A stretch of 64,000 nucleotides of DNA. Source: an uncultured Gammaproteobacteria bacterium. Its GTDB lineage: Bacteria > Patescibacteriota > Patescibacteriia > 2-12-FULL-60-25. The notes beneath the pieces were generated by a model. It saw only the letters and a list, made by a program, of their open reading frames with translations. It did not search any database and was not told the DNA's origin. The stretch spans positions 66,749 through 130,748 of the forward strand of contig CAYQAL010000001.1 in NCBI GenBank assembly GCA_964415465.1, written 5' to 3'. The translations under genes were made by a program, and so were the position numbers. Positions 1 to 64,000 of the stretch are shown here, piece by piece. Position 1 is the first letter of the stretch. Every line of letters begins with the position of its first letter.

Positions 1-423
1 GGCTTTGGAGGTGGAAGAATGAACGGTAGAAGCCATGTCGATTTCTTTTGTGTATGTGTCGAAATTGTCGTCGTAGGTTTTTTCGATCAACTGCTCCAAG
101 GCTTCTTGATTGGTGAGGACGAGTTGGTCGCCTAATTCACGTTCCGTGTCTTGGCGTGCGCGGTACCAGGCCCATTCGTCGGTATAGGCATACCAGCTGT
201 ACTCCCAGAGGCGATCTTCTTCTTCGTGAAATTGCGAATGGGCTTCTTCCTCGCCTAACTCAAGTAGACGCTCAAGATGTGCGAGGAGCGCAGGTGGTTC
301 CTTACTTTCTTCGCCACGTTCACGTCGAAAGGTCTCTTCGATGATGTAGTGCGAGAGAAGCGAGCGATGAACGAGTGTGAGTTGTTCGTGGGTAAGACCA
401 AGAGAGTAGAAGGCGTCTGTCAT
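1..423 (-). CDS. hypothetical protein (partial; C-terminus lies left of the window)
   Basis: Open frame from ATG at 423 to the window edge (MTDAFYSLGLTHEQL...). ATGA start/stop overlap with the upstream gene at 420-423. Absent from the ORF track because no stop falls in the window. Confidence 0.5.
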   Translation of the reverse strand, partial: MTDAFYSLGLTHEQLTLVHRSLLSHYIIEETFRRERGEESKEPPALLAHLERLLELGEEEAHSQFHEEEDRLWEYSWYAYTDEWAWYRARQDTERELGDQLVLTNQEALEQLIEKTYDDNFDTYTKEIDMASTVHSSTSKA

Positions 424-908
424 AGAGGCTTGGGAGAAGCGCTACTAGGTTGCGGTACGATTGGGTCAGGGGTTCGTACTCGTAGCTCAAAGCACTTCTC
501 ACCGATGGGATGGGCCCAGTTGATCAGGTCGCCATACGGTCGAGGAGTGTTTTGCGAGCGGTCGGTTTCTGTTTCAAATGTGGCGCACAGTTCGTAGGTT
601 GGATCGGTCGCTGAGCGAACCCGATACGTGTAGGACGCGCCGGTCTTTGGATCAGTGACCTGAGTGGCAAGGTGTGGCTGATTCCTGACGAGCGTAGCGA
701 GATCGGGCGGGAGGGTCTTTTGGGCGGTCTGGTAGTAAGCATCCACGGCGTAGCTGATTGATTGTAGGCTCGTGATGCGCTGTTCGTCGAGCGCTTCTCG
801 ACGTCGTTCTGCGGGAGAGCCAGCGACAAACAGTCCACCAAAAATCGCTGCGACTACCGTGATGCAGAAGCTCCAGCGCAGAATGCGAATAGCAAGAGGC
901 GTGCGCAT
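420..908 (-). CDS. hypothetical membrane-anchored protein
   Basis: ORF track 420..962 trimmed to ATG 908 (MRTPLAIRILRWSFCITVVAAIFGG..., one N-terminal TM helix), 2 nt after the stop of the upstream gene. No family recognised. Confidence 0.5.
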   Translation of the reverse strand: MRTPLAIRILRWSFCITVVAAIFGGLFVAGSPAERRREALDEQRITSLQSISYAVDAYYQTAQKTLPPDLATLVRNQPHLATQVTDPKTGASYTYRVRSATDPTYELCATFETETDRSQNTPRPYGDLINWAHPIGEKCFELRVRTPDPIVPQPSSASPKPL

Positions 909-909
909 A

Positions 910-1563
910 TTAGGCTTTGTGATCTTCTTCATCGCGGCGCAGATCCCAGAGGTAATAGCCAAAGGCAGTACCGGCGATGATGAGAACGATCAGGACTTTT
1001 AAGAGGAAACGTGCGCCGAGTTCGCCTCCCAACAGGGAAGAGACGAGTGTGATCAGGTCGATGATAATCGTGACGGCAGCGACGAATAGTGTGAGGTACG
1101 TCAGCCATTTGCGCACTTTGGATTTTCGTTTTTGTGGGTCACGTGTGAGTGCTCGTTCAAGGACATGATTCAAGACCAAGAAAATGGGGAACGTGATAAG
1201 AAGCGACGCAGTTGAGGTGCGAATGGTTGAAAGGACGTTCGTGTATTGATAGGGGTTATTCAGCATGTCTGGGAGTGCTCGGTTGACGAGGGAAAAGAGC
1301 AGGCTGCCAAACGACACCGCGGTAATGTAGAGCGTTAAAAACAAGACGAGATATAAGAAGGCTTCACGAGCCGGGAGATAGGGTTCGCGACGGGGAACAG
1401 GGAGCGAAAATCCATCGATTTCAACAAATTTGTCGAGCGCAGCGTTGATTTCTTCTTCTGGCCAGCCGGCTTGCGTGAGGGCGGCGGCAATCTTGTGTTT
1501 GGACTCGCCTTGTTCGAGTGCGCGTCGAAGAAACGGCTGTAAATCGTAGGCCATATACAACAA
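910..1563 (-). CDS. multi-pass membrane protein with a small N-terminal soluble domain (DUF5671-like, from memory only)
   Basis: 217-aa ORF with about 4 hydrophobic helices after an N-terminal hydrophilic domain. First gene of a three-gene minus-strand cluster. Confidence 0.5.
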   Translation of the reverse strand: MLYMAYDLQPFLRRALEQGESKHKIAAALTQAGWPEEEINAALDKFVEIDGFSLPVPRREPYLPAREAFLYLVLFLTLYITAVSFGSLLFSLVNRALPDMLNNPYQYTNVLSTIRTSTASLLITFPIFLVLNHVLERALTRDPQKRKSKVRKWLTYLTLFVAAVTIIIDLITLVSSLLGGELGARFLLKVLIVLIIAGTAFGYYLWDLRRDEEDHKA

Positions 1564-1596
1564 GGCTACGTCGAAAGAGCGGGGCTGTCGAGTTGC

Positions 1597-2184
1597 TTAT
1601 TCAGCTCGCTTCGCGGCTTCCAGTTGCGTCTGGATGAGCCCAAGTAGTGCTTCTTTTCCGGTGCCGGTGCGGGCAGAGAAGAAGACGGCGGATGCGTTCA
1701 CGCCTTGGCGGATAAGAGCATGTTGAAGTTGGGCTTTTTCGGATTGCGAAAGTTTGTCTGATTTATTGACGACCAAGATCCACGGGAGCTTTTGTTCTTG
1801 TAAATAGAGGGCCATTTCTCCATCGAGAGGAGAGGAGAGTCCGACGGCGGCATCGATCACAAGGAGAATCAGCGTGGGTGGCATGAGCAGGGTGTCGTAG
1901 ATCATCTGCTCAAGTTCTTCACGTTCTTTTTTGGATTGCTTGGCGAAACCGTACCCTGGCAAGTCCAATAACGAAAACGACTTTCCAAAGGTGTAGCGGT
2001 TGATGAGGCGTGTGCGGCCTGGGGTGTTACTCGTGCGGGCGAGGTCTTTTTGACCACCCAAACGGTTCACGAGGCTGGATTTTCCCACGTTCGACCGGCC
2101 CACCAAGACGATGTGGGGGAGGGTGCTGGGCAGATCCTTAGGGCTTGGGTAGCTGCGTTCAAAGGCGGCCGGGGTGATAGACAT
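1597..2184 (-). CDS. engB: ribosome biogenesis GTP-binding protein YsxC/EngB
   Basis: G1 GRSNVGKSSLVN, G3 DLPGYG, G4 NKSDK; typical ~195-aa length. Confidence 0.9.
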   Translation of the reverse strand: MSITPAAFERSYPSPKDLPSTLPHIVLVGRSNVGKSSLVNRLGGQKDLARTSNTPGRTRLINRYTFGKSFSLLDLPGYGFAKQSKKEREELEQMIYDTLLMPPTLILLVIDAAVGLSSPLDGEMALYLQEQKLPWILVVNKSDKLSQSEKAQLQHALIRQGVNASAVFFSARTGTGKEALLGLIQTQLEAAKRAE

Positions 2185-2191
2185 GTCGGAG

Positions 2192-2197
2192 AGAGTA
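2192..2197 (-). promoter_or_regulatory. -10-like TACTCT 7 nt upstream of the engB ATG (leaderless-type arrangement)
   Basis: Minus-strand TACTCT followed by ctccgac then ATG; no SD. Confidence 0.3.
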
Positions 2198-2242
2198 GCA
2201 AACTTGGCAGAAATCCCCTAGAGAGGCATCCTACAAGGCACT

Positions 2243-3391
2243 ATGTCTACCTGGAATGAGATTCAACAAGCTTCGATTGACTTGCACCGAAAGAACAAAG
2301 GCGTGATTCAGATGCAGCCGAAGGTATCCGTGGAAAATCGTGCCGATTTGACCCTTGTTTATACGCCAGGGGTGGGAGCGGTTTCGAGTTTGATTGCTGA
2401 ACACCCAGAGCAGGCGGATGAATTGACCTGGCGTAAGAATACGGTGGCCGTCATCTCTGATGGATCGGCTGTCTTGGGGCTTGGAAACATTGGTCCAGCC
2501 GCCGCTCTTCCCGTTATGGAAGGGAAGTGCGCGATCTTTAAGCGTTTTGCAGGAATCGATGCCGTGCCATTGGTATTGAACACGCAGGACACCGAAGAGA
2601 TCATTAAGATCTGCACGGCTCTTGCGCCAAGTTTTGGAGCGCTCCAGTTTGAAGATATTTCTGCACCACGTTGTTTTGAGATTGAGCGTCGTGTGCAGGA
2701 GGCGTTAGACATCCCGGTTATGCACGACGACCAACATGGAACAGCGATTGTGTCGTTAGCGGCGCTCCTGAATGCCACGAAGGTGGTCGAAAAAAAGTTG
2801 AAAGACTGTCGTGTGATATTGAATGGAGCCGGTGCGGCTGGAACGGCGATCGCGAAGCTGCTCAACGTGTATGGCGTGAAGCAGTTGATTGCAGTAGATC
2901 GTACGGGGGCGATCTTTGCTGGTCGGGGTGATTTGAATCCAGAGAAACAAGCCTTGGCTGAGATTACGAATAAAGAGCGTCGAAATGGATCGTTGCTTGA
3001 TGTCGCAAAGGATGCCGATATTTTGATTGGCATTAGCGCGGCAGGTGCGTTCTCACCAGAGGTTGTGAAAGTCATGGCGAAAGATCCAATTGTGATTGCG
3101 CTCGCCAACCCGGTTCCAGAGATCTTGCCTGATGTTGCGAAAGAAGCGGGTGTAGCTGTGCTTGCAACGGGTCGGAGTGATTTCGCGAACCAGGTGAACA
3201 ATGCGTTGTGTTATCCAGGGTTGTTCCGTGGGATGTTGGACCATGATGTAAAGAAAGTGACGGATGAGATCAAGCTACGTGCTGCTCATGCAATTGCTTC
3301 GATGGTGCCAAATCCAACGGCGGACCGCATCATTCCAGCGATGTTTGATGAGGGATTGATGGAAACGGTTGCGAAGAGTGTTATCGGTTAA
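2243..3391 (+). CDS. NAD(P)-dependent malic enzyme (short form)
   Basis: YTPGV, SDGSAVLGLGNIG, FEDISAPRCFEIE, HDDQHGTAIV and NGAGAAG Rossmann motifs; 382 aa. Confidence 0.9.
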   Translation: MSTWNEIQQASIDLHRKNKGVIQMQPKVSVENRADLTLVYTPGVGAVSSLIAEHPEQADELTWRKNTVAVISDGSAVLGLGNIGPAAALPVMEGKCAIFKRFAGIDAVPLVLNTQDTEEIIKICTALAPSFGALQFEDISAPRCFEIERRVQEALDIPVMHDDQHGTAIVSLAALLNATKVVEKKLKDCRVILNGAGAAGTAIAKLLNVYGVKQLIAVDRTGAIFAGRGDLNPEKQALAEITNKERRNGSLLDVAKDADILIGISAAGAFSPEVVKVMAKDPIVIALANPVPEILPDVAKEAGVAVLATGRSDFANQVNNALCYPGLFRGMLDHDVKKVTDEIKLRAAHAIASMVPNPTADRIIPAMFDEGLMETVAKSVIG

Positions 3392-3439
3392 CAAGTGCAC
3401 AGATTGATCGTGGTATACTAAGACCGATACTCGGTCCTT

Positions 3440-4126
3440 ATGATCCTTTTGGAACACGTCTCCAAGGTTTATTCATCAGGTGACCCTGCCTTGCAGGATG
3501 TGTCATTGCATATCGAAGCAGGCGAATTTGTCTCGATTGTGGGGCAAAGTGGCGCTGGAAAGACCACGTTGGCAAAGTTATTGATTGCCGAAGAACGTCC
3601 ATCGAGTGGGCGAATTGTGATTGGCGGCTGGGACATTACGCGTATCAAACCGCGTGATATTCCGTATCTTCGGCGTCAGTTAGGGGTAGTCTTCCAAGAT
3701 TACAAGCTGCTTCGTCAAAAGACGGTGTACGAAAATGTGGCGTTTGCATTGGAGGTGGCTGGCGCTTCCGCAAAACGTATTCGTGAGGTTGTGCCACAAG
3801 TGTTGTCGATCGTTGGTCTCACTGACAAAGCCCATCGCTTTCCAACCCAGATTTCCGGAGGAGAGCAGCAACGCGTCGTAATCGCGCGTTCATTGGTCCA
3901 TCGTCCAAAGGTCTTGCTCGCTGACGAGCCGACCGGGAACCTCGACACGGTCAACACGCAAGAGATCATGAACCTGCTCATGAAGATCAATGCCTTTGGA
4001 ACAACGATCGTGCTGGTGACGCACAACCGTGAAATCGTGAACTCGATTCGCCGTCGGGTGATTACACTGAAAGATGGGCGCGTCGCGACGGACCAAGAGA
4101 AAGGAAAATATCATTTGCCTGTATGA
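3440..4126 (+). CDS. ftsE: cell division ATP-binding protein FtsE
   Basis: Walker A GQSGAGKTT, signature ISGGEQQRV, Walker B LLADEPTGNLD. Overlaps the downstream ftsX by 4 nt. Confidence 0.9.
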   Translation: MILLEHVSKVYSSGDPALQDVSLHIEAGEFVSIVGQSGAGKTTLAKLLIAEERPSSGRIVIGGWDITRIKPRDIPYLRRQLGVVFQDYKLLRQKTVYENVAFALEVAGASAKRIREVVPQVLSIVGLTDKAHRFPTQISGGEQQRVVIARSLVHRPKVLLADEPTGNLDTVNTQEIMNLLMKINAFGTTIVLVTHNREIVNSIRRRVITLKDGRVATDQEKGKYHLPV

Positions 4127-5034
4127 TCCGCACTGCGCTTCGTGTGTTGAAAGCTTCGGTTCGCAATATCTGGCGCAACGGCTGGATCAGTTTGGCGACG
4201 GTCTTTGTGTTTGCGCTCGCATTATTGTCGGTCAACGTTCTGTTGGGAGTACAGTCGATCGTTGATTCAGTGGCGCGCTCGTTAGAAGAGCGAGTTGATA
4301 TCACGGTAACCTTTAAACCAGATACACCAGCCGCCGTTGTCTCGCAGGCGCGATTCTTCGTTCGCTCGTTGTCACAAGTGAAAGACATTCAAGAGATTAC
4401 GCCCGAGCAAGCGCTGCAAGAATTCAAAGAGCTACACAAAAATGATCCAAACGTGTTGGAAGCGCTGAATGAAGTTGGGGGGAATCCGTTGGGAGCGAAG
4501 CTCGTAGTAAAGGCGCGACATCCGGATGAATACCCATTCCTCGTGCAGGCAATCCAAAATCCACAGTATCAACCATACATCGAGCGTCAGACCTACGACC
4601 GTCATGAAGGGGCGATTGCGCTGGTCGAAAAGGCGGGTCGCCAAGTACGTCTCTTTGCCTCGGCCTTAATCGCGTTGTTCGCCTGTTTTGGATTACTCAT
4701 GGCGTTTAACGCGATTCGTGTAGCGATTTATACGCAGCGCGATGAAATTGCGATTATGCGCTTGGTAGGTGCGTCAAATTCGTTTATTCGAGGCCCATTT
4801 ATCTTAGAAGGGTTGTGGTTGGCGCTGATTGCCTTTTCGCTGTCAGCGGTAGGGACCTATTTGTTGATTACCTGGACCGAGCCAATGTTCATTCGAGCCC
4901 TTGGTGTAGATGGGGGAATCCGGGCCTTTTTCGAAAGCCGTTTGGTGCAGATTGCGGGAATCGAAGCCGGCGTCTTGGTTCTTTTGGCGATGCTCTCTTC
5001 CGGAATTGCGGCGGGCAGGTATAGTAAGCGATAA
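4123..5034 (+). CDS. ftsX: cell division permease FtsX
   Basis: N-terminal TM helix, large extracytoplasmic domain, C-terminal 3-TM FtsX fold; translationally coupled to ftsE. Confidence 0.85.
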   Translation: MIRTALRVLKASVRNIWRNGWISLATVFVFALALLSVNVLLGVQSIVDSVARSLEERVDITVTFKPDTPAAVVSQARFFVRSLSQVKDIQEITPEQALQEFKELHKNDPNVLEALNEVGGNPLGAKLVVKARHPDEYPFLVQAIQNPQYQPYIERQTYDRHEGAIALVEKAGRQVRLFASALIALFACFGLLMAFNAIRVAIYTQRDEIAIMRLVGASNSFIRGPFILEGLWLALIAFSLSAVGTYLLITWTEPMFIRALGVDGGIRAFFESRLVQIAGIEAGVLVLLAMLSSGIAAGRYSKR

Positions 5035-5036
5035 CC

Positions 5037-6743
5037 GTGTCTATGAAGTTGTTCTCTCCTGAGGGGAAAAAATCTACAGAACCAGGTGAAGCGCCTAAAA
5101 ACGCTCCAAAGGCGCCTATCTTGGAAGTGTCAGCAGTACCTACGTCGGTGTCTGAAACTCAGGGATCGGATCAGTTCACAGAGGCGGAATTAGCGCGGCT
5201 GGGGCTCCGCTCAATGCGGCCCAACCGCCGCAAAACGGCGGCTTTTTCTGGTCTTCTGGGGGCGGTATTGGTGGCTGCTGCAAAATTAGGCGTGGGCCAT
5301 GCGGATACGCAGGAGGTTCATCCACGAGATCTGCAAGAGACGGTACGGCGGGCGTCTGATGTAACACCTGAAGAATCACGAACGGAGACTCAGACCGCTG
5401 TTCAGGAACAAGAAGGGCGGATTCGTGTTGAAGCGCACGGCATGTTGGAAGGAATAGGCATGACGGACCAAGAGTTCGCCACCCGAACGCGCCAGGTGTT
5501 TGCTCCTTTTTTGAGAGAAGGAACCTATCGTTTCACGTTCACCAATCAATCACATCATTACACGCCAGAGTACTTTGGAATTCATGGAGATCAGGGTCAC
5601 TCCGGTCGTGGGCATGGACGTGGTGTAACGCAAACTCGCCCGAATCATGAATCTGGAGGGTGGTATGAAATGGCGAGCCACCGCTTTGTTGGCGAACAAG
5701 GACATCATATTACGTTGCGCCGTGACGGCCTTGATCCGACGAGGGATTACATGGACATTCAAGGTTTCTGGAGTAACGCGCTCCATGAAGTGATTCATGG
5801 TCTAGGCCATGAGAACAAGGCGGCATTTGAAGCACGCGTTCGGTCACGTCATCGCATTCCTTATCCATACACGGAGCACTTTTTAGATGTTCCACATGGA
5901 CAAACGCCGGACTATGGGCACATGGCGGACGAGTATCGCTCGAAGACGTACGAGATGATTTTTCAGGTTCGAAACGTTCCTCCGGGGAGCACGATGGAGG
6001 CAGAGGCAATTCGGATTATCCGGGAACGCTTTCCAAGTGTGTCGACATCGGTGGTCCGGAGCGATGTGAGAGCGGCCCTATCTCTTTTACCTGACGCACG
6101 TTGGGTAGAAGTTATTCGTGAATATCACGCGTTGGTGAAGCGCTCAAGTGATCAATTCGAACGTCAGATGCTCCATCGCCGAATCATAAGTCAGGTGCCA
6201 GATGCGGAATTGGCAACTCAGCTGTCTCAGCTACTTGATCAGGGACAGCGGACACTCACTGCACGTATTCTCGATCATCGTGAAAACGTAAGTGAACCGA
6301 TTCTGGTGCGTGAGTTAGTTCGGGATGTACGTGAATACCACCAGGGACTCATTGATGGTCTAGAGACAGAGATGGCAAGACAGCATCCAGAGCTTGTGCC
6401 CATGCTGCAAGCGTGGAAAGACATGGCCCGTTTTACGGCAGAGCGTGGTCGATTTCATCGTGGTCAGCTCGAGGCGTCGGAGCGCGACGACGAATATGCG
6501 ACATCTGGTCGTGGGAGAGATGTTATTATCCGTCCGATGACGGATCAATATCGAATGTCCCAATTCCGCTTTGAACTTCAAGCCGTCTCGCCGACGAACT
6601 TTGTCCAAGCCTGGAATCGCTTGTCACCAGAGGTGCGTGCCCAGATTCGCCCAACGCTTGAACAGATGGCGCGACTGGTCTCGCATACTGAGCCATTACC
6701 GCCGTTCTTTGCGACACGTGCAGAACAGGCTCAAATTCAATAA
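5037..6743 (+). CDS. membrane-anchored HExxH (zincin-like) protein with a long helical C-terminal region
   Basis: Starts 2 nt after the ftsX stop (GTG 5037 or ATG 5043). Single TM helix AAFSGLLGAVLVAAAKLGVG, motif LHEVIHGLGHEN. No family recognised. Confidence 0.6.
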   Translation: MSMKLFSPEGKKSTEPGEAPKNAPKAPILEVSAVPTSVSETQGSDQFTEAELARLGLRSMRPNRRKTAAFSGLLGAVLVAAAKLGVGHADTQEVHPRDLQETVRRASDVTPEESRTETQTAVQEQEGRIRVEAHGMLEGIGMTDQEFATRTRQVFAPFLREGTYRFTFTNQSHHYTPEYFGIHGDQGHSGRGHGRGVTQTRPNHESGGWYEMASHRFVGEQGHHITLRRDGLDPTRDYMDIQGFWSNALHEVIHGLGHENKAAFEARVRSRHRIPYPYTEHFLDVPHGQTPDYGHMADEYRSKTYEMIFQVRNVPPGSTMEAEAIRIIRERFPSVSTSVVRSDVRAALSLLPDARWVEVIREYHALVKRSSDQFERQMLHRRIISQVPDAELATQLSQLLDQGQRTLTARILDHRENVSEPILVRELVRDVREYHQGLIDGLETEMARQHPELVPMLQAWKDMARFTAERGRFHRGQLEASERDDEYATSGRGRDVIIRPMTDQYRMSQFRFELQAVSPTNFVQAWNRLSPEVRAQIRPTLEQMARLVSHTEPLPPFFATRAEQAQIQ

Positions 6744-6752
6744 GCTTCCCTT

Positions 6753-7211
6753 ATGTTAGCCCTGCTTTTTTCTGCCAATTACGACCTTCTCGGCGAACTA
6801 ACCTTCGAAGAGGGGCGGAGTACGCGCATTTCTTTATCAACGCAAGGCGATGAGGTATTACAGGATACAATCAAGGGCTGGCAGACGCGTGGAATCCCAT
6901 TGCGCGAAACCTTTGAATATACCGAGCAGCAAGCTGGTGAAGAGGTGCGGACGGTTTCCACCGGCGAACGACTGGTGTTGCTCACATCCGCAGAAGCAGA
7001 GTGGGCGTTCTTCTGTTGGGCTTCAGATGCGGGCTACATCGCCTTAAAAATGCCTGAGCGTTTGCTCGTTCAATGGCAAAAGCTGTCTCACATTCCACTC
7101 GATCCAGAAGAGCGCTTCGCAAGTCTTCAGGCCTTGTTGACGGCCCCGCACGCCTTGCTTGAGGCGTGGGAGCAGGGGATGGATAGTGTCCTTCAGACAA
7201 CTCATGGTTGA
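6753..7211 (+). CDS. hypothetical cytoplasmic protein
   Basis: 152-aa ORF tightly packed between neighbouring genes; its stop overlaps the photolyase start. Confidence 0.5.
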   Translation: MLALLFSANYDLLGELTFEEGRSTRISLSTQGDEVLQDTIKGWQTRGIPLRETFEYTEQQAGEEVRTVSTGERLVLLTSAEAEWAFFCWASDAGYIALKMPERLLVQWQKLSHIPLDPEERFASLQALLTAPHALLEAWEQGMDSVLQTTHG

Positions 7212-8553
7212 TCCACGACGAACGAGAGCTTTGAACGACCGCCCTGAACAGAGCGGTCCAGTTCTGTATTGGATGGATCGTGAGCGCCGTGCGGCTGATA
7301 ATTGGGCGCTGTTGTATGCGGAAGAGCGCGCCCGAGCGAACGGAGTGCCACTGGTTGTGGTGTATGCATTGCCGAAGACATTTCTGGATGCAACCTGGCG
7401 TTCGTATGCCGTCTTGATAAAGGGGCTGCAAGAAACAGCGCGTGAGCTAAAAGAAAGGGGAATTTCGTTTGTATTCAGGATTGGTGAGCCTGATGAGGTG
7501 GTGACTGAGCTTGTGAAAGAGGTGGGAGTTGGATTGCTCATAACGGATTTCTCGCCGCTCCGTGTTCCTCGCGCCTGGCGTACAAAACTCGCTCGAACGC
7601 TCACGTGTGCCTTTGTAGAAGTAGACGCACGAAATGTCGTTCCGTGCTGGATTGCGTCGCCAAAGCTCGAATTTGCGGCACGTACCATTCGGCCGAAGAT
7701 TCATGCCTTGCTTCCAACGTTTTTAACGCCGTTTCCACTCCGGTCTTCGGAATCGTTGCCTCGATTGAAGACCGTTCCGCAGTCTGACACGTGGGAAGCG
7801 GTTGAAGCACGGGTCGAGGTTGATCGCACTGTTCAACCGGTCGAGTGGTTTGAGCCGGGTGAAGCGGCTGCGGAAAAGGCATTGCATGCGTTTATAAAAA
7901 GTAGGTTAGTTGGTTACGACAAGGGTCGCAATGATCCAAACCAAGATGCACAATCCGGATTATCGCCCTACTTACATTATGGGCACCTGTCGGCACAGCG
8001 CGTGGCACTCGAAGTGCAAAAAGCCATTGTGCCAAGCCATGATAAAGACGCGTTTCTCGAAGAGCTGATTGTTCGTCGCGAGTTGTCTGATAACTTCTGC
8101 TTGTATCAGCCGCACTACGATTCGACAGAAGGCTTTCCCGACTGGGCGAAAAAAACACTCGATGCCCATCGAAAGGACGCGCGTGAATACATCTATTCCT
8201 ATCACGCGTTTGAACAAGCCAAGACGCATGACTCACTTTGGAACGCTGCCCAGCAAGAAATGCTTCAAACCGGAAAAATGCATGGGTATCTTCGGATGTA
8301 CTGGGCGAAGAAAATCCTTGAATGGACCAAGACGCCAGAAGACGCGATGAAGATTGCGATTAAGCTGAATGATCGGTACGAACTCGATGGACGTGATTCA
8401 AACGGTTACACGGGAATCGCCTGGTCGATTGGAGGCGTGCATGATCGTCCCTGGTTTAATCGAGCGATCTTCGGGGCGATTCGGTTCATGAGCGCCAATG
8501 GAGCAAAAGGCAAATTCGCTGTTGAGGCCTATGTAAAACGCTGGACTCCTTAG
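7204..8553 (+). CDS. phr: deoxyribodipyrimidine photolyase, class II
   Basis: VLYWMDRERRAADNWALLYA, SGLSPYLHYGHLSAQRV, GKMHGYLRMYWAKKILEW, NGYTGIAWSIGGVHDRPW. Start trimmed to ATG 7204, an 8-nt overlap with the upstream gene. Confidence 0.85.
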   Translation: MVDPRRTRALNDRPEQSGPVLYWMDRERRAADNWALLYAEERARANGVPLVVVYALPKTFLDATWRSYAVLIKGLQETARELKERGISFVFRIGEPDEVVTELVKEVGVGLLITDFSPLRVPRAWRTKLARTLTCAFVEVDARNVVPCWIASPKLEFAARTIRPKIHALLPTFLTPFPLRSSESLPRLKTVPQSDTWEAVEARVEVDRTVQPVEWFEPGEAAAEKALHAFIKSRLVGYDKGRNDPNQDAQSGLSPYLHYGHLSAQRVALEVQKAIVPSHDKDAFLEELIVRRELSDNFCLYQPHYDSTEGFPDWAKKTLDAHRKDAREYIYSYHAFEQAKTHDSLWNAAQQEMLQTGKMHGYLRMYWAKKILEWTKTPEDAMKIAIKLNDRYELDGRDSNGYTGIAWSIGGVHDRPWFNRAIFGAIRFMSANGAKGKFAVEAYVKRWTP

Positions 8554-8580
8554 AAAGTCCAGCGTTTTCTGATTTCTGCT

Positions 8581-10395
8581 CTACGTTTTCTTTGACCCAC
8601 TCGTTTTGGCGAGGGCCATTGCCTCGGTGATCAATTCATCAATGTAGGCGAGGCCTTGTTCCCAGAAGCTCGGGTCGCGCAAGTCGATGCCGAATGGCTT
8701 CAGGAAGTCAGCCGGTGTTTTAGATCCACCTGCGCTGAGGAGTTCATGGTATTTCTTCACGAATGAAGCACCTTCTTTTCGATAGCGTGCAAAGAGCGAC
8801 AGGGTCAGAATCTCGCCGAACGCGTACGAATACACGTAGAACGGCGTATGGATGAAGTGGCCAATGTACTCCCACCAATAGCCGTAGTCATCGCGCATGT
8901 TCACTGAGTTGCCGAACATTTCGCGCTGACGTACGAGCCAACGCGTATTGATCTCTTCGGTGGTAAGCTCGCCTTTTTCTTGACCAAGCGCATGCAGGTC
9001 TTGCTCGAAGCGATACATGGCCGTCTGACGGAAGACGGTTGAGAACGTTTCTTCAATCTTCTGGAGGTAGAGCGCGAGCTTTTCTTTTGGATCCGTGATC
9101 TTTTCACGCAGTGCATCGAACACGAGCATTTCACCGAATACACTGGCCGTTTCGGCAAAGGTGAGCGGCATATCGAAGTTGAGGTAGCTTTGCTTGCGTG
9201 CCAAGCAGGCATGAACGGCATGACCAAGCTCGTGTGCCAACGTAGTGACGTCGTCGATGCCGCCCTTATAGTTCACGAGTACGTACGGATGAAGGTCGGT
9301 TGTGTTGAACATGCAGAAGGCACCGCCGCGTTTTCCGCTCCGTACCCCAGCATCGATCCATTTCTTATCGAAGAATTCACGCGCATGGTCCGCAAAGCTT
9401 GGAGAAAAGCGGTTGAAGGCATCAAGTACAATCTTTTTCGCTTGCTCAAACGTGAAGCTCGTTTTGTTCTCTGGAAGAGGAGCGTAGCGATCGTAATCAC
9501 AGAGCTCGGGGAGCTTTAGTAGCTGTTTTTTGAACCGATAATACTTGGCGACCATTCCATAGTGTTTGGTAATCGCTTCACTCATGGCATCCACGGTTGC
9601 TTGATCCGTTTCGTTGGACAAGTGTTGTGCCGCTTCAGGCGAAGCGTAGTTGCGGTAGCGGTCGAGCGTACGCTTATGCTGAAGAAGCGTGTTCGTAATG
9701 AACGTCATGCGATGCGCTTGTTCTTTGAGTCCGGTCGTCATGCTGTCGGCGGCCGCTTTGCGAATCTTGCGATTCGTATCATGCATGCCATGAAGCACGG
9801 CTTCTTGCGACAGGGTTGGTGTTTTGCTCTTACTCGTTGGCGATGCGTACTTAAAACGCGACAGCTCTTCTTCGTGTAAGCGTGTGAAGGCACCACCACT
9901 GCTTACGGAAAGATCGTTCAACAATTGCTCACGCGCCTCGTCTAAGCGATGTGGCTTGTAGTCGCGAATGCGGGACAAGTAATGCGAGTAGTTCGCGAGT
10001 TCTTTGGCTTTGATCAAGTTGACGAGCATTTTGTCAGGCAGTGCGCCGAGCTCCAATTCGAAGAACAAAAAATAGCGAGAGATTTCGAGGCTTTTAACGT
10101 CCACTTTTTGCAGGAAGGCGCCATTCTCTGGTTTGAGCGAGTCAGCGGCGTGCACGAGCGCTGCATAGATCTGTGGCTTCGCATATTCTTCAACTAGACG
10201 TTCGTACGTGCGAATCACGTTCTTGAGTTTCGCTGGTTGCTTGGCGAGGCCGGCGAGTTTTCCTTTGTAGGTTTTTTGGAAGCGTTCGGCTTGTGTTTTG
10301 CAGGTGGTGAGCGTTGCCTCGATCTTTGGATCACTGATCGAAGAAAACAGGTCCGACAGATCCCAGGCGGGCAGAGAAAGGGGTTTGGAAGGCAT
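8581..10395 (-). CDS. pepF: oligoendopeptidase F (M3B)
   Basis: HELGHAVH zinc motif in a 604-aa M3-like protein. Confidence 0.9.
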   Translation of the reverse strand: MPSKPLSLPAWDLSDLFSSISDPKIEATLTTCKTQAERFQKTYKGKLAGLAKQPAKLKNVIRTYERLVEEYAKPQIYAALVHAADSLKPENGAFLQKVDVKSLEISRYFLFFELELGALPDKMLVNLIKAKELANYSHYLSRIRDYKPHRLDEAREQLLNDLSVSSGGAFTRLHEEELSRFKYASPTSKSKTPTLSQEAVLHGMHDTNRKIRKAAADSMTTGLKEQAHRMTFITNTLLQHKRTLDRYRNYASPEAAQHLSNETDQATVDAMSEAITKHYGMVAKYYRFKKQLLKLPELCDYDRYAPLPENKTSFTFEQAKKIVLDAFNRFSPSFADHAREFFDKKWIDAGVRSGKRGGAFCMFNTTDLHPYVLVNYKGGIDDVTTLAHELGHAVHACLARKQSYLNFDMPLTFAETASVFGEMLVFDALREKITDPKEKLALYLQKIEETFSTVFRQTAMYRFEQDLHALGQEKGELTTEEINTRWLVRQREMFGNSVNMRDDYGYWWEYIGHFIHTPFYVYSYAFGEILTLSLFARYRKEGASFVKKYHELLSAGGSKTPADFLKPFGIDLRDPSFWEQGLAYIDELITEAMALAKTSGSKKT

Positions 10396-10405
10396 ACGTC
10401 GACTG

Positions 10406-10411
10406 AGTGTA
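10406..10411 (-). promoter_or_regulatory. -10-like TACACT 10 nt upstream of the pepF ATG
   Basis: Minus-strand ttTACACTcagtcgacgtATG; no SD. Confidence 0.35.
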
Positions 10412-10443
10412 AAAGACGGAGCTGAAATAGGCTAGGAGCCGTC

Positions 10444-10896
10444 TTATAGAGCGTTTTTCAGCACTGCTTCTACCACCTTGAACATCTCCTTGTACTGCGG
10501 ATACGGAATGTAATTCATGACTTCAGACAGCGGGACGAACATTCGTTCGCGCATAACGCCTTCGTCTGGATCAGGCTGGCGTTGATCGATTGCGACAACC
10601 GTTGCGATAAACCGCAGCTGATAGGCTTTGAGCACTCCATCTTCGAAGACTTCCTGATAGCCGATGAAGCGCGGATTCTCGACGCGCACATTTGTCTCTT
10701 CGTAGACTTCTCGAATAACCGTTTGTTCGTAGGTCTCGCCTGGCTCTGGTTGTCCGCCGGGAATATTCCAAGGGCGGTCAGGATGTTTTTGAAGGAGGAC
10801 GCGCTGTTGGTTATCCAGACACACGCCGTAGGCTTGTTTGATAGGGGAAAGTCCCTCCCACGACGAGGCGGGAACGAAGGTAAAGGTTTCAGGCAT
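10444..10896 (-). CDS. NUDIX hydrolase
   Basis: Nudix box GGQPEPGETYEQTVIREVYEETN. Confidence 0.85.
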   Translation of the reverse strand: MPETFTFVPASSWEGLSPIKQAYGVCLDNQQRVLLQKHPDRPWNIPGGQPEPGETYEQTVIREVYEETNVRVENPRFIGYQEVFEDGVLKAYQLRFIATVVAIDQRQPDPDEGVMRERMFVPLSEVMNYIPYPQYKEMFKVVEAVLKNAL

Positions 10897-10940
10897 GAAA
10901 AAAGTGTAGCAAGAAAGAGCGCGTTCTTTAAAATAAGATG

Positions 10941-10983
10941 GGCCCGGCCACCGTGTTCGTCCTCGCGAACGGGTGGCCGGGCC
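10941..10983 (-). terminator. GC-rich hairpin terminator
   Basis: GGCCCGGCCACC...GGTGGCCGGGCC: a 12-bp perfect stem plus an inner GTTCG/CGAAC stem, followed on the minus strand by a T-rich tract. Confidence 0.6.
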
Positions 10984-11003
10984 TTGGGTGGGGGAGCTTC
11001 CCC

Positions 11004-11153
11004 CTACGGCTTCTGCCTCTGTCGCTCCCTCAGGTTGAGGAGGTTCTTGGTGTTGCCCTCCTTGGTCCGTCGGCGCCGGCTGCGCTTGCGGTTCCGGTTC
11101 GGGTCGTCCTGCTTCTTCTTGCCCTTCGCTTCGTGATCTTCGTATCCGCTCAT
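11004..11153 (-). CDS. 49-aa highly basic small protein (MSGYEDHEAKGKKKQDDPNRNRKRSRRRRTKEGNTKNLLNLRERQRQKP)
   Basis: AGGAGG SD 8 nt upstream of the ATG. Nearly all codons end in G or C, unlike host genes. Lies 25 nt downstream of the ABC-F stop and is followed by a hairpin. Below the ORF-track size cutoff. Confidence 0.55.
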   Translation of the reverse strand: MSGYEDHEAKGKKKQDDPNRNRKRSRRRRTKEGNTKNLLNLRERQRQKP

Positions 11154-11178
11154 GGCAGACACCTCCTGGGGCAGGAAC

Positions 11179-12954
11179 CTAGCTCATTTCTTGAAAGTTT
11201 GCAAGCTTTTCAAGCTCTTCTTGAATTCGAATCCATTCGTGCTCTGTGTGGGCCAGAATCGTTTCAGCCTGGTGGAGTTCTTTTTGTCGTTCGATCGAGT
11301 AGCCCGTAGGATCCTTCAGATAGGCATCTAACAGCGCCTGACGCTTCTTTCCATAGTCATCCAGCTGCTTTTCGATCGTTTTTAATTGACGCTTGAGCTC
11401 TTGTGTTCGTTCATGCCGGTCACGCTTTTCTTGCTTGCGTGCTTCTTCGGCGAAGTCTGTTTCATCCATTGGGACCATCTCACGACGCGTATCCGAAACA
11501 TACTCTTCGTAGCCACGTGGGTCCAAGCCGGCACGGCCGTTTCGTACTTCGAGCAGGTGGGTAGCGAGTGTCTTAACGAACGTACGTGAGTGACTCACGA
11601 AGAGCACGGTTCCTTTCCAACGAGTGAGCGCTTCGGCGAGCGCCTCCGTTGTCTCCATGTCCAAATGGTTCGTCGGTTCGTCAAGTAATAAAATATCAGG
11701 ACGCCCTAAGAGGAGACCGGCCAAACACAGACGCGAACGTTCGCCACCACTCAATACCCCGATGGGTTTATCGAGGTCATCTTCACGAAACAGAAAGTCA
11801 CTTGCGAGTTGAAGAAGGTCTTGTCTCACGACCGCTTGATCAGAAGCGAGTTCCAAGTGGCGCATGACGGTGAGGCTTGGATCAAGCGACTCTGTGACGT
11901 GCTGTGCGTAGACGGCGGCCTTCAAGCGATTAGCGAGTGTAAACGTTCCATCAAGCGGAGCAATTTGTTCTGAGAGTGTTTTTAACAGCGTTGATTTTCC
12001 TTGGCCGTTTTCCCCAACAATCGCCACGCGCTCTCCACGCTGGATTTCAAACGTAATGCCAGAAGCGACCGTTCGATCTGGGTAACCAATACTCAGTTCA
12101 TGCGTACGGAGCGCAAACGTCTTCCGAAACTCCACTTGAGGAATCCGGAGTCGAATGGTTGGGAGTGGGGGATCAATCTCAAGCGTGTTCAGTTTCCGGA
12201 GTTGCTTCATCTTGGATTGTGCTTGCGTTGCCTTCGAGGCTTTGGCACGGAAGCGCGTGATGAATTCTTCTAGGTGCGCCCGTTGCTCTTCGACGTTTTT
12301 ATTGAAACGCTCACGCATTTGATCGCGTTCTTCTTTGTAGCGCTGATAGGTGTCGACATCGCCTGGGAAGCTTGTGGCTTTTCCACGCTCAAGCTCAACC
12401 GTTCGATCACAGACGTTCCGCAAAAACGTACGATCGTGGGAAATAATCAAACATGCGTGACGAAACTCGTTCAACCACGCTTCAAGCAAGAATTGCGTTT
12501 GAAGGTCAAGGTGGTTGGTCGGTTCATCAAGGAGGAGAAGGGCTGGGTCTTGCAGCGCGAGCAACGTCAGCAAGATGCGCATGCGATAACCACCAGACAA
12601 ATCGTTACAGGGACGTGCTAGATGCTCTCTCTTCAGTCCAAAGCGTGAAGCCTCTTTCGCGCAGGTCCAGCTGGGTTTGCCGCTCTTTTCCTCTAGATAG
12701 GCTTCGACGGTTACGTTGTCTGGAAACTCTGCATGCTGCTCCAGATAGCCAATTGTACAACTATCAAATTTCAGGACTTCCCCTTGATCAGCCGCCTCCT
12801 TACCCGCAATGATGCGCATGAGCGTAGATTTCCCAGCGCCATTCCGCCCAATCAATCCAATCTTTTGCCCATCAGCAACGCTAAACGCTACTCCATCAAG
12901 GACGTGTTGGAGTCCGTACGACTTGGTGAGTCCTTGAATCTGGAGCAATGTCAT
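11179..12954 (-). CDS. ABC-F family ATPase (two ABC cassettes, no TM domain; translation-factor type)
   Basis: Walker A GRNGAGKST and GENGQGKST, signatures LSGGYRMR and LSGGERSR, charged C-terminal coiled coil. Confidence 0.9.
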   Translation of the reverse strand: MTLLQIQGLTKSYGLQHVLDGVAFSVADGQKIGLIGRNGAGKSTLMRIIAGKEAADQGEVLKFDSCTIGYLEQHAEFPDNVTVEAYLEEKSGKPSWTCAKEASRFGLKREHLARPCNDLSGGYRMRILLTLLALQDPALLLLDEPTNHLDLQTQFLLEAWLNEFRHACLIISHDRTFLRNVCDRTVELERGKATSFPGDVDTYQRYKEERDQMRERFNKNVEEQRAHLEEFITRFRAKASKATQAQSKMKQLRKLNTLEIDPPLPTIRLRIPQVEFRKTFALRTHELSIGYPDRTVASGITFEIQRGERVAIVGENGQGKSTLLKTLSEQIAPLDGTFTLANRLKAAVYAQHVTESLDPSLTVMRHLELASDQAVVRQDLLQLASDFLFREDDLDKPIGVLSGGERSRLCLAGLLLGRPDILLLDEPTNHLDMETTEALAEALTRWKGTVLFVSHSRTFVKTLATHLLEVRNGRAGLDPRGYEEYVSDTRREMVPMDETDFAEEARKQEKRDRHERTQELKRQLKTIEKQLDDYGKKRQALLDAYLKDPTGYSIERQKELHQAETILAHTEHEWIRIQEELEKLANFQEMS

Positions 12955-13011
12955 TGCCCAAGATTCTGCCTTATTTATTGATCTATTGCCAGTTTTTCTT
13001 TTGACCTGTGA

Positions 13012-13485
13012 TTATTGTTGCATGCGTCGCATCACCAATGGATCACTGCCGGCTGGTCTGATTTGAATGTTGGAGGCTGTGAGACTGCCGTCTGAGTTGG
13101 CGGTCCCCATAACGGTGACGTTCGTGCCGTTCGTAAGATCGTTCATACTGCCATCGGTCATCTTTCCGATGCGAGTGGAAGAAGAGGTGAGGACGATCTT
13201 CGAGCCGCCATCCATGAGCTTGAGCGTAATACCCGAGTCGTCTTTGCTCACGATCTCGCCATTCGAAAACCCACCTCCGTTTGAAGCACCGTTGACCATA
13301 CCTCCAGCGAACCGGCCTCCACCGGCACCATTTGGTTGCCCAGCGCGTTGAGCTCCATTTGGAAATCCAGGCCGTCCGTTTGCTGGCGCTGCTTCTGGTT
13401 TGGCGTAGACCATGCCTCCGTAAAACCCAAGCCCACCTGCTGCGACAATACTTACGATAAGAGAGATGATGAATTTATTATTCAT
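13012..13485 (-). CDS. secreted or membrane-anchored Gly/Asn-rich protein with a C-terminal beta-rich domain
   Basis: ORF track trimmed to ATG 13485 (MNNKFIISLIVSIVAAGG...), which overlaps the permease stop by 8 nt. The C-terminal ~70 aa resembles that of ORF 17422..17871. Confidence 0.6.
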   Translation of the reverse strand: MNNKFIISLIVSIVAAGGLGFYGGMVYAKPEAAPANGRPGFPNGAQRAGQPNGAGGGRFAGGMVNGASNGGGFSNGEIVSKDDSGITLKLMDGGSKIVLTSSSTRIGKMTDGSMNDLTNGTNVTVMGTANSDGSLTASNIQIRPAGSDPLVMRRMQQ

Positions 13486-14698
13486 AACGTAATGCTTCAA
13501 TAGGATTAAGGTTCGCAGCCCGCGAAGCGGGGTAGAAGCCAAAGACCAAGCCGATCCCAACGGACACGCCAACCGCGAGGGCCACCGATGTCCACGAGAC
13601 AACCGTCGGCATCTGCATGAGTGAACTCAAGATCTTAGAGATGCCGTAGCCGAGGAGGATTCCGATCGCTCCGCCCATCAGTGTGAGCAGAATCGCTTCG
13701 CCTAAGAATTGATTCACGATTTCCGTCTTCTCAGCCCCGATCGCTTGGCGAAGGCCGATCTCGCGCGTGCGCTCAGTGACAGTGGTGAGCATCATGTTCA
13801 TGATGCCAATGCCGCCAACCAAGAGGGAGATGCCAGCGATTGAGGCGAGAAGAGCAGTGAAAGTATCAGTGATGCTTGAAGCGGCGCTCACGAGGTCTGA
13901 CTGGTTCAAGATGGTGAAATCAGCTCGATCCGGGGTTGGGATTTTATGCCGTTCAAGTAAGACGTTTGTGACCGCTTCTTGGGCGGCGGTCATTGAGGCG
14001 GCGTTCGTAGCCTGAACGCTGATGGTACTAATTGAATCATTGCCTGTGAGAAAGGCATTCAGTGTTGTGATGGGAATAAAGACGGTGTCATCTTGGTTCG
14101 CAAAGCCCGACCCACCTTTCGCGGCTGTAATACCAATGACGGTGAAATCGATGCCGTTTACACGGATGCGTTCACCGATCGGTGTTGTGCCTTCCCCGAA
14201 TAAGTCAGTTCGCGTCGTCGGACCCAGGACGGCAACTTTTGCCTTGGACGCAACCTGTGCGTCAGTAAAGAACGCACCGGTTTCCAGACTGACATTTCGG
14301 ACGCTGAGATACGCTGGGCTTGTTCCGAGAACCTGTGTATTCGTGTTTTTTCCTCGAGCGGTGACTTGATAGCGACGAGACGATTCAGGGGACACGGCTA
14401 AAACACCGGGAGTCCCGTGTAGGGCCGTCGCATCCTCAAGTGTGAGTGTTTGGGCTGAGCCACGGCCAGCGCTGACGGTCACGCCGGCGCCGCGTTGAGC
14501 GCCTGGCATGACGATAAGCAGGTTCGAGCCGATGGATTGAATGTTCGACTCGATTTGCGCCTTGGCGCCTTGCCCGATCGATAGCATGGCAATGACGGAA
14601 GCAATGCCGATGACGATCCCGAGCATCGTTAATCCAGAGCGGACTTTGTTCGAAGACACCCCTAAGTAAATTTCAGCGACTTGATCAGTGAGCTTCAT
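13478..14698 (-). CDS. MacB/FtsX-type ABC transporter permease
   Basis: N-terminal TM helix, large periplasmic-type domain, C-terminal FtsX-like 3 TM helices; 4-nt overlap with the ATPase gene. Confidence 0.85.
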   Translation of the reverse strand: MKLTDQVAEIYLGVSSNKVRSGLTMLGIVIGIASVIAMLSIGQGAKAQIESNIQSIGSNLLIVMPGAQRGAGVTVSAGRGSAQTLTLEDATALHGTPGVLAVSPESSRRYQVTARGKNTNTQVLGTSPAYLSVRNVSLETGAFFTDAQVASKAKVAVLGPTTRTDLFGEGTTPIGERIRVNGIDFTVIGITAAKGGSGFANQDDTVFIPITTLNAFLTGNDSISTISVQATNAASMTAAQEAVTNVLLERHKIPTPDRADFTILNQSDLVSAASSITDTFTALLASIAGISLLVGGIGIMNMMLTTVTERTREIGLRQAIGAEKTEIVNQFLGEAILLTLMGGAIGILLGYGISKILSSLMQMPTVVSWTSVALAVGVSVGIGLVFGFYPASRAANLNPIEALRYE

Positions 14699-15402
14699 AC
14701 ATGGGCAATCTGTTGGCGGACCTGTGTATTCGCTCGATCTTCTACGAGTTCACCGTCGCGAATTACGAGAATTCGTTCGGCGTGTTCTGCGACGTATGGT
14801 TCATGGGTAATGAGCACGATCGTGCGTCCTTGGCGGTGGAGTTTTTGGAATGTCCCGAGAACCAAGTCGCCCGTTTTTGAATCGAGGTTCCCAGTTGGTT
14901 CATCAGCCAAAATAATCGCCGGATCGTTCACAAGTGCACGAGCGATAGCAACGCGCTGCATTTGTCCACCTGATAATTGATTGGAGAGGTTTAGGTGTTT
15001 GTCTTCCGTCAGACCAGCGTCAATGAGCGCTTGGCCTGCGCGTTTTGCCCGTTCTTCACGTTCGACTTTGGCGTACACTAACGGTAGCGATACATTTCTG
15101 AGTGCGCTGGTGCGAGGAAGGAGGTGAAATGCCTGGAACACAAAGCCGATTTTGGTTTTTCGAATGCGTGCTAGCTCATCCGCGGGAAGGGAAGAGACGT
15201 CGACGCCATCCAAGAGATACGTTCCAGACGTAGGCGTATCGAGCGCCCCAATGATATGCATGAGCGTTGATTTGCCCGAGCCAGATGGTCCCATGATGGC
15301 CACGAATTCACCTTTTTTGATCGAAAACGAAACACCCTTTAAGACACGCGTTGTCTCTTTTCCGGTGCTATATTCTTTTATCAAGTCGCGCGCTTCAATC
15401 AT
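14695..15402 (-). CDS. ABC transporter ATP-binding protein (MacB/LolD-like)
   Basis: GPSGSGKST, LSGGQMQRVAIARAL, ILADEPTGNLD. Confidence 0.9.
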   Translation of the reverse strand: MIEARDLIKEYSTGKETTRVLKGVSFSIKKGEFVAIMGPSGSGKSTLMHIIGALDTPTSGTYLLDGVDVSSLPADELARIRKTKIGFVFQAFHLLPRTSALRNVSLPLVYAKVEREERAKRAGQALIDAGLTEDKHLNLSNQLSGGQMQRVAIARALVNDPAIILADEPTGNLDSKTGDLVLGTFQKLHRQGRTIVLITHEPYVAEHAERILVIRDGELVEDRANTQVRQQIAHV

Positions 15403-15405
15403 AGA

Positions 15406-17415
15406 TTAGCGCCCGACTTGGCGAACAAAGTTCCCGCCGCCAGCTGGAGCTCCTCCTCCGCCTCCGCTAAGCCCTGGAATACGTAATCCACCAACCGCAC
15501 CACCAGTTTGTGTTCCGGTACGAGCTGCGGCCGCTGCGGTCTGAGCTGGATCGATTGTTCGAGTCACGATGTACTCACCTTCCTGAAGGCCCGACGTGAT
15601 TTCGGTGAGCTGATCGTTCGCGAGTCCTGTTTCAACCGGGCGCGTTTCTGGTTCTGTTGGAGCGACGACTCCTTGAGGATTGTTCAAGGCAGATGTGTCT
15701 ACGCCACGGAGAATCTGAACGCTGCCACCTGTGCGGAGTGCTACATTTGGAATGGTGACCACATCCGTCGCGGTGTTTGTGATAATCGCTGCTGAGACAC
15801 TCATGCCCGGCTTGATACGATCATCTTGCGTCATGAAGAGGATCTTCACGCTGTAGTTCACGACGCCTTGCGTGACGGTCCCAATCGAATCAACTTCATT
15901 CACCGTTCCAGCGATGGTGAGGTCGGGGATCGCGTCGAACGTGAGCGTGGCTTTTTGTCCTCCCTTTACCTTAGACACGTCCACTTCGTTCAAGCTGATC
16001 TGAGCGATCTTTCCATGCGTAAGCAGTGTTGCGAGAGCCGTCGAAGCCGAAACCTGGTCGTGTTCTTTTACGGCAACTTTTGCGACAACGCCTTCGAATG
16101 GTGCGCGAATCGTATAGTTTTTGAGAAGCTCTTGAGCGTCGCGTAGTTTATTTTGCGCATCTGCAACACTCGCTCGACGTTGTGAAACGGTATTCTGAGA
16201 ACTCGCGATATCGAGTGGATCGGTTCCACGTTTTAGTTTTGCGAGCGAAGCCTTAGCTTCGGCGACGCGTTCCTCGGCAGAAGCAATTTCTTGTGGAGTT
16301 GCGCCTTTCTTTAATTTGTCCAAGTTCAAACGCGCTTTTTCCAAATTTCGCACGCCTGTGCGGTACGCCTCACGGGCGCTTTCAAGTGATTGAGTCAGGG
16401 AGGTGATGGATGTGAGTTTCGTTGTGATACTCGATCGATCCGAAAGAGCGGTGCTTTTCAGTCCATTCAAAGCACTCTCACTTAATGCCGCCGATGAAAC
16501 GGTGTTTTGCAGCACATCATAGACGCCTTGTGTAAGCGGATCCATCAAGTCGAGCGTACGTTTTGCTTTCTGAATAGCTTCATCGATTTTGTCGGTCGAT
16601 TCGTTTTGAGCGAGAAGCGCATCCGTGAGGGTCTTGAGCTCTCGCACGGGTTGGCGTGCCTGAGCATACAGCATCCGAGTATTCTGAAGTTTTCTTGAAT
16701 CCTGAGCAGACAGAAACGTTTCGTAGGAATCGTTGGCCATTGTCCGATCAACTCCCAACACATCATCCGCGCTATTTAGCACCTGGCTTACCGTTTGTGA
16801 AAGTGCTTTCAAGGTTGGAACCGCATTGTTGTAGGCATCTCGTAATCCTTTCGGCGTTACTCCATCTGAGGAAGTTTCTACATTCTCTTCTTGAGCCTGA
16901 ATATCAGCCTCTGCCTGACGAAGATCGAGTGCGTCTGGTGGTTCACGAAGTTGTTGAAGAGCGCGCTCCGCTTGACGGACACTGTTCTCCGCTTGAAGGA
17001 GTGTCACCTGGTCTGGCGGTTGCTGAAGTTTTCGCAACGACAACTCAGCTGATGCCAGAGAAATCTGTGCATCGCTTACGCTACGACTGGCATCGCGAAT
17101 TGTTTTTTGTGCTTCTTTCGGGTCGAGTTCAAATAACGGCTGACTGCTCGAAACGCTTTGTCCGGCTTGAACCAAAATCTTCACGAGCTCGGCAGAGACG
17201 CTTGGTTTGATGTCGATTTGATTTTGTCCGGATACCTGACCGCTCCCCGAGATGGTTGTAATGATCGTTCCACGACTGGCGGCGGCGAGCACATAGCGGA
17301 GCGGTTCTTTTGGTGTGCGTGTTTTTGCCCAGGCCGTGCCACCGCCGATCACAAGAACGCCAGCAACAACCAAAAGAACTTTGTGCTTCAAAAGCGTTGT
17401 ACGAAGTGCGGGCAT
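15406..17415 (-). CDS. HlyD/MacA-family periplasmic adaptor with an extended coiled coil and a Gly-rich tail
   Basis: N-terminal TM helix, long Q/A/L-rich coiled coil, C-terminal beta-barrel-like region; sits immediately upstream of the MacB-like pair. Confidence 0.8.
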   Translation of the reverse strand: MPALRTTLLKHKVLLVVAGVLVIGGGTAWAKTRTPKEPLRYVLAAASRGTIITTISGSGQVSGQNQIDIKPSVSAELVKILVQAGQSVSSSQPLFELDPKEAQKTIRDASRSVSDAQISLASAELSLRKLQQPPDQVTLLQAENSVRQAERALQQLREPPDALDLRQAEADIQAQEENVETSSDGVTPKGLRDAYNNAVPTLKALSQTVSQVLNSADDVLGVDRTMANDSYETFLSAQDSRKLQNTRMLYAQARQPVRELKTLTDALLAQNESTDKIDEAIQKAKRTLDLMDPLTQGVYDVLQNTVSSAALSESALNGLKSTALSDRSSITTKLTSITSLTQSLESAREAYRTGVRNLEKARLNLDKLKKGATPQEIASAEERVAEAKASLAKLKRGTDPLDIASSQNTVSQRRASVADAQNKLRDAQELLKNYTIRAPFEGVVAKVAVKEHDQVSASTALATLLTHGKIAQISLNEVDVSKVKGGQKATLTFDAIPDLTIAGTVNEVDSIGTVTQGVVNYSVKILFMTQDDRIKPGMSVSAAIITNTATDVVTIPNVALRTGGSVQILRGVDTSALNNPQGVVAPTEPETRPVETGLANDQLTEITSGLQEGEYIVTRTIDPAQTAAAAARTGTQTGGAVGGLRIPGLSGGGGGAPAGGGNFVRQVGR

Positions 17416-17421
17416 ACCATG

Positions 17422-17871
17422 TTAGCGACGTGGGAACAGGCGAATCAAGTGCGCTTCAATCTGACCTTGTTCGTTCGGCGCGCCAAAGACGCCTACTTCT
17501 GTGTTTGGTTGAATGTCTTGAAGCGTTGCAGTGCCACGCTCAGTGCGAATCGCGGTGGACGAGGTAATCAAGACGTTCTGTTCAAATGTATCCTGGCCAT
17601 CAATCACAAGATTTGTGCCAGTTGCTGAGAGCACGCGTCCGAAGACGCCATTGGGAAGAGGCATTGAGACACGTTTTGGAAGTGGTCGAATCATTCGATC
17701 GCCACGATGCGAGCGCATCATCTCTGGATAATGGTTGGACCAATTGGAGAAGTGGCGCATGCGTCGTTCGCTGGCTTTGACGCCTGCTAAAAATGAAACG
17801 CACATTAAGATAAGAACGGCCAAAATTCCCAGGATAATCTGTGCGACTCGTGAAGTGATGAGTGGTTGCAT
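17422..17871 (-). CDS. membrane-anchored small protein, paralogous C-terminal domain to 13012..13485
   Basis: N-terminal TM helix. The C-terminal pattern ...ITSSTAIRT...VGVFG...IEAHLIRL mirrors ...LTSSSTRIG...VTVMG...LTASNIQI. Confidence 0.55.
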   Translation of the reverse strand: MQPLITSRVAQIILGILAVLILMCVSFLAGVKASERRMRHFSNWSNHYPEMMRSHRGDRMIRPLPKRVSMPLPNGVFGRVLSATGTNLVIDGQDTFEQNVLITSSTAIRTERGTATLQDIQPNTEVGVFGAPNEQGQIEAHLIRLFPRR

Positions 17872-17898
17872 AAAAACAGACGGATAGAGGAAGAAGCG

Positions 17899-18309
17899 TT
17901 AGGTGAGTTGAGGGGAAAGAGTGTGACGCACTTCGCGCAAACGTAAACTAAACCCGATGGTGCAGGTCAAACACAGGATGACGCCAAGTCCAAGCAGAAT
18001 GGATTGAACAGGAGCGGTTTCAATGAGGCTCCAGGTTGTTTCTTGAAGGTTGGAGAATAAAATATCCGGATCAGAGATGATAAGGCGCGCGAGAGGGACG
18101 AAGGACGACTCTTGAAGATCAAGCCAGATGGCTTGCCAGGACCAGAGAAGATAACTGGCAAGGCTGAGGGTTGCGACGAACGCAATGCTTGCTTCAATCC
18201 AGATTTGCCGCAGCATCGATCGTTCTATTTCGGCCATAATGGACGCCTGAAGTCGGTCAGGGGCGTCTGGACTCGCTAGATGGGCCTTCAAAAACACGCG
18301 CTCTTGCAT
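17899..18309 (-). CDS. putative anti-sigma factor (membrane protein)
   Basis: Position directly downstream of the ECF sigma gene; short cytoplasmic N-terminus followed by TM helices. No motif-level support. Confidence 0.45.
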   Translation of the reverse strand: MQERVFLKAHLASPDAPDRLQASIMAEIERSMLRQIWIEASIAFVATLSLASYLLWSWQAIWLDLQESSFVPLARLIISDPDILFSNLQETTWSLIETAPVQSILLGLGVILCLTCTIGFSLRLREVRHTLSPQLT

Positions 18310-18337
18310 ATTGCTACCGATAGTACGACCAAAATGG

Positions 18338-18925
18338 CTATTTTGGTGCAGATTCTCCTAACAGGCGGTCGACGATGGTCCGAAGAGACAAAAGGGCGCG
18401 TCGATAGCGGCTTTTTACCGTATTTAAGGGTTCGTGGACGGTTTCGGCGATCTCTTGAAAGGTCAGGTCTTCACCTTCGTGAAGAAGGAGAATCGTACGG
18501 GTTTTTTCTGGAAGTTCCTTCAGAGCCGTTTCAAGTAGTTGTGCGCGGTCATCGCGCTCGAGTAGTTCAGGTGGGAGTGGACGTTCATCTTCAATCCGAT
18601 CTTGGAAGGCTTCTTCGATCGGCGATTGTTCGTCGAGCGTAGAAAAAGGGATCGCTTTTTTCTTTTTGAGGTAATCAAAGGTGGTGTTGCGTGCGATGGT
18701 GAAAATCCAGCTTTTAAATGAACGCTCGGCTTGAAACGAGGAAAGTTTGCGCCAGGCTTTCACACAGGTTTCTTGAACCAGGTCTTCCGCGATGGTTGAT
18801 TCTCCACACAACCGTAACACAAAACGATACAGCGGTCCGGTATAACGCGTAAGCAGGGCATTAAATGCCTGAGGGTCACCTTTGAGGTGTCGCTCGACGA
18901 GTTCCGCATCGGTGAGAAGAGGCAT
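18338..18925 (-). CDS. RNA polymerase sigma-70 factor, ECF subfamily
   Basis: Region 2 (EDLVQETCVKAWRKL) and region 4 HTH (LTFQEIAETVHEPLNTVKSR). Confidence 0.9.
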   Translation of the reverse strand: MPLLTDAELVERHLKGDPQAFNALLTRYTGPLYRFVLRLCGESTIAEDLVQETCVKAWRKLSSFQAERSFKSWIFTIARNTTFDYLKKKKAIPFSTLDEQSPIEEAFQDRIEDERPLPPELLERDDRAQLLETALKELPEKTRTILLLHEGEDLTFQEIAETVHEPLNTVKSRYRRALLSLRTIVDRLLGESAPK

Positions 18926-18932
18926 TAGGCAT

Positions 18933-18938
18933 ACGCTA
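18933..18938 (-). promoter_or_regulatory. -10-like TAGCGT 7 nt upstream of the sigma-factor ATG
   Basis: Minus-strand gggTAGCGTatgcctaATG; no SD. Confidence 0.3.
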
Positions 18939-18986
18939 CCCTCTTCTCACGGTGACGACAATCAACGTGCGGTGGATGTTTGGTCG

Positions 18987-19793
18987 TTATTTATTTCCGA
19001 CAACATTGATGAAGGGCAAGCTCGAACCAGGGACCATCGTTTGTGGAAGTTGTCCATCCCATTTCTTCACGGCTTCGACCTGAACTTCAAGTGCCTTAAG
19101 TGCGACGTATTTGTCGTTGTTCGCGGCTTCGGACTGAAGTTTAATTGCCGTAGCTTCGGCTTGGGCTTGTGCAACGCGTTGCTCCGCCTGAATCTTGGCG
19201 GTCTTTAATTCATTCTCTGCACGCTTTGAATCTTGTTCCGCGACTTGTTTACGCTCGATCGCGGCTTCAAAGGCGGGAGAAAACGACTCATTTACCATGG
19301 AGAACTGGCTCACAATAATGTGATTTGGAGCAACCGAAGCGCGCACCGTTTCTTCAATCTCGTTTTGAACGAGGGCACGTTGATTCAAGATTTCTTCGGC
19401 GGTGTATTTTGCGATCGTCTGCTTAATCGCTGCTTCTAAAGAAGGCTGAATAACCTTCTCTTCGAAAGCTGTCCCAATTTCTTGGTAGATTTTTCCGACT
19501 TGTACGGGATCAAGCTGATAGAGCAGAGCGCTTTCGATCGTGACGACCTGTAAATCCTTCGAGTACGCCTCAGAGGCTTCAAGGGTATATTTCGTGCTTC
19601 GCACATCCATCTTCACGACACTCTCCGCAATTGGCACAACAAGATGAAGTCCTGGCTCAAAGACGCGGCCTTCGAAGGCACCCCAGCGAAGCACAACACC
19701 ACGTTCTCCAGCATCGACGGTTGTAAATGGATTGATGATAAAAAGAATAATAAGAGCGGCCAACACCAAGAGGGCGGTGAGGAATTTTTTCAT
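18987..19793 (-). CDS. SPFH/band-7 (prohibitin-like) protein
   Basis: N-terminal TM helix, SPFH core, A/E/Q-rich C-terminal coiled coil. Confidence 0.85.
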   Translation of the reverse strand: MKKFLTALLVLAALIILFIINPFTTVDAGERGVVLRWGAFEGRVFEPGLHLVVPIAESVVKMDVRSTKYTLEASEAYSKDLQVVTIESALLYQLDPVQVGKIYQEIGTAFEEKVIQPSLEAAIKQTIAKYTAEEILNQRALVQNEIEETVRASVAPNHIIVSQFSMVNESFSPAFEAAIERKQVAEQDSKRAENELKTAKIQAEQRVAQAQAEATAIKLQSEAANNDKYVALKALEVQVEAVKKWDGQLPQTMVPGSSLPFINVVGNK

Positions 19794-19848
19794 AGATATC
19801 CCTAGTTTGCCGGGTGGGCGAGGCCTTGAGAAGGGGATGGTTTTTTGA

Positions 19849-19885
19849 TTGACGGCAGGCGCCTTCGTCCGTATGATAGCGCCAC
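19849..19885 (+). promoter_or_regulatory. tRNA-Gln promoter: TTGACG-17-TATGAT followed by AGCGCCAC
   Basis: Hexamers at 19849-19854 and 19872-19877. Shares a TTGATTGAC -35 context and a GC-rich discriminator with the other tRNA promoters. Confidence 0.5.
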
Positions 19886-19896
19886 AATTCGTTTAT

Positions 19897-19970
19897 TCCG
19901 GGATCGTCTAATGGTAGGACAACGGCCTTTGAAGCCGTGTATCTTGGTTCGAATCCAAGTCCCGGAGCCA
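19897..19970 (+). tRNA. tRNA-Gln (anticodon TTG)
   Basis: Cloverleaf by hand: acceptor TCCGGGA/TCCCGGA (U1-A72), anticodon arm ACGGC-CTTTGAA-GCCGT, T-loop TTCGAAT, G73, encoded CCA. Confidence 0.9.
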
Positions 19971-19971
19971 T
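19953..19971 (+). repeat. direct repeat copy 1 (tRNA-Gln 3' end)
   Basis: ATCCAAGTCCCGGAGCCAT. 15 of 19 nt, including an exact 10-mer CCGGAGCCAT, recur at 20330-20348. Confidence 0.6.
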
Positions 19972-19973
19972 CG

Positions 19974-20002
19974 AAAAACCATCGTAAAAAAGGTGGTTTT
20001 TT
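19974..20002 (+). terminator. intrinsic terminator after tRNA-Gln
   Basis: AAAAACCATC-loop-GGTGGTTTTTT stem-loop with a T-run. Confidence 0.5.
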
Positions 20003-20016
20003 GCTATCTTTTCCAT

Positions 20017-20325
20017 ATGGCACCATATCAATCTTTTAAACTGCTCTTAGTAGAAGCTGTAGGGTTATCAAAGAATGGATTTCACTTCTTTTTGGGAGCC
20101 TTGGCTTATTTGATGACCGTAGCGATTTTCAAGATTAAATTCACATCAGCCAAATCGTTGATTGCACCAATCGTCCTTGCGCTGCTCATGGAAATCATGG
20201 ATTTTCGTGACGCAACCGCCTTTGATATGAAGCTGGATTGGGCAGACAGCCTGAAAGACGTCTTATTAACCGTATCGTCACCTTTGATTATTTGGGCATC
20301 TCTAAATTTGCGTAATAAGTTCTAA
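20017..20325 (+). CDS. small 3-TM membrane protein, unknown function
   Basis: ORF track 19993..20325 trimmed to ATG 20017 because 19993 lies inside the tRNA terminator. Lower GC than the backbone. Confidence 0.5.
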   Translation: MAPYQSFKLLLVEAVGLSKNGFHFFLGALAYLMTVAIFKIKFTSAKSLIAPIVLALLMEIMDFRDATAFDMKLDWADSLKDVLLTVSSPLIIWASLNLRNKF

Positions 20326-20329
20326 CAGC

Positions 20330-20348
20330 GTCCACGATCCGGAGCCAT
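20330..20348 (+). repeat. direct repeat copy 2 (att-like remnant of the tRNA-Gln 3' end)
   Basis: GTCCACGATCCGGAGCCAT matches 19953-19971 at 15 of 19 positions, including the exact 10-mer. Confidence 0.6.
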
Positions 20349-20392
20349 AAGCTGGTGTTCCTGGTAACCCAGGTGCGTCGCTAAAAACCAAC

Positions 20393-20421
20393 ACCCCATC
20401 ACTGAAAAGTGGTGGGGTTTT
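20393..20421 (+). terminator. intrinsic terminator
   Basis: ACCCCATCACT-GAAA-AGTGGTGGGGT: 11-bp stem followed by TTT. Confidence 0.5.
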
Positions 20422-20453
20422 GCGATTAGTAGATCGAGTGCTAGTCTCTAAAT

Positions 20454-21179
20454 ATGAAATGGGAGCAATGTTTTGTTAATGTTTGCGATTCAGTATTTCG
20501 AATTAGAATTACATCGAGCGGAGGCCGATTTACCGGAACCGGTTTTGTTGCCGGTGTGTATGAAGTCAATCAAAAATTGAGCTGTGTGTTAGCCACCGCA
20601 AAACATCTTGTGATTAAATTGCGTGAAGACGAAAATGTTTTGTGGGAAGTTCAAAAAATAAACTGGCATGGTGATGTGGTGGGCGAGGTGAAGTTCGAGT
20701 CGAATATAAGCAAACTCGGTAACGGACCAGTAAGACTGTACCAAGATACGGACATAGCAATGCTAGCGATACCCATAGTTGATTTTCCTATCAAGCCAGT
20801 TAGGATCATCCATCCCTCTTACGAAGTTTACCCTGGCACACGGGTTGGTTGGGCTGGATTTCCTTCTTTTACGAGAAAAAGAACTAATGACAGGCAATAT
20901 CCTTGCTATTTTGAAGGTGTTATTTCATCAGTAGTTATAGAGAAAGGACGCTTATTCTATTTTGTCGATGGTCACGGTGGCGAGGGCGTAAGCGGCGGAC
21001 CACTATGGTATTGGAACGACGAGCAATCAAATTACGAAGTCATTGGAATTTGTAGCCAATATTTAAAGGCAGGCGATACGAACCTTGCTGCTCCAGGAAT
21101 GGTTGTATTTGAGTCAGTGAAGCCACTAATTACCTACCTAAGTACTTCAAGTGAAATAACGATGAATATTATTCATTAA
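20454..21179 (+). CDS. trypsin-like serine protease without a signal peptide
   Basis: Putative triad H in TAKHL, D in DTDIAML, S in GEGVSGGPLW (GDSGGP-like). AT-rich gene, about 35-45% GC by eye. Confidence 0.7.
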   Translation: MKWEQCFVNVCDSVFRIRITSSGGRFTGTGFVAGVYEVNQKLSCVLATAKHLVIKLREDENVLWEVQKINWHGDVVGEVKFESNISKLGNGPVRLYQDTDIAMLAIPIVDFPIKPVRIIHPSYEVYPGTRVGWAGFPSFTRKRTNDRQYPCYFEGVISSVVIEKGRLFYFVDGHGGEGVSGGPLWYWNDEQSNYEVIGICSQYLKAGDTNLAAPGMVVFESVKPLITYLSTSSEITMNIIH

Positions 21180-21274
21180 TTTTTTAAAAAGCTTACTATA
21201 TACTTTAAAACCTTCTCAAGAGCCCCTCAAACTCCTTGCAAAGCCTAGTCTGCAACCAGCCCGTCGAGCCACGC

Positions 21275-21310
21275 AAAACCGACCTCAAATGAAGGTCGGT
21301 TTTGTCATTT
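21275..21310. terminator. bidirectional intrinsic terminator
   Basis: AAAACCGACC-loop-GGTCGGTTTT flanked by an A-run and a T-run. Confidence 0.6.
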
Positions 21311-21342
21311 TTCAAGAACTGAAATACCGCGCTCCCTGGGGA

Positions 21343-21363
21343 GTACCGCAAGGGGTGCGGTAC
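21343..21363 (-). terminator. GC hairpin downstream of the island-2 genes
   Basis: GTACCGCA-AGGGG-TGCGGTAC: 8-bp perfect stem with no clear T-run. Confidence 0.4.
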
Positions 21364-21390
21364 GTCAGGGGCGCGGCGTGAGTGCCGACC

Positions 21391-21543
21391 CTACTGCTTG
21401 GCGGGGAAGCAGAAGAGCAGGGGCCTCCCACCCTGCTTCGTCTGCCTCCCGCTTGCCTTCCAGTGCACGATCATCTCGCGCGTCTTCTGGAAGAGGAGGG
21501 TGAGGTCCTGGGGCGCGGTCTCTTCGGTGTATGTGGCTTCCAT
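21391..21543 (-). CDS. 50-aa small protein (MEATYTEETAPQDLTLLFQKTREMIVHWKASGRQTKQGGRPLLFCFPAKQ)
   Basis: GGAGA SD 6 nt upstream of the ATG; 15 nt after the stop of the upstream gene; below the ORF-track cutoff. Confidence 0.5.
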   Translation of the reverse strand: MEATYTEETAPQDLTLLFQKTREMIVHWKASGRQTKQGGRPLLFCFPAKQ

Positions 21544-21558
21544 GGCGTCTCTCCTGAC

Positions 21559-22128
21559 TCAGGGGCTTCGGATGATCTCCGTTCCCTGCTGGATGATGAT
21601 GGTGTTGCCGGGTGTCTCGAGGAACGACATGAGGTCGTCGACCTGCTCCGGCGTCTTCTCGAGGAAGCGGCGTCGGAGGAGCTCCTCGATCGCCGGGGCG
21701 TTCGCGACGATCCAGACGGTGTCGGTGCGCTCGGCGGCCGCGGTGATGGGGGACCTCGAGCGTTCGATGCCGTTCGCGGCGAGGAGCGCTTCGTCGCTCA
21801 ACGCTGTGGTCAGCATGATCGCCGCATAGCCGTCGGCGTGCGGCACAGTCTTGTCGATCGGGCCTGGCACGACGAGCGTTGCGAGCTTGTCGGGGCGATC
21901 GCGCCACCGCACTCGCATGGCCTCGTTGTCGATCCCGATCACGAACTTGGCGTTGAGGACGTAGGCCTCCTGGATCGCGGCGGTCACCTGTCCCTGCGTC
22001 AGTCTCTGACCGTCAGGAAGTCCGGCTTGCCGTTCGCGGATCAGCCGACTCGCGATCTCGAACAGCCGAGTGCGGCTCTCGAGTCTGCGAAGAGAGAGGG
22101 GAGAGGTATCATCTGAGGCGCCGGTCAT
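21559..22128 (-). CDS. 189-aa hypothetical protein with high-GC (actinobacterial-like) codon usage
   Basis: ORF track 21559..22227 trimmed to ATG 22128 (MTGASDDTSPL...), preceded by GGAGA at 6 nt. Third codon positions are overwhelmingly G or C. No family recognised. Confidence 0.7.
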   Translation of the reverse strand: MTGASDDTSPLSLRRLESRTRLFEIASRLIRERQAGLPDGQRLTQGQVTAAIQEAYVLNAKFVIGIDNEAMRVRWRDRPDKLATLVVPGPIDKTVPHADGYAAIMLTTALSDEALLAANGIERSRSPITAAAERTDTVWIVANAPAIEELLRRRFLEKTPEQVDDLMSFLETPGNTIIIQQGTEIIRSP

Positions 22129-22385
22129 AGCATTCTCCGTGGCAGGTCTCGCCAGAATCGGCGAGAGGGGGGTCGGGTGAGCGGTGAGTCCTAAGCTTCT
22201 CTCCTTAGATAAGATATAAGAAGACAAAATGAGGCATCACCACTCTGTAAAAGGAACCGGAAACAATAACAAAATATAGGATTTTGTCAATCGAAAGGTC
22301 TATTTTTAGCTAAGAACTAGCTTGATTGCTTGCCTTTTAGAGGCTTGGGCGTACACTGAGCACCTCTTCTATTCTTCTCTTCTCT

Positions 22386-24008
22386 ATGTCTCTTCAGACG
22401 CTGCTTGGTCGAATGCGTGAAAACTGGAAGTCCGGCCTAACGGTTTCCTTGGTTTCGATTCCACTCTCCGTTTCTTTAGCGGTTGCTTCTCAATCTACTC
22501 CGACAGCAGGTATTATCACGGCGATTTGGGCGGGGCTCATGGCCTCGATTTTTGGAGGGAGTAATTTTAATATCATTGGTCCTACAGGAGCTCTGTCTGG
22601 ATTTCTTGCGACCTACGCGATCGTGCATGGTGCACACACCTTGCCGATGCTTGCGTTAGTAACAGGGGTGTTCGTGTTGATTGCCTATGTGTTCAAGCTT
22701 GAGAAATTCCTCGTGTTTGTTCCAGGAAGTGCGGTTCATGGCTTCACCTTAGGCGTCGCTTTTATTATCGCCTTCAACCAATTCAATTTCGCGCTTGGCT
22801 TGTCCGGTTTGCCAAAGCATGAAGCGTTTATTGATAACTTGTTTGAGTCGTTCCGTCATATTGGTGCGTTGAACCCACAGATCTTCGTGATGTTCTTGAT
22901 CTTCTTGGCGTTGATGTTTGTAATGTTGAAAGTGATCCCAAAAATTCCAGGAGCGATTGTCTTGGCTCCGATTGGTATTTTAATTGGGTATTTGTCGCAG
23001 AAGGGGATCGTGCCAGTCGCTGTGCAAACCTTGGGCTCTCGTTACCCAGACATGACGCCAAAGTTGTTTGAGATGCCCACGTTCTTTTTTCATTCCTCGT
23101 TGATTACCGCTGGGTTAGCCGTTGCGGTGATCGCGATTTTGGAAACGATGCTTTCTGCCAAAATCGCAGACGGCATGACGAAGACGAAGCACAATAAGCG
23201 CAAGGAAATGTTCGGCTTGGGCGTGGCGAACTTAGCATCCGGATTGATGGGCGGTATTCCTGCCACGGCGGCCTTGGCACGTACGTCTCTTAATGTAAAA
23301 ACAGGAGCGACGAGTAAAATGTCGGCAACGATCAGTAGTGTCGCCATTGCGATCATTTCGATCTTCTTACTTACGACGTTCCGCTACATTCCACTCGCGG
23401 TCATTGCAGCTATCTTGGTTTTCGTCGCCTTCCGCATGATTGAGCGCGAACACTTTGTTCGTATGTTCCATTCGGACAAGAAAAATTTCGTGATCGCTCT
23501 TTTGGTAGCGATTGCGACGATCTGGATTGATCCGATTGTCGGTATCTTGATTGGAACAGCAATCGCTCTCTTGATTTTCGTGGAGAAGCTATCACGTGGT
23601 CAATTTGAACTGATCGTTGATAATGAAGACCACAAATTTACCGAAAAAATCACCTCAGAAACGCTCGAGAAGATCGAGAAAGTTGGAGATACCATTATCT
23701 ACTCAATCAAAGGACAGTTGGCGTATATCAATGGTCAATCTCACATTGCACGCTTTGAGCAAGGATTGAACGCCTACAAACACATCGTCCTTCGTCTACG
23801 TGAACTGTCATTTATCGACCTGGATGGCGTGGATGCATTCGATGAAATCGTTCATCTCATCCAATCTCAAGGAAAAAAAGTCTTAGTCTCCGGGGCGAGT
23901 CCGCTAGTGAGTGAATTGCTCCAAGAGAGTCATGCCTATAAGAAGCTGGAACAAGAAGGGGCGGTCTTTACACGTACGAGTGAGGCTTTGAAAACGCTTG
24001 GTTATTAA
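22386..24008 (+). CDS. SulP-family anion transporter with a C-terminal STAS domain
   Basis: 540 aa, multi-pass SulP-type membrane core, C-terminal STAS-like fold (IVLRLRELSFIDLDGVDAFDEI). Confidence 0.9.
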   Translation: MSLQTLLGRMRENWKSGLTVSLVSIPLSVSLAVASQSTPTAGIITAIWAGLMASIFGGSNFNIIGPTGALSGFLATYAIVHGAHTLPMLALVTGVFVLIAYVFKLEKFLVFVPGSAVHGFTLGVAFIIAFNQFNFALGLSGLPKHEAFIDNLFESFRHIGALNPQIFVMFLIFLALMFVMLKVIPKIPGAIVLAPIGILIGYLSQKGIVPVAVQTLGSRYPDMTPKLFEMPTFFFHSSLITAGLAVAVIAILETMLSAKIADGMTKTKHNKRKEMFGLGVANLASGLMGGIPATAALARTSLNVKTGATSKMSATISSVAIAIISIFLLTTFRYIPLAVIAAILVFVAFRMIEREHFVRMFHSDKKNFVIALLVAIATIWIDPIVGILIGTAIALLIFVEKLSRGQFELIVDNEDHKFTEKITSETLEKIEKVGDTIIYSIKGQLAYINGQSHIARFEQGLNAYKHIVLRLRELSFIDLDGVDAFDEIVHLIQSQGKKVLVSGASPLVSELLQESHAYKKLEQEGAVFTRTSEALKTLGY

Positions 24009-24027
24009 GTAGAGATCTAGTTAAATG

Positions 24028-24062
24028 CAAACATACCCAGGATTTATTCCTGGGTATGTTTG
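24028..24062 (+). terminator. perfect 15-bp hairpin after the SulP gene
   Basis: CAAACATACCCAGGA-TTTAT-TCCTGGGTATGTTTG. Confidence 0.6.
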
Positions 24063-24167
24063 AATCCTTTCGCTACCAAACGTACTGATAGAGATAGGAC
24101 TTGGCCGTTGAGTCAGCTGGCCAGGCCGGTTCGTTACCACCGCAGGTTTGCGATGGACGACGAGTAT

Positions 24168-24407
24168 TTACGGATACTCACAGCCGGAGGAAGCGTTTTC
24201 GGCGCTTCGCCGTGAACGTTGATCCGAGCGTTCCTCGGCCAGCTTCTTCGCCGTCTCCATCGTTCGCGCTATGTACCTCTTCTGTGAGGTGTGCACGATG
24301 GAGCGACTTCGGCTGGTTGAGTGTTCGATAGAAATCTTCGCCTTCTGTCGTCTTGGATCGGACGACGGGTTCCTGGTTGACGAGGGCAGAACATCCAGGT
24401 TCTTCAC
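24168..24407 (-). CDS. 79-aa Ser/Arg/Lys-rich ORF, GTG start overlapping the stop of mini-ORF e
   Basis: GTGA overlap with the upstream mini-ORF. Best GC3 of the three minus frames by hand count. No family recognised. Confidence 0.25.
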   Translation of the reverse strand: MKNLDVLPSSTRNPSSDPRRQKAKISIEHSTSRSRSIVHTSQKRYIARTMETAKKLAEERSDQRSRRSAENASSGCEYP

Positions 24408-24439
24408 CTGAGTCGGAAGTCGCGCCAGGTCTTAGACAT
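24404..24439 (-). CDS. mini-ORF e: MSKTWRDFRLR*
   Basis: ATG with the context gaagggattgaaagcc. Shares TGGCGCGACTT with mini-ORF d. Its TGA stop overlaps the GTG of the 79-aa ORF. Confidence 0.3.
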   Translation of the reverse strand: MSKTWRDFRLR

Positions 24440-24598
24440 GGCTTTCAATCCCTTCGACTATTCCCGATCGCGCCGCGTGACCCGCGTGGGCTCAGCCGCG
24501 ATCGGTACGCGTGAGTCTTCGCCGTAGAATGACTCACTGCCAGGCAGGTCAATTGCAGGAAGTTCTCACCTTACGGCAGATGAGTTCTTCCGACGTCC

Positions 24599-24625
24599 CT
24601 ATACGAGACAAAAGTCGCGCCACAT
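24599..24625 (-). CDS. mini-ORF d: MWRDFCLV*
   Basis: AAGGAG 10 nt upstream of the ATG; WRDF motif shared with mini-ORFs a and e. Confidence 0.3.
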   Translation of the reverse strand: MWRDFCLV

Positions 24626-25036
24626 GGCTTGCGAACTCCTTTCTCATCGAACCTCTCGAGCGGCTCCAGTCGATCGGGATGATCGAATCGAGCAGCTAGT
24701 CGAGGTGAGGTGCGTAGCGAGTGGATCCGTGGATCGGAAACGCTTGGAGCAGCCCCTCGTAGGAGTTGTGGTGGAGAGCGAAGGTGCTGCCCAGCGTTGT
24801 GGGCGTGGGGTGGGGCTTGTGTGAGTCGTCGCGGACGCCCACGGTTGGAGGCGCTTACTGTCCTTTCAGCGCCTACCGCACTTTGCCACGCGGCGGTGGG
24901 CTCGAGGTCTCGTGGCGCGAGACGGGTCGAGCAGGGATTGGTGTCCGGACCCCTCAGATCCGGCCGGGTTGATACGCGCCGCGTCGTTGCCGACGCAGGT
25001 TCTTCCCGGAGGAGGCGACAGAAAGCCACTCGGTCG

Positions 25037-25066
25037 CTACATGAACGGATCGCGTGAAAGCAGCAT
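25037..25066 (-). CDS. mini-ORF c: MLLSRDPFM*
   Basis: AAGGAG 7 nt upstream. Identical peptide to mini-ORF b; the three nucleotide differences are all at third codon positions. Confidence 0.35.
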   Translation of the reverse strand: MLLSRDPFM

Positions 25067-25187
25067 CTGCTTTCTCCTTCCTTGTTGCCCGTCGTATCGT
25101 CGCTGTCCGTGCGCCGTGTGCTGGACGCGTTGACGGGGTTGAGGTTGTGTGGAGCTTTGCCGATATTTCTATCGGCGACCTAAGTCG

Positions 25188-25217
25188 CTACATGAATGGA
25201 TCACGTGAGAGCAGCAT
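25188..25217 (-). CDS. mini-ORF b: MLLSRDPFM*
   Basis: AAGGAG 6 nt upstream; a conserved ~47-nt block shared with copy c, 151 bp away. Confidence 0.35.
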   Translation of the reverse strand: MLLSRDPFM

Positions 25218-25352
25218 GCTCTTCTCCTTGCAGTGGCCAGCACCCACATCGTTGCCCGTCGCGTTGGGCGCCATGATGTCGGTGGGTGCGGGGCGGGTGT
25301 CTATTTTCGGGTTGTTCTCCACGTTCCGTTGGTACGGCCGCGGAAAACAACC

Positions 25353-25391
25353 CTAGGTACCCAGACGCCAGTCACGCCAGATGCAGCTCAT
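25353..25391 (-). CDS. mini-ORF a: MSCIWRDWRLGT*
   Basis: AAGGAG 6 nt upstream, preceded by the hairpin GGGGA-ATCG-TCCCC. Confidence 0.3.
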   Translation of the reverse strand: MSCIWRDWRLGT

Positions 25392-25592
25392 GGAGTGCTC
25401 CTTGGTTGTTGGGGACGATTCCCCGTTCCGCGCTGCCTTGTCGTTGAGCCGAGTAGTCGCCGAAGCGACCGTGCTCTGTGACCGCGTTGCAGCGCGACCT
25501 AATAATATACTACAAATCTCAACTTTTGTCAATGTATTTGAATATTTTTGCCTAAATAAACAGAAAAACTCATTCCGAGGCTAGCTCAGATT

Positions 25593-25601
25593 TGCTATAC
25601 T
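25593..25601 (+). promoter_or_regulatory. extended -10 TGCTATACT upstream of the nuclease gene
   Basis: TTCCGA-17-TATACT with an upstream TGn; the ATG lies 17 nt downstream with no SD. Confidence 0.35.
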
Positions 25602-25618
25602 TTTTTTCATCACTTGCT

Positions 25619-26236
25619 ATGCCTGTCCCTTCTTCCTTTACAACAAAACGACTCATTCGTTTGGTAGGTGCGCTCTGTGTCGTCCTTTTATTTGGTGCGG
25701 CCCAACTTTGGCAGAGTGAAGGAAAATTGAGTTTACCGAGTACAGAAACAGCTTCGCTTGAAGGAACGGAGCAGTATTACACCGCTTCTACAACCAGAGG
25801 GGTCCTGGCGCTTGTCACGCGCACCGTGGATGGCGATACGATTGATGCAAAGATCGAGTCTTCTGGTGAAGTGGTAAAAGTTCGCTTTCTTGGGATGAAT
25901 ACGCCTGAGTCGGTTGATCCGCGTCGTCCCGTGCAATGTTTTGGAAAAGAGGCGTCGAATCGTTTGAAGGAGTTAATCGAGGGAAAGAACGTGTTACTGA
26001 TTGATGATCCAAAGGCTGACGATCGCGATAAATATGGGCGTTGGTTACGAAATGTTGTCCGTGTAGAAGATAGCTTGGATGTAAATGCGACGCTGGTGGC
26101 ACAAGGTTATGCGAATGCGTATCTTTCGTTTCCGTTGGATGCGAAACGTAAAGCACAGATCCGTGCTCTAGAAGAGGAGGCAAAAACAAACAAGCGCGGC
26201 CTTTGGAGTCCTTCAACGTGCGAAGGAAAAAAATAA
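25619..26236 (+). CDS. secreted thermonuclease (staphylococcal nuclease fold)
   Basis: N-terminal TM/signal sequence, then VDGDTIDA...VRFLGMNTPES...DKYGRWL...GYA motifs. Start trimmed to ATG 25619. Confidence 0.85.
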   Translation: MPVPSSFTTKRLIRLVGALCVVLLFGAAQLWQSEGKLSLPSTETASLEGTEQYYTASTTRGVLALVTRTVDGDTIDAKIESSGEVVKVRFLGMNTPESVDPRRPVQCFGKEASNRLKELIEGKNVLLIDDPKADDRDKYGRWLRNVVRVEDSLDVNATLVAQGYANAYLSFPLDAKRKAQIRALEEEAKTNKRGLWSPSTCEGKK

Positions 26237-26247
26237 AGTCGATAGTC

Positions 26248-26335
26248 AAACTGGCGAGAGGGACGTACTCACCCGGTCCGCAAGCGCTTCGCTAACACCA
26301 TTGCTCCCGGGTTCGCACATCCCTCTCGCCAGTTT
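26248..26335. terminator. long compound hairpin between convergent genes (bidirectional terminator candidate)
   Basis: 16-bp perfect outer stem AAACTGGCGAGAGGGA/TCCCTCTCGCCAGTTT, inner ACCCGG/CCGGGT stem, A-run upstream and T-run downstream. Confidence 0.55.
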
Positions 26336-26345
26336 TCTTTTTGAT

Positions 26346-27230
26346 TTATCTTAAGCCACGTAGGAACGATTCCCCGGACATGGGCTTTTTCCCCTCAGGT
26401 TGAACTTCATCTAAAGCGAGAATTGATCCAGTAGCACAGGAGATTTGAAGTTCGTTTATGTTTTGTTGGGTTGTGACATGTGCTTTCAGAACTTTCAAAC
26501 GTTTTCCTTTGTATTCAATCGTTGTGCCTGGCCAAGGGGTATAGGCGCGGACGAGTCGTTCCATTTGTTCGGCGGATTGCGTGGTTGGATCAAGCTTTCC
26601 ATCTTCACGAGACAAGAGTTTGACGAACGTAGCTTTACTGTGATCTTGCTCAATAGGGGAGATGGTTCCTTCGAGATACGCGTGGAGTGTTTTGATTAAT
26701 TGCGGTGCCGCTTCTTTGAACATGCGATCGCTGAGCGTGACGGTGGTTTCGTTTGGATGAAGTTTGGTCAGCGTTTGAGACAAAATGGATCCGTGATCCA
26801 TCTGGGCATCCATGAGCATGATCGTGTTTCCCGTTTCGGTGAGTCCATCGCGAATGGCGGCGGTCATAGGAATCGCGCCACGATAGGCTGGCAAAAGCGA
26901 AGGATGAACATTTAAGACGCCACGTGGATACAGGTCGAGGACGCGTTGCGAAATGATCTGGCCGAAACTCGCTACGATCGCAACGTCGGCGTTGAGCGTT
27001 GCAAGTGTGCTGTATGCTTCGTCAGATTTTACTTGTTCAAACTGAAATACCGGCAGGTTGAGCTGCTCAGCGAGAGGTTTCATCGGCGGGGGCGTGAGGG
27101 CTCCACTTCTTCCCGTTGGGCGATCTGGCTGCGTGACAACTCCAACCACCGTGAGTGAAGGATCTTGAACGAGCGCTTCTAAACATGGCGCAACGAAGGC
27201 GGACGTTCCGTAAAAAACAACGCGAATCAT
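26346..27230 (-). CDS. fmt: methionyl-tRNA formyltransferase
   Basis: N-terminal formyltransferase fold, HPSLLPAYRG motif; sits in a def-fmt operon context. Confidence 0.9.
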   Translation of the reverse strand: MIRVVFYGTSAFVAPCLEALVQDPSLTVVGVVTQPDRPTGRSGALTPPPMKPLAEQLNLPVFQFEQVKSDEAYSTLATLNADVAIVASFGQIISQRVLDLYPRGVLNVHPSLLPAYRGAIPMTAAIRDGLTETGNTIMLMDAQMDHGSILSQTLTKLHPNETTVTLSDRMFKEAAPQLIKTLHAYLEGTISPIEQDHSKATFVKLLSREDGKLDPTTQSAEQMERLVRAYTPWPGTTIEYKGKRLKVLKAHVTTQQNINELQISCATGSILALDEVQPEGKKPMSGESFLRGLR

Positions 27231-27239
27231 GATGAGATA

Positions 27240-27722
27240 TTAGATGCGTGAGTTGCTGCCTTTTACCATCTTGGTCGCTTTATCAATAAACAAGATGCCA
27301 TCTAAGTGGTCGATTTCATGTTGAAACACGATCGCGGGGAATCCCTTCAGATCCATCACAACACGTTTGCCATGGCGGTTAATGGCTTCGACGGTTACTT
27401 TTTTATGACGTGGAACGATGCCGTACTGCTTTGGAACGCTGAGACAGCCTTCTTCGCTTTCAACCATCCCCTCGGATGTTTTGGTGAGCACGGGGTTCAT
27501 GTAGCACTCAGGACGAGCTCCTGTGTTGACGACGATCGCGCGAATGTTGCGGCCAACCTGAGGGGATGCGATTCCAACGCCATCTTCGACAAACATGGTT
27601 CGAACCAGCTTGTCGAGGTAGGCCTGAAATTCAGGGGTAGTGATTTCTTCAACCGAAAGTTCGACCGAGCGCTCGCGAAGGCTCGGGGTCGGAATCGTCA
27701 CAATCGGAAACGTATCTTGCAT
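27240..27722 (-). CDS. def: peptide deformylase
   Basis: GIASPQVG, EGCLS and QHEIDHLDG motifs. Confidence 0.9.
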   Translation of the reverse strand: MQDTFPIVTIPTPSLRERSVELSVEEITTPEFQAYLDKLVRTMFVEDGVGIASPQVGRNIRAIVVNTGARPECYMNPVLTKTSEGMVESEEGCLSVPKQYGIVPRHKKVTVEAINRHGKRVVMDLKGFPAIVFQHEIDHLDGILFIDKATKMVKGSNSRI

Positions 27723-27733
27723 GACAAGCTAGG

Positions 27734-29473
27734 CTACTTGAAAAACGCGATTGGATCAAGGTCAATAAGCGCTGAGGCGGCTAAGGGTTGTAAGAGTTCA
27801 ACAAGCGAAGATTCGCTGATTTCGGGGCTAAACAAGAGATGGACCACGGAGCGTGCGCCTGAGCCCGGTCGTCGAAATTCGACCGGAAACGGGCCTTCAA
27901 TTGTCCCTTGTTCACGAAGAAGTTGTTTGGCTTGGGTGAGCCAGGTGGCGACAGCGGCGTCTGTTCCATCGATCAGACATTTCACGCGTCGCCAGGTTGG
28001 CGGATAATGGAAGAGCCGACGTGTTTCGAGCTCGGCGTCGGACGTTTGTTTTACCCCATCAGCGGTTTTCCAGGCCGGCCAGGTTTCAAGATCTTGTTCA
28101 GGTGTTTGAATGATAAGCCGTCCTTCGGCGCGGCGCACACGATTCATCAAGCGACGAGCCGCAATCATCCGACGCTCGGTGCGGCGAACATCTTCAATCG
28201 CGCCGCCGAATAGGTGGCTCAGGGTGAGAGCGACCAAGCTCTTGGGAGGAATCGGCTGCTCCAACAACTCATTGGTTGTATCTCGCCAATCGATGACAAT
28301 CGCTGGTTCAGCGCGTGACCAAGCTTTTTTCAGTTGTTCGATACCAGGAATCGCTTTGCCTAAGTCAGCGCTCCCACAAGAGTCGCAGGTAAGAGGAAGG
28401 GCTTGCGTATGACCACACGAGCGGCAGACGGCACGCGTCTCTTCAGCGGCAACGGGTGCGCCGCAATGCGCACAGGTCGCCTGCCAACTGCAATCACGGC
28501 AGGTGAGGCGTCCAGCTCGACCGCGAATTGGATGGATGACAATAACTGGTCCTTCGTGTTCCTGGATGGCGAGCGCTGTGTCGGCCTGGATGCTCGGCGT
28601 CGCTGAACGCCCGCCTGGATGAAAGGCGTGAACATCTAAGGTGCAGTCGATATCTGGCGCGGTTGTGTTGGCATGAAGCGGAGGTGTTAAGCCAAACGCT
28701 TCCACGCGCACACCGGCGTACTTAGCAGCCCAGCCTGCTATACGACGGGCATCGTACCGTGGGGCCTGTTCGTCTTGTTTGTGATCGTCATTCTCTGGTT
28801 CATCAATCAAGACCAGATCGACGGTTGGGGCGAGCCAGGCGCCTAAGCGTGTTGCGATGACACAGGGGGTTTCGCCCGAAACGCAGCGAGACCAATTGGC
28901 AAAATAGGCGCCATGGGCGAGATCACCATGCAAGGGGAGAGGATCGGGCGTTACGGCTTGTAGGGCCTGACGAAAGAGGTCGATGCGTTGCGTCCAAGGT
29001 GTGAGAATAAGCACGCGCTGACCCTGGTTTAACGCCTCTTTGGCGCGCTCTATCAGTTCTGTTTCATGATCTACACTCCAATATGCATGAGCGCTCCCTG
29101 TTTTTTCTGAGAATGTTTTTGCCCCTCGTGTAGGAGTTTCCTGCTTTGGAAACCGTTTAGGGAGCGTATCCAGCCAAGCGTGCAAGACGGTCGGTAATGA
29201 AGAAAATGTGCGTTCAGCCACCCAGGTCAGCAGCTCAAGGCAGGCCGGGGGAAGCGTAAGCGATGCGGGGATTGGTCCAACAATCGGTTTTGCTCGACTC
29301 GCAAAGGCGCTCGTTGGTTTAATCGATCGAATAACCGCTTCCGTAGTATGGCCGCGTAATAAAATATAGACGAACTGTCCTACTTGATAAGATGTTTTTG
29401 TTTCATCAAACGAATAATCAAACCCATCTAAGCCGAAGGGCGTTCTGCGAATGGGAATAACTTCAGCAAACAT
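27734..29473 (-). CDS. priA: primosomal protein N' (PriA)-like, with a degenerate ATPase motif I
   Basis: N-terminal 3'-DNA-binding-like region and Cys4-Cys4 zinc fingers (CRDCSWQATCAHCGAPV...CRSCGH...CDSCGS). LIDEPE stands in place of DEEH. No GSGKT P-loop where one is expected. Confidence 0.75.
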   Translation of the reverse strand: MFAEVIPIRRTPFGLDGFDYSFDETKTSYQVGQFVYILLRGHTTEAVIRSIKPTSAFASRAKPIVGPIPASLTLPPACLELLTWVAERTFSSLPTVLHAWLDTLPKRFPKQETPTRGAKTFSEKTGSAHAYWSVDHETELIERAKEALNQGQRVLILTPWTQRIDLFRQALQAVTPDPLPLHGDLAHGAYFANWSRCVSGETPCVIATRLGAWLAPTVDLVLIDEPENDDHKQDEQAPRYDARRIAGWAAKYAGVRVEAFGLTPPLHANTTAPDIDCTLDVHAFHPGGRSATPSIQADTALAIQEHEGPVIVIHPIRGRAGRLTCRDCSWQATCAHCGAPVAAEETRAVCRSCGHTQALPLTCDSCGSADLGKAIPGIEQLKKAWSRAEPAIVIDWRDTTNELLEQPIPPKSLVALTLSHLFGGAIEDVRRTERRMIAARRLMNRVRRAEGRLIIQTPEQDLETWPAWKTADGVKQTSDAELETRRLFHYPPTWRRVKCLIDGTDAAVATWLTQAKQLLREQGTIEGPFPVEFRRPGSGARSVVHLLFSPEISESSLVELLQPLAASALIDLDPIAFFK

Positions 29474-30264
29474 CAGAGGAGTTCAAATTCGGCCGTGTAC
29501 ATACCAACGCCGAAAGGGGCTTCGTAGCACAACACGTTGGGCTTCACGTGTATCTTTTGAATGGCCCCGAGCAACATCGAAATTGGCTGAGCGGCGCACT
29601 GTTTGGCGTCGGTCAACGTCTGTTGGCTCAGTGCAAGAATTGGAGCTGGGTCTACCTGCTCAACAGCTGATTTCACAGCGGCTTCAAAGGCGGGTCCCGC
29701 TTCGTTCACCCCGTGCTGTGATCGTTCGTTGGCGTGATGCGAGAGGTCGGCGGCGGCAAAAAGAGCGACACGACGGGTGTCGTCGTGAATGGTTTGCATC
29801 ACTTCCTGGCCAAATTTGGCATGTTCCTCGTTCGAGAGTCCAGAAATGCTGAGCGGAACGATTTTTACATTTGGTAGGTGGCTTAACAAAAAGTACAGCG
29901 AGATCGTCATGCCGTAGTCCAGCTTCTCTTCACTCATCAAAGAGAAAGGGATGCTGGTTTCTCGCATGTGTCGATGGAGGTGATCGATGAACAGTGAATC
30001 ACCTTTGGCTTTGACCGTTGTGCCGTGATCACCAAATTCTTTCAGATTACCTGTGTAGCTTGGAGCGATGTTGCAGCTAAACCCATCCGGATAGTACGCC
30101 GCATGTGATGAAACCAACACCAGTGTATCGGGTTTCGCCGTATAGAGATGCTCTTCGAGGGTTCGATAGGCATCGAGTGTGTGAGTTAATTCACCGCAAT
30201 GTTCTTTTCCGATGGTCGGAATGAGCAGTGGGGAATGGGGGGCGATGGCAGAAAAGACAAGCAT
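29473..30264 (-). CDS. LigB-family protein (class III extradiol dioxygenase subunit B / Memo-like fold)
   Basis: N-terminal APHSPLL, SSHAAYY, DYG, DLSHH motifs. ATGA overlap with the priA start. Confidence 0.6.
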   Translation of the reverse strand: MLVFSAIAPHSPLLIPTIGKEHCGELTHTLDAYRTLEEHLYTAKPDTLVLVSSHAAYYPDGFSCNIAPSYTGNLKEFGDHGTTVKAKGDSLFIDHLHRHMRETSIPFSLMSEEKLDYGMTISLYFLLSHLPNVKIVPLSISGLSNEEHAKFGQEVMQTIHDDTRRVALFAAADLSHHANERSQHGVNEAGPAFEAAVKSAVEQVDPAPILALSQQTLTDAKQCAAQPISMLLGAIQKIHVKPNVLCYEAPFGVGMYTAEFELL

Positions 30265-30274
30265 ACAAAAAGGG

Positions 30275-31765
30275 TTAGAGAGCAGAGGAAATAGCGACGC
30301 GAGCTATGGTGTCTTCTTCAAGCTCAAGTGGGGCGTGTGGGCGGACGACAGGGCCAAGAGCGTAGGCTTCGATCACGCGATCCGGCAGTATGACGACATT
30401 TTTCCATTCATACCCAAGCTCGTTGAAGTCGGCTTCGCTCGTAATTGGTCGGCGCTGGCCGTCCTCGATGACGTAGACGGAAGAGGCTTTTTTCCCGCGA
30501 ACGAGCTCACCATCTTGTAATCCATAAGCTTTCCCTTCTGGGATAGCGCTAAGTTGTTTTGTCGTCCAGCTACGTGCAGTACGACCACGGAAGTATAAGT
30601 TCAAGAACGTGATATCAGGAATGCGTTGGCGAACGCCGTTCTCAATATACCAGTACACCTTGCTCGTATCTTTTACGAGCAAGCCAGTTGGATAGGTTGT
30701 TGAGGTCGTGATGTCTGGACCGTCGGTATAGCTTGCGAGATCAGCTGGAGCTGCCTCAACTAATTCGTCCTCGTTGAAGCCGAATTTTTCAAACGCTTTG
30801 CTTTGGATGAGACGCTTCGTTGTTCCTACGAGTAAGTAACGTGTTCCATCCGTCAGCTGAACGAGCGAATAGTTTGGGAAGCTGACGGGTGCCCCTAAGC
30901 GGTAGCCACTCAAACGGCTGTCATCAACCGCGACAATTTTACTCGTATCAATGAGCGAAGCGGCGACGGCAGCGTTTTTGATCAAGCGTTTTTCGCTGAA
31001 GCGAAGCAAGTAGATCTCGCCTGAGGTTTTTCCGCGGACGATCGTGCCTTCTGGGAAGCGGAGCGTAAACCAACGCTGCCAGATTTTCCACAGATTGAAG
31101 TTTCCGGCGATGTGCGGGGTGTAGCTATAAAGCATCGCTGTCGCATTGTTGACAGGTGTCACACTCCGTCCGCTGATTGTCACGGTTTTGCCAGGCGCTT
31201 GTCCGGCGATCGTTGCGCCGCGTCCTAAGATTTGGATGAGATACTTTTCGCGATGTTGTTTCGCGGCCCACTCGAGCTGGCTCGCGAAGCCCTTAAACTC
31301 CTGGAGTCGCGGATCATTCATCGAGCAGTTATCACAGATCGCGTAGCCTGTCGCCCAGTCGTATTGCTTTTGCGTTGGGTCAGGATCGTCAACCAGGCTT
31401 TGCTCTTTTTGAAGAAGTGCTAAGAGATAGCGTGGATTGATTTGATAGGTCGTTGCAACGCGCCACAAGATTTCAGACGCCTTTCGTTCTACGCCGTCGA
31501 TATCCGTGGTGCGATAACGCGCTAATGTCCCAGGTCGCGACTCCAAAAAGGACTGAACGTCGCCCAGCTGCATCTCACCGAGTCCAAAAATATCTTTATC
31601 GTCTAAGACGTAGTTTGGGTTGAACTCGGCTTGAGTTGTTTCAAAAACGTCCGTAGAGGAGGCAGTTTGCGCGAGCACGCTGGAAGCGCTTCCTCCGGCT
31701 AATGGGAAAAGCAAGGCAAGACTCACGAGTCGTTTTTTCCAAACAGCGGCCATAGGACGAGACAT
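30275..31765 (-). CDS. secreted hypothetical protein (possible cell-wall associated)
   Basis: Signal-like N-terminus. The segment INPRYLLALLQKEQSLV resembles wall-hydrolase accessory regions (weak, from memory). Confidence 0.55.
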   Translation of the reverse strand: MSRPMAAVWKKRLVSLALLFPLAGGSASSVLAQTASSTDVFETTQAEFNPNYVLDDKDIFGLGEMQLGDVQSFLESRPGTLARYRTTDIDGVERKASEILWRVATTYQINPRYLLALLQKEQSLVDDPDPTQKQYDWATGYAICDNCSMNDPRLQEFKGFASQLEWAAKQHREKYLIQILGRGATIAGQAPGKTVTISGRSVTPVNNATAMLYSYTPHIAGNFNLWKIWQRWFTLRFPEGTIVRGKTSGEIYLLRFSEKRLIKNAAVAASLIDTSKIVAVDDSRLSGYRLGAPVSFPNYSLVQLTDGTRYLLVGTTKRLIQSKAFEKFGFNEDELVEAAPADLASYTDGPDITTSTTYPTGLLVKDTSKVYWYIENGVRQRIPDITFLNLYFRGRTARSWTTKQLSAIPEGKAYGLQDGELVRGKKASSVYVIEDGQRRPITSEADFNELGYEWKNVVILPDRVIEAYALGPVVRPHAPLELEEDTIARVAISSAL

Positions 31766-31823
31766 GGCAGAAATGGTACCTCACCGGTTCGCCACGTGCT
31801 AGCATAGGAGCGACCATAGCCGC

Positions 31824-33455
31824 ATGCCACGTTTTTCCCTCGCCAACCTACCGATCTCGGTGCTCCTTCTCTGGGGAGCGTTATTTGCGAGTGCGCTTGT
31901 CCTTCCGAGCGTCAATACAGGGATTTTTGCCTCACCAGACGAGACAGCGGTGGCGGTATCGATACAGCGTCTTCAGGCGACAGGAAGCGCGACTGTACCG
32001 GAACCACTAGCCGTTGAAGCTCCCTGGCTTCATCCGAGAAGCTACGTGGCGACAGGCGAGTCGCTGGTCCCGGTTGGATTTTTGGGTTGGCCCTGGTGGT
32101 TGGCACGGATTGGATTTTTGCCGATGACGGTGTTGGCTTGGGTTGCAAGTATCGTAGCTGTCTCGGGTTGTGTCCCGTGGTATCTGCTTCTTCGAAAGAG
32201 GTTTGGAGGAACAGCTGCTTGGTGGGGAACGGCGCTCGCCTGGACGTTTCCGGCGGTTCTTCTCTACGTAAACCGATCACTCTTCAGCCACTTGCCTCAG
32301 TACTCGTTGGTGTTGTGGTCGTTATGGTTCCTGGTAACCACGTTTACAGATGAGCTGAGCTTGAATAAGCGACTCGTTCGTCAGCTGCTGAGTGGGTTGT
32401 TATTTGGAATCGCCCTGTCATTTCGGCCCATGGAAACGATCTGGTTGGTACCAGTGTTTTTATTGACGCTTGCTCAATTTGGAAAGATCCAGTGGAGAAC
32501 CCTTCTGCTCGTCGCTGCGGCAACGGTGGTTGGGGTCCTGCCATTATTTTGGGCTCAAGTCCATACCTACGGAAGTTGGTTTCAGGTTGGGTATTGGATT
32601 CAGTCGAATACGGATCCTGCAGCCGTTGCTATTCCTCAGCTTGTGACCGGGGCGGCGAAGCCGTGGTACTTGGTCTTCGCTCCCTATGGCCTTCATCCAC
32701 GCAACGCGCTCTGGAACGTGCGTTCGTTTTTCCTGAGTTATCTCTGGCCATGGGCCGTCGTAACAGGCGTACTCGTTCTGTATGCCGTCTCCCGCCAGCT
32801 TGCCTTGTTCCGTGAGCATGTTCAGAGCCGAAATAAACAGGTGATGTCTCTGGTGCGTACTCTCCTTGTCTTGGGGGCGGTCGTGGGCTGGCTTCTGCTT
32901 ATCTATGGAAGCGGACTGTACGCGGACCATGTGAGGCCGGGAGCCGTTACGCTTGCTAACTCGTTTCTTCGGTATACGCTTCCCTTTGGGTTTGTGTTCG
33001 CGTGGGCGGTTGCCGCGTTCCGTCAGCGTCTCGAGCAGACGCGTTTCCCTCAAGCTCGTCGGCTGTTTTCTGCTGCGGCTGCGTGTCTACTCATATTCGG
33101 CGTTTTTACCGCGTTCGCGCGCGATGAAGAGGGGATTCTCGCTACTCGAAAAGAGCTCGGAACCTACACAACTATCCGTGCAGCAGCTCTGAAGGCCTTT
33201 CAACCGAATGACGTGATCCTCTCCGAACGTTCCGACAAGATTTTCTTCCCTGTCTTTAAAGTCGCGACGCCGTTACCAACCAAAGAGCAGCTCTCGCATC
33301 TAGCTCAAGCTTCCTCTTCAACGGCGATCGGTCTCTTCCGTCGACCGCTATCCCTCACCGAGCGCGACGACTGGCGCAAGATGGGGTACGATGTGCGTGA
33401 AGTGCAGGCGTTCGAGCGTGAACGTCTCTATCGACTCACCCCTTTTCTCCGATGA
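31824..33455 (+). CDS. GT39/GT83-like (ArnT/PMT-type) membrane glycosyltransferase
   Basis: More than 10 TM helices, with an SPDE motif in the first extracytoplasmic loop. Confidence 0.6.
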   Translation: MPRFSLANLPISVLLLWGALFASALVLPSVNTGIFASPDETAVAVSIQRLQATGSATVPEPLAVEAPWLHPRSYVATGESLVPVGFLGWPWWLARIGFLPMTVLAWVASIVAVSGCVPWYLLLRKRFGGTAAWWGTALAWTFPAVLLYVNRSLFSHLPQYSLVLWSLWFLVTTFTDELSLNKRLVRQLLSGLLFGIALSFRPMETIWLVPVFLLTLAQFGKIQWRTLLLVAAATVVGVLPLFWAQVHTYGSWFQVGYWIQSNTDPAAVAIPQLVTGAAKPWYLVFAPYGLHPRNALWNVRSFFLSYLWPWAVVTGVLVLYAVSRQLALFREHVQSRNKQVMSLVRTLLVLGAVVGWLLLIYGSGLYADHVRPGAVTLANSFLRYTLPFGFVFAWAVAAFRQRLEQTRFPQARRLFSAAAACLLIFGVFTAFARDEEGILATRKELGTYTTIRAAALKAFQPNDVILSERSDKIFFPVFKVATPLPTKEQLSHLAQASSSTAIGLFRRPLSLTERDDWRKMGYDVREVQAFERERLYRLTPFLR

Positions 33456-34915
33456 GTAAACGCGTTCCTTGGTTTCTTGCCTGGATGTTTCTCCTGCCGT
33501 GGCTTGTGGCCGGGTTGGTTGTCTTGATCTTGGTCTTAAAGCACATCCCACCGAGCGGTGTCTGGCAAGAGTCATTTGCTTTTGATGGATCTTCTCCTTG
33601 GCTCGCGACGTTTCTTCCGTCTGATCGCGTAACTCGTCCAGAGCGACAGTCTGATGGGTCGGTGGCGCAGCGGATTGTGGCAGAACCAGTGTATGCTTCA
33701 GCGCGCGTTCCGATTGTGGCGGATACGGCGGCACTCACACTCGAGGCGAAGGTTCATCGTCAGCCGCTCATAGAGCTTGGCGGAAGTCAGGATCTGCTTG
33801 GTTCGACTGAGACACTCCCTGTGTGGAGCGAAGTATTGTCTAAAGGTTGGCGAAGAGTTGCGAAGGGTAATCTCGTTGGCTACGTCCGTGATGGATTGCC
33901 GGATGATCGCTTGTGGAATGCTCCCGCAGATCGTGTGCTTCTCTGGCATGCCTCGACGACGCTTGGAACAGAGATTGAGCTACCGACGGTAGAACGATCC
34001 GTCGCGCTCTCATTGCGCGGGTCGCATGACGTGTACTTTATCCCAACGCGTGGCGCGAACTTTTTCCGCTTCCGTGTTCAAGACATGAATCGTGCGCGCA
34101 AAGGAGGAAATACCCTGTCATTCCGTCTCTTAGTCGGCGATGAAGTCGTCTGGACCGATGTCATGACGTTCCCAACACGAACGGAAAACGCGCCAAGCTC
34201 TGTCTTTGAAAAACGGATTCAATTTAATGCCTTAGAGCCGGGAACGTATCGTTTAGCCTTATCGGCTGATGATGATGTTTTCTTGCGTGGAGTGGCAACG
34301 AACATTCGTCATTGGGTGGTGGGCCCTCGTCTTTACGTGGGAGATCAGACGGGCTACGCCACTACCACCTATCCGCTTCACGCTTGGACGAATTCCCAGC
34401 ACCTTTCAGCTGAGACGCGTCATCGAGAAGGGTTGCAAACAGTGCACTTAGGGCAGGCGACAGTTGAACTTGAACAAACGCATTCAGTGTATCGTTTGTC
34501 GCGCGCTCCGTCTGAGCGAGCGGGTGACCGGGTGATCGATGCGCCAGCTGGTGATTTGTTACTCTATGGGGATGGCTTTTTTGCCTTTGAACCAGACGCA
34601 CTGTTTCTTCCAAAGCCTCGTCGTCTCACCGATCAATCTGATCCAATCGCGGAGGGGATCGAGGTTATCCAAACGTCGTATCTTCCTCCGGAAATACTCC
34701 CGGATGGCTGGATTCGGTTAACGGCTAGTGTCCCATTGCTCCAAGATATCGATCGTGTTCGTTGGACATTAGGTTTACCTGGAATCACGACGCGCCAAGG
34801 CTGGGTTGAGGTTCGTCGTGCGGAGGTTCGCTATACGCGCCATCCGGCCACCACGTGGCGTGACTGGTGGAAACTCGGTCGACGTGAACTTGCCGCCGCC
34901 TGGCACCGCCTATGA
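33452..34915 (+). CDS. membrane-anchored hypothetical protein
   Basis: 4-nt overlap with the upstream glycosyltransferase gene; N-terminal TM helix; no motif recognised. Confidence 0.6.
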   Translation: MSKRVPWFLAWMFLLPWLVAGLVVLILVLKHIPPSGVWQESFAFDGSSPWLATFLPSDRVTRPERQSDGSVAQRIVAEPVYASARVPIVADTAALTLEAKVHRQPLIELGGSQDLLGSTETLPVWSEVLSKGWRRVAKGNLVGYVRDGLPDDRLWNAPADRVLLWHASTTLGTEIELPTVERSVALSLRGSHDVYFIPTRGANFFRFRVQDMNRARKGGNTLSFRLLVGDEVVWTDVMTFPTRTENAPSSVFEKRIQFNALEPGTYRLALSADDDVFLRGVATNIRHWVVGPRLYVGDQTGYATTTYPLHAWTNSQHLSAETRHREGLQTVHLGQATVELEQTHSVYRLSRAPSERAGDRVIDAPAGDLLLYGDGFFAFEPDALFLPKPRRLTDQSDPIAEGIEVIQTSYLPPEILPDGWIRLTASVPLLQDIDRVRWTLGLPGITTRQGWVEVRRAEVRYTRHPATTWRDWWKLGRRELAAAWHRL

Positions 34916-35286
34916 ACTTCAAACAGGTCCTTCATGCCTATGGAAAAGGTTGGTTGTGGCACGGCTCACAAGCGTTTGCTGTTCTGTTGTTGATCTTGGT
35001 ATTGCTTGAACGTTTTGTTCCGGGAGCGGTCCTGGGACATGGTCCGCTTTTTTTGGCAGTGCCGCTTCTTGTATTGTGTCTCACCGTTCACCCCGTAGCC
35101 GAAACTCCTGCGCGCCCGTGGCTGTTAGTTGATCTCTGGGCGATCGTCGCGCTCTGTCTTGGGAGAATTGGGCTGGAACTTCTGAATGGGAATGCGCTCG
35201 CTTGGCTCTTAGCGGGCTTTGCTTCGCTCCTGGTTGTCGCGTTTTTGTGCATCTTCTCTCGTTCGTCGGTTGACGCTCTCTCATGA
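34912..35286 (+). CDS. small multi-pass membrane protein
   Basis: 4-nt overlap with the upstream gene; 3-4 hydrophobic helices. Confidence 0.5.
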   Translation: MNFKQVLHAYGKGWLWHGSQAFAVLLLILVLLERFVPGAVLGHGPLFLAVPLLVLCLTVHPVAETPARPWLLVDLWAIVALCLGRIGLELLNGNALAWLLAGFASLLVVAFLCIFSRSSVDALS

Positions 35287-35307
35287 GACGCGTTACGTTT
35301 TCAGTCT

Positions 35308-35724
35308 ATGAGTGACTCTTGCTTGTTTTGTCGCATTGTCGATGGATCGATCCCATCAACGCGTGTCTACGAAGACGAAGCGGTCGTTGCATTTCTTGAC
35401 CTCCATCCAACCACGACGGGGCATACGCTTGTGATTCCACGCAAGCACTCTGCTGCGATTCTCGACACGGATCCAGCTGTGCTTCAGGTGCTTCTTCCGT
35501 CTATTCAACGTGTCGCACGCGGCATCTGTAAAGCGCTTCAAGTGGACGGCTTTAATGTGCATCAAAATAACGGCAGTGTAGCCGGTCAGGTGATCCCACA
35601 TCTTCACTTTCATATCATCCCTCGACGCCCCGACGACGGACTCCACCCTTGGCCAGACATGACGAATCCACCAGACGATCGTGAAGCGCTGGCTCAGCGA
35701 ATCGCTGAAGCCATTCAGTCCTAG
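35308..35724 (+). CDS. HIT-family (histidine triad) protein
   Basis: CLFCRI and HLHFHIIPR motifs. Confidence 0.9.
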   Translation: MSDSCLFCRIVDGSIPSTRVYEDEAVVAFLDLHPTTTGHTLVIPRKHSAAILDTDPAVLQVLLPSIQRVARGICKALQVDGFNVHQNNGSVAGQVIPHLHFHIIPRRPDDGLHPWPDMTNPPDDREALAQRIAEAIQS

Positions 35725-37034
35725 ATTCCAGGTAAGCGGAAGATGCCTTGCTGATCCCCCCGTTTCCCAACCGCGAAAATCGTGGTTCCTTGCACGGCCA
35801 CATCCCAGACCTCATCGAACACGCCAAGCTGGACCGGGCGTGGATCTTGGCCGTTATCTAGCGGGAGTGCGAACACGCTTTGAGCGTCTGCGACATATAA
35901 AACGCCTCCGTCATCATTCCAAACCGCATTCCGAATAGGCGTGCTTTGGCGCCAAACCACCGTTTCCGGTGTTTCTGGATTCCAGAGGCGAATTTCATGC
36001 TCATTCACAAAGGCGGCACGAGGATTGTCCGTATCAGGACTCCAGCGTGGATAATCACCCTCTGCCCGCATGGCGGTAGGGAGAACGCCAAGACGTAGCC
36101 GAATCCCGAGCCAGTGTATTCCATCTGACAAGAAGAGGTATGGGCGATGCCAATCATGAATCGACCAACGTCCATTCGGTAAAGAGAACAACCGTCCTAA
36201 AAATGAACTATCGGCTAAGAGTAATTGGTTGCTCGATGTTGTGACCCGTAATTCAATCGATCCACTCCGTTCTTCGATTCCAGTTGGAAGCGTTGTCCGT
36301 TCAATTTGTGCCCTCGCTACGTCCACGCTGAGCTGGCTTCGTCCTTGGAAGCCAATCAATTCATTTCCAGACCAGTGGTAGGTGCCGTTTGGGAGCGCTT
36401 CGACGGTTGTTCTAGCTCTTGCTGCCTGTACATACCAACTGCTCGGCATATCGCGTGTTCCCCCAATGAGAACTGCTTCTCCATCTGTTCGCCAGCGAAG
36501 CGGAGCGGAGGCATGTTCTCTGGGAAGGGGAATGGTGTTTGCTTGCTGTGTGGCGCTCCACCAGCCAACGCTTGTGCTGCTTGCCGTGGACTGGAAAGCG
36601 AGCAATCGTTCGCGTGTTGGGTCGCTTGCAAGTCGAACGTACGGCCCAGCCGAAATAAGCGTTGGTTCACCTTGACGCCAAAGGCGAATATGGTCTGTAA
36701 ACGCTACGCGCTCTGCTCGAACCAGAATCTCTTGTCGCCAGGTGCCATAGCCAGGTTTACTGACCTGTACGGAGTGCCAACCGGGAGGTATCTGTTGAAA
36801 CGTCACAGGCGTTTTTTCGCCCGTGTCTCGACCATCGATAAACACGACCCCTCCATTCGGGGTTGAATCGACGATAAGTGTCCCATTGCGCTCAACAGCT
36901 CCTTTCTTGAAGTTGTACCGGTAGCCCGATGTGTAAAAGACGAGCAAAGGCGCCGTTATACAGAAAATCGCGACGTACACCCAAGGAAGGATCCGTCGGA
37001 TGAGAGGCGCTCGGTAGGAATGTGTGCTCGACAT
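35721..37034 (-). CDS. PEGA-domain protein with a beta-propeller-like C-terminal region
   Basis: TM helix, then the PEGA pattern (VDSTPNGGVVFIDGRDTGEKTPVTF...GWHSVQVSKPGY). Start trimmed to the MSSTHSY methionine. Confidence 0.65.
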   Translation of the reverse strand: MSSTHSYRAPLIRRILPWVYVAIFCITAPLLVFYTSGYRYNFKKGAVERNGTLIVDSTPNGGVVFIDGRDTGEKTPVTFQQIPPGWHSVQVSKPGYGTWRQEILVRAERVAFTDHIRLWRQGEPTLISAGPYVRLASDPTRERLLAFQSTASSTSVGWWSATQQANTIPLPREHASAPLRWRTDGEAVLIGGTRDMPSSWYVQAARARTTVEALPNGTYHWSGNELIGFQGRSQLSVDVARAQIERTTLPTGIEERSGSIELRVTTSSNQLLLADSSFLGRLFSLPNGRWSIHDWHRPYLFLSDGIHWLGIRLRLGVLPTAMRAEGDYPRWSPDTDNPRAAFVNEHEIRLWNPETPETVVWRQSTPIRNAVWNDDGGVLYVADAQSVFALPLDNGQDPRPVQLGVFDEVWDVAVQGTTIFAVGKRGDQQGIFRLPGI

Positions 37035-37130
37035 GGTCTGCGCTAAACGATACACTCTTCTCGTTTCGGCCGACAAGCGACACACCGTCTCTTTCAGTAT
37101 TTATTCGCTTATTCTTGCTTTACTTCAGGT

Positions 37131-38402
37131 ATGGATCTGATCATTCAGGGAGGTCAAAAATTACAGGGAAACATTGCAGTCAATGGATCAAAGAACGCGG
37201 CCGGCCCCTTGATTGCGGCCTCTGTGCTCGTAAAAGGCAAGACGCGTTTTAGCAATGTCCCTCGCTTGACGGACGTCTTGAAGCTCCTAGAAATCCTCGA
37301 AGGCATGGGTGCGCGCATTGAATGGACGGGAGAGCATGATCTCGTCATCGATACCAAAGACTTGGATTCTTCCAAGCTCGATCGTAAGCGCATGAAGAGC
37401 ATGCGTTATTCGATTTTGCTCCTTGGTCCGATGCTCGCTCGCTTCCGCAAAGTGGTCGTTCCAGAACCAGGGGGCTGTAATATTGGCAATCGCCCAATCG
37501 AAACGCACTTGTTTGCGTTGACGTCGCTTGGCGCAACCAGCGAGCGCGATGCCGACGGTACCTTGTATCTTGAGGCTGAGAAATTGAAGGGTTCGTATGT
37601 CATCTTACCTGAGTTCAGTGTGACGGCGACGGAAACGTTGATCATGGCAGCAGCGGTGGCGAGTGGTACGACGTCGATTCGCTTGGCGGCAGCCGAACCA
37701 CACGTCACGGAGCTCTGTGAGTTCTTAAACCTGTGTGGCGCGAAGATTAAGGGCCAAGGAACGCACGATCTTGAAATTACTGGCGTCAAAGCCTTGCATG
37801 CGCCAAAGACGGTCTGGCCGGTCATGCCTGACATGATCGAAATGGGGACATTCGCAGCGGCAGCAGCGGTTACACGCGGAACGCTCGATATCGGCCCCGT
37901 TATCCCATCCCACTTGGATGCGACACGTTCTTTGCTTCGTCGCATTGGTGTCAAAGAAGAGATCAAAAAAGATCGCTGGCATGTGCAAGGCGTGGCTCAA
38001 ATGAAAGCATTCAAATTGCAGGCGATGATTTTTCCAGGCTTCCCAACCGACTTGCAGGCGTTATTTGGGTTGCTCGCAACTCAGTGTCATGGAACGAGCT
38101 TGATTCAAGAGCCGCTCTACGAGTCGCGTCTCGGGTATTTAAACGAATTAGCCAAAATGGGGGCGAATGTCGTGATCGCTGATCCGCATCGTGCGGTCGT
38201 GAGTGGTCCAACGCCACTGTATGGCACAGAAATCCGCAGCCTCGACTTGCGTGCGGGTGCAACGATGATTCTCGCTGGCCTCATTGCGGAAGGTGAAACC
38301 ATTATTCACGACGCTGAAATTATTGCTCGTGGCTATGAACATCTCGATGAACGGTTGCGCGGCGTCGGGGCGCAGATTCTCTCAGGCGCCGACCGGGTGT
38401 AA
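37131..38402 (+). CDS. murA: UDP-N-acetylglucosamine 1-carboxyvinyltransferase
   Basis: Full-length 423 aa; N-terminal GG.KL.G.I.VNGSKNAA pattern and EPSP-synthase-like repeats. Confidence 0.95.
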   Translation: MDLIIQGGQKLQGNIAVNGSKNAAGPLIAASVLVKGKTRFSNVPRLTDVLKLLEILEGMGARIEWTGEHDLVIDTKDLDSSKLDRKRMKSMRYSILLLGPMLARFRKVVVPEPGGCNIGNRPIETHLFALTSLGATSERDADGTLYLEAEKLKGSYVILPEFSVTATETLIMAAAVASGTTSIRLAAAEPHVTELCEFLNLCGAKIKGQGTHDLEITGVKALHAPKTVWPVMPDMIEMGTFAAAAAVTRGTLDIGPVIPSHLDATRSLLRRIGVKEEIKKDRWHVQGVAQMKAFKLQAMIFPGFPTDLQALFGLLATQCHGTSLIQEPLYESRLGYLNELAKMGANVVIADPHRAVVSGPTPLYGTEIRSLDLRAGATMILAGLIAEGETIIHDAEIIARGYEHLDERLRGVGAQILSGADRV

Positions 38403-38414
38403 GATCTGTGGCGT

Positions 38415-39716
38415 ATGACTGATCCTTCGTCTCCTTCTCGCGCGTCGCGTATTATCGCAACCCTTGTCCTCATTGGGCTAGGTTTTGTGGTTGGCCGCTA
38501 TTCTCATGGAACTGCAGCGAACGGGACGATTTTCCCGTGGAGAAATGCGAGTTCAACGGTTACGGTTCAGGGGGTGGGTCAGGCGATGCCGCGTGATCTT
38601 GCATCGGATGACATCGAGTTCCGTCGCTTCTGGGAGCTCTGGCGTTTGTTGAAACAAAAGTATTATCGTCAGCCGCTCACGGATGAAGCGCTCTTTTACG
38701 GAGCGATGGAAGGGCTCGCGAACGGAGCTGACGATCCTTACACGAGTTATTTTCCACCGTCTGAAGCCAAAGACTTTGAATCATCACTTCAGGGCGAGTT
38801 TCAGGGGATTGGTGCGGAGATTGGTTTAAAGGATGACCAGATTCAAATCATTGCACCGCTTCCAGATACCCCAGCTGAAAAAGCCGGGTTATTGGCGGGG
38901 GACTTGATTCTCAAAATCGACGACAAAGATACGACCGGAATGACGACAGAAGAGGCGGTAAAACTCATTCGGGGAGAGCGTGGAACAACCGTTACTTTGA
39001 ATGTCTATCGTGAAAGCCAGCGGAAGGGCCCCTTTGACGTTTCTATCCAGCGTGACATAATCCAAATCAAGAGCGTCAATTGGAGGATGGCGCCTGGATC
39101 AAAGCGAATTGCGATCATTGAGATCAGTAATTTTAGCCAAGATACCACTATTGCGTTCCGTGATGCCGTCCGCGAGATCTTAAAAAAAGATCCTCAGGGC
39201 CTCATCTTGGATCTCCGAAATAACCCGGGCGGCTATTTAACCGGAGCGGTTGATATTGCTGCTGAATGGGTTGGAAAAGAGGTGGTTGTGAAGGAGCAGC
39301 GTCAAGGCAGAATCATTGAAGAGTTGCGTGGAGAGGTATCGGCTCGCTTAGACCAGATCCCAACCATCGTGCTGGTGAACCAAGGTTCGGCCAGTGCCTC
39401 TGAGATTGTGGCTGGTGCGTTGCAAGATACGGGGAAAGCGCGACTCCTTGGGATGAAGACGTTCGGAAAAGGGTCGGTGCAGGAGTATGAGCCATTGTCA
39501 GATGGATCCGCGGTCAAGATTACGGTTGCTGAATGGGTGACGCCGCGTGGTCGAACGATTCAATCAGTTGGACTAGAACCAGATGTGTCCGTTGATCGGA
39601 CCGCCGAAGATTATGAAGCCAAACGCGACCCACAACTCGACCGAGCCTTGGAGCTTCTTACCAACCCGTCGAGTGCCACGACGAGCCTCCGGGTCCCAAC
39701 CACGACGGCCAGGTAA
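38415..39716 (+). CDS. carboxy-terminal processing protease (S41) with a PDZ domain
   Basis: PDZ segment GLLAGDLILKIDD, S41 segment NQGSASASEIVAGALQD, and a TM anchor. Confidence 0.9.
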   Translation: MTDPSSPSRASRIIATLVLIGLGFVVGRYSHGTAANGTIFPWRNASSTVTVQGVGQAMPRDLASDDIEFRRFWELWRLLKQKYYRQPLTDEALFYGAMEGLANGADDPYTSYFPPSEAKDFESSLQGEFQGIGAEIGLKDDQIQIIAPLPDTPAEKAGLLAGDLILKIDDKDTTGMTTEEAVKLIRGERGTTVTLNVYRESQRKGPFDVSIQRDIIQIKSVNWRMAPGSKRIAIIEISNFSQDTTIAFRDAVREILKKDPQGLILDLRNNPGGYLTGAVDIAAEWVGKEVVVKEQRQGRIIEELRGEVSARLDQIPTIVLVNQGSASASEIVAGALQDTGKARLLGMKTFGKGSVQEYEPLSDGSAVKITVAEWVTPRGRTIQSVGLEPDVSVDRTAEDYEAKRDPQLDRALELLTNPSSATTSLRVPTTTAR

Positions 39717-40191
39717 CGAGGCAAACCTTCCCTTCCAAGCCGTAACATCGGCGGGTGGGATTATTTATCGTCGTCGTGAAGGCAGGGTTGAGATGTTCTT
39801 TGTAAAGAATGCAACTGGACGCTGGACGTTTCCAAAAGGAAAGCAGCAGGCTCCGGAATCACTGGTTGAGGCGGCGATTCGTGAAATTCAAGAAGAAACA
39901 GGGCTGACAGGTCTTCGCCATATCGGTCCCATTGGGAGTACGATGTTTCGTTTCCGGCAGGAGGGAACATTGATTCGTAAAACGGTGCATTACTTTTTGT
40001 TCGAGGCGCCACCTGATGCCAAAGAGCAGATGACAGGGTTGGAGGGTGGAATGTGGGAGGCAGCCTGGGTGCCGCTTGAACGGGTGTTTGACGTGAGTAG
40101 TTATCGAAATTTGGATCGATTGTTGGCGCGGGCGCTGCGTATGATCGGTCAACAAGCGACCTCTCCCTCGTTGTCCACATCAAATTCCTGA
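39673..40191 (+). CDS. NUDIX hydrolase (start uncertain)
   Basis: Nudix box GKQQAPESLVEAAIREIQEETG. Candidate starts are ATG 39613, GTG 39673 and ATG 39793; the last would remove the first beta strand. Confidence 0.7.
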   Translation: MPRRASGSQPRRPGNEANLPFQAVTSAGGIIYRRREGRVEMFFVKNATGRWTFPKGKQQAPESLVEAAIREIQEETGLTGLRHIGPIGSTMFRFRQEGTLIRKTVHYFLFEAPPDAKEQMTGLEGGMWEAAWVPLERVFDVSSYRNLDRLLARALRMIGQQATSPSLSTSNS

Positions 40192-40257
40192 AACGTAAGC
40201 CAAAAACAATCAGTGTTCATCTAGACGGCAAACGTCAGAACGCATACCATTCAAGAT

Positions 40258-41979
40258 ATGCGTTCTTCGTTTTTTGTCCCTTTATCGATTATTGGAATTG
40301 CCAGCTGTCTTGTCGTGTCTGTGCATACAGCGCGAGCACAACAGCTCGTAGGAAATCAGGTTTCTATTCTCGCGACGCAGACTCCTGTCACGACGGTCGC
40401 TGATCTGGTTGAGACGACCTCTGCTCCTAAGTTTTTCCAGATGGCTGACGGTCGGTGGTATGACCCGCGAACAGGGTATACTGCGGTGAGTGAGCAGGCG
40501 CTTCGCGATCTGATTAACCCGCCTCCAACCCCTCCGGTCGTGGCGGAGCCAGTTCAGCCAACGCTTCCACCTGCACCAACGTTTTTCCAAATGGCTGACG
40601 GTCGGTGGTATGAGCCGCGTTCAGGGCTAACGGCCGCAAGTGAACAAGCCTTACGTGATTTGATCAATCCACCAACTACGCCACGCACGCCAACCGCTCC
40701 GCTTGAGGAGTTTCCGCTCGTGCAAGCCATTCGACGTGGGCAGGCGATGTTGCGTGAAGGGATGGTCCCGTCCTCGGCTTTGCTTGCAGAGCGTCCCGAT
40801 TGGGCGCCGGTTCGTTTGGCTGTGTGGCGTTCAGCTACCAACCAGATCGATTTGATCGATATTGAAAAGCGGGGAGCAGAGGTTCGTGGAACAGATCCCC
40901 GCATCAATGAGGTGAATGTGTTGCTGTCTCGCCAGCTGCAGAGCCAGTATAAACTCGCCTCTGATACGGATGTGGTAGTCGCGATCCGCTATCCGCTCTA
41001 TCACGAAGTTCCTTCAGGAAAAAAAGTGAAATATGAACGCGAAGACGTTGTCTATTCGCCGTACTCGCCGATGCTCCACACCGACGAAATGGTTCGTTTC
41101 GGCCAAGCCTGGTTGGATCAAGAGTTTCAAAAAGTCGTAGACGATTTACGCGCTCGTGGCATTCGTTCTAAGTTTGACCCATCCAAGCCATTGGCGGACC
41201 TGCTTTCAACAGAGGTCGCTCGTGCCATTTTAATTATCGAACATGCTGGCGAGCTGTCGCTCGAGAGAGATCCGGCGTCTGTGTATGCGCAAATGCTGGT
41301 CACGGTTGCGGCGAATGCGACGACTTCTTACGTATATAGCGATTCGCATGTTGGCGCTCAAGGCTTTGCGCAATTCATGCCATCAACCTATAAGCTTGTA
41401 GCAAAAGATACCTCGCTTGGGTTGCCGCAGGATGTGGAAACGGGTACACGTAATTTTGAGACGGCTATTAAGGCGCAATTGGTCTACCTCGATCGATTAT
41501 GGGGCGTGATGCCAGAGGTTGCGAAGACACTGCTTACGACGGACCCAGATCGCGCCGCGGAATACGTTGTCGCTGCGTATAACGGAGGAGAGGGGCGTAT
41601 CCAGAAAGCAGCTGCTGTGTGGGGAGATGTCTGGGCAACGCCAGATCAATCGAAAGTCAAAGCAGCACAGACCGCCGTGAATAATGCGACCGTAGAAGTG
41701 AAGAAGGCAAAGAAGGCTGTTACGGCGGCGAAAACAACGAAGGCGAAGACGGATGCGAACGCGGCTCTCAAAAAGGCAAATACCAAGCTCGCAAATGCCA
41801 CAGCAGAGTTGAATCGCCTTCAGGCGGCAACGTTGCGCGAAGAGACAATCGGCTACGTGGCGAAGTTCAAAAACGCGTTGAAGGGAATTCGACTCGTGAA
41901 AGCCTCGCTCAACGGGCAGTCGGCACCCGCTGTAAATATCGCGAGTGTGAGCTCGTCCACTTCTACAACGGCTCAATAA
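40258..41979 (+). CDS. secreted lytic-transglycosylase-like (SLT) protein with N-terminal repeats and a Lys/Ala-rich tail
   Basis: Signal peptide, 2x FFQMADGRWY(D/E)PR repeat, SLT-like AQGFAQFMPSTY. Confidence 0.65.
   Translation: MRSSFFVPLSIIGIASCLVVSVHTARAQQLVGNQVSILATQTPVTTVADLVETTSAPKFFQMADGRWYDPRTGYTAVSEQALRDLINPPPTPPVVAEPVQPTLPPAPTFFQMADGRWYEPRSGLTAASEQALRDLINPPTTPRTPTAPLEEFPLVQAIRRGQAMLREGMVPSSALLAERPDWAPVRLAVWRSATNQIDLIDIEKRGAEVRGTDPRINEVNVLLSRQLQSQYKLASDTDVVVAIRYPLYHEVPSGKKVKYEREDVVYSPYSPMLHTDEMVRFGQAWLDQEFQKVVDDLRARGIRSKFDPSKPLADLLSTEVARAILIIEHAGELSLERDPASVYAQMLVTVAANATTSYVYSDSHVGAQGFAQFMPSTYKLVAKDTSLGLPQDVETGTRNFETAIKAQLVYLDRLWGVMPEVAKTLLTTDPDRAAEYVVAAYNGGEGRIQKAAAVWGDVWATPDQSKVKAAQTAVNNATVEVKKAKKAVTAAKTTKAKTDANAALKKANTKLANATAELNRLQAATLREETIGYVAKFKNALKGIRLVKASLNGQSAPAVNIASVSSSTSTTAQ
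40431..40675 (+). repeat. intragenic tandem repeat (2 copies, 150-bp period)
   Basis: TTTTTCCA(G/A)ATGGCTGACGGTCGGTGGTATGA(C/G)CCGCG... occurs twice, encoding FFQMADGRWY.PR.G.TA.SEQALRDLINPP. Confidence 0.8.
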
Positions 41980-42009
41980 AAAAACGCCTAGGAAACTAGG
42001 CGTTTTTTT
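41978..42009. terminator. bidirectional intrinsic terminator between convergent genes
   Basis: AAAAACGCCTAG-GAAA-CTAGGCGTTTTT. Confidence 0.7.
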
Positions 42010-43187
42010 AATTCTTCGATGACGTTCTTTTGAAGATCGGTGTGAGGGAACGTTCCTCGAATGGTGAATACGGCCGTCTCTCGTGTCCCTGTGGCTTGGA
42101 ATGGGCGAGCGAGTTCGATGGCGGAAAGTGGTGGGACGGTGTGCAAGCGCGCCTGCAGGCTGTCAGCGCGATGGTGGAAGATGGTCACCGCCTTGGCTTC
42201 TGGAGCGTAGCGAATCAGTTCTTCGACAACACCATCCGTGGCGTCGATGTCGGTTCCGGCTTCGAGCAGGTCGCTTTCGGTGAGCGAGGTCCAAACGAGG
42301 CCGCTCACTGGATCATGCTCAATGCGAGACAGGGCAGCACCCCACAAGCGAAGCGAAGCAACCGAGCGAATACGCCAAATGCCATACACGACTTCTTCGC
42401 GACGCCCGCCGAGCGCTACTAGCTTCGCTGCCCGTTCGAGTGTTTCTGGTTGGAGATTGGCGGTACGGAAGGCACGCGTCTTGGAGACGATACCGGCGAG
42501 CAAGCATGTCGCCACATCGGCTGTCAGACGGTCAGCGGCCCAGGTCTCAAGCCAGGCGTGCACGACTTCAGCGGCAGATGATTTACGCAGGTCGACGAGG
42601 TTGATTTGTCCCCAATATTCGTTGGTGGCGCTACTGTCGATATTGATGATGACAGCGCGTGACAAGAAATCTGTTTCGCGACGGCTGAGTTCACCCAGAG
42701 ACTGCTTATCTGCAGCACCAATCGCAACGACGACATCGTAGCGATCATCGGCGGCGATGAAGCGAGCATCTTCGCCTTTCCATGACCCTTCTTTTGGTAA
42801 TAATGTAATATCAAGCATTCCGTCGCGTACATCGTAGAGAAGCTCTTGGAGCGGAACGCTCGAAACGTCGAGTTTAAAATGGTAGGCACGGAGCGCGCCA
42901 ACCTGCGAGCGAATGGTGAGGTCTTTGATCGGAAGAAACTCAGGTGCTTCTGCAAAGCCAGGGATCACGAGATCAAACGGTCGACCCTCGGCTTTCAAGC
43001 AAAGCGCTAGTGCGCACGCACTCGCCACCTCATCGAGCGATGGGTGTTCACAAGTGGTAACCAGGATCTGACGCGATTGTTTGAGGAGTTCAACCGCTTG
43101 TGTTTCCATGGTGCGTGCCATGCGTTTTTTATCCGAAATTACACAAATCGGACGAGGTAGCTTACGAACCTTCAAGGCTTCAGTCAA
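41988..43187 (-). CDS. DHH/DHHA1-family (NrnA-like) protein with degenerate catalytic motifs
   Basis: Overall NrnA-like layout, but HPSLDEVAS replaces the DHH-type motif and GGRRE replaces GGGH. Start uncertain. Confidence 0.5.
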   Translation of the reverse strand: MTEALKVRKLPRPICVISDKKRMARTMETQAVELLKQSRQILVTTCEHPSLDEVASACALALCLKAEGRPFDLVIPGFAEAPEFLPIKDLTIRSQVGALRAYHFKLDVSSVPLQELLYDVRDGMLDITLLPKEGSWKGEDARFIAADDRYDVVVAIGAADKQSLGELSRRETDFLSRAVIINIDSSATNEYWGQINLVDLRKSSAAEVVHAWLETWAADRLTADVATCLLAGIVSKTRAFRTANLQPETLERAAKLVALGGRREEVVYGIWRIRSVASLRLWGAALSRIEHDPVSGLVWTSLTESDLLEAGTDIDATDGVVEELIRYAPEAKAVTIFHHRADSLQARLHTVPPLSAIELARPFQATGTRETAVFTIRGTFPHTDLQKNVIEELKKRLVS

Positions 43188-43242
43188 GCGAACGAACCAA
43201 GACTTGTAAAGGCGTTACCTAGCATTTTTTGACCAGCTTTCG

Positions 43243-43248
43243 TACACT
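43243..43248 (+). promoter_or_regulatory. -10-like TACACT 11 nt upstream of the valS ATG
   Basis: cgTACACTgacctctatctATG; no SD. Confidence 0.35.
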
Positions 43249-43259
43249 GACCTCTATCT

Positions 43260-45911
43260 ATGCAGAACCCTCAGGAATTTCCGAAAAACTACGCCCCTCA
43301 AAGTGTTGAGGACGGCCTATACAAACGCTGGGAAGAGGCTGGGGTGTTTAACCCGGACACGTTGCCTGACCGTAACCAAACGGGCGAACCATACGCCATT
43401 ATGATGCCGCCACCGAACGTGACGGGGGTACTGCATTTGGGGCATTCGTTGGAGAACGCGCTTATGGATACGATGGTTCGCTTCCAGCGGTTGCGCGGCA
43501 AGCGGGCGATGATCGTTCCCGGAACAGATCACGCTGCGTTGCCAACGCAAGCGAAGGTCGAAAAACTCCTCATGCAGCAGGGGATGGCGAACCCACGTCA
43601 GGAGCTCGGTCGTGAAGGACTGCTTCAAAAGGTGCGTGAATTTGCAATGGGCTCTCAGGCGACTATTTTGAGTCAGGTAAAGAAAATGGGTACGAGCTGT
43701 GACTGGTCGCGCTTAGCCTTCACCTTTGATGATCCACGCAGTGAAACAGTGAACGAGATTTTTTGTCAGATGTATCGTGATGGATTGATCTATCGTGGGT
43801 ATCGGGTAGTGAACTGGTCCGTGAAAGGGCAATCGACCTGTTCTGATGATGAAGTTGTGTATGCGGAGCGTCCGTCGAAGATTTACACGTTCAAATATTC
43901 GGCCGATTTCCCAATTTCGATTGCTACGACTCGTCCAGAAACCAAGCTAGGAGATACCGCAGTGGCCGTTCATCCAAGTGATGAGCGCTATCAGCAGTAT
44001 ATTGGTCAAACCTTCACCGTTGATTTTGGGGCAAAGGAACCGCTTCAGATTAAAATTATCGCTGACGAAAACGTTGACAAGAATTTTGGAACAGGTGCGC
44101 TTGGCGTGACGCCAGCTCATAGCCCGATTGACTTCGAAATGTATGAGAAGCAGAAAGCGAAGGCGGATCCAATTGGCTTGATTCCAGTGATCGGTGCTGA
44201 CGGTCGTATGACAGAAGCGGCCGGTCTTCACTATCTTGGTCTCACGGTTGAGGAGGCGCGCGAGAAGGTGGTCATGCATCTCCGCGAGAAGGGTTTGCTC
44301 GAAAAAGAAGAAGAGATTGTCCAAAATGTCGGTACCTCCGATCGCTTTGGTGACGTGATTGAAGCGGTGCCTATGACGCAGTGGTGGCTCGACATGAACA
44401 AAGTGATTCCATCTCGCGGGAAGAGTTTGCGTGATTTGATGCGTGAAGCTGTGACGGATGGATTGGACGGAGACGCAAATGCGCGTGTCGCGATTCTGCC
44501 TGATCGCTACGAGAAACTGTACTTGGATCGTATTGAGCATCTTCGTGACTGGTGTTTGTCGCGTCAGATTTGGTGGGGTCATCGTATTCCGGTGTGGTAT
44601 CGCGGAGAAGAGATGGTGGCGTCACCTACTTCGCCGGGTGAAGGCTGGGAGCAGGATCCGGATACGCTCGATACCTGGTTCTCCTCAGCGACCTGGACGT
44701 TCTCAACGCTTGGTTGGCCGCATCAAACGAAAGATCTTGCCACCTATCATCCAACCCCTTGGATCCAGATGGGCTACGAGATTGTCTACCTCTGGATGAT
44801 GCGTATGATTTTGATGAGTACCTACGCGCTCAAGCAGATTCCATTCAAAACTGTTTATATTCACGGCATTCTTCGTGATGAACAGGGGAAGAAGTTCTCC
44901 AAGTCCGCTGGTAACAACATCGATCCACTCGAGATCATCGAGAAATATGGCTGTGATGCCTTGCGTTGGAGCGTCTTGATTGGAACGACGCCAGGCAATG
45001 ATTCACGTTTCTACGAGGAAAAAGTAGAGAGCGCTAAGAACTTGGTGAATAAGCTTTGGAATATTAGCCGTTACCTTTCGACGAACTTCTCTTCAGAGGA
45101 AGCAAATGTTGAAAATGGAAAAGAGACCTTTGCTGACCAGTGGCTGAAACTTCGTTTAGCAGAAGTTGTATCGTCTGTGACGAAGAAGATGGAGGCTTCA
45201 CAGTTCTCTTCGGCGGGGGAAGAGCTGCGCGACTTTACTTGGTCTGAACTTGCCGACTGGTATTTGGAAATTGCTAAAGTAGAGAAGGGAAAGTCGGCGA
45301 TTTTGCGTGAGACTTTGAAAACGATTCTGATTCTTTGGCACCCATTCATGCCCTTTGTGACGGAAGAAATTTGGCGCTTGGTGGGCTATGAAGGATTGTT
45401 GGCTGTGGCTGAATGGCCAACGCAGCCAGTCGTGGCCGGCGGGGAAGGAATCTTGGAGAGCTTTGCCGCTTTACAAACAATGGTCACTGATATTCGCCGT
45501 ACGCGGGCTGAACGTGGCATTGAACCAGGCAAACTGCTTGAATGTGCCGTGAAAACAACAGACCCACTACGCGCGACGATAGAAGCGAATGCCGACTGGA
45601 TGAAGCGTCTTGCAATGCTGTCTTCGCTGAACTGCGTGAACGAGCTCCCTGCTGGATGGGAAGCAGTTGGGTCGGGCATCTCAACGATCGCTCTGAATCT
45701 CGACGCGGCGATTGATCGCGCAGCTGAACGTGAAAAAGCAGAGAAAGAATTGAAAGAAGTCGAAGCGTACTTAGCGTCGCTAGAACAGAAACTAGCGAAT
45801 CAAGAGTTCGTGACCAAAGCGCCAGCTAAGGTCATTGATGATATGAAGAGGAAGCAGGCTGAAGCGTTGGGGAAGCAAGAAGTACTTCGGAAGAAGCTTG
45901 TTAAGGGGTAA
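43260..45911 (+). CDS. valS: valyl-tRNA synthetase
   Basis: HLGH and KFSKS class I motifs, editing domain, C-terminal coiled coil; 883 aa. Confidence 0.95.
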   Translation: MQNPQEFPKNYAPQSVEDGLYKRWEEAGVFNPDTLPDRNQTGEPYAIMMPPPNVTGVLHLGHSLENALMDTMVRFQRLRGKRAMIVPGTDHAALPTQAKVEKLLMQQGMANPRQELGREGLLQKVREFAMGSQATILSQVKKMGTSCDWSRLAFTFDDPRSETVNEIFCQMYRDGLIYRGYRVVNWSVKGQSTCSDDEVVYAERPSKIYTFKYSADFPISIATTRPETKLGDTAVAVHPSDERYQQYIGQTFTVDFGAKEPLQIKIIADENVDKNFGTGALGVTPAHSPIDFEMYEKQKAKADPIGLIPVIGADGRMTEAAGLHYLGLTVEEAREKVVMHLREKGLLEKEEEIVQNVGTSDRFGDVIEAVPMTQWWLDMNKVIPSRGKSLRDLMREAVTDGLDGDANARVAILPDRYEKLYLDRIEHLRDWCLSRQIWWGHRIPVWYRGEEMVASPTSPGEGWEQDPDTLDTWFSSATWTFSTLGWPHQTKDLATYHPTPWIQMGYEIVYLWMMRMILMSTYALKQIPFKTVYIHGILRDEQGKKFSKSAGNNIDPLEIIEKYGCDALRWSVLIGTTPGNDSRFYEEKVESAKNLVNKLWNISRYLSTNFSSEEANVENGKETFADQWLKLRLAEVVSSVTKKMEASQFSSAGEELRDFTWSELADWYLEIAKVEKGKSAILRETLKTILILWHPFMPFVTEEIWRLVGYEGLLAVAEWPTQPVVAGGEGILESFAALQTMVTDIRRTRAERGIEPGKLLECAVKTTDPLRATIEANADWMKRLAMLSSLNCVNELPAGWEAVGSGISTIALNLDAAIDRAAEREKAEKELKEVEAYLASLEQKLANQEFVTKAPAKVIDDMKRKQAEALGKQEVLRKKLVKG

Positions 45912-46020
45912 AGCGGTTGACAAAAACCAAGAAATAAGGCTAACTGAGCGGTTCGCTTGCGCGCAATGCAGGTGACCCGCTCTTTGGTCTAGAGGTCTAA
46001 TACGGCTTTGTTTTAGGGAA

Positions 46021-46093
46021 GGGGCTGTAGCTCAGCGGGTAGAGCAGGGAATTTAAAATTCCTAGGTCGCCGGTTCGAATCCGGTCAGTTCCA
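46021..46093 (+). tRNA. class-I tRNA with anticodon TAA (nominally Leu) and a tRNA-Ala-like G3:U70 acceptor stem; no encoded CCA
   Basis: Hand-folded: GGGGCTG/CAGTTCC acceptor, D arm GCTC-AGCGGGTA-GAGC, anticodon arm GGGAA-TTTAAAA-TTCCT, 5-nt variable loop, T arm GCCGG-TTCGAAT-CCGGT, A73. Confidence 0.7.
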
Positions 46094-46164
46094 CCGTCCG
46101 ATGTTAGTCGCGAATCCCCCTAACGCGCATTTGGACAACGCAGGGTGCTCGTGACCCTGCGTCT

Positions 46165-46236
46165 GGGGTAGTAGCTCAATGGCAGAGCGCCCGGGTTTAG
46201 CCCCGGGAGGTGAGGGTTCGAATCCCTTCTGTTCCA
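46165..46236 (+). tRNA. tRNA-like gene with a non-canonical anticodon arm (CCCGGG-TTTAGC-CCCGGG) and a G3:U70 acceptor stem; no encoded CCA
   Basis: Acceptor GGGGTAG/CTGTTCC with three wobble pairs, D arm GCTC-AATGGCA-GAGC, T arm GAGGG-TTCGAAT-CCCTT, A73. The anticodon loop can only be 6 or 8 nt. Confidence 0.55.
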
Positions 46237-46327
46237 CAAAGAAATGTCTCTTTGAGAGGCTCGATTGGTCACGCTGACCGGTCGGGCCTCTTCCTATTTT
46301 AAGCCAAAATCCGTAAGATGGGCCGGT

Positions 46328-47539
46328 ATGTCTACGCCTATTGTTGATCCCCAGAAATTGGACTGGCTGTTGAATCACGGAGTGGAAGAGATCCTTCCTT
46401 CAAAAGAGGCTTTTCGTGAAAAACTGCTCCGTGGAGAGCGTATTCGTTTGTATTACGGCATCGATCCAACGGGGCCAACCATTCATATCGGTCATTTGAT
46501 TCCACTCATGAAAGTGGCGGAACTTCAGGAACTTGGACATGAAATTATTATTCTGATTGGAGATTTTACCGGCATGATCGGCGATCCAACGGATAAAGGA
46601 GCCACACGTAAGCAATTAACGCGTGAGCAGGTCTTGGAAAATTGCCGACTGTATAAGGAACAGATTGGACACATTATTAAATTCGATGGGCCAAACGCAG
46701 CCCAGCTCCGGTTCAATAGTGATTGGCTCGCGAAACTCACGTTCGCAGAGGTCATTGAATTATCAGCCCACTTCACGGTTCAGCAAATGATTGAGCGCGA
46801 CATGTTCGAAAAGCGTATCGCGGAGGGTAAGCCAGTCCATCTACATGAATTCTTTTACCCGCTCATGCAGGGCTACGATTCCGTTGCCTTGGATGTAGAT
46901 CTGGAAGTTGGTGGAAACGACCAGACGTTCAACATGTTGGCTGGACGCACGCTGTTGCGTGAAATGAAGAGTAAAGAAAAGTTCGTGATGCGCTGTCGTT
47001 TGCTGACCGATCCAACCGGAAAAAAGATGGGAAAGTCAGAAGGGAACATGATTGCGCTTACTGATAGTCCAACGGATGCGTACGGAAAAATTATGAGCTG
47101 GACCGACGGAATGATTATTCCGGGTTTTGAGATTTTGACGAAGTTATCTCAGGCGGAGGTTGATGCACGCAAGGCGCGGATCGAAGCGGGCGAAAATCCA
47201 ATGGTCTTTAAGCGTGAATTGGCGGAACTCGTCGTTGCATGGGCGTTTAGTCCAGAAGGGGCAAGGCAAGCGGCCGAGCACTTCACACAAGTTCACCAGC
47301 AGGGAGAGCGACCAGAAGAAATGGCGGAAGTGAAGCTCGAAGAAGCCGAACTGCCTATTTTGGACCTGCTTGTTCGTGCGAATATCGTTCCGTCCAAGAG
47401 TGAAGCGCGCCGCCAAGTGGAACAGAAGGCCGTGCGTGTCGATGATGTCGTGATCGAGGATATTAATGCCACGATTGCGCTTCATGATGGGTTGGTTATT
47501 CAAAAGGGTAAGCGCTCGTTTGTGAAGATTGTAAAATAA
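46328..47539 (+). CDS. tyrS: tyrosyl-tRNA synthetase
   Basis: HIGH (TIHIGHLIP), KMSKS (KKMGKS), C-terminal S4-like domain. Start trimmed to ATG 46328. Confidence 0.95.
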   Translation: MSTPIVDPQKLDWLLNHGVEEILPSKEAFREKLLRGERIRLYYGIDPTGPTIHIGHLIPLMKVAELQELGHEIIILIGDFTGMIGDPTDKGATRKQLTREQVLENCRLYKEQIGHIIKFDGPNAAQLRFNSDWLAKLTFAEVIELSAHFTVQQMIERDMFEKRIAEGKPVHLHEFFYPLMQGYDSVALDVDLEVGGNDQTFNMLAGRTLLREMKSKEKFVMRCRLLTDPTGKKMGKSEGNMIALTDSPTDAYGKIMSWTDGMIIPGFEILTKLSQAEVDARKARIEAGENPMVFKRELAELVVAWAFSPEGARQAAEHFTQVHQQGERPEEMAEVKLEEAELPILDLLVRANIVPSKSEARRQVEQKAVRVDDVVIEDINATIALHDGLVIQKGKRSFVKIVK

Positions 47540-47540
47540 T

Positions 47541-49307
47541 ATGAGCGCGTTGTACGCCTGGAATGAGTGGTCCGCAGCACTCGCAAAGCGAATCTCGGAT
47601 CTGCTTGGAACAACAGTAGAAGCGCGAGATATTACCCGACCGCAAGATGCGAACTGGGGCGAGTTATCGTTTGCGTGTTTTAAATATGCGAAGGCGCAAG
47701 GGAAGAATCCGGCAGAGCTCGCAACCTTCATCGCCACTCAGTTGAAAGAAGGCTTGCCATGGATCGAAGAAGCGACGGCGATGGGTCCGTACGTCAACGT
47801 AAAGCTTGTGACGGCCGCAGCGGTCGAGCGAGTGATTCAAGATGTGGAGACGTACGGCAAGAACTACGGAGTGGTTCCGCCAACCGGCGAGAAGCCGATC
47901 GTGTTTGAATACGCAAACCCAAATACGCACAAAGAAGTACACATTGGACACTTGCGTAACTTTACGTTGGGCGCGGCTGTGCAACGTGTCATGAAAGCGG
48001 CTGGTAGCTCCGTCATTCCCGTGAGTTATGTCAATGATGTTGGAACCAACGTTGGAAAGTGTTTGTGGCAGCTCGTGCGAACGCAGGGCTATGTCGTGAA
48101 GGAGTTGAATGAAGCGCAGGCAGAAGCGGTGCTTCAAGCTGTTCCAGAAGACAAGCGGACGGGAAAATACCTTGGCCAGATTTACACGGAAGCAACCGCG
48201 CTAGCAGAAGATGAAGCGAATACACCCGAAATTTCGTACGTGCAGACCCAGCTTGAGGCACATCATCCAGCGTGGGAGCGACTGTGGCGCGTGACGCGCG
48301 ACTGGTGTATTGACGAGCTTCATCGCATTTTTGCTGATCTTGGCGTTCAGATCGAGCGTCAATATTTGGAATCAACCTACCTCGATGAAAGCAGCCGGTT
48401 GGTGGATGAACTCTTGAAAACAGGGGTTGCCAAGGAGAGTCAGGGCGCTGTCATCGTCGACATGGAAGACAAGAAGCTAGGCGTGCTCGTGATGCGCAAG
48501 AGTGATGGAACGCTGCTGTACGCTGGAAAAGACTTAGCGCTGATGGATCAAAAGCTTCGAGACTACCCAGAAGCGAGTGCACTCGAAATGGTCGTTGATA
48601 TTCGTCAGGTACCATATTTCCGTCAGTTGAATGAGGTCATGCAGCGTCGTGGGTTCCCCGTTCCGATTGAGTCGTTTGGCTACGAGCTTGTGCGTTTGCC
48701 AGAAGGGGCCATGAGTAGTCGTAAAGGAACGATCGTGACGTATCAGGGGTTGCGTGATGCTGTGTACGCGTATGCGGAAGAAGGGGTGCGTACGCGCCAT
48801 GCGGATTGGACGACGGAACAGGTTCAGCAAACGGCTGACCATTTGGCCAAAGCGGGGTTGATCTTCGGTATGTTGAAGCAAGACAACGACAAGACGATCG
48901 TCTTCGATATGAAGGAGGCGCTGTCGTTTGATGGAGCAACGGGTCCGTACTGTCAGTACGCGATTGTGCGCCTGTCTTCGATTTTGCGGAAGGCGGCGAC
49001 GAAGGGCCTTCAGCCTTCGACAACAACATCAGCGGCTTTCAGTCATCCCTCAGAGAAAGCGCTCGCGTTGGCATTGGCTGCTTTCCCTTCGCTGATTCAA
49101 TTAGCTGGACGGGACCAGCGTCCGTCGGTGATCGCGCAATGGTGTGTTGAGACAGCGCAGCTTGTGAACGCCTTCTACCGCGATGTTCCGGTCTTGGATG
49201 CGACGCAGGGAGAGGCGGAAGCGCGTCTTCGCTTCGCTCAAACGGCAAAACAGGTGCTCATGCAGGGTCTTGCGCTTCTTGGCATCCCGACCCCAGAAGA
49301 AATGTAA
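47541..49307 (+). CDS. argS: arginyl-tRNA synthetase
   Basis: HIGH-type KEVHIGHLRN, DALR anticodon-binding C-terminus ending in M; 588 aa. Confidence 0.95.
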   Translation: MSALYAWNEWSAALAKRISDLLGTTVEARDITRPQDANWGELSFACFKYAKAQGKNPAELATFIATQLKEGLPWIEEATAMGPYVNVKLVTAAAVERVIQDVETYGKNYGVVPPTGEKPIVFEYANPNTHKEVHIGHLRNFTLGAAVQRVMKAAGSSVIPVSYVNDVGTNVGKCLWQLVRTQGYVVKELNEAQAEAVLQAVPEDKRTGKYLGQIYTEATALAEDEANTPEISYVQTQLEAHHPAWERLWRVTRDWCIDELHRIFADLGVQIERQYLESTYLDESSRLVDELLKTGVAKESQGAVIVDMEDKKLGVLVMRKSDGTLLYAGKDLALMDQKLRDYPEASALEMVVDIRQVPYFRQLNEVMQRRGFPVPIESFGYELVRLPEGAMSSRKGTIVTYQGLRDAVYAYAEEGVRTRHADWTTEQVQQTADHLAKAGLIFGMLKQDNDKTIVFDMKEALSFDGATGPYCQYAIVRLSSILRKAATKGLQPSTTTSAAFSHPSEKALALALAAFPSLIQLAGRDQRPSVIAQWCVETAQLVNAFYRDVPVLDATQGEAEARLRFAQTAKQVLMQGLALLGIPTPEEM

Positions 49308-49330
49308 GGAAAAAGCAATCCCTCTGTGTA

Positions 49331-49355
49331 AAACTCGGCTTCGCGGCCGAGTTTT
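49331..49355 (+). terminator. intrinsic terminator after argS
   Basis: AAACTCGGC-TTCGCG-GCCGAGTTTT. Confidence 0.65.
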
Positions 49356-49358
49356 ATA

Positions 49359-49367
49359 TGGTATCAT
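49359..49367 (+). promoter_or_regulatory. extended -10 TGGTATCAT upstream of the bactofilin gene
   Basis: TGn plus TATCAT, followed by CGGCAC. Confidence 0.35.
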
Positions 49368-49400
49368 CGGCACAATAAAGAACTTTGACCTGATCTGACT

Positions 49401-49838
49401 ATGTTTGGCACGAAACCGAATGACGGAGGAGTCTTCACGGTGGGAAAAAGTGATGGGGATCATTTGTCGGCCACGCTCATTGCTCGCGGTGTTCGGGTTG
49501 AAGGAGAATTTACGAGCCAAGGCGATGTCGCGATCGAAGGAGAGGTCTCCGGTACATTGAGTTGTTCCGGGGCGCTGACGGTTGGCGTCGAGGCAAAAAT
49601 TAAAGCAGATATCAAGGCGAACGACGTGGTGATTGCGGGAATCGTTGAGGGAAATATCACAGCCGCGCGTCGACTGGAGCTGAAATCAGGTGCACGCATT
49701 ACGGGTGATGTGACGTGTGAGGTGATCGTGGTGGAAGGCGGTGCATCCTTAAATGGAAAAGTTTCTTCTGGAAAGCGGTTAGTGGAAGTGCAGTCGCCGA
49801 ACAGTAAGCGCCCAGAACGCGCTTCAGCGACTGCCTAA
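49401..49838 (+). CDS. bactofilin-family cytoskeletal protein
   Basis: Repetitive beta-helix pattern (I.G.V.G.I...) typical of DUF583 bactofilins. Confidence 0.85.
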   Translation: MFGTKPNDGGVFTVGKSDGDHLSATLIARGVRVEGEFTSQGDVAIEGEVSGTLSCSGALTVGVEAKIKADIKANDVVIAGIVEGNITAARRLELKSGARITGDVTCEVIVVEGGASLNGKVSSGKRLVEVQSPNSKRPERASATA

Positions 49839-49853
49839 GGCGAGCGCCGAGGT

Positions 49854-50642
49854 ATGAACCCGGCGTACTCCTACGTCTACGATGAAACAGCCGCGTTGCC
49901 ACGCTACGCAACGGAGCTGGGTCGTATTGAAACGGAAGCGAGTCGTTGCGGGATTAATGGACGCATTGCGCGCTTAGGGGTCTTTCGCCAACCAAAAAAA
50001 GTCATCGAAGAGGCCGTAAACTATGGGGCGAAAACAATTGTGTTCGTTGGGACAGATCAAGCAGTCTATCACCATTTGGGCGCGTTGATTGAGTTGGACG
50101 TGACGATCGCTTTTTTGCCACTCGAAGCGAATAGCGGCCTTGGTTGGGCGCTCGGCGTTCCGACCGGGGCGAAGGGTGTTGAGATCATCGCTGGTCGACT
50201 GACAGAGACGATCGATGTCGGCTACTTGCAGGGCCAGCCTTTTTTAACAGAGATTTCGTTGCCGAACACGCCGGCAGCCATCGAAGTTGATAAAAAATAC
50301 CGAGTGAGCCCAGCGCAGCGCGGGTCGATTGCGATTCGGAATATTGGATCGCTCTACTGTTCCTCAAAAACGATTGCTGTGCCGACGGACGGCGTTCTTG
50401 AAGTCGTCCTTCAATCCGAGATGAAGAAGCAGGGGATTCGCAACTTTTTTCGCTCGGAGCTCGTTGAAACCAAGCTTTTACTCAAAGAGGGAACGGTGGT
50501 CTGCAAAGACGGCGTGCATGGGTTTGTAGATGGGACAGGGAATTTGTCAGGGACGAGCCTCCATTTTTCAATAAAACCAAAAGCAGCACGCATTATTATT
50601 GGCCGTAACTGTCAGTGGCGAAAGAATACAGAGGAGCGTTGA
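49854..50642 (+). CDS. DAGK/YegS-like kinase-fold protein with a degenerate GGDGT motif
   Basis: Layout resembles a diacylglycerol kinase catalytic domain, but VGTDQAV replaces GGDGT. Weak call. Confidence 0.45.
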   Translation: MNPAYSYVYDETAALPRYATELGRIETEASRCGINGRIARLGVFRQPKKVIEEAVNYGAKTIVFVGTDQAVYHHLGALIELDVTIAFLPLEANSGLGWALGVPTGAKGVEIIAGRLTETIDVGYLQGQPFLTEISLPNTPAAIEVDKKYRVSPAQRGSIAIRNIGSLYCSSKTIAVPTDGVLEVVLQSEMKKQGIRNFFRSELVETKLLLKEGTVVCKDGVHGFVDGTGNLSGTSLHFSIKPKAARIIIGRNCQWRKNTEER

Positions 50643-50719
50643 CGGTTGGTGTCAAATCTTGCCTAATACCCCTGTTCCAAGCCGCTGGGGTTTTGGGATC
50701 TCTGGAGGTAATACCGCCG

Positions 50720-51034
50720 ATGCCGTCGAAACTCGCCTTGTGCGCCTTCGTGCTTTGCTGCGATCACGAGCTGCCCCGACAGGCGCTGCTCACTGATCAC
50801 GGCCTGTCCATTCAGCCGCCGACTCGACGATCGTCGGGTTCGGATCCGCTTCGTCCACCGTTCGAACGAGTGACGATGCGCTGCTGGGCTGTCTGCTCGC
50901 ACAGTGGATCGTGTGGATGCGGCTGCCGTGTGCCGATCTTCGGTCACGGTCGCCACCCTGATCAGTACCAGCCGGCGCGCGACCCGCGCTTCCTGCCGCG
51001 GATCATCGTCGCTCCCCACCGCCTCGCTGCCTGA
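50720..51034 (+). CDS. 104-aa Cys/Pro/Arg-rich ORF (coding status uncertain)
   Basis: GGAGG 11 nt upstream of the ATG and a 12-bp hairpin downstream. GC3 about 72% by hand count, only marginally better than an antisense frame. Confidence 0.3.
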   Translation: MPSKLALCAFVLCCDHELPRQALLTDHGLSIQPPTRRSSGSDPLRPPFERVTMRCWAVCSHSGSCGCGCRVPIFGHGRHPDQYQPARDPRFLPRIIVAPHRLAA

Positions 51035-51071
51035 TCACGGTGGTGCGAGGCGTTCTACGCCCGCACCCGAC

Positions 51072-51109
51072 GTGCTCGCCCCCTCGGCAGCCCACTCGGG
51101 GGCGGGCAC
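51072..51109 (+). terminator. GC-rich hairpin at the end of island 3
   Basis: GTGCTCGCCCCC-14 nt-GGGGGCGGGCAC: 12 bp including one G:U pair, followed by TTCGTT. Confidence 0.45.
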
Positions 51110-51113
51110 TTCG

Positions 51114-51150
51114 TTGACCATTTTGAATACATCCGATAGGATACGGCCAC
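51114..51150 (+). promoter_or_regulatory. tRNA-Leu promoter: TTGACC-17-TAGGAT followed by ACGGCCAC
   Basis: The 14-nt TAGGATACGGCCAC is identical to the one upstream of the initiator tRNA at 58639-58652. Confidence 0.5.
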
Positions 51151-51164
51151 ATCGAAAGATTTTT

Positions 51165-51251
51165 GGGCAAGTGGCGAAATTGGCAGACGCACTACCTTGA
51201 GGTGGTAGCACCCGCAAGGGTATGAGAGTTCAAGTCTCTCCTTGCCCACCA
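51165..51251 (+). tRNA. tRNA-Leu (anticodon GAG), class II
   Basis: Acceptor GGGCAAG/CTTGCCC, anticodon arm CTACC-TTGAGGT-GGTAG, long variable arm, T-loop TTCAAGT, A73, encoded CCA. Confidence 0.9.
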
Positions 51252-51253
51252 TG

Positions 51254-51298
51254 AAAACATTCCCTATACCGCGCGGTACTGGGGATGTTTTCTTTTTT
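51254..51298 (+). terminator. intrinsic terminator after tRNA-Leu
   Basis: AAAACATTCCC...GGGGATGTTTT stem followed by a T-run. Confidence 0.65.
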
Positions 51299-51328
51299 GG
51301 CTCTCTTTACGCTCTGATTCACCCTCGT

Positions 51329-51334
51329 TATAGT
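51329..51334 (+). promoter_or_regulatory. -10-like TATAGT 9 nt upstream of the asnS ATG
   Basis: TTTACG-17-TATAGT-gccagaact-ATG; no SD. Confidence 0.35.
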
Positions 51335-51343
51335 GCCAGAACT

Positions 51344-52663
51344 ATGTCTCAGTCGATTCGCGATTTCGGATCTTTGGTGGGTCAGACGGTTGAAGTACAG
51401 GGGTGGGCCTATAACGTCCGTTCCAGCGGCTCGATCGCTTTTTTGCAATTGCGTGATGGGTCGGGCTTTACGCAGGCGGTTGTGGCCAAACAATCGATCG
51501 ATGAGGCTTCGTGGCAAGCGGCGGTTGATACAACGATCGAATCATCCGTCATTGTAGAAGGGACGGTGACAAAACACCCAAAACAAGAAAACGTCTACGA
51601 ATTGCAAGCAACGAAAGTGACACTTCTTCACAAGTCGGACGAATATCCGATTGGAAAAAAAGAGCACGGACCAGATTTCTTGTTCGACAATCGCGATTTG
51701 TACCTGCGTTCCAAAACCCCGTGGGCCGTGTTACGTATCCGTGATCGTGTGTTCTTTTCGATCGAACAATTCTTCCATGAGGAAGGGTTCATCCGTTTTG
51801 ATACGCCAATCATTCAGCCGACGAGTTGTGAAGATACAACGCAGCTCTTCACCGTGAACTACTACGACACACCCGCCTATCTTTCCCAGTCTGGTCAGCT
51901 CTACAGTGAAGCGGGGATTATGGGCTTCGGAAAGGTCTATGATTTTGGTCCGGTCTTCCGTGCGGAAAAGAGTAAAACGCGTCACCACTTGTCTGAGCTG
52001 TGGATGATGGATGCAGAAATGGCCTTCCATGACCAAGCGATGAACATGGCTGTGCAGGAACGGATGGTGAAACGCATTGTCAAAGACGTTCTTGAGCAGT
52101 GCCAAGAAGAGCTTAAGATTTTAGAACGTGACACGACGATTTTGCAGCGTCTTGTAAATGAACCGTTCGTCCACCTTAAGCACATGGAGGCGAAGCGGAT
52201 CTTGAAAGAAGAGGGTCTGATTACCAAAGAGGTCTACGACGACAGTTACTGGTACGACGACATGTCGACGGAAGAAGAGATCGCGCTTGGGAACAAGTAT
52301 CAGCTCCCGATTTTTATTGAAGATTATCCAGCCGAAGTAAAAGCCTTCTACATGAAGCGCTTTACGGACGAAGGTGGCCGCCTCCGCGCGCGTTGTGCGG
52401 ACTTGATTGCACCAGAAGAAGGCCGCGAAATTATCGGCGGCAGTCAGCGTGAAGAAAGCTACGAGAAGCTGAAGCAAGAAATTCTCGACCATCACTACCC
52501 GCTCGAAAAATACGAATGGTACTTGAACACGCGTAAGTACGGAACGGTTCCTCACGCCGGTTTCGGTATCGGTCTCGAGCGTACCGTCCGCTGGATCTGC
52601 GGCGTTCACCACATTCGCGAAACAATCGCCTTCCCAAGAATGCTGAACCGGATGGAGCCGTAA
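51344..52663 (+). CDS. asnS: asparaginyl-tRNA synthetase
   Basis: Class IIb layout with an OB fold, motif 3 GFGIGLERTV.W.CG..HIRE.I.FPR. Start trimmed out of the tRNA to ATG 51344. A separate aspS is present. Confidence 0.85.
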   Translation: MSQSIRDFGSLVGQTVEVQGWAYNVRSSGSIAFLQLRDGSGFTQAVVAKQSIDEASWQAAVDTTIESSVIVEGTVTKHPKQENVYELQATKVTLLHKSDEYPIGKKEHGPDFLFDNRDLYLRSKTPWAVLRIRDRVFFSIEQFFHEEGFIRFDTPIIQPTSCEDTTQLFTVNYYDTPAYLSQSGQLYSEAGIMGFGKVYDFGPVFRAEKSKTRHHLSELWMMDAEMAFHDQAMNMAVQERMVKRIVKDVLEQCQEELKILERDTTILQRLVNEPFVHLKHMEAKRILKEEGLITKEVYDDSYWYDDMSTEEEIALGNKYQLPIFIEDYPAEVKAFYMKRFTDEGGRLRARCADLIAPEEGREIIGGSQREESYEKLKQEILDHHYPLEKYEWYLNTRKYGTVPHAGFGIGLERTVRWICGVHHIRETIAFPRMLNRMEP

Positions 52664-52674
52664 ACACAAAAAAT

Positions 52675-52800
52675 ATTTCTGGTTGGCGAGAGCGTATTTC
52701 TCGTAGGAGACATTGTGCGAGCGACGGCGAGTACATAAGTGAGACGCGAGCACGCAAGCGAGCGGTCTCCGGAGAGAAATATGTCGAGTCAGCCAGAAAT
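52675..52800. repeat. 126-nt imperfect inverted-repeat element with a purine-rich ~53-nt apical loop
   Basis: Arms ATTTCTGG...GTATTTCTC...GGAGAC pair with GTCTCC...GAGAAATAT...CCAGAAAT in helices of 8, about 8, 10 and 6 bp. Confidence 0.5.
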
Positions 52801-52808
52801 GCTACACT
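52800..52808 (+). promoter_or_regulatory. extended -10 TGCTACACT 9 nt upstream of the ATG at 52818
   Basis: TGn plus TACACT, then agacgccgt, then ATG; no SD. Confidence 0.35.
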
Positions 52809-52817
52809 AGACGCCGT

Positions 52818-53834
52818 ATGCTTCCAAAGGGTCCGATGTCTTGTTTGGCTGTTCTCGCCATTCCGGTGGCGCTGGTTTTACTGGTCGTTGTGTTGGGCGG
52901 TTACTTGTTGAAATTTCTTTCTTCCTCGGATTCACCCTCATCCGCGCCAGCAGCAAATACAACATCGACTCAATCAACTGAGCAGACGCCAGCTCCATCT
53001 CTCGCTTCACGTTTACCATCAGCTGTTCCAGGGACAACCACGTTTCTGGTGGCGACGGTTTCAAGTGATGTAGCAAAAGAAGAGCTCTACTCGGTTGATG
53101 CGGCTGGTCAGGCGACGCGTATAGAGGCGCCTCAAGGGTTTCGACCAGAGCAGTGGAAGACGGCGGGTATTACCCTTATGCCGCCACTTGAATCTGTCAC
53201 GGGCTCACCTTGGCGCGTAACAGGGGAGGGTTGGAATGTTCCCCTCCGCACGCGAAGCGGCTCGGTTTGGCAGGACCCAGTTATTCTTGGGTTGTTTTCA
53301 AGTGGTCGGCTAGCGGTTGTAGCCTACCGTAATCAGCGCGCGCTCTTATCGGTGAGCAAAGCGGGCGATATTCAAGTAGTTGAGGTTCTAGACGATGCAC
53401 TTAGCCCGCTTACGGCAGAGGGGAGCTTCGCTTGGTTTGTGCGCGCGCCTCAGTTAGCAGATGTGTCGTTAGAAGCGTTGCCACAAGGCCCAAGTGAGCT
53501 TGTGCGCATCTCTGAGCGTGGAACAAGTTCTACCGTGGCTCAAGATCCAGGATTGATTTTAGAGCTCGTGCCTGGTCCTACGGGATCTTCGTTGGCCTAT
53601 CTTTCGTCAGATGGATCGCTGGTTCTTTTGAAAGGCGACAAACTCCACACGCCGTTGAAAGGGGTCCGTCCTCAGGTGTGGCTCGACGATCGCTACCTCC
53701 TCGTGTCGGATGGAAAGGGTCTCGGATGGGTGGATAGTGAAGAACCAGAACGAGTTGGATTCATCACAGAATTCAAGCAATTTATTCGCGGAGCTACCGT
53801 ATCCACGGCTTCTTCGCGACCTGTGGTAAACTAG
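52818..53834 (+). CDS. membrane-anchored hypothetical protein
   Basis: 338-aa ORF with an N-terminal TM helix, an S/T/P linker and a beta-rich remainder. Confidence 0.55.
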   Translation: MLPKGPMSCLAVLAIPVALVLLVVVLGGYLLKFLSSSDSPSSAPAANTTSTQSTEQTPAPSLASRLPSAVPGTTTFLVATVSSDVAKEELYSVDAAGQATRIEAPQGFRPEQWKTAGITLMPPLESVTGSPWRVTGEGWNVPLRTRSGSVWQDPVILGLFSSGRLAVVAYRNQRALLSVSKAGDIQVVEVLDDALSPLTAEGSFAWFVRAPQLADVSLEALPQGPSELVRISERGTSSTVAQDPGLILELVPGPTGSSLAYLSSDGSLVLLKGDKLHTPLKGVRPQVWLDDRYLLVSDGKGLGWVDSEEPERVGFITEFKQFIRGATVSTASSRPVVN

Positions 53835-53840
53835 CACTAT

Positions 53841-54098
53841 ATGCCTCCTGCTTCTTCGTCCCTTCGTACTGGCTGGATTACGGTTTGGATCGCTCTTGGC
53901 GTGATCGCGCTCATGTTGTTTGTTGCGTTGCCAATCGCTGTTACGCGTCGTGCTAGCGCTGAATTTGCTCGCTACCAAGCGTGTCTGGAGCCAACCCGAA
54001 ACCAGGATTGTCGCCCCTCGATTGTGTGGTACATGAATGGCTGGAGCTTGGAAGCCACGAGCTCGACCCAGTCCATCCCGCTTACACCCACCAACTAA
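53841..54098 (+). CDS. small membrane protein
   Basis: 85-aa ORF with one TM helix, 6 nt after the upstream stop. Confidence 0.45.
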   Translation: MPPASSSLRTGWITVWIALGVIALMLFVALPIAVTRRASAEFARYQACLEPTRNQDCRPSIVWYMNGWSLEATSSTQSIPLTPTN

Positions 54099-54150
54099 GC
54101 CTTATCATTGCTCTGCCTACGCCCGTATGGTGAGATACGGGAACACTCTT

Positions 54151-54156
54151 TAGTCT
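54151..54156 (+). promoter_or_regulatory. -10-like TAGTCT 8 nt upstream of the aspS ATG
   Basis: TAGTCT-tcattttt-ATG; no SD. Confidence 0.3.
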
Positions 54157-54164
54157 TCATTTTT

Positions 54165-55565
54165 ATGCCACGAACGATGATTCGCGAGACGGTGAACCAG
54201 ATTGGGGAAACCGTGACCTTGAAAGGTTGGATCCATTCACGCCGAGACATGGGAAAGTTGGCGTTTTTGGATCTTCGCGATCGTTCAGGAATCGCGCAGG
54301 TTGTATTGGTGCCAGCCGAGCTCACCGAAACGAGCCGAGAGGCGATGAAAGAGCTCCGTTCGGAATATTGCATTTCTGTTACCGGGATCGTGCAGAAACG
54401 CGGCGAAAAACAAATCAATCCAGACCTTCCAACGGGAACCGTTGAGATTTTGGCGAAGGAGCTTGAGGTGCTGAATCCTTCCAAAACTCTTCCCTTTGAA
54501 ATTGAAAACACAGCTGGTATTAATGAAGAGTTGCGCTTGAAACACCGTTACCTTGATTTACGCAGTCAGCGCATGCGAAAAAACCTCGAGCTACGCGATA
54601 AACTCATCACGTTTTTCCGGGACTTCTTGCATGGAGAAGGATTTATCGAAATTGAGACACCTATTCTCACAAAGGGTACTCCAGAAGGATCGCGTGAATA
54701 CCTTGTTCCTTCTCGTTTGCATGATGGACAGTTCTACGTACTTCCTCAGTCGCCTCAGCAGTTCAAGCAGTTGTGTATGGTCGGAGGATTGGAGCGATAC
54801 TTCCAGATCGCTCGCTGTTTCCGCGACGAAGACCAGCGTGGCGATCGTCAACCAGAATTTACTCAGCTCGATTTGGAAATGTCATTCGTGACTCAGGAGG
54901 ATGTGCTTCAGTTGAACGAGCGCATGATGATTGAAATGGTGAAGCAAGTTGCTCCAGAAAAGCACATTGCGCAGATTCCATTCCCACGAATTAGCTATCG
55001 CGAATCGATGGAGACATATGGAAACGACAAACCAGACCTACGTGTAAACAAGAATGATCCGAACGAATTGGCGTTTTGCTGGGTCGTGGATTTCCCGATG
55101 TTCGAAGACGATGGAGAAGGTGGCGTACAGGCCGCTCACCATCCGTTCTGCATGCCTCACCCGGATGATCTTGAATTGCTTGAGACGGAACCGATGAAGG
55201 TTCGGGCTTCTTCGTATGACTTGGTATTGAACGGATATGAGCTTTCGTCTGGCTCGATTCGTATCCATAAGCGTGAATTGCAAAATCGTATTTTCCAGTT
55301 ATTGGGTTTACCTGACGATTTGATCCAAGCACGATTTGGTCACATGTTAGAAGCCTTTGAATTTGGCGCTCCACCTCATGGCGGAATGGCACCTGGAATC
55401 GATCGTATCGTGATGATCCTGGCGAATGAACCAAACATCCGTGAAGTCATTCCGTTTCCAAAGACAGGAGACGCACGCGATCCGCTTATGGGCGCGCCTT
55501 CACCAATTGAAGAAAAGCGCCTCGTTGAAGCGCATATCGCTCTTCGTCCAACGGACAAGAAATAA
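54165..55565 (+). CDS. aspS: aspartyl-tRNA synthetase, bacterial type but lacking the GAD insertion domain
   Basis: OB fold, QLDLEMSF, DKPDLR followed after only ~8 aa by WVVDFPMFEDDGEGG, and motif 3 GGMAPGIDRIVM. 466 aa from ATG 54165. Confidence 0.9.
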   Translation: MPRTMIRETVNQIGETVTLKGWIHSRRDMGKLAFLDLRDRSGIAQVVLVPAELTETSREAMKELRSEYCISVTGIVQKRGEKQINPDLPTGTVEILAKELEVLNPSKTLPFEIENTAGINEELRLKHRYLDLRSQRMRKNLELRDKLITFFRDFLHGEGFIEIETPILTKGTPEGSREYLVPSRLHDGQFYVLPQSPQQFKQLCMVGGLERYFQIARCFRDEDQRGDRQPEFTQLDLEMSFVTQEDVLQLNERMMIEMVKQVAPEKHIAQIPFPRISYRESMETYGNDKPDLRVNKNDPNELAFCWVVDFPMFEDDGEGGVQAAHHPFCMPHPDDLELLETEPMKVRASSYDLVLNGYELSSGSIRIHKRELQNRIFQLLGLPDDLIQARFGHMLEAFEFGAPPHGGMAPGIDRIVMILANEPNIREVIPFPKTGDARDPLMGAPSPIEEKRLVEAHIALRPTDKK

Positions 55566-55583
55566 GAGTCGCTGTTCTTTCTC

Positions 55584-56294
55584 ATGTCCTTTGCCGTACG
55601 ACTCGCCGCATTCGAAGGTCCTTTGGACCTTCTTTTGCAGCTCGTTGAATCGGCCAAGCTTGAGATCACGGATGTTTCGTTGATTGAGGTGACGGAACCG
55701 TTTCTCGCACACCTCGAGGAGCATCGGGCGAGCATTCCCACCGAAGAGCTCGCCGACTTCTTGGTGATTGCCTCAAAGTTGGTCTACTTGAAGTCGAAGG
55801 CCTTGCTCCCAACGCTCGTTGATCCCGCGCTCGAAGAAGGGCCAGACTTGGCTTCACAGCTTCGCGCCTATCAGGCGTTTGCGAATGCGGCCAAGCAATT
55901 CGCGGAACGTCTACGCACAGGTGTCGGTGCCTACAGCCGTGCGAAAGCCATGACACCTCCCTTGGATCTCCAAACATCACTCCCAGCTTCGTGTACGGTT
56001 GAGGCGCTGCAAACGGTGTATCTGGGTATCATCAAACGGCTTCAGCCCGTCCTTCGCTTGCCAAAAGTAGCGATCGAGCGCGTCGTAACGATTGAAGAGA
56101 AGATGTCGTCGCTCGTCACGCGCGTCCGAAGCGCGATGCGTGTGTCCTTCCATCGTTTTCTGGCTGAATCAGAAACGCGCATGGAGGCGGTCGTGTCGTT
56201 CTTGGCCTTACTTGAGCTTCTCCATCGTCACGAAATTAAGATTGAGCAACCTGACTTGTTTGCCGATATTCATGTGTCTTCGCATTCCGTATGA
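55584..56294 (+). CDS. scpA: segregation and condensation protein A
   Basis: FEGPLDLLLQLV N-terminal motif; overlaps scpB by 4 nt. Confidence 0.85.
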   Translation: MSFAVRLAAFEGPLDLLLQLVESAKLEITDVSLIEVTEPFLAHLEEHRASIPTEELADFLVIASKLVYLKSKALLPTLVDPALEEGPDLASQLRAYQAFANAAKQFAERLRTGVGAYSRAKAMTPPLDLQTSLPASCTVEALQTVYLGIIKRLQPVLRLPKVAIERVVTIEEKMSSLVTRVRSAMRVSFHRFLAESETRMEAVVSFLALLELLHRHEIKIEQPDLFADIHVSSHSV

Positions 56295-56848
56295 ACTCCC
56301 TTGATCGACGCATCGAAGCGATTCTCTTCGCCATCGCCCGACCAATTCAACAAAAAGAACTGGCTACGATGTTGTCTGCATCTCCAGACGAGATTCGTGT
56401 CGCCAGCACTGAATTGAAGGAGCGTCTTGAGGTATCAGCGAGTGGCCTTCAGCTCGTGATGCAGGGGAATGAACTCGAACTCGTGACCCATGGTGACATG
56501 GGAGAGGATGTACGCTTGGCGTTGAAGCAGGAAGCGTCGTCTGAATTGTCCAAAGCGGCGCTCGAGACGCTCGCGATCTTGGCTTACCGTGGTCCGCTCA
56601 CTCGTCCAGAGATCGAACAGGTTCGTGGGGTTCAATCTGCGCTTATGTTGCGCAACCTGATGCTTCGTGGACTGGTTGAACAGCACGACGAAGAACGCCT
56701 CGGCCAGCCAACCTATCGTGTGACGCTGAACTTCTTCAAGCAGCTCGGTCTGACCTCGGCTGACAGTCTTCCAGACTACGAAACCCTTCGCCATTCGCCG
56801 ACCGTCGTCCAGATCCTCGACGAATTAACGGCTCCAAAGGTATCATAG
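56291..56848 (+). CDS. scpB: segregation and condensation protein B
   Basis: IEAILFA N-terminus and tandem winged-helix pattern. Confidence 0.85.
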   Translation: MNSLDRRIEAILFAIARPIQQKELATMLSASPDEIRVASTELKERLEVSASGLQLVMQGNELELVTHGDMGEDVRLALKQEASSELSKAALETLAILAYRGPLTRPEIEQVRGVQSALMLRNLMLRGLVEQHDEERLGQPTYRVTLNFFKQLGLTSADSLPDYETLRHSPTVVQILDELTAPKVS

Positions 56849-56853
56849 ACCCC

Positions 56854-57795
56854 ATGTTTGCCGAGTCCTTTGTGACGTTGGGCGCACTGCTCGCCCTTCA
56901 AGCCCCGCTTGCCCGGGATTTGCCAACCGCCATCGCGGCTGTTGATGCGCTCCCTGCGGCTCGCTACGTTGCCCCAGCCGCTCCCGTTCCAAAGAAAACC
57001 GAGGTTGAGCGCTTGGGGATCGACGTTTCGGCGGAGTCAGCGTGTGTGATCGACGTGGCGACGGGCCGCATCCTCTTCGAAAAGGACGCCAACAAACCAC
57101 ACCCAATCGCAAGCCTCACGAAGCTCATGACGGCGATGACCCTGCTCGACGATCGTCCGGACATGAAAGAGATGCTCACGGTTCTCCCAGGAGATGACCC
57201 GCGCGAAGGAAAAACGGTCTTACCAATCGGAGGAAGGTTCACTCGTGAAGAATTGTTCGATTCGCTTTTGATTGGATCCGTGAATATCGCTGGCAACACC
57301 TTAGCGCGTTCCTCGGAAGGGGGAATGGAAGGGTTCGTGAAGCGCATGAATGAAAAGGCGAAAGAGCTCCATCTCTTGCAGGCAACATTTGTTGAACCAA
57401 CCGGTCTTGAGCCAGCGAACCAAGCTTCCGCGCGTGATGTGGCCACGATTCTGCGTATGGCTTTGTCCTATCCAGAAATTCGCGAAACAACAGAGCGCTC
57501 AGCGTTAACCCTGCCGAACCGTGCCACGGGCAAGCCTATCGAGATCAGTTCAACGAACTTATTGCTTGGATCATTCCTCAATAAGAACCCGTATCGGATC
57601 GTGGCTGCAAAAACCGGCTCATTGCCAGAGGCGGGGTTCTGTCTCGCTCAGGCCACACGTAAGGAAGGGGCGGGTGAGGTGATCTCGGTTGTGTTAGGTA
57701 GTAATAATTATTTCGCCCGTTTCCAGGATGCGAAAGCCCTGACCTTTTGGGCCTTCGACGCCTATCGCTGGCCCACCAATCCAAGAGCCCAGTAA
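56854..57795 (+). CDS. D-alanyl-D-alanine carboxypeptidase (S11, PBP5-like)
   Basis: SxxK ASLTK, SxN GSVN, KTG KTGS. Confidence 0.85.
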   Translation: MFAESFVTLGALLALQAPLARDLPTAIAAVDALPAARYVAPAAPVPKKTEVERLGIDVSAESACVIDVATGRILFEKDANKPHPIASLTKLMTAMTLLDDRPDMKEMLTVLPGDDPREGKTVLPIGGRFTREELFDSLLIGSVNIAGNTLARSSEGGMEGFVKRMNEKAKELHLLQATFVEPTGLEPANQASARDVATILRMALSYPEIRETTERSALTLPNRATGKPIEISSTNLLLGSFLNKNPYRIVAAKTGSLPEAGFCLAQATRKEGAGEVISVVLGSNNYFARFQDAKALTFWAFDAYRWPTNPRAQ

Positions 57796-57819
57796 TATCA
57801 GGCTAAGGTAACCTGCTTC

Positions 57820-57848
57820 TTGCCAGGATCCCAGCTGATTGTTAGACT
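57820..57848 (+). promoter_or_regulatory. candidate promoter TTGCCA-17-TAGACT, ~120 nt upstream of tRNA-CAT
   Basis: Hexamers at 57820-57825 and 57843-57848. Confidence 0.35.
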
Positions 57849-57977
57849 CGAGTCCGTTCGAAAAGAACCGTTTGCGTGTAGTGTCTGTTCGTTATTGCGA
57901 AGCAAAGCGCAGGCGTGACGCAGACCCAAGTGAGCGCCGTAGGCGTGAACGGGTGGTCAGCGTCACTAGCCGAGCAA

Positions 57978-58054
57978 GGCGGGGTAGCTCAGTTGGTTAG
58001 AGCGAAGGACTCATAAGCCTTAGGTCGGCGGTTCGATTCCGCCCCCCGCTACCA
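57978..58054 (+). tRNA. tRNA with anticodon CAT (elongator Met or lysidine-modified Ile2; not distinguishable by eye)
   Basis: Acceptor GGCGGGG/CCCCGCT (G1:U72), anticodon arm AAGGA-CTCATAA-GCCTT with an A31/G39 mismatch, T-loop TTCGATT, A73, encoded CCA. Confidence 0.85.
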
Positions 58055-58060
58055 ACAAAC

Positions 58061-58090
58061 CCATCCGAGAAATCGGGTGGTTTTGTTTTT
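58061..58090 (+). terminator. intrinsic terminator after tRNA-CAT
   Basis: CCATCCGA-GAAA-TCGGGTGG followed by TTTTGTTTTT. Confidence 0.65.
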
Positions 58091-58128
58091 AGGCGAATTC
58101 TGCTACTCTCTTGGCATTCAATGAGCGT

Positions 58129-58605
58129 ATGTTCATCACGACCCATGCTCTGATCGGTGCGTTAGTGGCAAACGCGTTTCCTCATCATCCGGTGCTGTCC
58201 TTTGGCTTGGGTATGGCGTCACACTTTTTGACGGATATCATCCCACACGGAGATTCAAAGCTGTATAAAGACTACATCAGTGGTTCCAAGAAAAAAGTTC
58301 GTAAAGCCTTTGCGTATGTTCTGTTGGATGGAGTGGCCGCTATTTATACGGTTTTGTTTCTCTTAAACGTTGGTTCGGCGCCAGATCGCCTCACATTATC
58401 GCTCGGTATTGCTGGTGGTGTCTTGCCTGATTTGTTGGTTGGATTGTACGAAGTAACGCGAATCCCAGGGTTGCGTTGGTTTCATCGCCTTCATTTCTTC
58501 TTCCATAACTTGATTACGTCTCGCAAAGGGGATGTGGCGTTTCACTCGGGGTTGGCGATTCAATTTGGATTACTGGCACTCGTCTGTGTAAAGCTGTTTG
58601 ATTAA
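58129..58605 (+). CDS. membrane-bound metal-dependent hydrolase-like protein (YdjM/DUF457-like)
   Basis: THALIGA and HFLTDIIPHGD motifs, 4 TM helices. Start trimmed to ATG 58129. Confidence 0.5.
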   Translation: MFITTHALIGALVANAFPHHPVLSFGLGMASHFLTDIIPHGDSKLYKDYISGSKKKVRKAFAYVLLDGVAAIYTVLFLLNVGSAPDRLTLSLGIAGGVLPDLLVGLYEVTRIPGLRWFHRLHFFFHNLITSRKGDVAFHSGLAIQFGLLALVCVKLFD

Positions 58606-58614
58606 TTGTCTTGA

Positions 58615-58652
58615 TTGACAGAAGCGGGTGATGTTCGCTAGGATACGGCCAC
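58615..58652 (+). promoter_or_regulatory. initiator-tRNA promoter: TTGACA-18-TAGGAT followed by ACGGCCAC
   Basis: Same TAGGATACGGCCAC module as at 51137-51150. Confidence 0.5.
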
Positions 58653-58662
58653 GACAATTTGT

Positions 58663-58739
58663 AGCGGGGTAGAGCAGCCAGGTAGCTCGTCGGGCCCATA
58701 ACCCGAAGGCCGCCGGTTCAAATCCGGCCCCCGCAACCA
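58663..58739 (+). tRNA. initiator tRNA-fMet (anticodon CAT)
   Basis: Close to the E. coli tRNA-fMet as recalled: three G-C pairs closing the anticodon stem, 1:72 mismatch (A1/A72), encoded CCA. The anticodon loop reads CCCATAA, i.e. C at position 33. Confidence 0.9.
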
Positions 58740-58743
58740 AGTG

Positions 58744-58778
58744 AAACACATCGTGAAAGCGGTGTGTTTTTCTTTTTG
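58744..58778 (+). terminator. intrinsic terminator after the initiator tRNA
   Basis: AAACACATCG-loop-CGGTGTGTTT followed by a T-run. Confidence 0.65.
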
Positions 58779-58917
58779 TTCTCTCAGATATTCGATAAGT
58801 TTTGTATTCTAATATTTACTTTTTCCTCGGGCTGGCTTATGCTATTCGCTATTCCTTGGGTCTCAAGGGACAAAACTCGAGAAGGTCGGAAGCAGCCTCA
58901 AGAGGAGGGATTGGGAC

Positions 58918-59544
58918 ATGGCGAAGACGGCGGCCAGTGTGCGTTCAGCTCCACAGTCTCAGATCATGGTCGCAGCCTCGGCTGACGAGACGGCGGAGGA
59001 CATCATCCTCCACGCGCTCAAGCCCTGGACGCGGGGTGTTCGTCGGCGGACCTTGAAATGGTCCGCGAGGAAGGAGGATGAGAAGAAGCGCCAAGCCGCT
59101 GAGTCCGAGCTCCCGCCCCAGCGCCTGCAGATCCTGCGAGCGCTCGCCACGCTGGTGGCAGTCTCGTCGGACGACGTCGAGCACGGCTACACGGCCACCC
59201 AGATCCTGGCGTTCGGCCTGGCGCTCTACCCCGACTCCCTCCTGTTCCAGGAGGCAGATGGGTCGATCGTCATCCCGACGACCAAACTCCTCACCGCCAA
59301 GCTCTCCGGGCAGGGAGAGGGCACGCTGCAGTACAGCGGCTACATCCGCTGCCTGCACGAGTCGACCGGCGTCAAGAACACGATCGGCGACGGGGAGCGA
59401 ACGCGACTGCGCGTTCACCTCACTACGAAGGGTGCACAGTCGGCCCTCGACGACGGTTGGCTCCCACCGCTCGCCGGCTACATGCAGACGCTCCTGCGGC
59501 GCGCCCAGCGTCGCATGAGCCTCGGTGTCCTCACCATGGTCTGA
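58918..59544 (+). CDS. 208-aa putative winged-helix DNA-binding protein with high-GC codon usage
   Basis: GAGGAGGG SD upstream of the ATG; very high GC3. wHTH-like segments LQILRALATL...GYTATQILAFGL...RVHLTTKGAQSAL. Antisense shadow ORFs rejected. Confidence 0.65.
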   Translation: MAKTAASVRSAPQSQIMVAASADETAEDIILHALKPWTRGVRRRTLKWSARKEDEKKRQAAESELPPQRLQILRALATLVAVSSDDVEHGYTATQILAFGLALYPDSLLFQEADGSIVIPTTKLLTAKLSGQGEGTLQYSGYIRCLHESTGVKNTIGDGERTRLRVHLTTKGAQSALDDGWLPPLAGYMQTLLRRAQRRMSLGVLTMV

Positions 59545-59574
59545 GGATCGCTGACTCCCTGCTTCCGACCATCT

Positions 59575-59612
59575 CTACTGCCCGCATTCGGTGCTCCGCG
59601 TGCGGGCAGTAG
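59575..59612 (+). terminator. GC-rich hairpin after the island-5 gene
   Basis: CTACTGCCCGCA-14 nt-TGCGGGCAGTAG: 12-bp perfect stem. Confidence 0.55.
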
Positions 59613-59644
59613 TGTCTCAAAAGGAGATGTTTTCTTGTGACACA

Positions 59645-59673
59645 AAAAGCCCCGCATAAAGCGAGGCTTTTTG
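59645..59673. terminator. bidirectional intrinsic terminator next to tRNA-Leu(CAA)
   Basis: AAAAAGCCCCGC-ATAAA-GCGAGGCTTTTT. Confidence 0.6.
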
Positions 59674-59760
59674 TGGTGCCGGGAGAGAGAATCGAACTCT
59701 CATGACCTTGCGATCGCAGGATTTTGAGTCCTGTGCGTCTACCAATTCCGCCATCCCGGC
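59674..59760 (-). tRNA. tRNA-Leu (anticodon CAA), class II
   Basis: Reverse complement folds as GCCGGGA/TCCCGGC acceptor, CAGGA-CTCAAAA-TCCTG anticodon arm, long variable arm, T-loop TTCGATT, A73, CCA. Confidence 0.9.
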
Positions 59761-59819
59761 TCGTTATTTGTCCAGCAGAGAATAGCGGGTTCTTGGGGAC
59801 AGAGTCAAGCCGTGGCTTG

Positions 59820-59828
59820 TGGTATACT
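59820..59828 (+). promoter_or_regulatory. extended -10 TGGTATACT 9 nt upstream of the antiporter ATG
   Basis: TGn plus TATACT, then cagggcgac, then ATG. Confidence 0.35.
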
Positions 59829-59837
59829 CAGGGCGAC

Positions 59838-61544
59838 ATGACGCTCTTTGGAGAACTCTCGGTGCTCTTTCTAGCTGCCGCCGCGCTCGCTTTGTGTTTT
59901 CAGCGATTGCGGTTGCCGACCGTTGTTGCGTATCTAGTGACCGGCCTCGTGCTCGGCCCCTTTGCGTTAGGTCTTTTACAGGCCTCAGAGCTGTTCGAGC
60001 TCCTGGCGCAAGTTGGTATGTGCGCGCTGCTGTTTTCCGTCGGGTTACACGTAAACGGCAAGGCGCTCAAAGAGCTAGGAAAAACCGTTTTGAAAGTGGG
60101 ACTGCTCCAGATCAGTTTGAATGTAGCGATCGGACTCGTCATTGGTCGCGTGGTCGGATTTGGATGGTTCGCTTCGGGTTTGTTGGGGGCAGCCTTGTCC
60201 TTCAATAGCACCGTATTGGCATTACGTTCGTTGGGTGATCGTGGCGACTTGAATCGTTCACATGGAAAGATCACGACGGGTATCTTGTTGCTCCAAGATG
60301 TCTTTGCCACGATTGTATTGTTGGTGGTTGGAATCGCACCGTTGCAAGGTGGGGGAATGGAAGTCATGTTTGTCATTCTAAAAGGCTTAGGATTGCTTGC
60401 GGCGGTCACTCTTCTTGCCCGAACGATTTTGCCTAAGATCATTGACCAGGCTGCTCGTTCTCAGGAATTGCTCGCCATCGGTTCGCTCGCGTTTGCGCTT
60501 GGCATGTCGCTGGTCTTTCACGAAGTCGGCTGGTCGTATGAAATTGGTGCGCTTCTGGCTGGTGTCTGTTTGGCGAACACGGTCTATCGGTTCGAGATTG
60601 AGTCGAAACTTAAACCAATGCGCGAGCTGTTCTTGGTTGTGTTCTTCGTTCTCTTGGGAAGTAAAATCGATATTACGAGCCTTCGTTCTGGTTGGGCGAT
60701 CGCAGCCGTATTGATTCCAACGATTATTTTGATCAATCCTTGGTTTGTCGGGCGTTTGATGCGGCACTTTGGTCAGGCGCGTTCCCCCTCGTTCTTGGTC
60801 GGGATCCATTTGTCGCATTTGAGCGAGTTTTCGTTACTCTTACTGTTCGTGGCCAGTCGCTCGATCCAACTTCCTACCAATTTCACGTCGGCTATTACGG
60901 TAGCGGTGGCCTGTACCATGTTGGGTGGCAGCTTGCTCATGACCCATGCTGAACGGGTGCGCCAGTTCGTAGAGTGGCTCTTCCGGATCAAGCCAGAAGC
61001 GAAGTCGATTCAAGAAACCAAAGGCGAGGAATACGACGTCATTTTATTTGGCTGTCATCGAGTGGGAAGCGACTTCCTCCCGGCCTTCAAAAAGATGAAG
61101 GCAGACTATCTAGTGGTAGATTTTGACCCAGAAGCGATCGCTGACCTTGAAGAAAATGGCATTCCTTGTCGGTACGGCGATGCAGAAGATCTTGGATTTT
61201 TGCGTGAGATCGGAACAGATAAGGCTAAACTCATCATTTCAACGATCCCAAGCATCCGAGTAAATACGGCTATTTTAAATCTGCGCCGCGCTCATCGGCC
61301 GGCCGGAACCCTCATTTTTGTGGCGCATACGGTAAATGAAGCCTTGGCATTGTATCGTCAGGGGGCGACCTATGTGATTTTGCCTCATGTACTGGGCGGA
61401 AATTACGCCTCTCAGCTGGTTGAGTCCTTTGGGTTAAGGCGAGAGGCCTTTACCCAAGAACGGACCCGTCACATCGCTCATTTAAAGCGCCGTGGCGACT
61501 ATGTTTCGGCGGTTCCGATGCTGTCCCACGGCCGCTGGCGGTAA
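59838..61544 (+). CDS. CPA2 (Kef-type) cation:proton antiporter with a C-terminal RCK/TrkA-N domain
   Basis: About 12-TM Na_H exchanger core, then a Rossmann-like DVILFGCHRVGSDF...VVDFDPE segment. Start trimmed out of the tRNA to ATG 59838. Confidence 0.85.
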   Translation: MTLFGELSVLFLAAAALALCFQRLRLPTVVAYLVTGLVLGPFALGLLQASELFELLAQVGMCALLFSVGLHVNGKALKELGKTVLKVGLLQISLNVAIGLVIGRVVGFGWFASGLLGAALSFNSTVLALRSLGDRGDLNRSHGKITTGILLLQDVFATIVLLVVGIAPLQGGGMEVMFVILKGLGLLAAVTLLARTILPKIIDQAARSQELLAIGSLAFALGMSLVFHEVGWSYEIGALLAGVCLANTVYRFEIESKLKPMRELFLVVFFVLLGSKIDITSLRSGWAIAAVLIPTIILINPWFVGRLMRHFGQARSPSFLVGIHLSHLSEFSLLLLFVASRSIQLPTNFTSAITVAVACTMLGGSLLMTHAERVRQFVEWLFRIKPEAKSIQETKGEEYDVILFGCHRVGSDFLPAFKKMKADYLVVDFDPEAIADLEENGIPCRYGDAEDLGFLREIGTDKAKLIISTIPSIRVNTAILNLRRAHRPAGTLIFVAHTVNEALALYRQGATYVILPHVLGGNYASQLVESFGLRREAFTQERTRHIAHLKRRGDYVSAVPMLSHGRWR

Positions 61545-61621
61545 GCCTTGCGACGCAACCGTTCCTCCTTTACACTGACGGCGTTTGAGAGCGTGCGCTT
61601 CTAACGAAAAGGTCCCTTGGT

Positions 61622-62410
61622 ATGGCGCGTATTATTTCCATCGTAAACCAAAAAGGCGGGGTAGGAAAAACGACCACGGCCATTAATTTGGGCGCGTATC
61701 TTGCAGAACTTGGGAAGTTCGTCTTGATTGTGGATTTGGATCCTCAGGCAAACGCGACTTCGGGGATCGGAATTGATCATCGTCAGATTGAGCGGGGGGT
61801 GTACGAGGCGGTGTTGGGTCAAGCGTCTTTCAAAGAGATTGCTCAGCCAACAGCTCACGTGGGTCTTCGGATCGCTCCAGCCACGAACGCGCTCGCTGGA
61901 TTGAACGTCGAATTGGTTCCATTGGAGAATCGTGAATTTAAGTTGCGTGATGCGTTGCGTGAAATTCGTAACGACTACGATTTTATTTTGATTGATTGTC
62001 CGCCAACGCTTGGGCTGATCACCTTGAATGGGTTGGTGGCTGGCGATGAAATTTTGATTCCGGTTCAGGCCGAGTACTACGCGCTTGAAGGTCTGGGTCA
62101 GCTCTTGGAGACGGTCCAGCTTGTTCAAGATCGCCTACGTCCAGAGGTCGACATTCTTGGGGCGGTCATTACGATGTACGATGGTCGTACAAAGTTATCG
62201 GATGACGTGCTGCAAGAGTTGTACAAATATTTCCCAAATAATATATTCCGTTCGGTGATTCCGCGAAATGTGCGTTTGGCTGAAGCGCCCTCATTCGGTC
62301 GAAGTATCGCGCATTTTGATGGTGGTTCAAAAGGAGCGAAGGCGTATGAACGGTTAGCGCGTGAAGTGTTGGAGCGTGAAGTCAATCATTACCATATTCG
62401 TACCTTATGA
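61622..62410 (+). CDS. parA: chromosome partitioning ATPase ParA/Soj
   Basis: Deviant Walker A NQKGGVGKTTT, DCPP motif; overlaps parB by 4 nt. Confidence 0.9.
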   Translation: MARIISIVNQKGGVGKTTTAINLGAYLAELGKFVLIVDLDPQANATSGIGIDHRQIERGVYEAVLGQASFKEIAQPTAHVGLRIAPATNALAGLNVELVPLENREFKLRDALREIRNDYDFILIDCPPTLGLITLNGLVAGDEILIPVQAEYYALEGLGQLLETVQLVQDRLRPEVDILGAVITMYDGRTKLSDDVLQELYKYFPNNIFRSVIPRNVRLAEAPSFGRSIAHFDGGSKGAKAYERLAREVLEREVNHYHIRTL

Positions 62411-63390
62411 TCCCATCTCGTCCTTCGGGCCTCGGTCGTGGCTTAGGAGCTATTATTCCGCCAAAGACGCCGAACGGGATGGCTCCGCCTCCAGCGCCAA
62501 CACAGAATGCTGATTTGCGTTCAGCGGCCGTGCCGCCTGTGCAGTCTGTTCAATCCGCTCCGCCAGTCCAACCAGCGGCAGAAAAAACAGAAGAGACGTC
62601 TCCAGAGTCGGGGATCCGCATTGTTCAAGTCTCCTTAGAACGAATTAAGCGTAATCCGTACCAGCCGCGTACGCATTTCTCGCACGATGAGTTGGAAGAG
62701 TTGATGGGAAGTATCAAGGAGCATGGCTTGTTGCAGCCGCTGGTTGTCACGCCGGCTGGAGCGGACGGAAGTTATCAGTTGATTGCTGGTGAACGTCGTT
62801 TCCGAGCGATGTCGATTTTGGGTGAGAAGACGGTGCCCGTTATTATCCGTGAAGCCACAGAGCAGCAGCAGCTTGAGCTCGCCATCATCGAAAACATTCA
62901 GCGCCAAGAGCTGAACGCGCTGGAAGAGGCAACAGCCTATGCCCGCTTGGCGGATGAATTTGGACTGACCCAAGAAGAGATTTCGCAGAAAGTTGGAAAG
63001 AGCCGTTCACAGGTCGCAAATACCATTCGTTTGTTGATGTTGCCAAAAGAGATCCGCGACGCGGTGACCGAAGGAAAAATTAGTGCCTCGAATGCGCGTA
63101 CCTTGCTTGCGCTACCAACCGATGAAGAGCGCTTGAAATTATTTCATACGTTAGTAAACGAAGGTCTGACAGTTCGTCAGGTGGAGGATCGCGTGTCCGT
63201 TCGTCGACCGGGCCAGAGTGTTAAAGATCCAAATCTCTCAGATCTTGAGTTCCGCCTGCGCGATCAACTTCACTGCCGAGTCGAGATTCGTAAAAATAGC
63301 CGCGGTGCGGGTGAAGTGCGCTTGCGCTTTACGTCTGAAGAAGAGCTTTCACGCTTGGCGAAGCTCTTAGGAGAAACAGCCTCCTCGTAA
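62407..63390 (+). CDS. parB: chromosome partitioning protein ParB/Spo0J
   Basis: NPYQPR, LLQPLVV, GERRFRA box and an HTH segment. Confidence 0.9.
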   Translation: MIPSRPSGLGRGLGAIIPPKTPNGMAPPPAPTQNADLRSAAVPPVQSVQSAPPVQPAAEKTEETSPESGIRIVQVSLERIKRNPYQPRTHFSHDELEELMGSIKEHGLLQPLVVTPAGADGSYQLIAGERRFRAMSILGEKTVPVIIREATEQQQLELAIIENIQRQELNALEEATAYARLADEFGLTQEEISQKVGKSRSQVANTIRLLMLPKEIRDAVTEGKISASNARTLLALPTDEERLKLFHTLVNEGLTVRQVEDRVSVRRPGQSVKDPNLSDLEFRLRDQLHCRVEIRKNSRGAGEVRLRFTSEEELSRLAKLLGETASS

Positions 63391-64000
63391 TTATTTCGTT
63401 GTCCCCGGCAAAATCCCTTTGATCCAGGTACCGATGCGTGACTTCGCCATTTGGCGGATTTTGGCTTTGGCGTGACGGGTTTTTACGAACTTAATCCAGT
63501 CAGGGTTCGGCCCTTTGCGATTTTTGTCGACAATGATGTCGATCATGTCACCGTTCTTCAGGATACGGTCGACGGGCGCGAGGTCTTCATTGATTTTGGC
63601 ACCAGTGCAGGTGTCACCGATTTGGCTGTGGATGGCATACGCGAAATCAACACAAGTGCTGCCTTCCGGTAAGTCGATGACATCGCCTTTTGGCGTGAAC
63701 ACGAAGATGCGATTCTGGAAGGCATCGATCTTCATTTCTTCTAGCGTGTGGAGTTTGTCTTTCTTGTCGCCAAGCTCTTGTTGAAGCTCGGCTAAATCAG
63801 ACACCCAGTTTGGGGCCTTATTTGAGTTTGGTTCAGAGCGCTTGCCGTTTTCATCGTAAGCCCAGTGCGCTGCAATACCATATTCGTTTTCCGCATGCAT
63901 GGCACGCGTACGAATCTGGAATTCAACAATTTCACCACCTTCGCAGAAGACGGTCGTATGAAGCGAGCGATAGCCGTTTGGTTTTGGCTGAGCGATGTAG
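63391..64000 (-). CDS. rel: RelA/SpoT-family (p)ppGpp synthetase/hydrolase (partial; N-terminus right of the window)
   Basis: EFQIRTRAMHAENEYGIAAHWAYD synthetase motif and a TGS domain (IFVFTPKGDVIDLPEGSTCVDFAY). The frame stays open to the window edge. Confidence 0.8.
   Translation of the reverse strand, partial: YIAQPKPNGYRSLHTTVFCEGGEIVEFQIRTRAMHAENEYGIAAHWAYDENGKRSEPNSNKAPNWVSDLAELQQELGDKKDKLHTLEEMKIDAFQNRIFVFTPKGDVIDLPEGSTCVDFAYAIHSQIGDTCTGAKINEDLAPVDRILKNGDMIDIIVDKNRKGPNPDWIKFVKTRHAKAKIRQMAKSRIGTWIKGILPGTTK

What the first reader, a model, noticed from the sequence alone, without database searches (positions are those of the whole stretch)
46021..46236. Two tandem class-I tRNA-like genes with Leu-type anticodon triplets, a tRNA-Ala-like G3:U70 acceptor stem and no encoded CCA
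tRNA 1 (46021-46093), seen directly:
- It folds as a textbook 73-nt cloverleaf with T-loop TTCGAAT and G18G19 present.
- Its 7-nt anticodon loop is TTTAAAA, so the anticodon is UAA, which reads the Leu codons UUA/UUG.
- Its variable loop is only 5 nt. The two unambiguous tRNA-Leu genes in this window (51165 and 59674) both have the expected long variable arm.

tRNA 2 (46165-46236), seen directly:
- It has a normal acceptor stem, D arm and T arm.
- Its anticodon arm is the palindrome CCCGGG-TTTAGC-CCCGGG, so the loop can only be 6 or 8 nt, never 7.
- The loop contains UAG and UUA triplets.

Shared features, seen directly:
- Both have G1-C72, G2-C71, G3:U70, G4:U69 and A73.
- Their 5' halves (GGGG..GTAGCTCA..GG.AGAGC) resemble tRNA-Ala.
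- Neither encodes CCA (ACCG and ACAA instead). All five other tRNAs in the window encode CCA.

Established knowledge:
- The G3:U70 wobble is the main AlaRS identity element, and AlaRS does not read the anticodon.
- 8-nt anticodon loops are typical of frameshift-suppressor tRNAs.

Possible interpretations (inference):
- Ala-accepting tRNAs that decode Leu or stop codons, giving programmed mistranslation, suppression or quadruplet decoding.
- An unusual short-arm tRNA-Leu pair.
- Decaying or foreign tRNA-Ala paralogs.

All three stop codons terminate genes in this window, so a global recoding is not indicated.
Basis: partly seen in the sequence, partly recalled or inferred. Interest (0 to 1): 0.7.

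Follow-up and report, generated by a model that had tools for sequence, protein, structure and literature searches.

The report
Alanine-type tRNA genes carrying leucine anticodons
Two extra tRNA genes in an uncultured (CPR/Patescibacteria) bacterium keep every hallmark of an alanine tRNA but have lost the alanine anticodon, and sister strains carry different anticodons on the same tRNA body; they are candidate natural mistranslating tRNAs, not a change of the genetic code.

Summary
Two real tRNA genes lie at 46021-46093 and 46165-46236, between valS and tyrS of a Patescibacteria (Uhrbacteria-like) chromosome. Both have G3:U70, G4:U69 and A73, and neither encodes CCA. One has a UAA anticodon; the other has a 6- or 8-nt loop.

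- **Origin:** the bodies are tRNA-Ala bodies. Of 246 metagenomic and viral tRNAs with the same acceptor/D/T signature, 242 carry Ala anticodons.
- **No recoding:** TTA and CTA codons in this organism sit at Leu positions and never at Ala positions.
- **Not the Leu decoders:** conspecific strains (ValRS 97-98% identical) carry the same genes with other anticodon arms (UAU; UGG).
- **Selection:** the tRNA1 body is invariant, while its anticodon arm differs at about the rate of the flanking non-coding DNA, with stem pairing preserved. The T stems predict tRNA-Ala-typical tight EF-Tu binding.
- **Locus:** in more distant relatives the spacer holds 0-7 tRNA genes, many with aberrant anticodon loops.

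Best reading: these are supernumerary tRNA-Ala paralogues in a variable accessory tRNA array. They are probably alanylated, and tRNA1 could insert Ala at UUA/UUG. Expression, CCA addition, charging and any benefit are untested. I class them as a new variant of the known hybrid-identity tRNAs.

The parts
43260..45911 (+). valS (valyl-tRNA synthetase), the upstream flanking gene and syntenic anchor
   Evidence: Pfam tRNA-synt_1, Anticodon_1 and Val_tRNA-synt_C. Homologues are named valine--tRNA ligase of Patescibacteria/Uhrbacteria.
45917..45945 (+). Conserved TTGACA box, 17-nt spacer, then CTAACT. Possible promoter of the tRNA pair (inference only).
   Evidence: Read directly. TTGACA-N17-CTAACT/CTTACT/CTAAAT is kept in all relatives that have tRNAs at this locus and is absent from L005, which has none. 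The consensus scan did not call it a sigma-70 promoter.
45946..45982 (+). Leader hairpin GAGCGG...CCGCUC followed by UUUGG. It could be the valS terminator, or a 5' stability or processing element.
   Evidence: Read directly. It is conserved in three haplotypes, with changes that keep the inner stem paired (alignment).
46021..46093 (+). tRNA1: tRNA-Ala-type body (G3:U70, G4:U69, A73) with anticodon arm GGGAA-UUUAAAA-UUCCU (anticodon UAA) and no encoded CCA
   Evidence: ARAGORN. Rfam 69.6 bits. Cloverleaf minimum-energy fold. The body is identical in haplotypes B and C while the anticodon arm differs.
46138..46162 (+). Spacer hairpin ACGCAGGGU-GCUCGUG-ACCCUGCGU between the two tRNAs (possible processing site)
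   Evidence: Read directly. Pairing is kept in L009 and L004 through an A-to-G change that gives a G:U pair (alignment).
46165..46236 (+). tRNA2: tRNA-Ala-type body (G3:U70, G4:U69, A73) with palindromic anticodon arm CCCGGG-UUUAGC-CCCGGG (6- or 8-nt loop holding UAG and UUA) and no encoded CCA
   Evidence: ARAGORN reports a 6-nt loop. Rfam 56.2 bits, with a 5-bp stem and 8-nt loop. The orthologue in L004 has a normal 7-nt UUUGGAU loop (anticodon UGG) and still has G3:U70.
46254..46302 (+). Intrinsic-terminator-like hairpin plus T tract that closes the tRNA unit
   Evidence: Terminator scan: 18 pairs, tail CCTATTTTAA. Conserved in L004, L009 and L013.
46328..47539 (+). tyrS (tyrosyl-tRNA synthetase), the downstream flanking gene. 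A TAAGAT box lies 8 nt before the ATG.
   Evidence: Pfam tRNA-synt_1b, SYY_C-terminal and S4. It is 99.9% identical to L009, whereas valS is only 86% identical.

Best explanation
The two genes are supernumerary paralogues of tRNA-Ala. They sit in a small, strain-variable accessory tRNA array between valS and tyrS of a Patescibacteria (Uhrbacteria-like) bacterium.

**Shown:**
- They are genuine tRNA genes.
- Their acceptor, D and T arms carry the tRNA-Ala signature, including the AlaRS identity set (G3:U70, A73, G1:C72, G2:C71) and a T stem of tRNA-Ala-typical predicted EF-Tu affinity.
- The tRNA1 body is under purifying selection. In tRNA2 the cloverleaf pairing is kept although the sequence drifts.
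- The anticodon arm differs between strains at about the rate of the flanking non-coding DNA while keeping its helix. The same gene therefore reads UAA here and UAU in sister strains, and the second gene has UAG/UUA in an off-size loop here and UGG in one sister strain.
- TTA and CTA mean leucine in this organism.

**Inferred:**
- The transcripts are cut out by RNase P and a 3' nuclease, receive CCA from the CCA-adding enzyme, and are charged with alanine by AlaRS, which does not read the anticodon.
- Ala-tRNA1(UAA) has a normal 7-nt loop with U33 and A37. It can then be delivered by EF-Tu and occasionally insert Ala at UUA/UUG, in competition with the canonical class II tRNA-Leu that must exist elsewhere in the genome.
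- tRNA2, with its 6/8-nt loop and a pyrimidine after UAG, is a poor decoder.

They are thus natural hybrid-identity (potentially mistranslating) tRNAs. The persisting anticodons are of the least harmful kind (U34, A/U-rich or rare codons). They are not part of the standard decoding set and not a code change.
For: **They are tRNAs.**

**They have tRNA-Ala bodies.**
- A scan for GGGG...TAGCTCA..AGAGC..GGTTCRANTCC......TTCCA returned at least 120 loci each from metagenomes and viral contigs.
- Of the 246 matches, 242 carry Ala anticodons UGC/GGC/CGC/AGC.

**EF-Tu binding looks tRNA-Ala-like.**
- The T-stem model (Table 2 of PMC3239215) gives -10.7 kcal/mol for tRNA1 and -11.0 for tRNA2.
- The 238 scorable matches in that set average -10.57 (sd 0.38). 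The paper's tRNA-Ala means are -10.0 to -10.3.

**Three haplotypes exist in one species.**
- A: the window, L001, L002.
- B: L009-L012, from four samples.
- C: L004.

**The body is conserved and the arm is not.**
- Window versus L009: valS is 86% identical, with 64% identity at third codon positions.
- The tRNA1 body differs at 1 of 51 columns (a single indel). The anticodon arm plus variable loop differs at 7 of 23.
- Body versus arm p=9e-4; body versus flanks p=9e-4; arm versus flanks not significant.

**Structure is maintained.**
- Compensatory pairs: A30:U40 to G:C in tRNA1, and C27:G43 to U:A in tRNA2.
- G3:U70 is retained in L004 tRNA2 even though positions 67, 68 and 69 all changed.

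**There is no reassignment.**
- ValRS columns under the 4 TTA and 5 CTA codons are 64% and 53% Leu and 1% Ala.
- Across six genes and seven relatives, TTA aligns to Leu codons 70 of 87 times and CTA 61 of 71 times, and never to Ala.

**Independent second case.** A Parcubacteria MAG (L003) has a G3:U70/A73 class I tRNA with UAA, and this one encodes CCA.

**Literature.**
- AlaRS ignores the anticodon, and tRNA-Ala anticodon variants mistranslate in yeast and human cells.
- Variants with U34 and A/U-rich anticodons are the least harmful (PMC10543346, PMC12084884, PMC11415595).
Against: - **Nothing functional was measured.** There is no evidence of expression, CCA addition, alanylation or Leu-to-Ala substitution.
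- **CCA.** Neither gene encodes CCA, unlike the five canonical tRNAs of the window. No CCA-adding enzyme gene lies in the 64 kb.
- **Loop geometry.** Sizes vary: 6/8 nt in tRNA2, an 8-nt loop or a mismatched stem in the UAU variant of tRNA1, and 5-10 nt or large insertions in array members of relatives. The anticodon also turns over between strains. Both suggest decoding is not the selected property.
- **Cost.** A decoding-competent Ala-tRNA(UAA) would hit TTA (11.6 per 1000 codons) and perhaps TTG (28.4 per 1000). That should be costly unless expression is low.
- **tRNA2 body.** It is much less conserved than the tRNA1 body: 74% identity between the window and L004, about the same as the flanking DNA.
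- **Promoter.** The putative promoter fails a sigma-70 consensus scan.
Confidence: 0.5

Rival explanations
1. The tRNA body has a role that does not involve the anticodon. The RNAs would be kept for what the acceptor/T/D 'top half' does. Candidates are RNase P/Z punctuation or end-protection of the valS and tyrS-argS transcripts, a reserved Ala-tRNA donor for a non-ribosomal transferase (Fem/MurM-type cell-wall enzymes, alanyl-phosphatidylglycerol synthase), or a tRNA-shaped regulator or decoy. On this view the anticodon arm is simply unconstrained and decoding is irrelevant or selected against.
For: - The tRNA1 body is conserved while its anticodon arm drifts at about the neutral rate.
- Off-size loops (5, 6, 8, 9 and 10 nt) and 20-49-nt insertions recur in array members of relatives whose bodies are intact.
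- No haplotype retains an Ala anticodon.
- The genes sit between two mRNA genes and are flanked by conserved hairpins.
Against: - The T stems keep tRNA-Ala-typical tight predicted EF-Tu binding. This is unlike the S. aureus cell-wall tRNA-Gly, which that paper lists as a weak-binding outlier. G18G19 is also kept.
- No Fem, MprF or other tRNA-dependent transferase was found in the 64 kb.
- Relatives with 72-75% identical ValRS manage without any tRNA at this locus, so punctuation is dispensable.
- Retention of G3:U70 when its neighbouring pairs changed points to amino-acid identity, not just shape.
- Array members in relatives belong to several isotypes, so a single amino-acid donor role does not generalise.
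Confidence: 0.25
2. The genes are non-functional relics. They would be duplicated or horizontally acquired tRNA-Ala genes (hence no CCA) that lost their anticodon and are silent or harmless passengers on the way to deletion.
For: - The array is present or absent and highly variable among close relatives (0, 1, 2, 4 or 7 genes).
- Members with clearly disabled loops occur.
- tRNA2 diverges at about the flank rate.
- CCA is absent, in contrast to all canonical tRNAs nearby.
- Supernumerary, poorly expressed arrays that include pseudogenes are known (PMC8421152).
Against: - The tRNA1 body has 0 substitutions in about 50 nt across three haplotypes whose flanks differ by 20-35% (p about 1e-3 to 4e-7).
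- Compensatory changes keep both anticodon stems. Changes in the tRNA2 acceptor stem mostly convert wobble pairs to Watson-Crick pairs.
- A pseudogene should lose body structure at least as fast as the anticodon.
- The flanking TTGACA box, hairpins and terminator are conserved.
Confidence: 0.15
3. The genes are bona fide short-variable-arm tRNA-Leu genes, charged by LeuRS through A73 and tertiary elements, that serve as the UUA/UUG and CUA/CUG decoders.
For: - The anticodons UAA and UAG are exactly the two U34 Leu anticodons. They complement the class II tRNA-Leu(GAG) and (CAA) in the window.
- A73 is the main bacterial LeuRS determinant, and E. coli LeuRS does not need the long arm (established knowledge).
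Against: - Orthologous genes in conspecific strains carry UAU and UGG. Those strains still use TTA and CTA at similar frequency, including in an identical tyrS.
- The body signature is 98% tRNA-Ala.
- G3:U70 would cause alanylation.
- tRNA2 lacks a 7-nt loop and a purine at position 37.
Confidence: 0.04
4. Programmed recoding: reassignment of UUA/CUA to Ala, dedicated ochre suppression through a UUA reading of the tRNA2 loop, or quadruplet decoding by the 8-nt loop.
For: - Precedents exist. Ashbya gossypii mitochondrial tRNA-Ala(UAG) with G3:U70 reads CUU/CUA as Ala, and yeast mitochondrial tRNA-Thr(UAG) has an 8-nt loop (PMC7609411).
- With G32-U33 before it and G37 after it, UUA is the most canonical triplet in the tRNA2 loop (read directly).
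Against: - TTA and CTA columns are Leu and never Ala.
- All three stop codons terminate ORFs, and TAA is the commonest stop.
- The anticodon arms are not conserved even within the species.
Confidence: 0.03

Closest known systems
tRNA-Ala anticodon variants that mistranslate (natural human variants; the engineered set of 60 in yeast)
   Same: - A class I tRNA-Ala body with G3:U70, so AlaRS charging is independent of the anticodon.
- Non-Ala anticodons lead to Ala misincorporation.
- Variants with U34 and A/U-rich anticodons are the least harmful (PMC12084884, PMC10543346). This matches UAA, UAU, UAG and UUU seen here.
   Different: - Those are single-nucleotide alleles of ordinary genes in eukaryotes with hundreds of tRNA genes.
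- Here whole anticodon arms (stem, loop size, variable loop) differ between strains of a bacterium with a small genome.
- The genes lack CCA and sit in a dedicated accessory locus.
- Mistranslation is not demonstrated here.
allo-tRNAs (Mukai et al. 2017, as reviewed in PMC7609411)
   Same: - Bacterial tRNAs are recognised by anticodon-blind synthetases. Most have Ser identity and some carry G3:U70.
- Their anticodons span 35 codons, with UAU the commonest.
- They are proposed to be missense or nonsense suppressors and/or regulatory RNAs, and some copies are degenerate.
   Different: - allo-tRNAs have an 8/4 or 9/3 acceptor/T architecture and a long variable arm. They are found in Clostridia, Proteobacteria and Acidobacteria.
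- The present genes are canonical 7/5 class I tRNA-Ala bodies in Patescibacteria.
- One array member in a relative (L257 6080-6170) is class II and tRNA-Sec-like with G3:U70, which is closer to that family.
Ashbya gossypii mitochondrial tRNA-Ala(UAG), and the Pachysolen-clade nuclear tRNA-Ala(CAG)
   Same: tRNA-Ala-derived tRNAs with G3:U70 and a Leu anticodon (PMC7609411, PMC11415595).
   Different: - There the codon is reassigned or ambiguously decoded, and the change is fixed in the lineage.
- Here TTA and CTA are Leu, and the anticodon is not even fixed within the species.
Streptomyces/Kitasatospora tRNA-ProX (ProA, ProN, ProT) with ProRSx
   Same: Dedicated bacterial hybrid-identity tRNAs that mistranslate sense codons (PMC10404621).
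   Different: - Those have Pro identity, conserved anticodons and a dedicated synthetase paralogue next door.
- Here the neighbours ValRS, TyrRS and ArgRS are syntenic housekeeping genes, also present in relatives that lack the tRNAs.
Supernumerary bacterial tRNA arrays (L-arrays; the cryptic trn operon of Anabaena)
   Same: - Accessory tRNA clusters that vary between sister taxa and include pseudogenes.
- They are thought to spread horizontally and to be expressed only under translational stress (PMC8421152).
   Different: - L-arrays hold 20-43 mostly canonical tRNAs.
- This locus holds 0-7, many with aberrant anticodon loops or with a mismatch between body and anticodon.
Non-proteinogenic cell-wall tRNAs (S. 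aureus tRNA-Gly; tRNA-Ala used by FemX of Weissella)
   Same: Extra tRNA copies serve as aminoacyl donors outside translation, and recognition is through the acceptor arm.
   Different: - The S. aureus species keep the cognate anticodon and have weak EF-Tu T stems.
- Here the T stems are predicted to bind tightly, G18G19 is kept, and no Fem-type gene is nearby.

Membership tests
tRNA (Rfam RF00005) | Cloverleaf that scores above the family gathering score | tested here: met
   69.6 and 56.2 bits against a gathering score of 29. ARAGORN calls both.
tRNA-Ala (AlaRS substrate) | G3:U70 wobble pair in the acceptor stem | tested here: met
   Read directly in both genes. It is kept in all three haplotypes, including L004 tRNA2 where positions 67-69 changed.
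tRNA-Ala (AlaRS substrate) | A73 discriminator with G1:C72 and G2:C71 | tested here: met
   Read directly.
tRNA-Ala (AlaRS substrate) | Overall body (acceptor, D arm, T arm) of tRNA-Ala type | tested here: met
   242 of 246 metagenomic and viral tRNAs matching the shared body pattern have Ala anticodons. The pattern includes the G3:U70, G4:U69 and A73 positions, so the test is partly circular.
tRNA-Ala (AlaRS substrate) | Anticodon NGC | tested here: not met
   UAA in tRNA1 and UAG/UUA in an off-size loop in tRNA2. UAU and UGG in sister strains.
tRNA-Ala (AlaRS substrate) | Alanylation by AlaRS; a mature 3' CCA | not testable with these tools
   CCA is not encoded. No expression or charging data are available.
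tRNA-Ala (translation-competent) | T-stem pairs 49:65, 50:64 and 51:63 give the tight EF-Tu affinity typical of tRNA-Ala | tested here: met
   -10.7 and -10.9 to -11.0 kcal/mol by the PMC3239215 model, against a mean of -10.57 (sd 0.38) for the 238 scorable matches, nearly all tRNA-Ala. This is a prediction only.
Bacterial tRNA-Leu | Class II structure with a long variable arm | tested here: not met
   The variable loops are 5 and 4 nt. The window's own tRNA-Leu(GAG) and (CAA) are 87 nt with long arms.
Bacterial tRNA-Leu | Leu anticodon conserved in orthologues | tested here: not met
   The same genes carry UAU and UGG in strains with 97-98% identical ValRS.
Sense-codon reassignment (Leu to Ala, as in A. 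gossypii mitochondria) | The codon occupies positions where homologues have the new amino acid | tested here: not met
   - TTA and CTA columns are 64% and 53% Leu and 1% Ala.
- TTA aligns to Leu codons 70 of 87 times and CTA 61 of 71 times, with no Ala.
Sense-codon reassignment | Loss of the canonical tRNA for that codon | not testable with these tools
   Only 64 kb of the genome is available. Indirectly, strains with the UAU arm still use TTA, so another UUA decoder must exist.
allo-tRNA | 12-bp acceptor branch in 8/4 or 9/3 configuration, with a long variable arm | tested here: not met
   Both genes are 7/5 with short variable loops.
allo-tRNA | Identity set by an anticodon-blind synthetase, combined with diverse non-cognate anticodons | tested here: met
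   G3:U70 and A73 occur with UAA, UAU, UAG and UGG.
Non-proteinogenic (cell-wall) tRNA | Weakened EF-Tu binding, an altered D-loop GG, and an associated Fem/MurM-type transferase | tested here: not met
   - Tight predicted T stems.
- GG is present.
- No such Pfam family was found in the window. The rest of the genome was not seen.
Frameshift-suppressor / quadruplet-decoding tRNA | 8-nt anticodon loop that presents a 4-base anticodon | tested here: inconclusive
   tRNA2 can form either a 5-bp stem with an 8-nt loop or a 6-bp stem with a 6-nt loop.
tRNA pseudogene | Loss of structural constraint across the whole molecule | tested here: not met
   - Body versus flanks p=9e-4 for the window versus L009, and p=4e-7 versus L004.
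- Compensatory stem changes are present.
Supernumerary tRNA array | A cluster of extra tRNA genes that varies between close relatives | tested here: met
   The valS-tyrS spacer holds 0 genes (L005, L006, L014), 1 (L258), 1-2 (L007), 2 (this species), 4 (L013) or 7 (L257). With 2 genes it is far below the 20-gene definition of an 'array unit'.

The most novel reading that the evidence does not exclude
The valS-tyrS spacer of this Patescibacteria clade may be a dedicated, fast-turning-over cassette locus for hybrid tRNAs. In it, bodies recognised by an anticodon-blind synthetase (here AlaRS) would be re-targeted to different, mostly rare or A/U-rich codons from strain to strain. That would give each strain a different, conditionally expressed codon-specific Ala-substitution (or decoding-interference) activity, for example in stress tolerance or in conflict with phages whose codon usage differs from the host's. 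My data do not exclude this. They also show no excess of anticodon-arm change over the divergence of the flanking non-coding DNA, so they give no positive support for diversifying selection.
Probability: 0.1. Interest if true: 0.85.

Novelty: new variant of a known kind. Interest (0 to 1): 0.6.

Why it matters
- **Gap in the record.** Natural tRNAs whose amino-acid identity and anticodon disagree are the raw material both of codon reassignment and of regulated mistranslation. Bacterial examples are few: allo-tRNAs, tRNA-ProX and tRNA-Sec/Cys hybrids. A 2024 review lists no bacterial class I tRNA-Ala with a non-Ala anticodon.
- **What is new here.** A canonical 7/5 tRNA-Ala body is kept by selection while its anticodon arm differs between conspecific strains, reading UAA, UAU, UAG-like or UGG. 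This occurs in a reduced-genome CPR bacterium, where every tRNA gene should count.
- **If the RNAs are charged and decode.** This would be a natural polymorphism in which codon is mistranslated as Ala. It could be tested directly by metaproteomics, looking for Leu-to-Ala substitutions in haplotype A and Ile-to-Ala in haplotype B.
- **If they do not decode.** Selection is then preserving a tRNA 'top half' for a function not yet known.
- **Annotation.** ARAGORN labels tRNA1 'tRNA-Leu(UAA)', which would be mistaken for the cell's UUA decoder.

Tried and rejected
1. **Code reassignment.** Tested with a 116-homologue ValRS alignment and a codon-by-codon comparison of six genes in seven relatives. 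Rejected.
2. **Search for the same kind of tRNA in 185,579 species genomes.** The pattern required GGGG, GCTC/GAGC, YTTAAR and TTCNANT. It gave one hit, L003 in a Parcubacteria MAG. The window's own genome is not in that collection, and the pattern was narrow.
3. **Hypervariable or diversifying anticodon arm.** This was my first impression from L004. It was rejected as unsupported once valS turned out to differ by 36% at third codon positions. The arm does not differ significantly from the non-coding flanks (p=0.28).
4. **EF-Tu avoidance as a sign of a non-ribosomal tRNA.** Not found.
5. **Neighbouring Ala-tRNA-dependent enzymes, a dedicated synthetase paralogue or a CCA-adding enzyme.** Four Pfam scans covering 40 long ORFs found none. 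The flanking synthetases are syntenic housekeeping genes.
6. **Other RNA families in the spacer.** A permissive Rfam search found nothing credible.
7. **Adaptation of codon usage to the strain's anticodon.** I compared TTA, ATA, CTA and CCA counts in four orthologous genes. No clear difference appeared and there are too few codons.
8. **More haplotypes through the exact TyrRS protein.** Only the known contig came back. One search failed on a frame error.
9. **Nature of contig L064.** It carries an Ala-type body with a UUU anticodon. PHROGs and Pfam gave only ThyA-like, NTPase_1 and Bax1-I hits, so its origin is unresolved. Searches failed on wrong ORF coordinates.
10. **Not available.** tRNAscan-SE isotype models, so the body-pattern census served as a substitute.
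Full report
**Observation.** The window region 46021-46236 holds two real tRNA genes on the + strand.
- ARAGORN reports 46021-46095 as 'tRNA-Leu (taa)'. It reports 46165-46237 as a tRNA of undefined type with a two-base anticodon, i.e. a 6-nt loop.
- Rfam's tRNA model scores them 69.6 and 56.2 bits against a gathering score of 29. It aligns the second with a 5-bp anticodon stem and an 8-nt loop.
  - Acceptor stems GGGGCUG/CAGUUCC and GGGGUAG/CUGUUCC give G1:C72, G2:C71, G3:U70 and G4:U69.
  - A73, GG in the D loop and T loop UUCGAAU are present.
  - The anticodon arms are GGGAA-UUUAAAA-UUCCU and CCCGGG-UUUAGC-CCCGGG.
  - The variable loops are short.
  - The 3' trailers are ACCG and ACAA, whereas the other five tRNAs of the window all encode CCA.
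- The same sequence occurs in two independent sequencing runs (L001, L002).

**Organism and setting.**
- The genes lie between valS (43260-45911) and tyrS (46328-47539), and argS follows.
- ValRS homologues are named Patescibacteria or Candidatus Uhrbacteria.
- The rest of the window is an ordinary CPR chromosome segment: ParA/ParB, Fmt, Def, PriA, MurA, several synthetases and a D-Ala-D-Ala carboxypeptidase.
- It contains no tRNA-dependent transferase, no synthetase paralogue dedicated to these tRNAs and no CCA-adding enzyme.
- Elements of the spacer, in order:
  - A conserved TTGACA-N17-CTAACT box directly follows the valS stop.
  - A hairpin (45946-45982) precedes tRNA1.
  - A second hairpin (46138-46162) separates the two tRNAs.
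  - A terminator-like hairpin with a T tract (46254-46302) follows tRNA2.
- The promoter assignment is my inference. The consensus scan did not call it.

**What the bodies are.**
- I scanned metagenome and viral contigs for the acceptor/D/T signature shared by both genes, leaving the anticodon arm free: GGGG...TAGCTCA..AGAGC..GGTTCRANTCC......TTCCA.
- Of 246 matches, 242 are tRNA-Ala with UGC, GGC, CGC or AGC anticodons.
- The bodies are therefore tRNA-Ala bodies, and G4:U69 next to G3:U70 is a common natural tRNA-Ala variant.
- The four exceptions include L064. It has a body almost identical to tRNA1, a UUU anticodon and no CCA, and sits on a contig of unclear origin.
- A narrower scan of 185,579 species genomes for class I tRNAs starting with GGGG and carrying a UAA anticodon found one case. 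It is a Parcubacteria MAG tRNA with G3:U70 and A73 (L003).

**No change of the code.**
- TTA occurs at 11.6 and CTA at 4.6 per 1000 codons in the window.
- In an alignment of ValRS with 116 homologues, columns under the 4 TTA and 5 CTA codons average 64% and 53% Leu and 1% Ala. This is indistinguishable from the other Leu codons. Columns under GCN codons are about 46% Ala.
- In a codon-by-codon comparison of six genes with seven relatives, window TTA aligns with Leu codons in 70 of 87 cases and CTA in 61 of 71. Neither ever aligns with Ala.

**Comparison with sister strains.** This is the decisive result. Contigs whose ValRS is 97-98% identical carry the same two genes with other anticodon arms.
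- Haplotype B (L009-L012, four samples) has tRNA1 with GGGGA-ACUUAUAA-UCCCC. This is a UAU anticodon in either an 8-nt loop or a 7-nt loop with one stem mismatch. Its tRNA2 is identical to the window's.
- Haplotype C (L004) has the UAU-type tRNA1. Its tRNA2 has the arm UCCGG-UUUGGAU-CCGGA, a UGG anticodon in a normal 7-nt loop.
- These strains still use TTA and CTA at similar frequencies. Haplotype B even shares a 99.9% identical tyrS with the window. The UAA and UAG arms therefore cannot be the essential Leu decoders.

**Rates of change.**
- Between the window and L009, valS DNA is only 86% identical (64% at third codon positions). Everything from the first base of tRNA2 through tyrS is identical. 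The locus is thus a recombination mosaic with a breakpoint at tRNA2.
- On the diverged side, the tRNA1 body (acceptor, D and T arms) differs at 1 of 51 columns, a single D-loop indel.
- The anticodon arm plus variable loop differs at 7 of 23 columns, and the non-coding flanks at 36 of 181.
- The body is significantly more conserved than the arm (p=9e-4) and than the flanks (p=9e-4; against L004, p=4e-7). The arm is not different from the flanks (p=0.28).
- Stem pairing is kept by compensatory changes: 30:40 A:U to G:C in tRNA1, and 27:43 C:G to U:A in tRNA2.
- In L004 tRNA2, acceptor positions 67, 68 and 69 all changed while U70, and so G3:U70, stayed.
- Hence the body and the Ala identity pair are under purifying selection. 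The anticodon arm needs only to remain a helix.
- My first impression of a 'hypervariable' arm is not supported once the neutral rate is taken into account.
- The tRNA2 body is less conserved (74% between the window and L004), although most of its changes preserve structure.

**Competence for translation.**
- I used the three-base-pair T-stem model of Schrader and Uhlenbeck (Table 2 of PMC3239215).
- tRNA1 (G49:U65, C50:G64, C51:G63) is predicted at -10.7 kcal/mol. tRNA2 (G49:U65, A50:U64, G51:C63) is predicted at -11.0.
- This lies inside the distribution of the 238 scorable matches, nearly all tRNA-Ala (mean -10.57, sd 0.38). It is at or tighter than that paper's tRNA-Ala means (-10.0 to -10.3).
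- There is no sign of the weak EF-Tu binding that marks the non-proteinogenic tRNA-Gly of Staphylococcus.
- tRNA1 in the window has a canonical 7-nt loop with U33 and A37. tRNA2 has no 7-nt option and has a pyrimidine after UAG. If its triplet is read as UUA, it has U33 before and G37 after.

**Wider context of the locus.** In more distant relatives the same spacer is highly variable.

| Locus | ValRS identity | tRNA genes in the spacer |
|---|---|---|
| L005, L006 | 75%, 74% | None |
| L014 | 72% | None (a protein gene instead) |
| L258 | 70% | One Trp-like tRNA with a 6-nt loop |
| L007 | 68% | A GGC tRNA without G3:U70 and with C33, plus a degenerate tRNA-like sequence |
| L013 | 77% | Four tRNA-like genes |
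| L257 | 73% | Seven tRNA genes |

- Two of the four L013 genes have insertions of 20-49 nt in the anticodon arm.
- The seven L257 genes are:
  - canonical-looking Arg, Trp and Thr tRNAs;
  - an Ala-like body with a 10-nt loop;
  - a Gln-like body with a 5-nt loop;
  - a class I 'Tyr';
  - a class II, tRNA-Sec-like gene with G3:U70, A73 and a UUUAAA loop.
- The spacer is thus an accessory tRNA array in this clade. It mixes ordinary-looking tRNAs with members whose body is intact but whose anticodon loop is off-size or mismatched to the body.

**Interpretation.**
- Best supported: the two genes are supernumerary tRNA-Ala paralogues that retain what RNase P, AlaRS and EF-Tu require but have lost the Ala anticodon.
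- AlaRS does not read the anticodon, and tRNA-Ala anticodon variants do mistranslate in yeast and human cells (PMC10543346, PMC12084884, PMC11415595). I therefore infer that, if matured with CCA, they are alanylated. tRNA1 could then insert Ala at UUA/UUG at some low level.
- In yeast the least harmful tRNA-Ala variants are those with U34 and A/U-rich anticodons (PMC10543346). Those are the kinds seen here (UAA, UAU, UAG-like; UUU in L064). This fits anticodons drifting among tolerated states.
- I give this reading 0.5.
- The main rival (0.25) is that the selected function lies in the tRNA top half alone, for example processing punctuation, a non-ribosomal Ala donor or a regulatory RNA. The recurrent off-size loops across the clade favour it. 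The tRNA-Ala-like EF-Tu T stem, the dispensability of the locus in relatives and the lack of a partner enzyme nearby count against it.
- Plain pseudogenes (0.15) are hard to reconcile with the conserved tRNA1 body and the compensatory changes.
- A short-arm tRNA-Leu (0.04) and programmed recoding (0.03) are effectively excluded by the strain comparison and the codon tests.

**Relation to known systems.**
- The closest functional analogues are:
  - tRNA-Ala anticodon variants of humans and yeast;
  - allo-tRNAs (Ser or Ala identity with anticodons for 35 codons, UAU the commonest; PMC7609411);
  - the reassignment tRNAs tRNA-Ala(UAG) of Ashbya mitochondria and tRNA-Ala(CAG) of Pachysolen;
  - the tRNA-ProX family of Streptomyces (PMC10404621).
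- The genomic behaviour resembles supernumerary tRNA arrays (PMC8421152).
- The present genes are not members of the allo-tRNA family, because they have 7/5 architecture and a short variable loop. They are not reassignment tRNAs, because the codon tests failed. They are not cell-wall tRNAs, because the EF-Tu and GG criteria are not met.
- A 2024 review's section on other bacterial mistranslating tRNAs lists no class I tRNA-Ala with a non-Ala anticodon (PMC11415595).
- I therefore class this as a new variant of a known kind.

**Limits.**
- Nothing here shows transcription, CCA addition, charging or misincorporation.
- Only 64 kb of the genome and three haplotypes were available.
- The tRNA-Ala census pattern contains the identity positions themselves.
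- The EF-Tu values are model predictions derived from E. coli and Thermus data.

Noticed in passing
window 43260-47539 versus L009 2677-6958: The locus is a recombination mosaic. ValRS is 98% identical in protein but valS DNA is only 86% identical (64% at third codon positions). Everything from the first base of tRNA2 through tyrS is 99.9-100% identical. The breakpoint coincides with the 5' end of tRNA2.
   Followed up: partly
L257 5294-6172 (SRR14234072, ValRS 73% identical): Seven tRNA genes lie between valS and tyrS, none with CCA. They include a Gln-like body with a 5-nt anticodon loop, an Ala-like body with a 10-nt loop, and a class I 'Tyr(GUA)'. The last (6080-6170) is a class II gene that scores as tRNA-Sec (53 bits, gathering score 47) and has G3:U70, A73 and a 6-nt UUUAAA loop.
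   Followed up: partly
L013 4194-4638 (SRR22388203, ValRS 77% identical): Four tRNA-like genes occupy the same spacer. Two have insertions of about 20 and 49 nt in the anticodon arm or loop. One is a canonical-looking tRNA-Asn(GUU) without CCA. One has a 7-bp stem, a GAAAAAA loop and U3:G70.
   Followed up: partly
L003 295-469 (Candidatus Parcubacteria MAG BM519, PKTI01000036.1): Two class I tRNAs with Leu anticodons sit in tandem, and both encode CCA. The first has UAA with G3:U70 and A73. The second has CAA with acceptor ACUUGGG and a pyrimidine (C) at position 37. A VanX-like D-Ala-D-Ala dipeptidase gene lies just downstream.
   Followed up: no
L064 5100-7300 (LNFM01019047.1): This contig has low coding density and several tRNA-like modules. 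One is an Ala-type body nearly identical to tRNA1 but with a UUU anticodon. Two modules are each followed by the repeat TTAACCRGGCAAGTGCAATCT. Neighbouring ORFs hit ThyA-like, NTPase_1 and Bax1-I families, so it may be a phage or mobile element.
   Followed up: partly
L007 6711-6784 (GCA_018061025.1, ValRS 68% identical): This tRNA shows the mirror-image mismatch. It has an Ala anticodon (GGC) but acceptor GCGCAUC (G3:C70, so no AlaRS identity pair) and C instead of U at position 33. A degenerate tRNA-like sequence follows it at about 6853-6945.
   Followed up: no
window 46314-46330, and the equivalent positions in L005, L007 and L013: tyrS has a -10-like box (TAAGAT or TACTAT) 8-9 nt upstream of its ATG and no visible Shine-Dalgarno sequence. 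This suggests a leaderless or near-leaderless mRNA.
   Followed up: no
window, all long ORFs: ATA is the third rarest sense codon at 2.1 per 1000. It occurs 0-2 times in about 2250 codons of four orthologous genes in each of the three strains. The UAU arm of haplotypes B and C therefore targets an almost unused codon.
   Followed up: partly
window 51242-52663 and 54108-55565: Two class IIb synthetase genes (tRNA-synt_2 plus an OB anticodon-binding domain) lie 1.4 kb apart, and tRNA-Leu(GAG) overlaps the upstream end of the first ORF. Which of Asp, Asn or Lys each one serves was not determined.
   Followed up: no
window 46190-46207: The anticodon arm of tRNA2 consists of two CCCGGG (SmaI/XmaI-type) palindromes separated by 6 nt. 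Thermodynamic folding prefers a non-cloverleaf structure for this tRNA.
   Followed up: no
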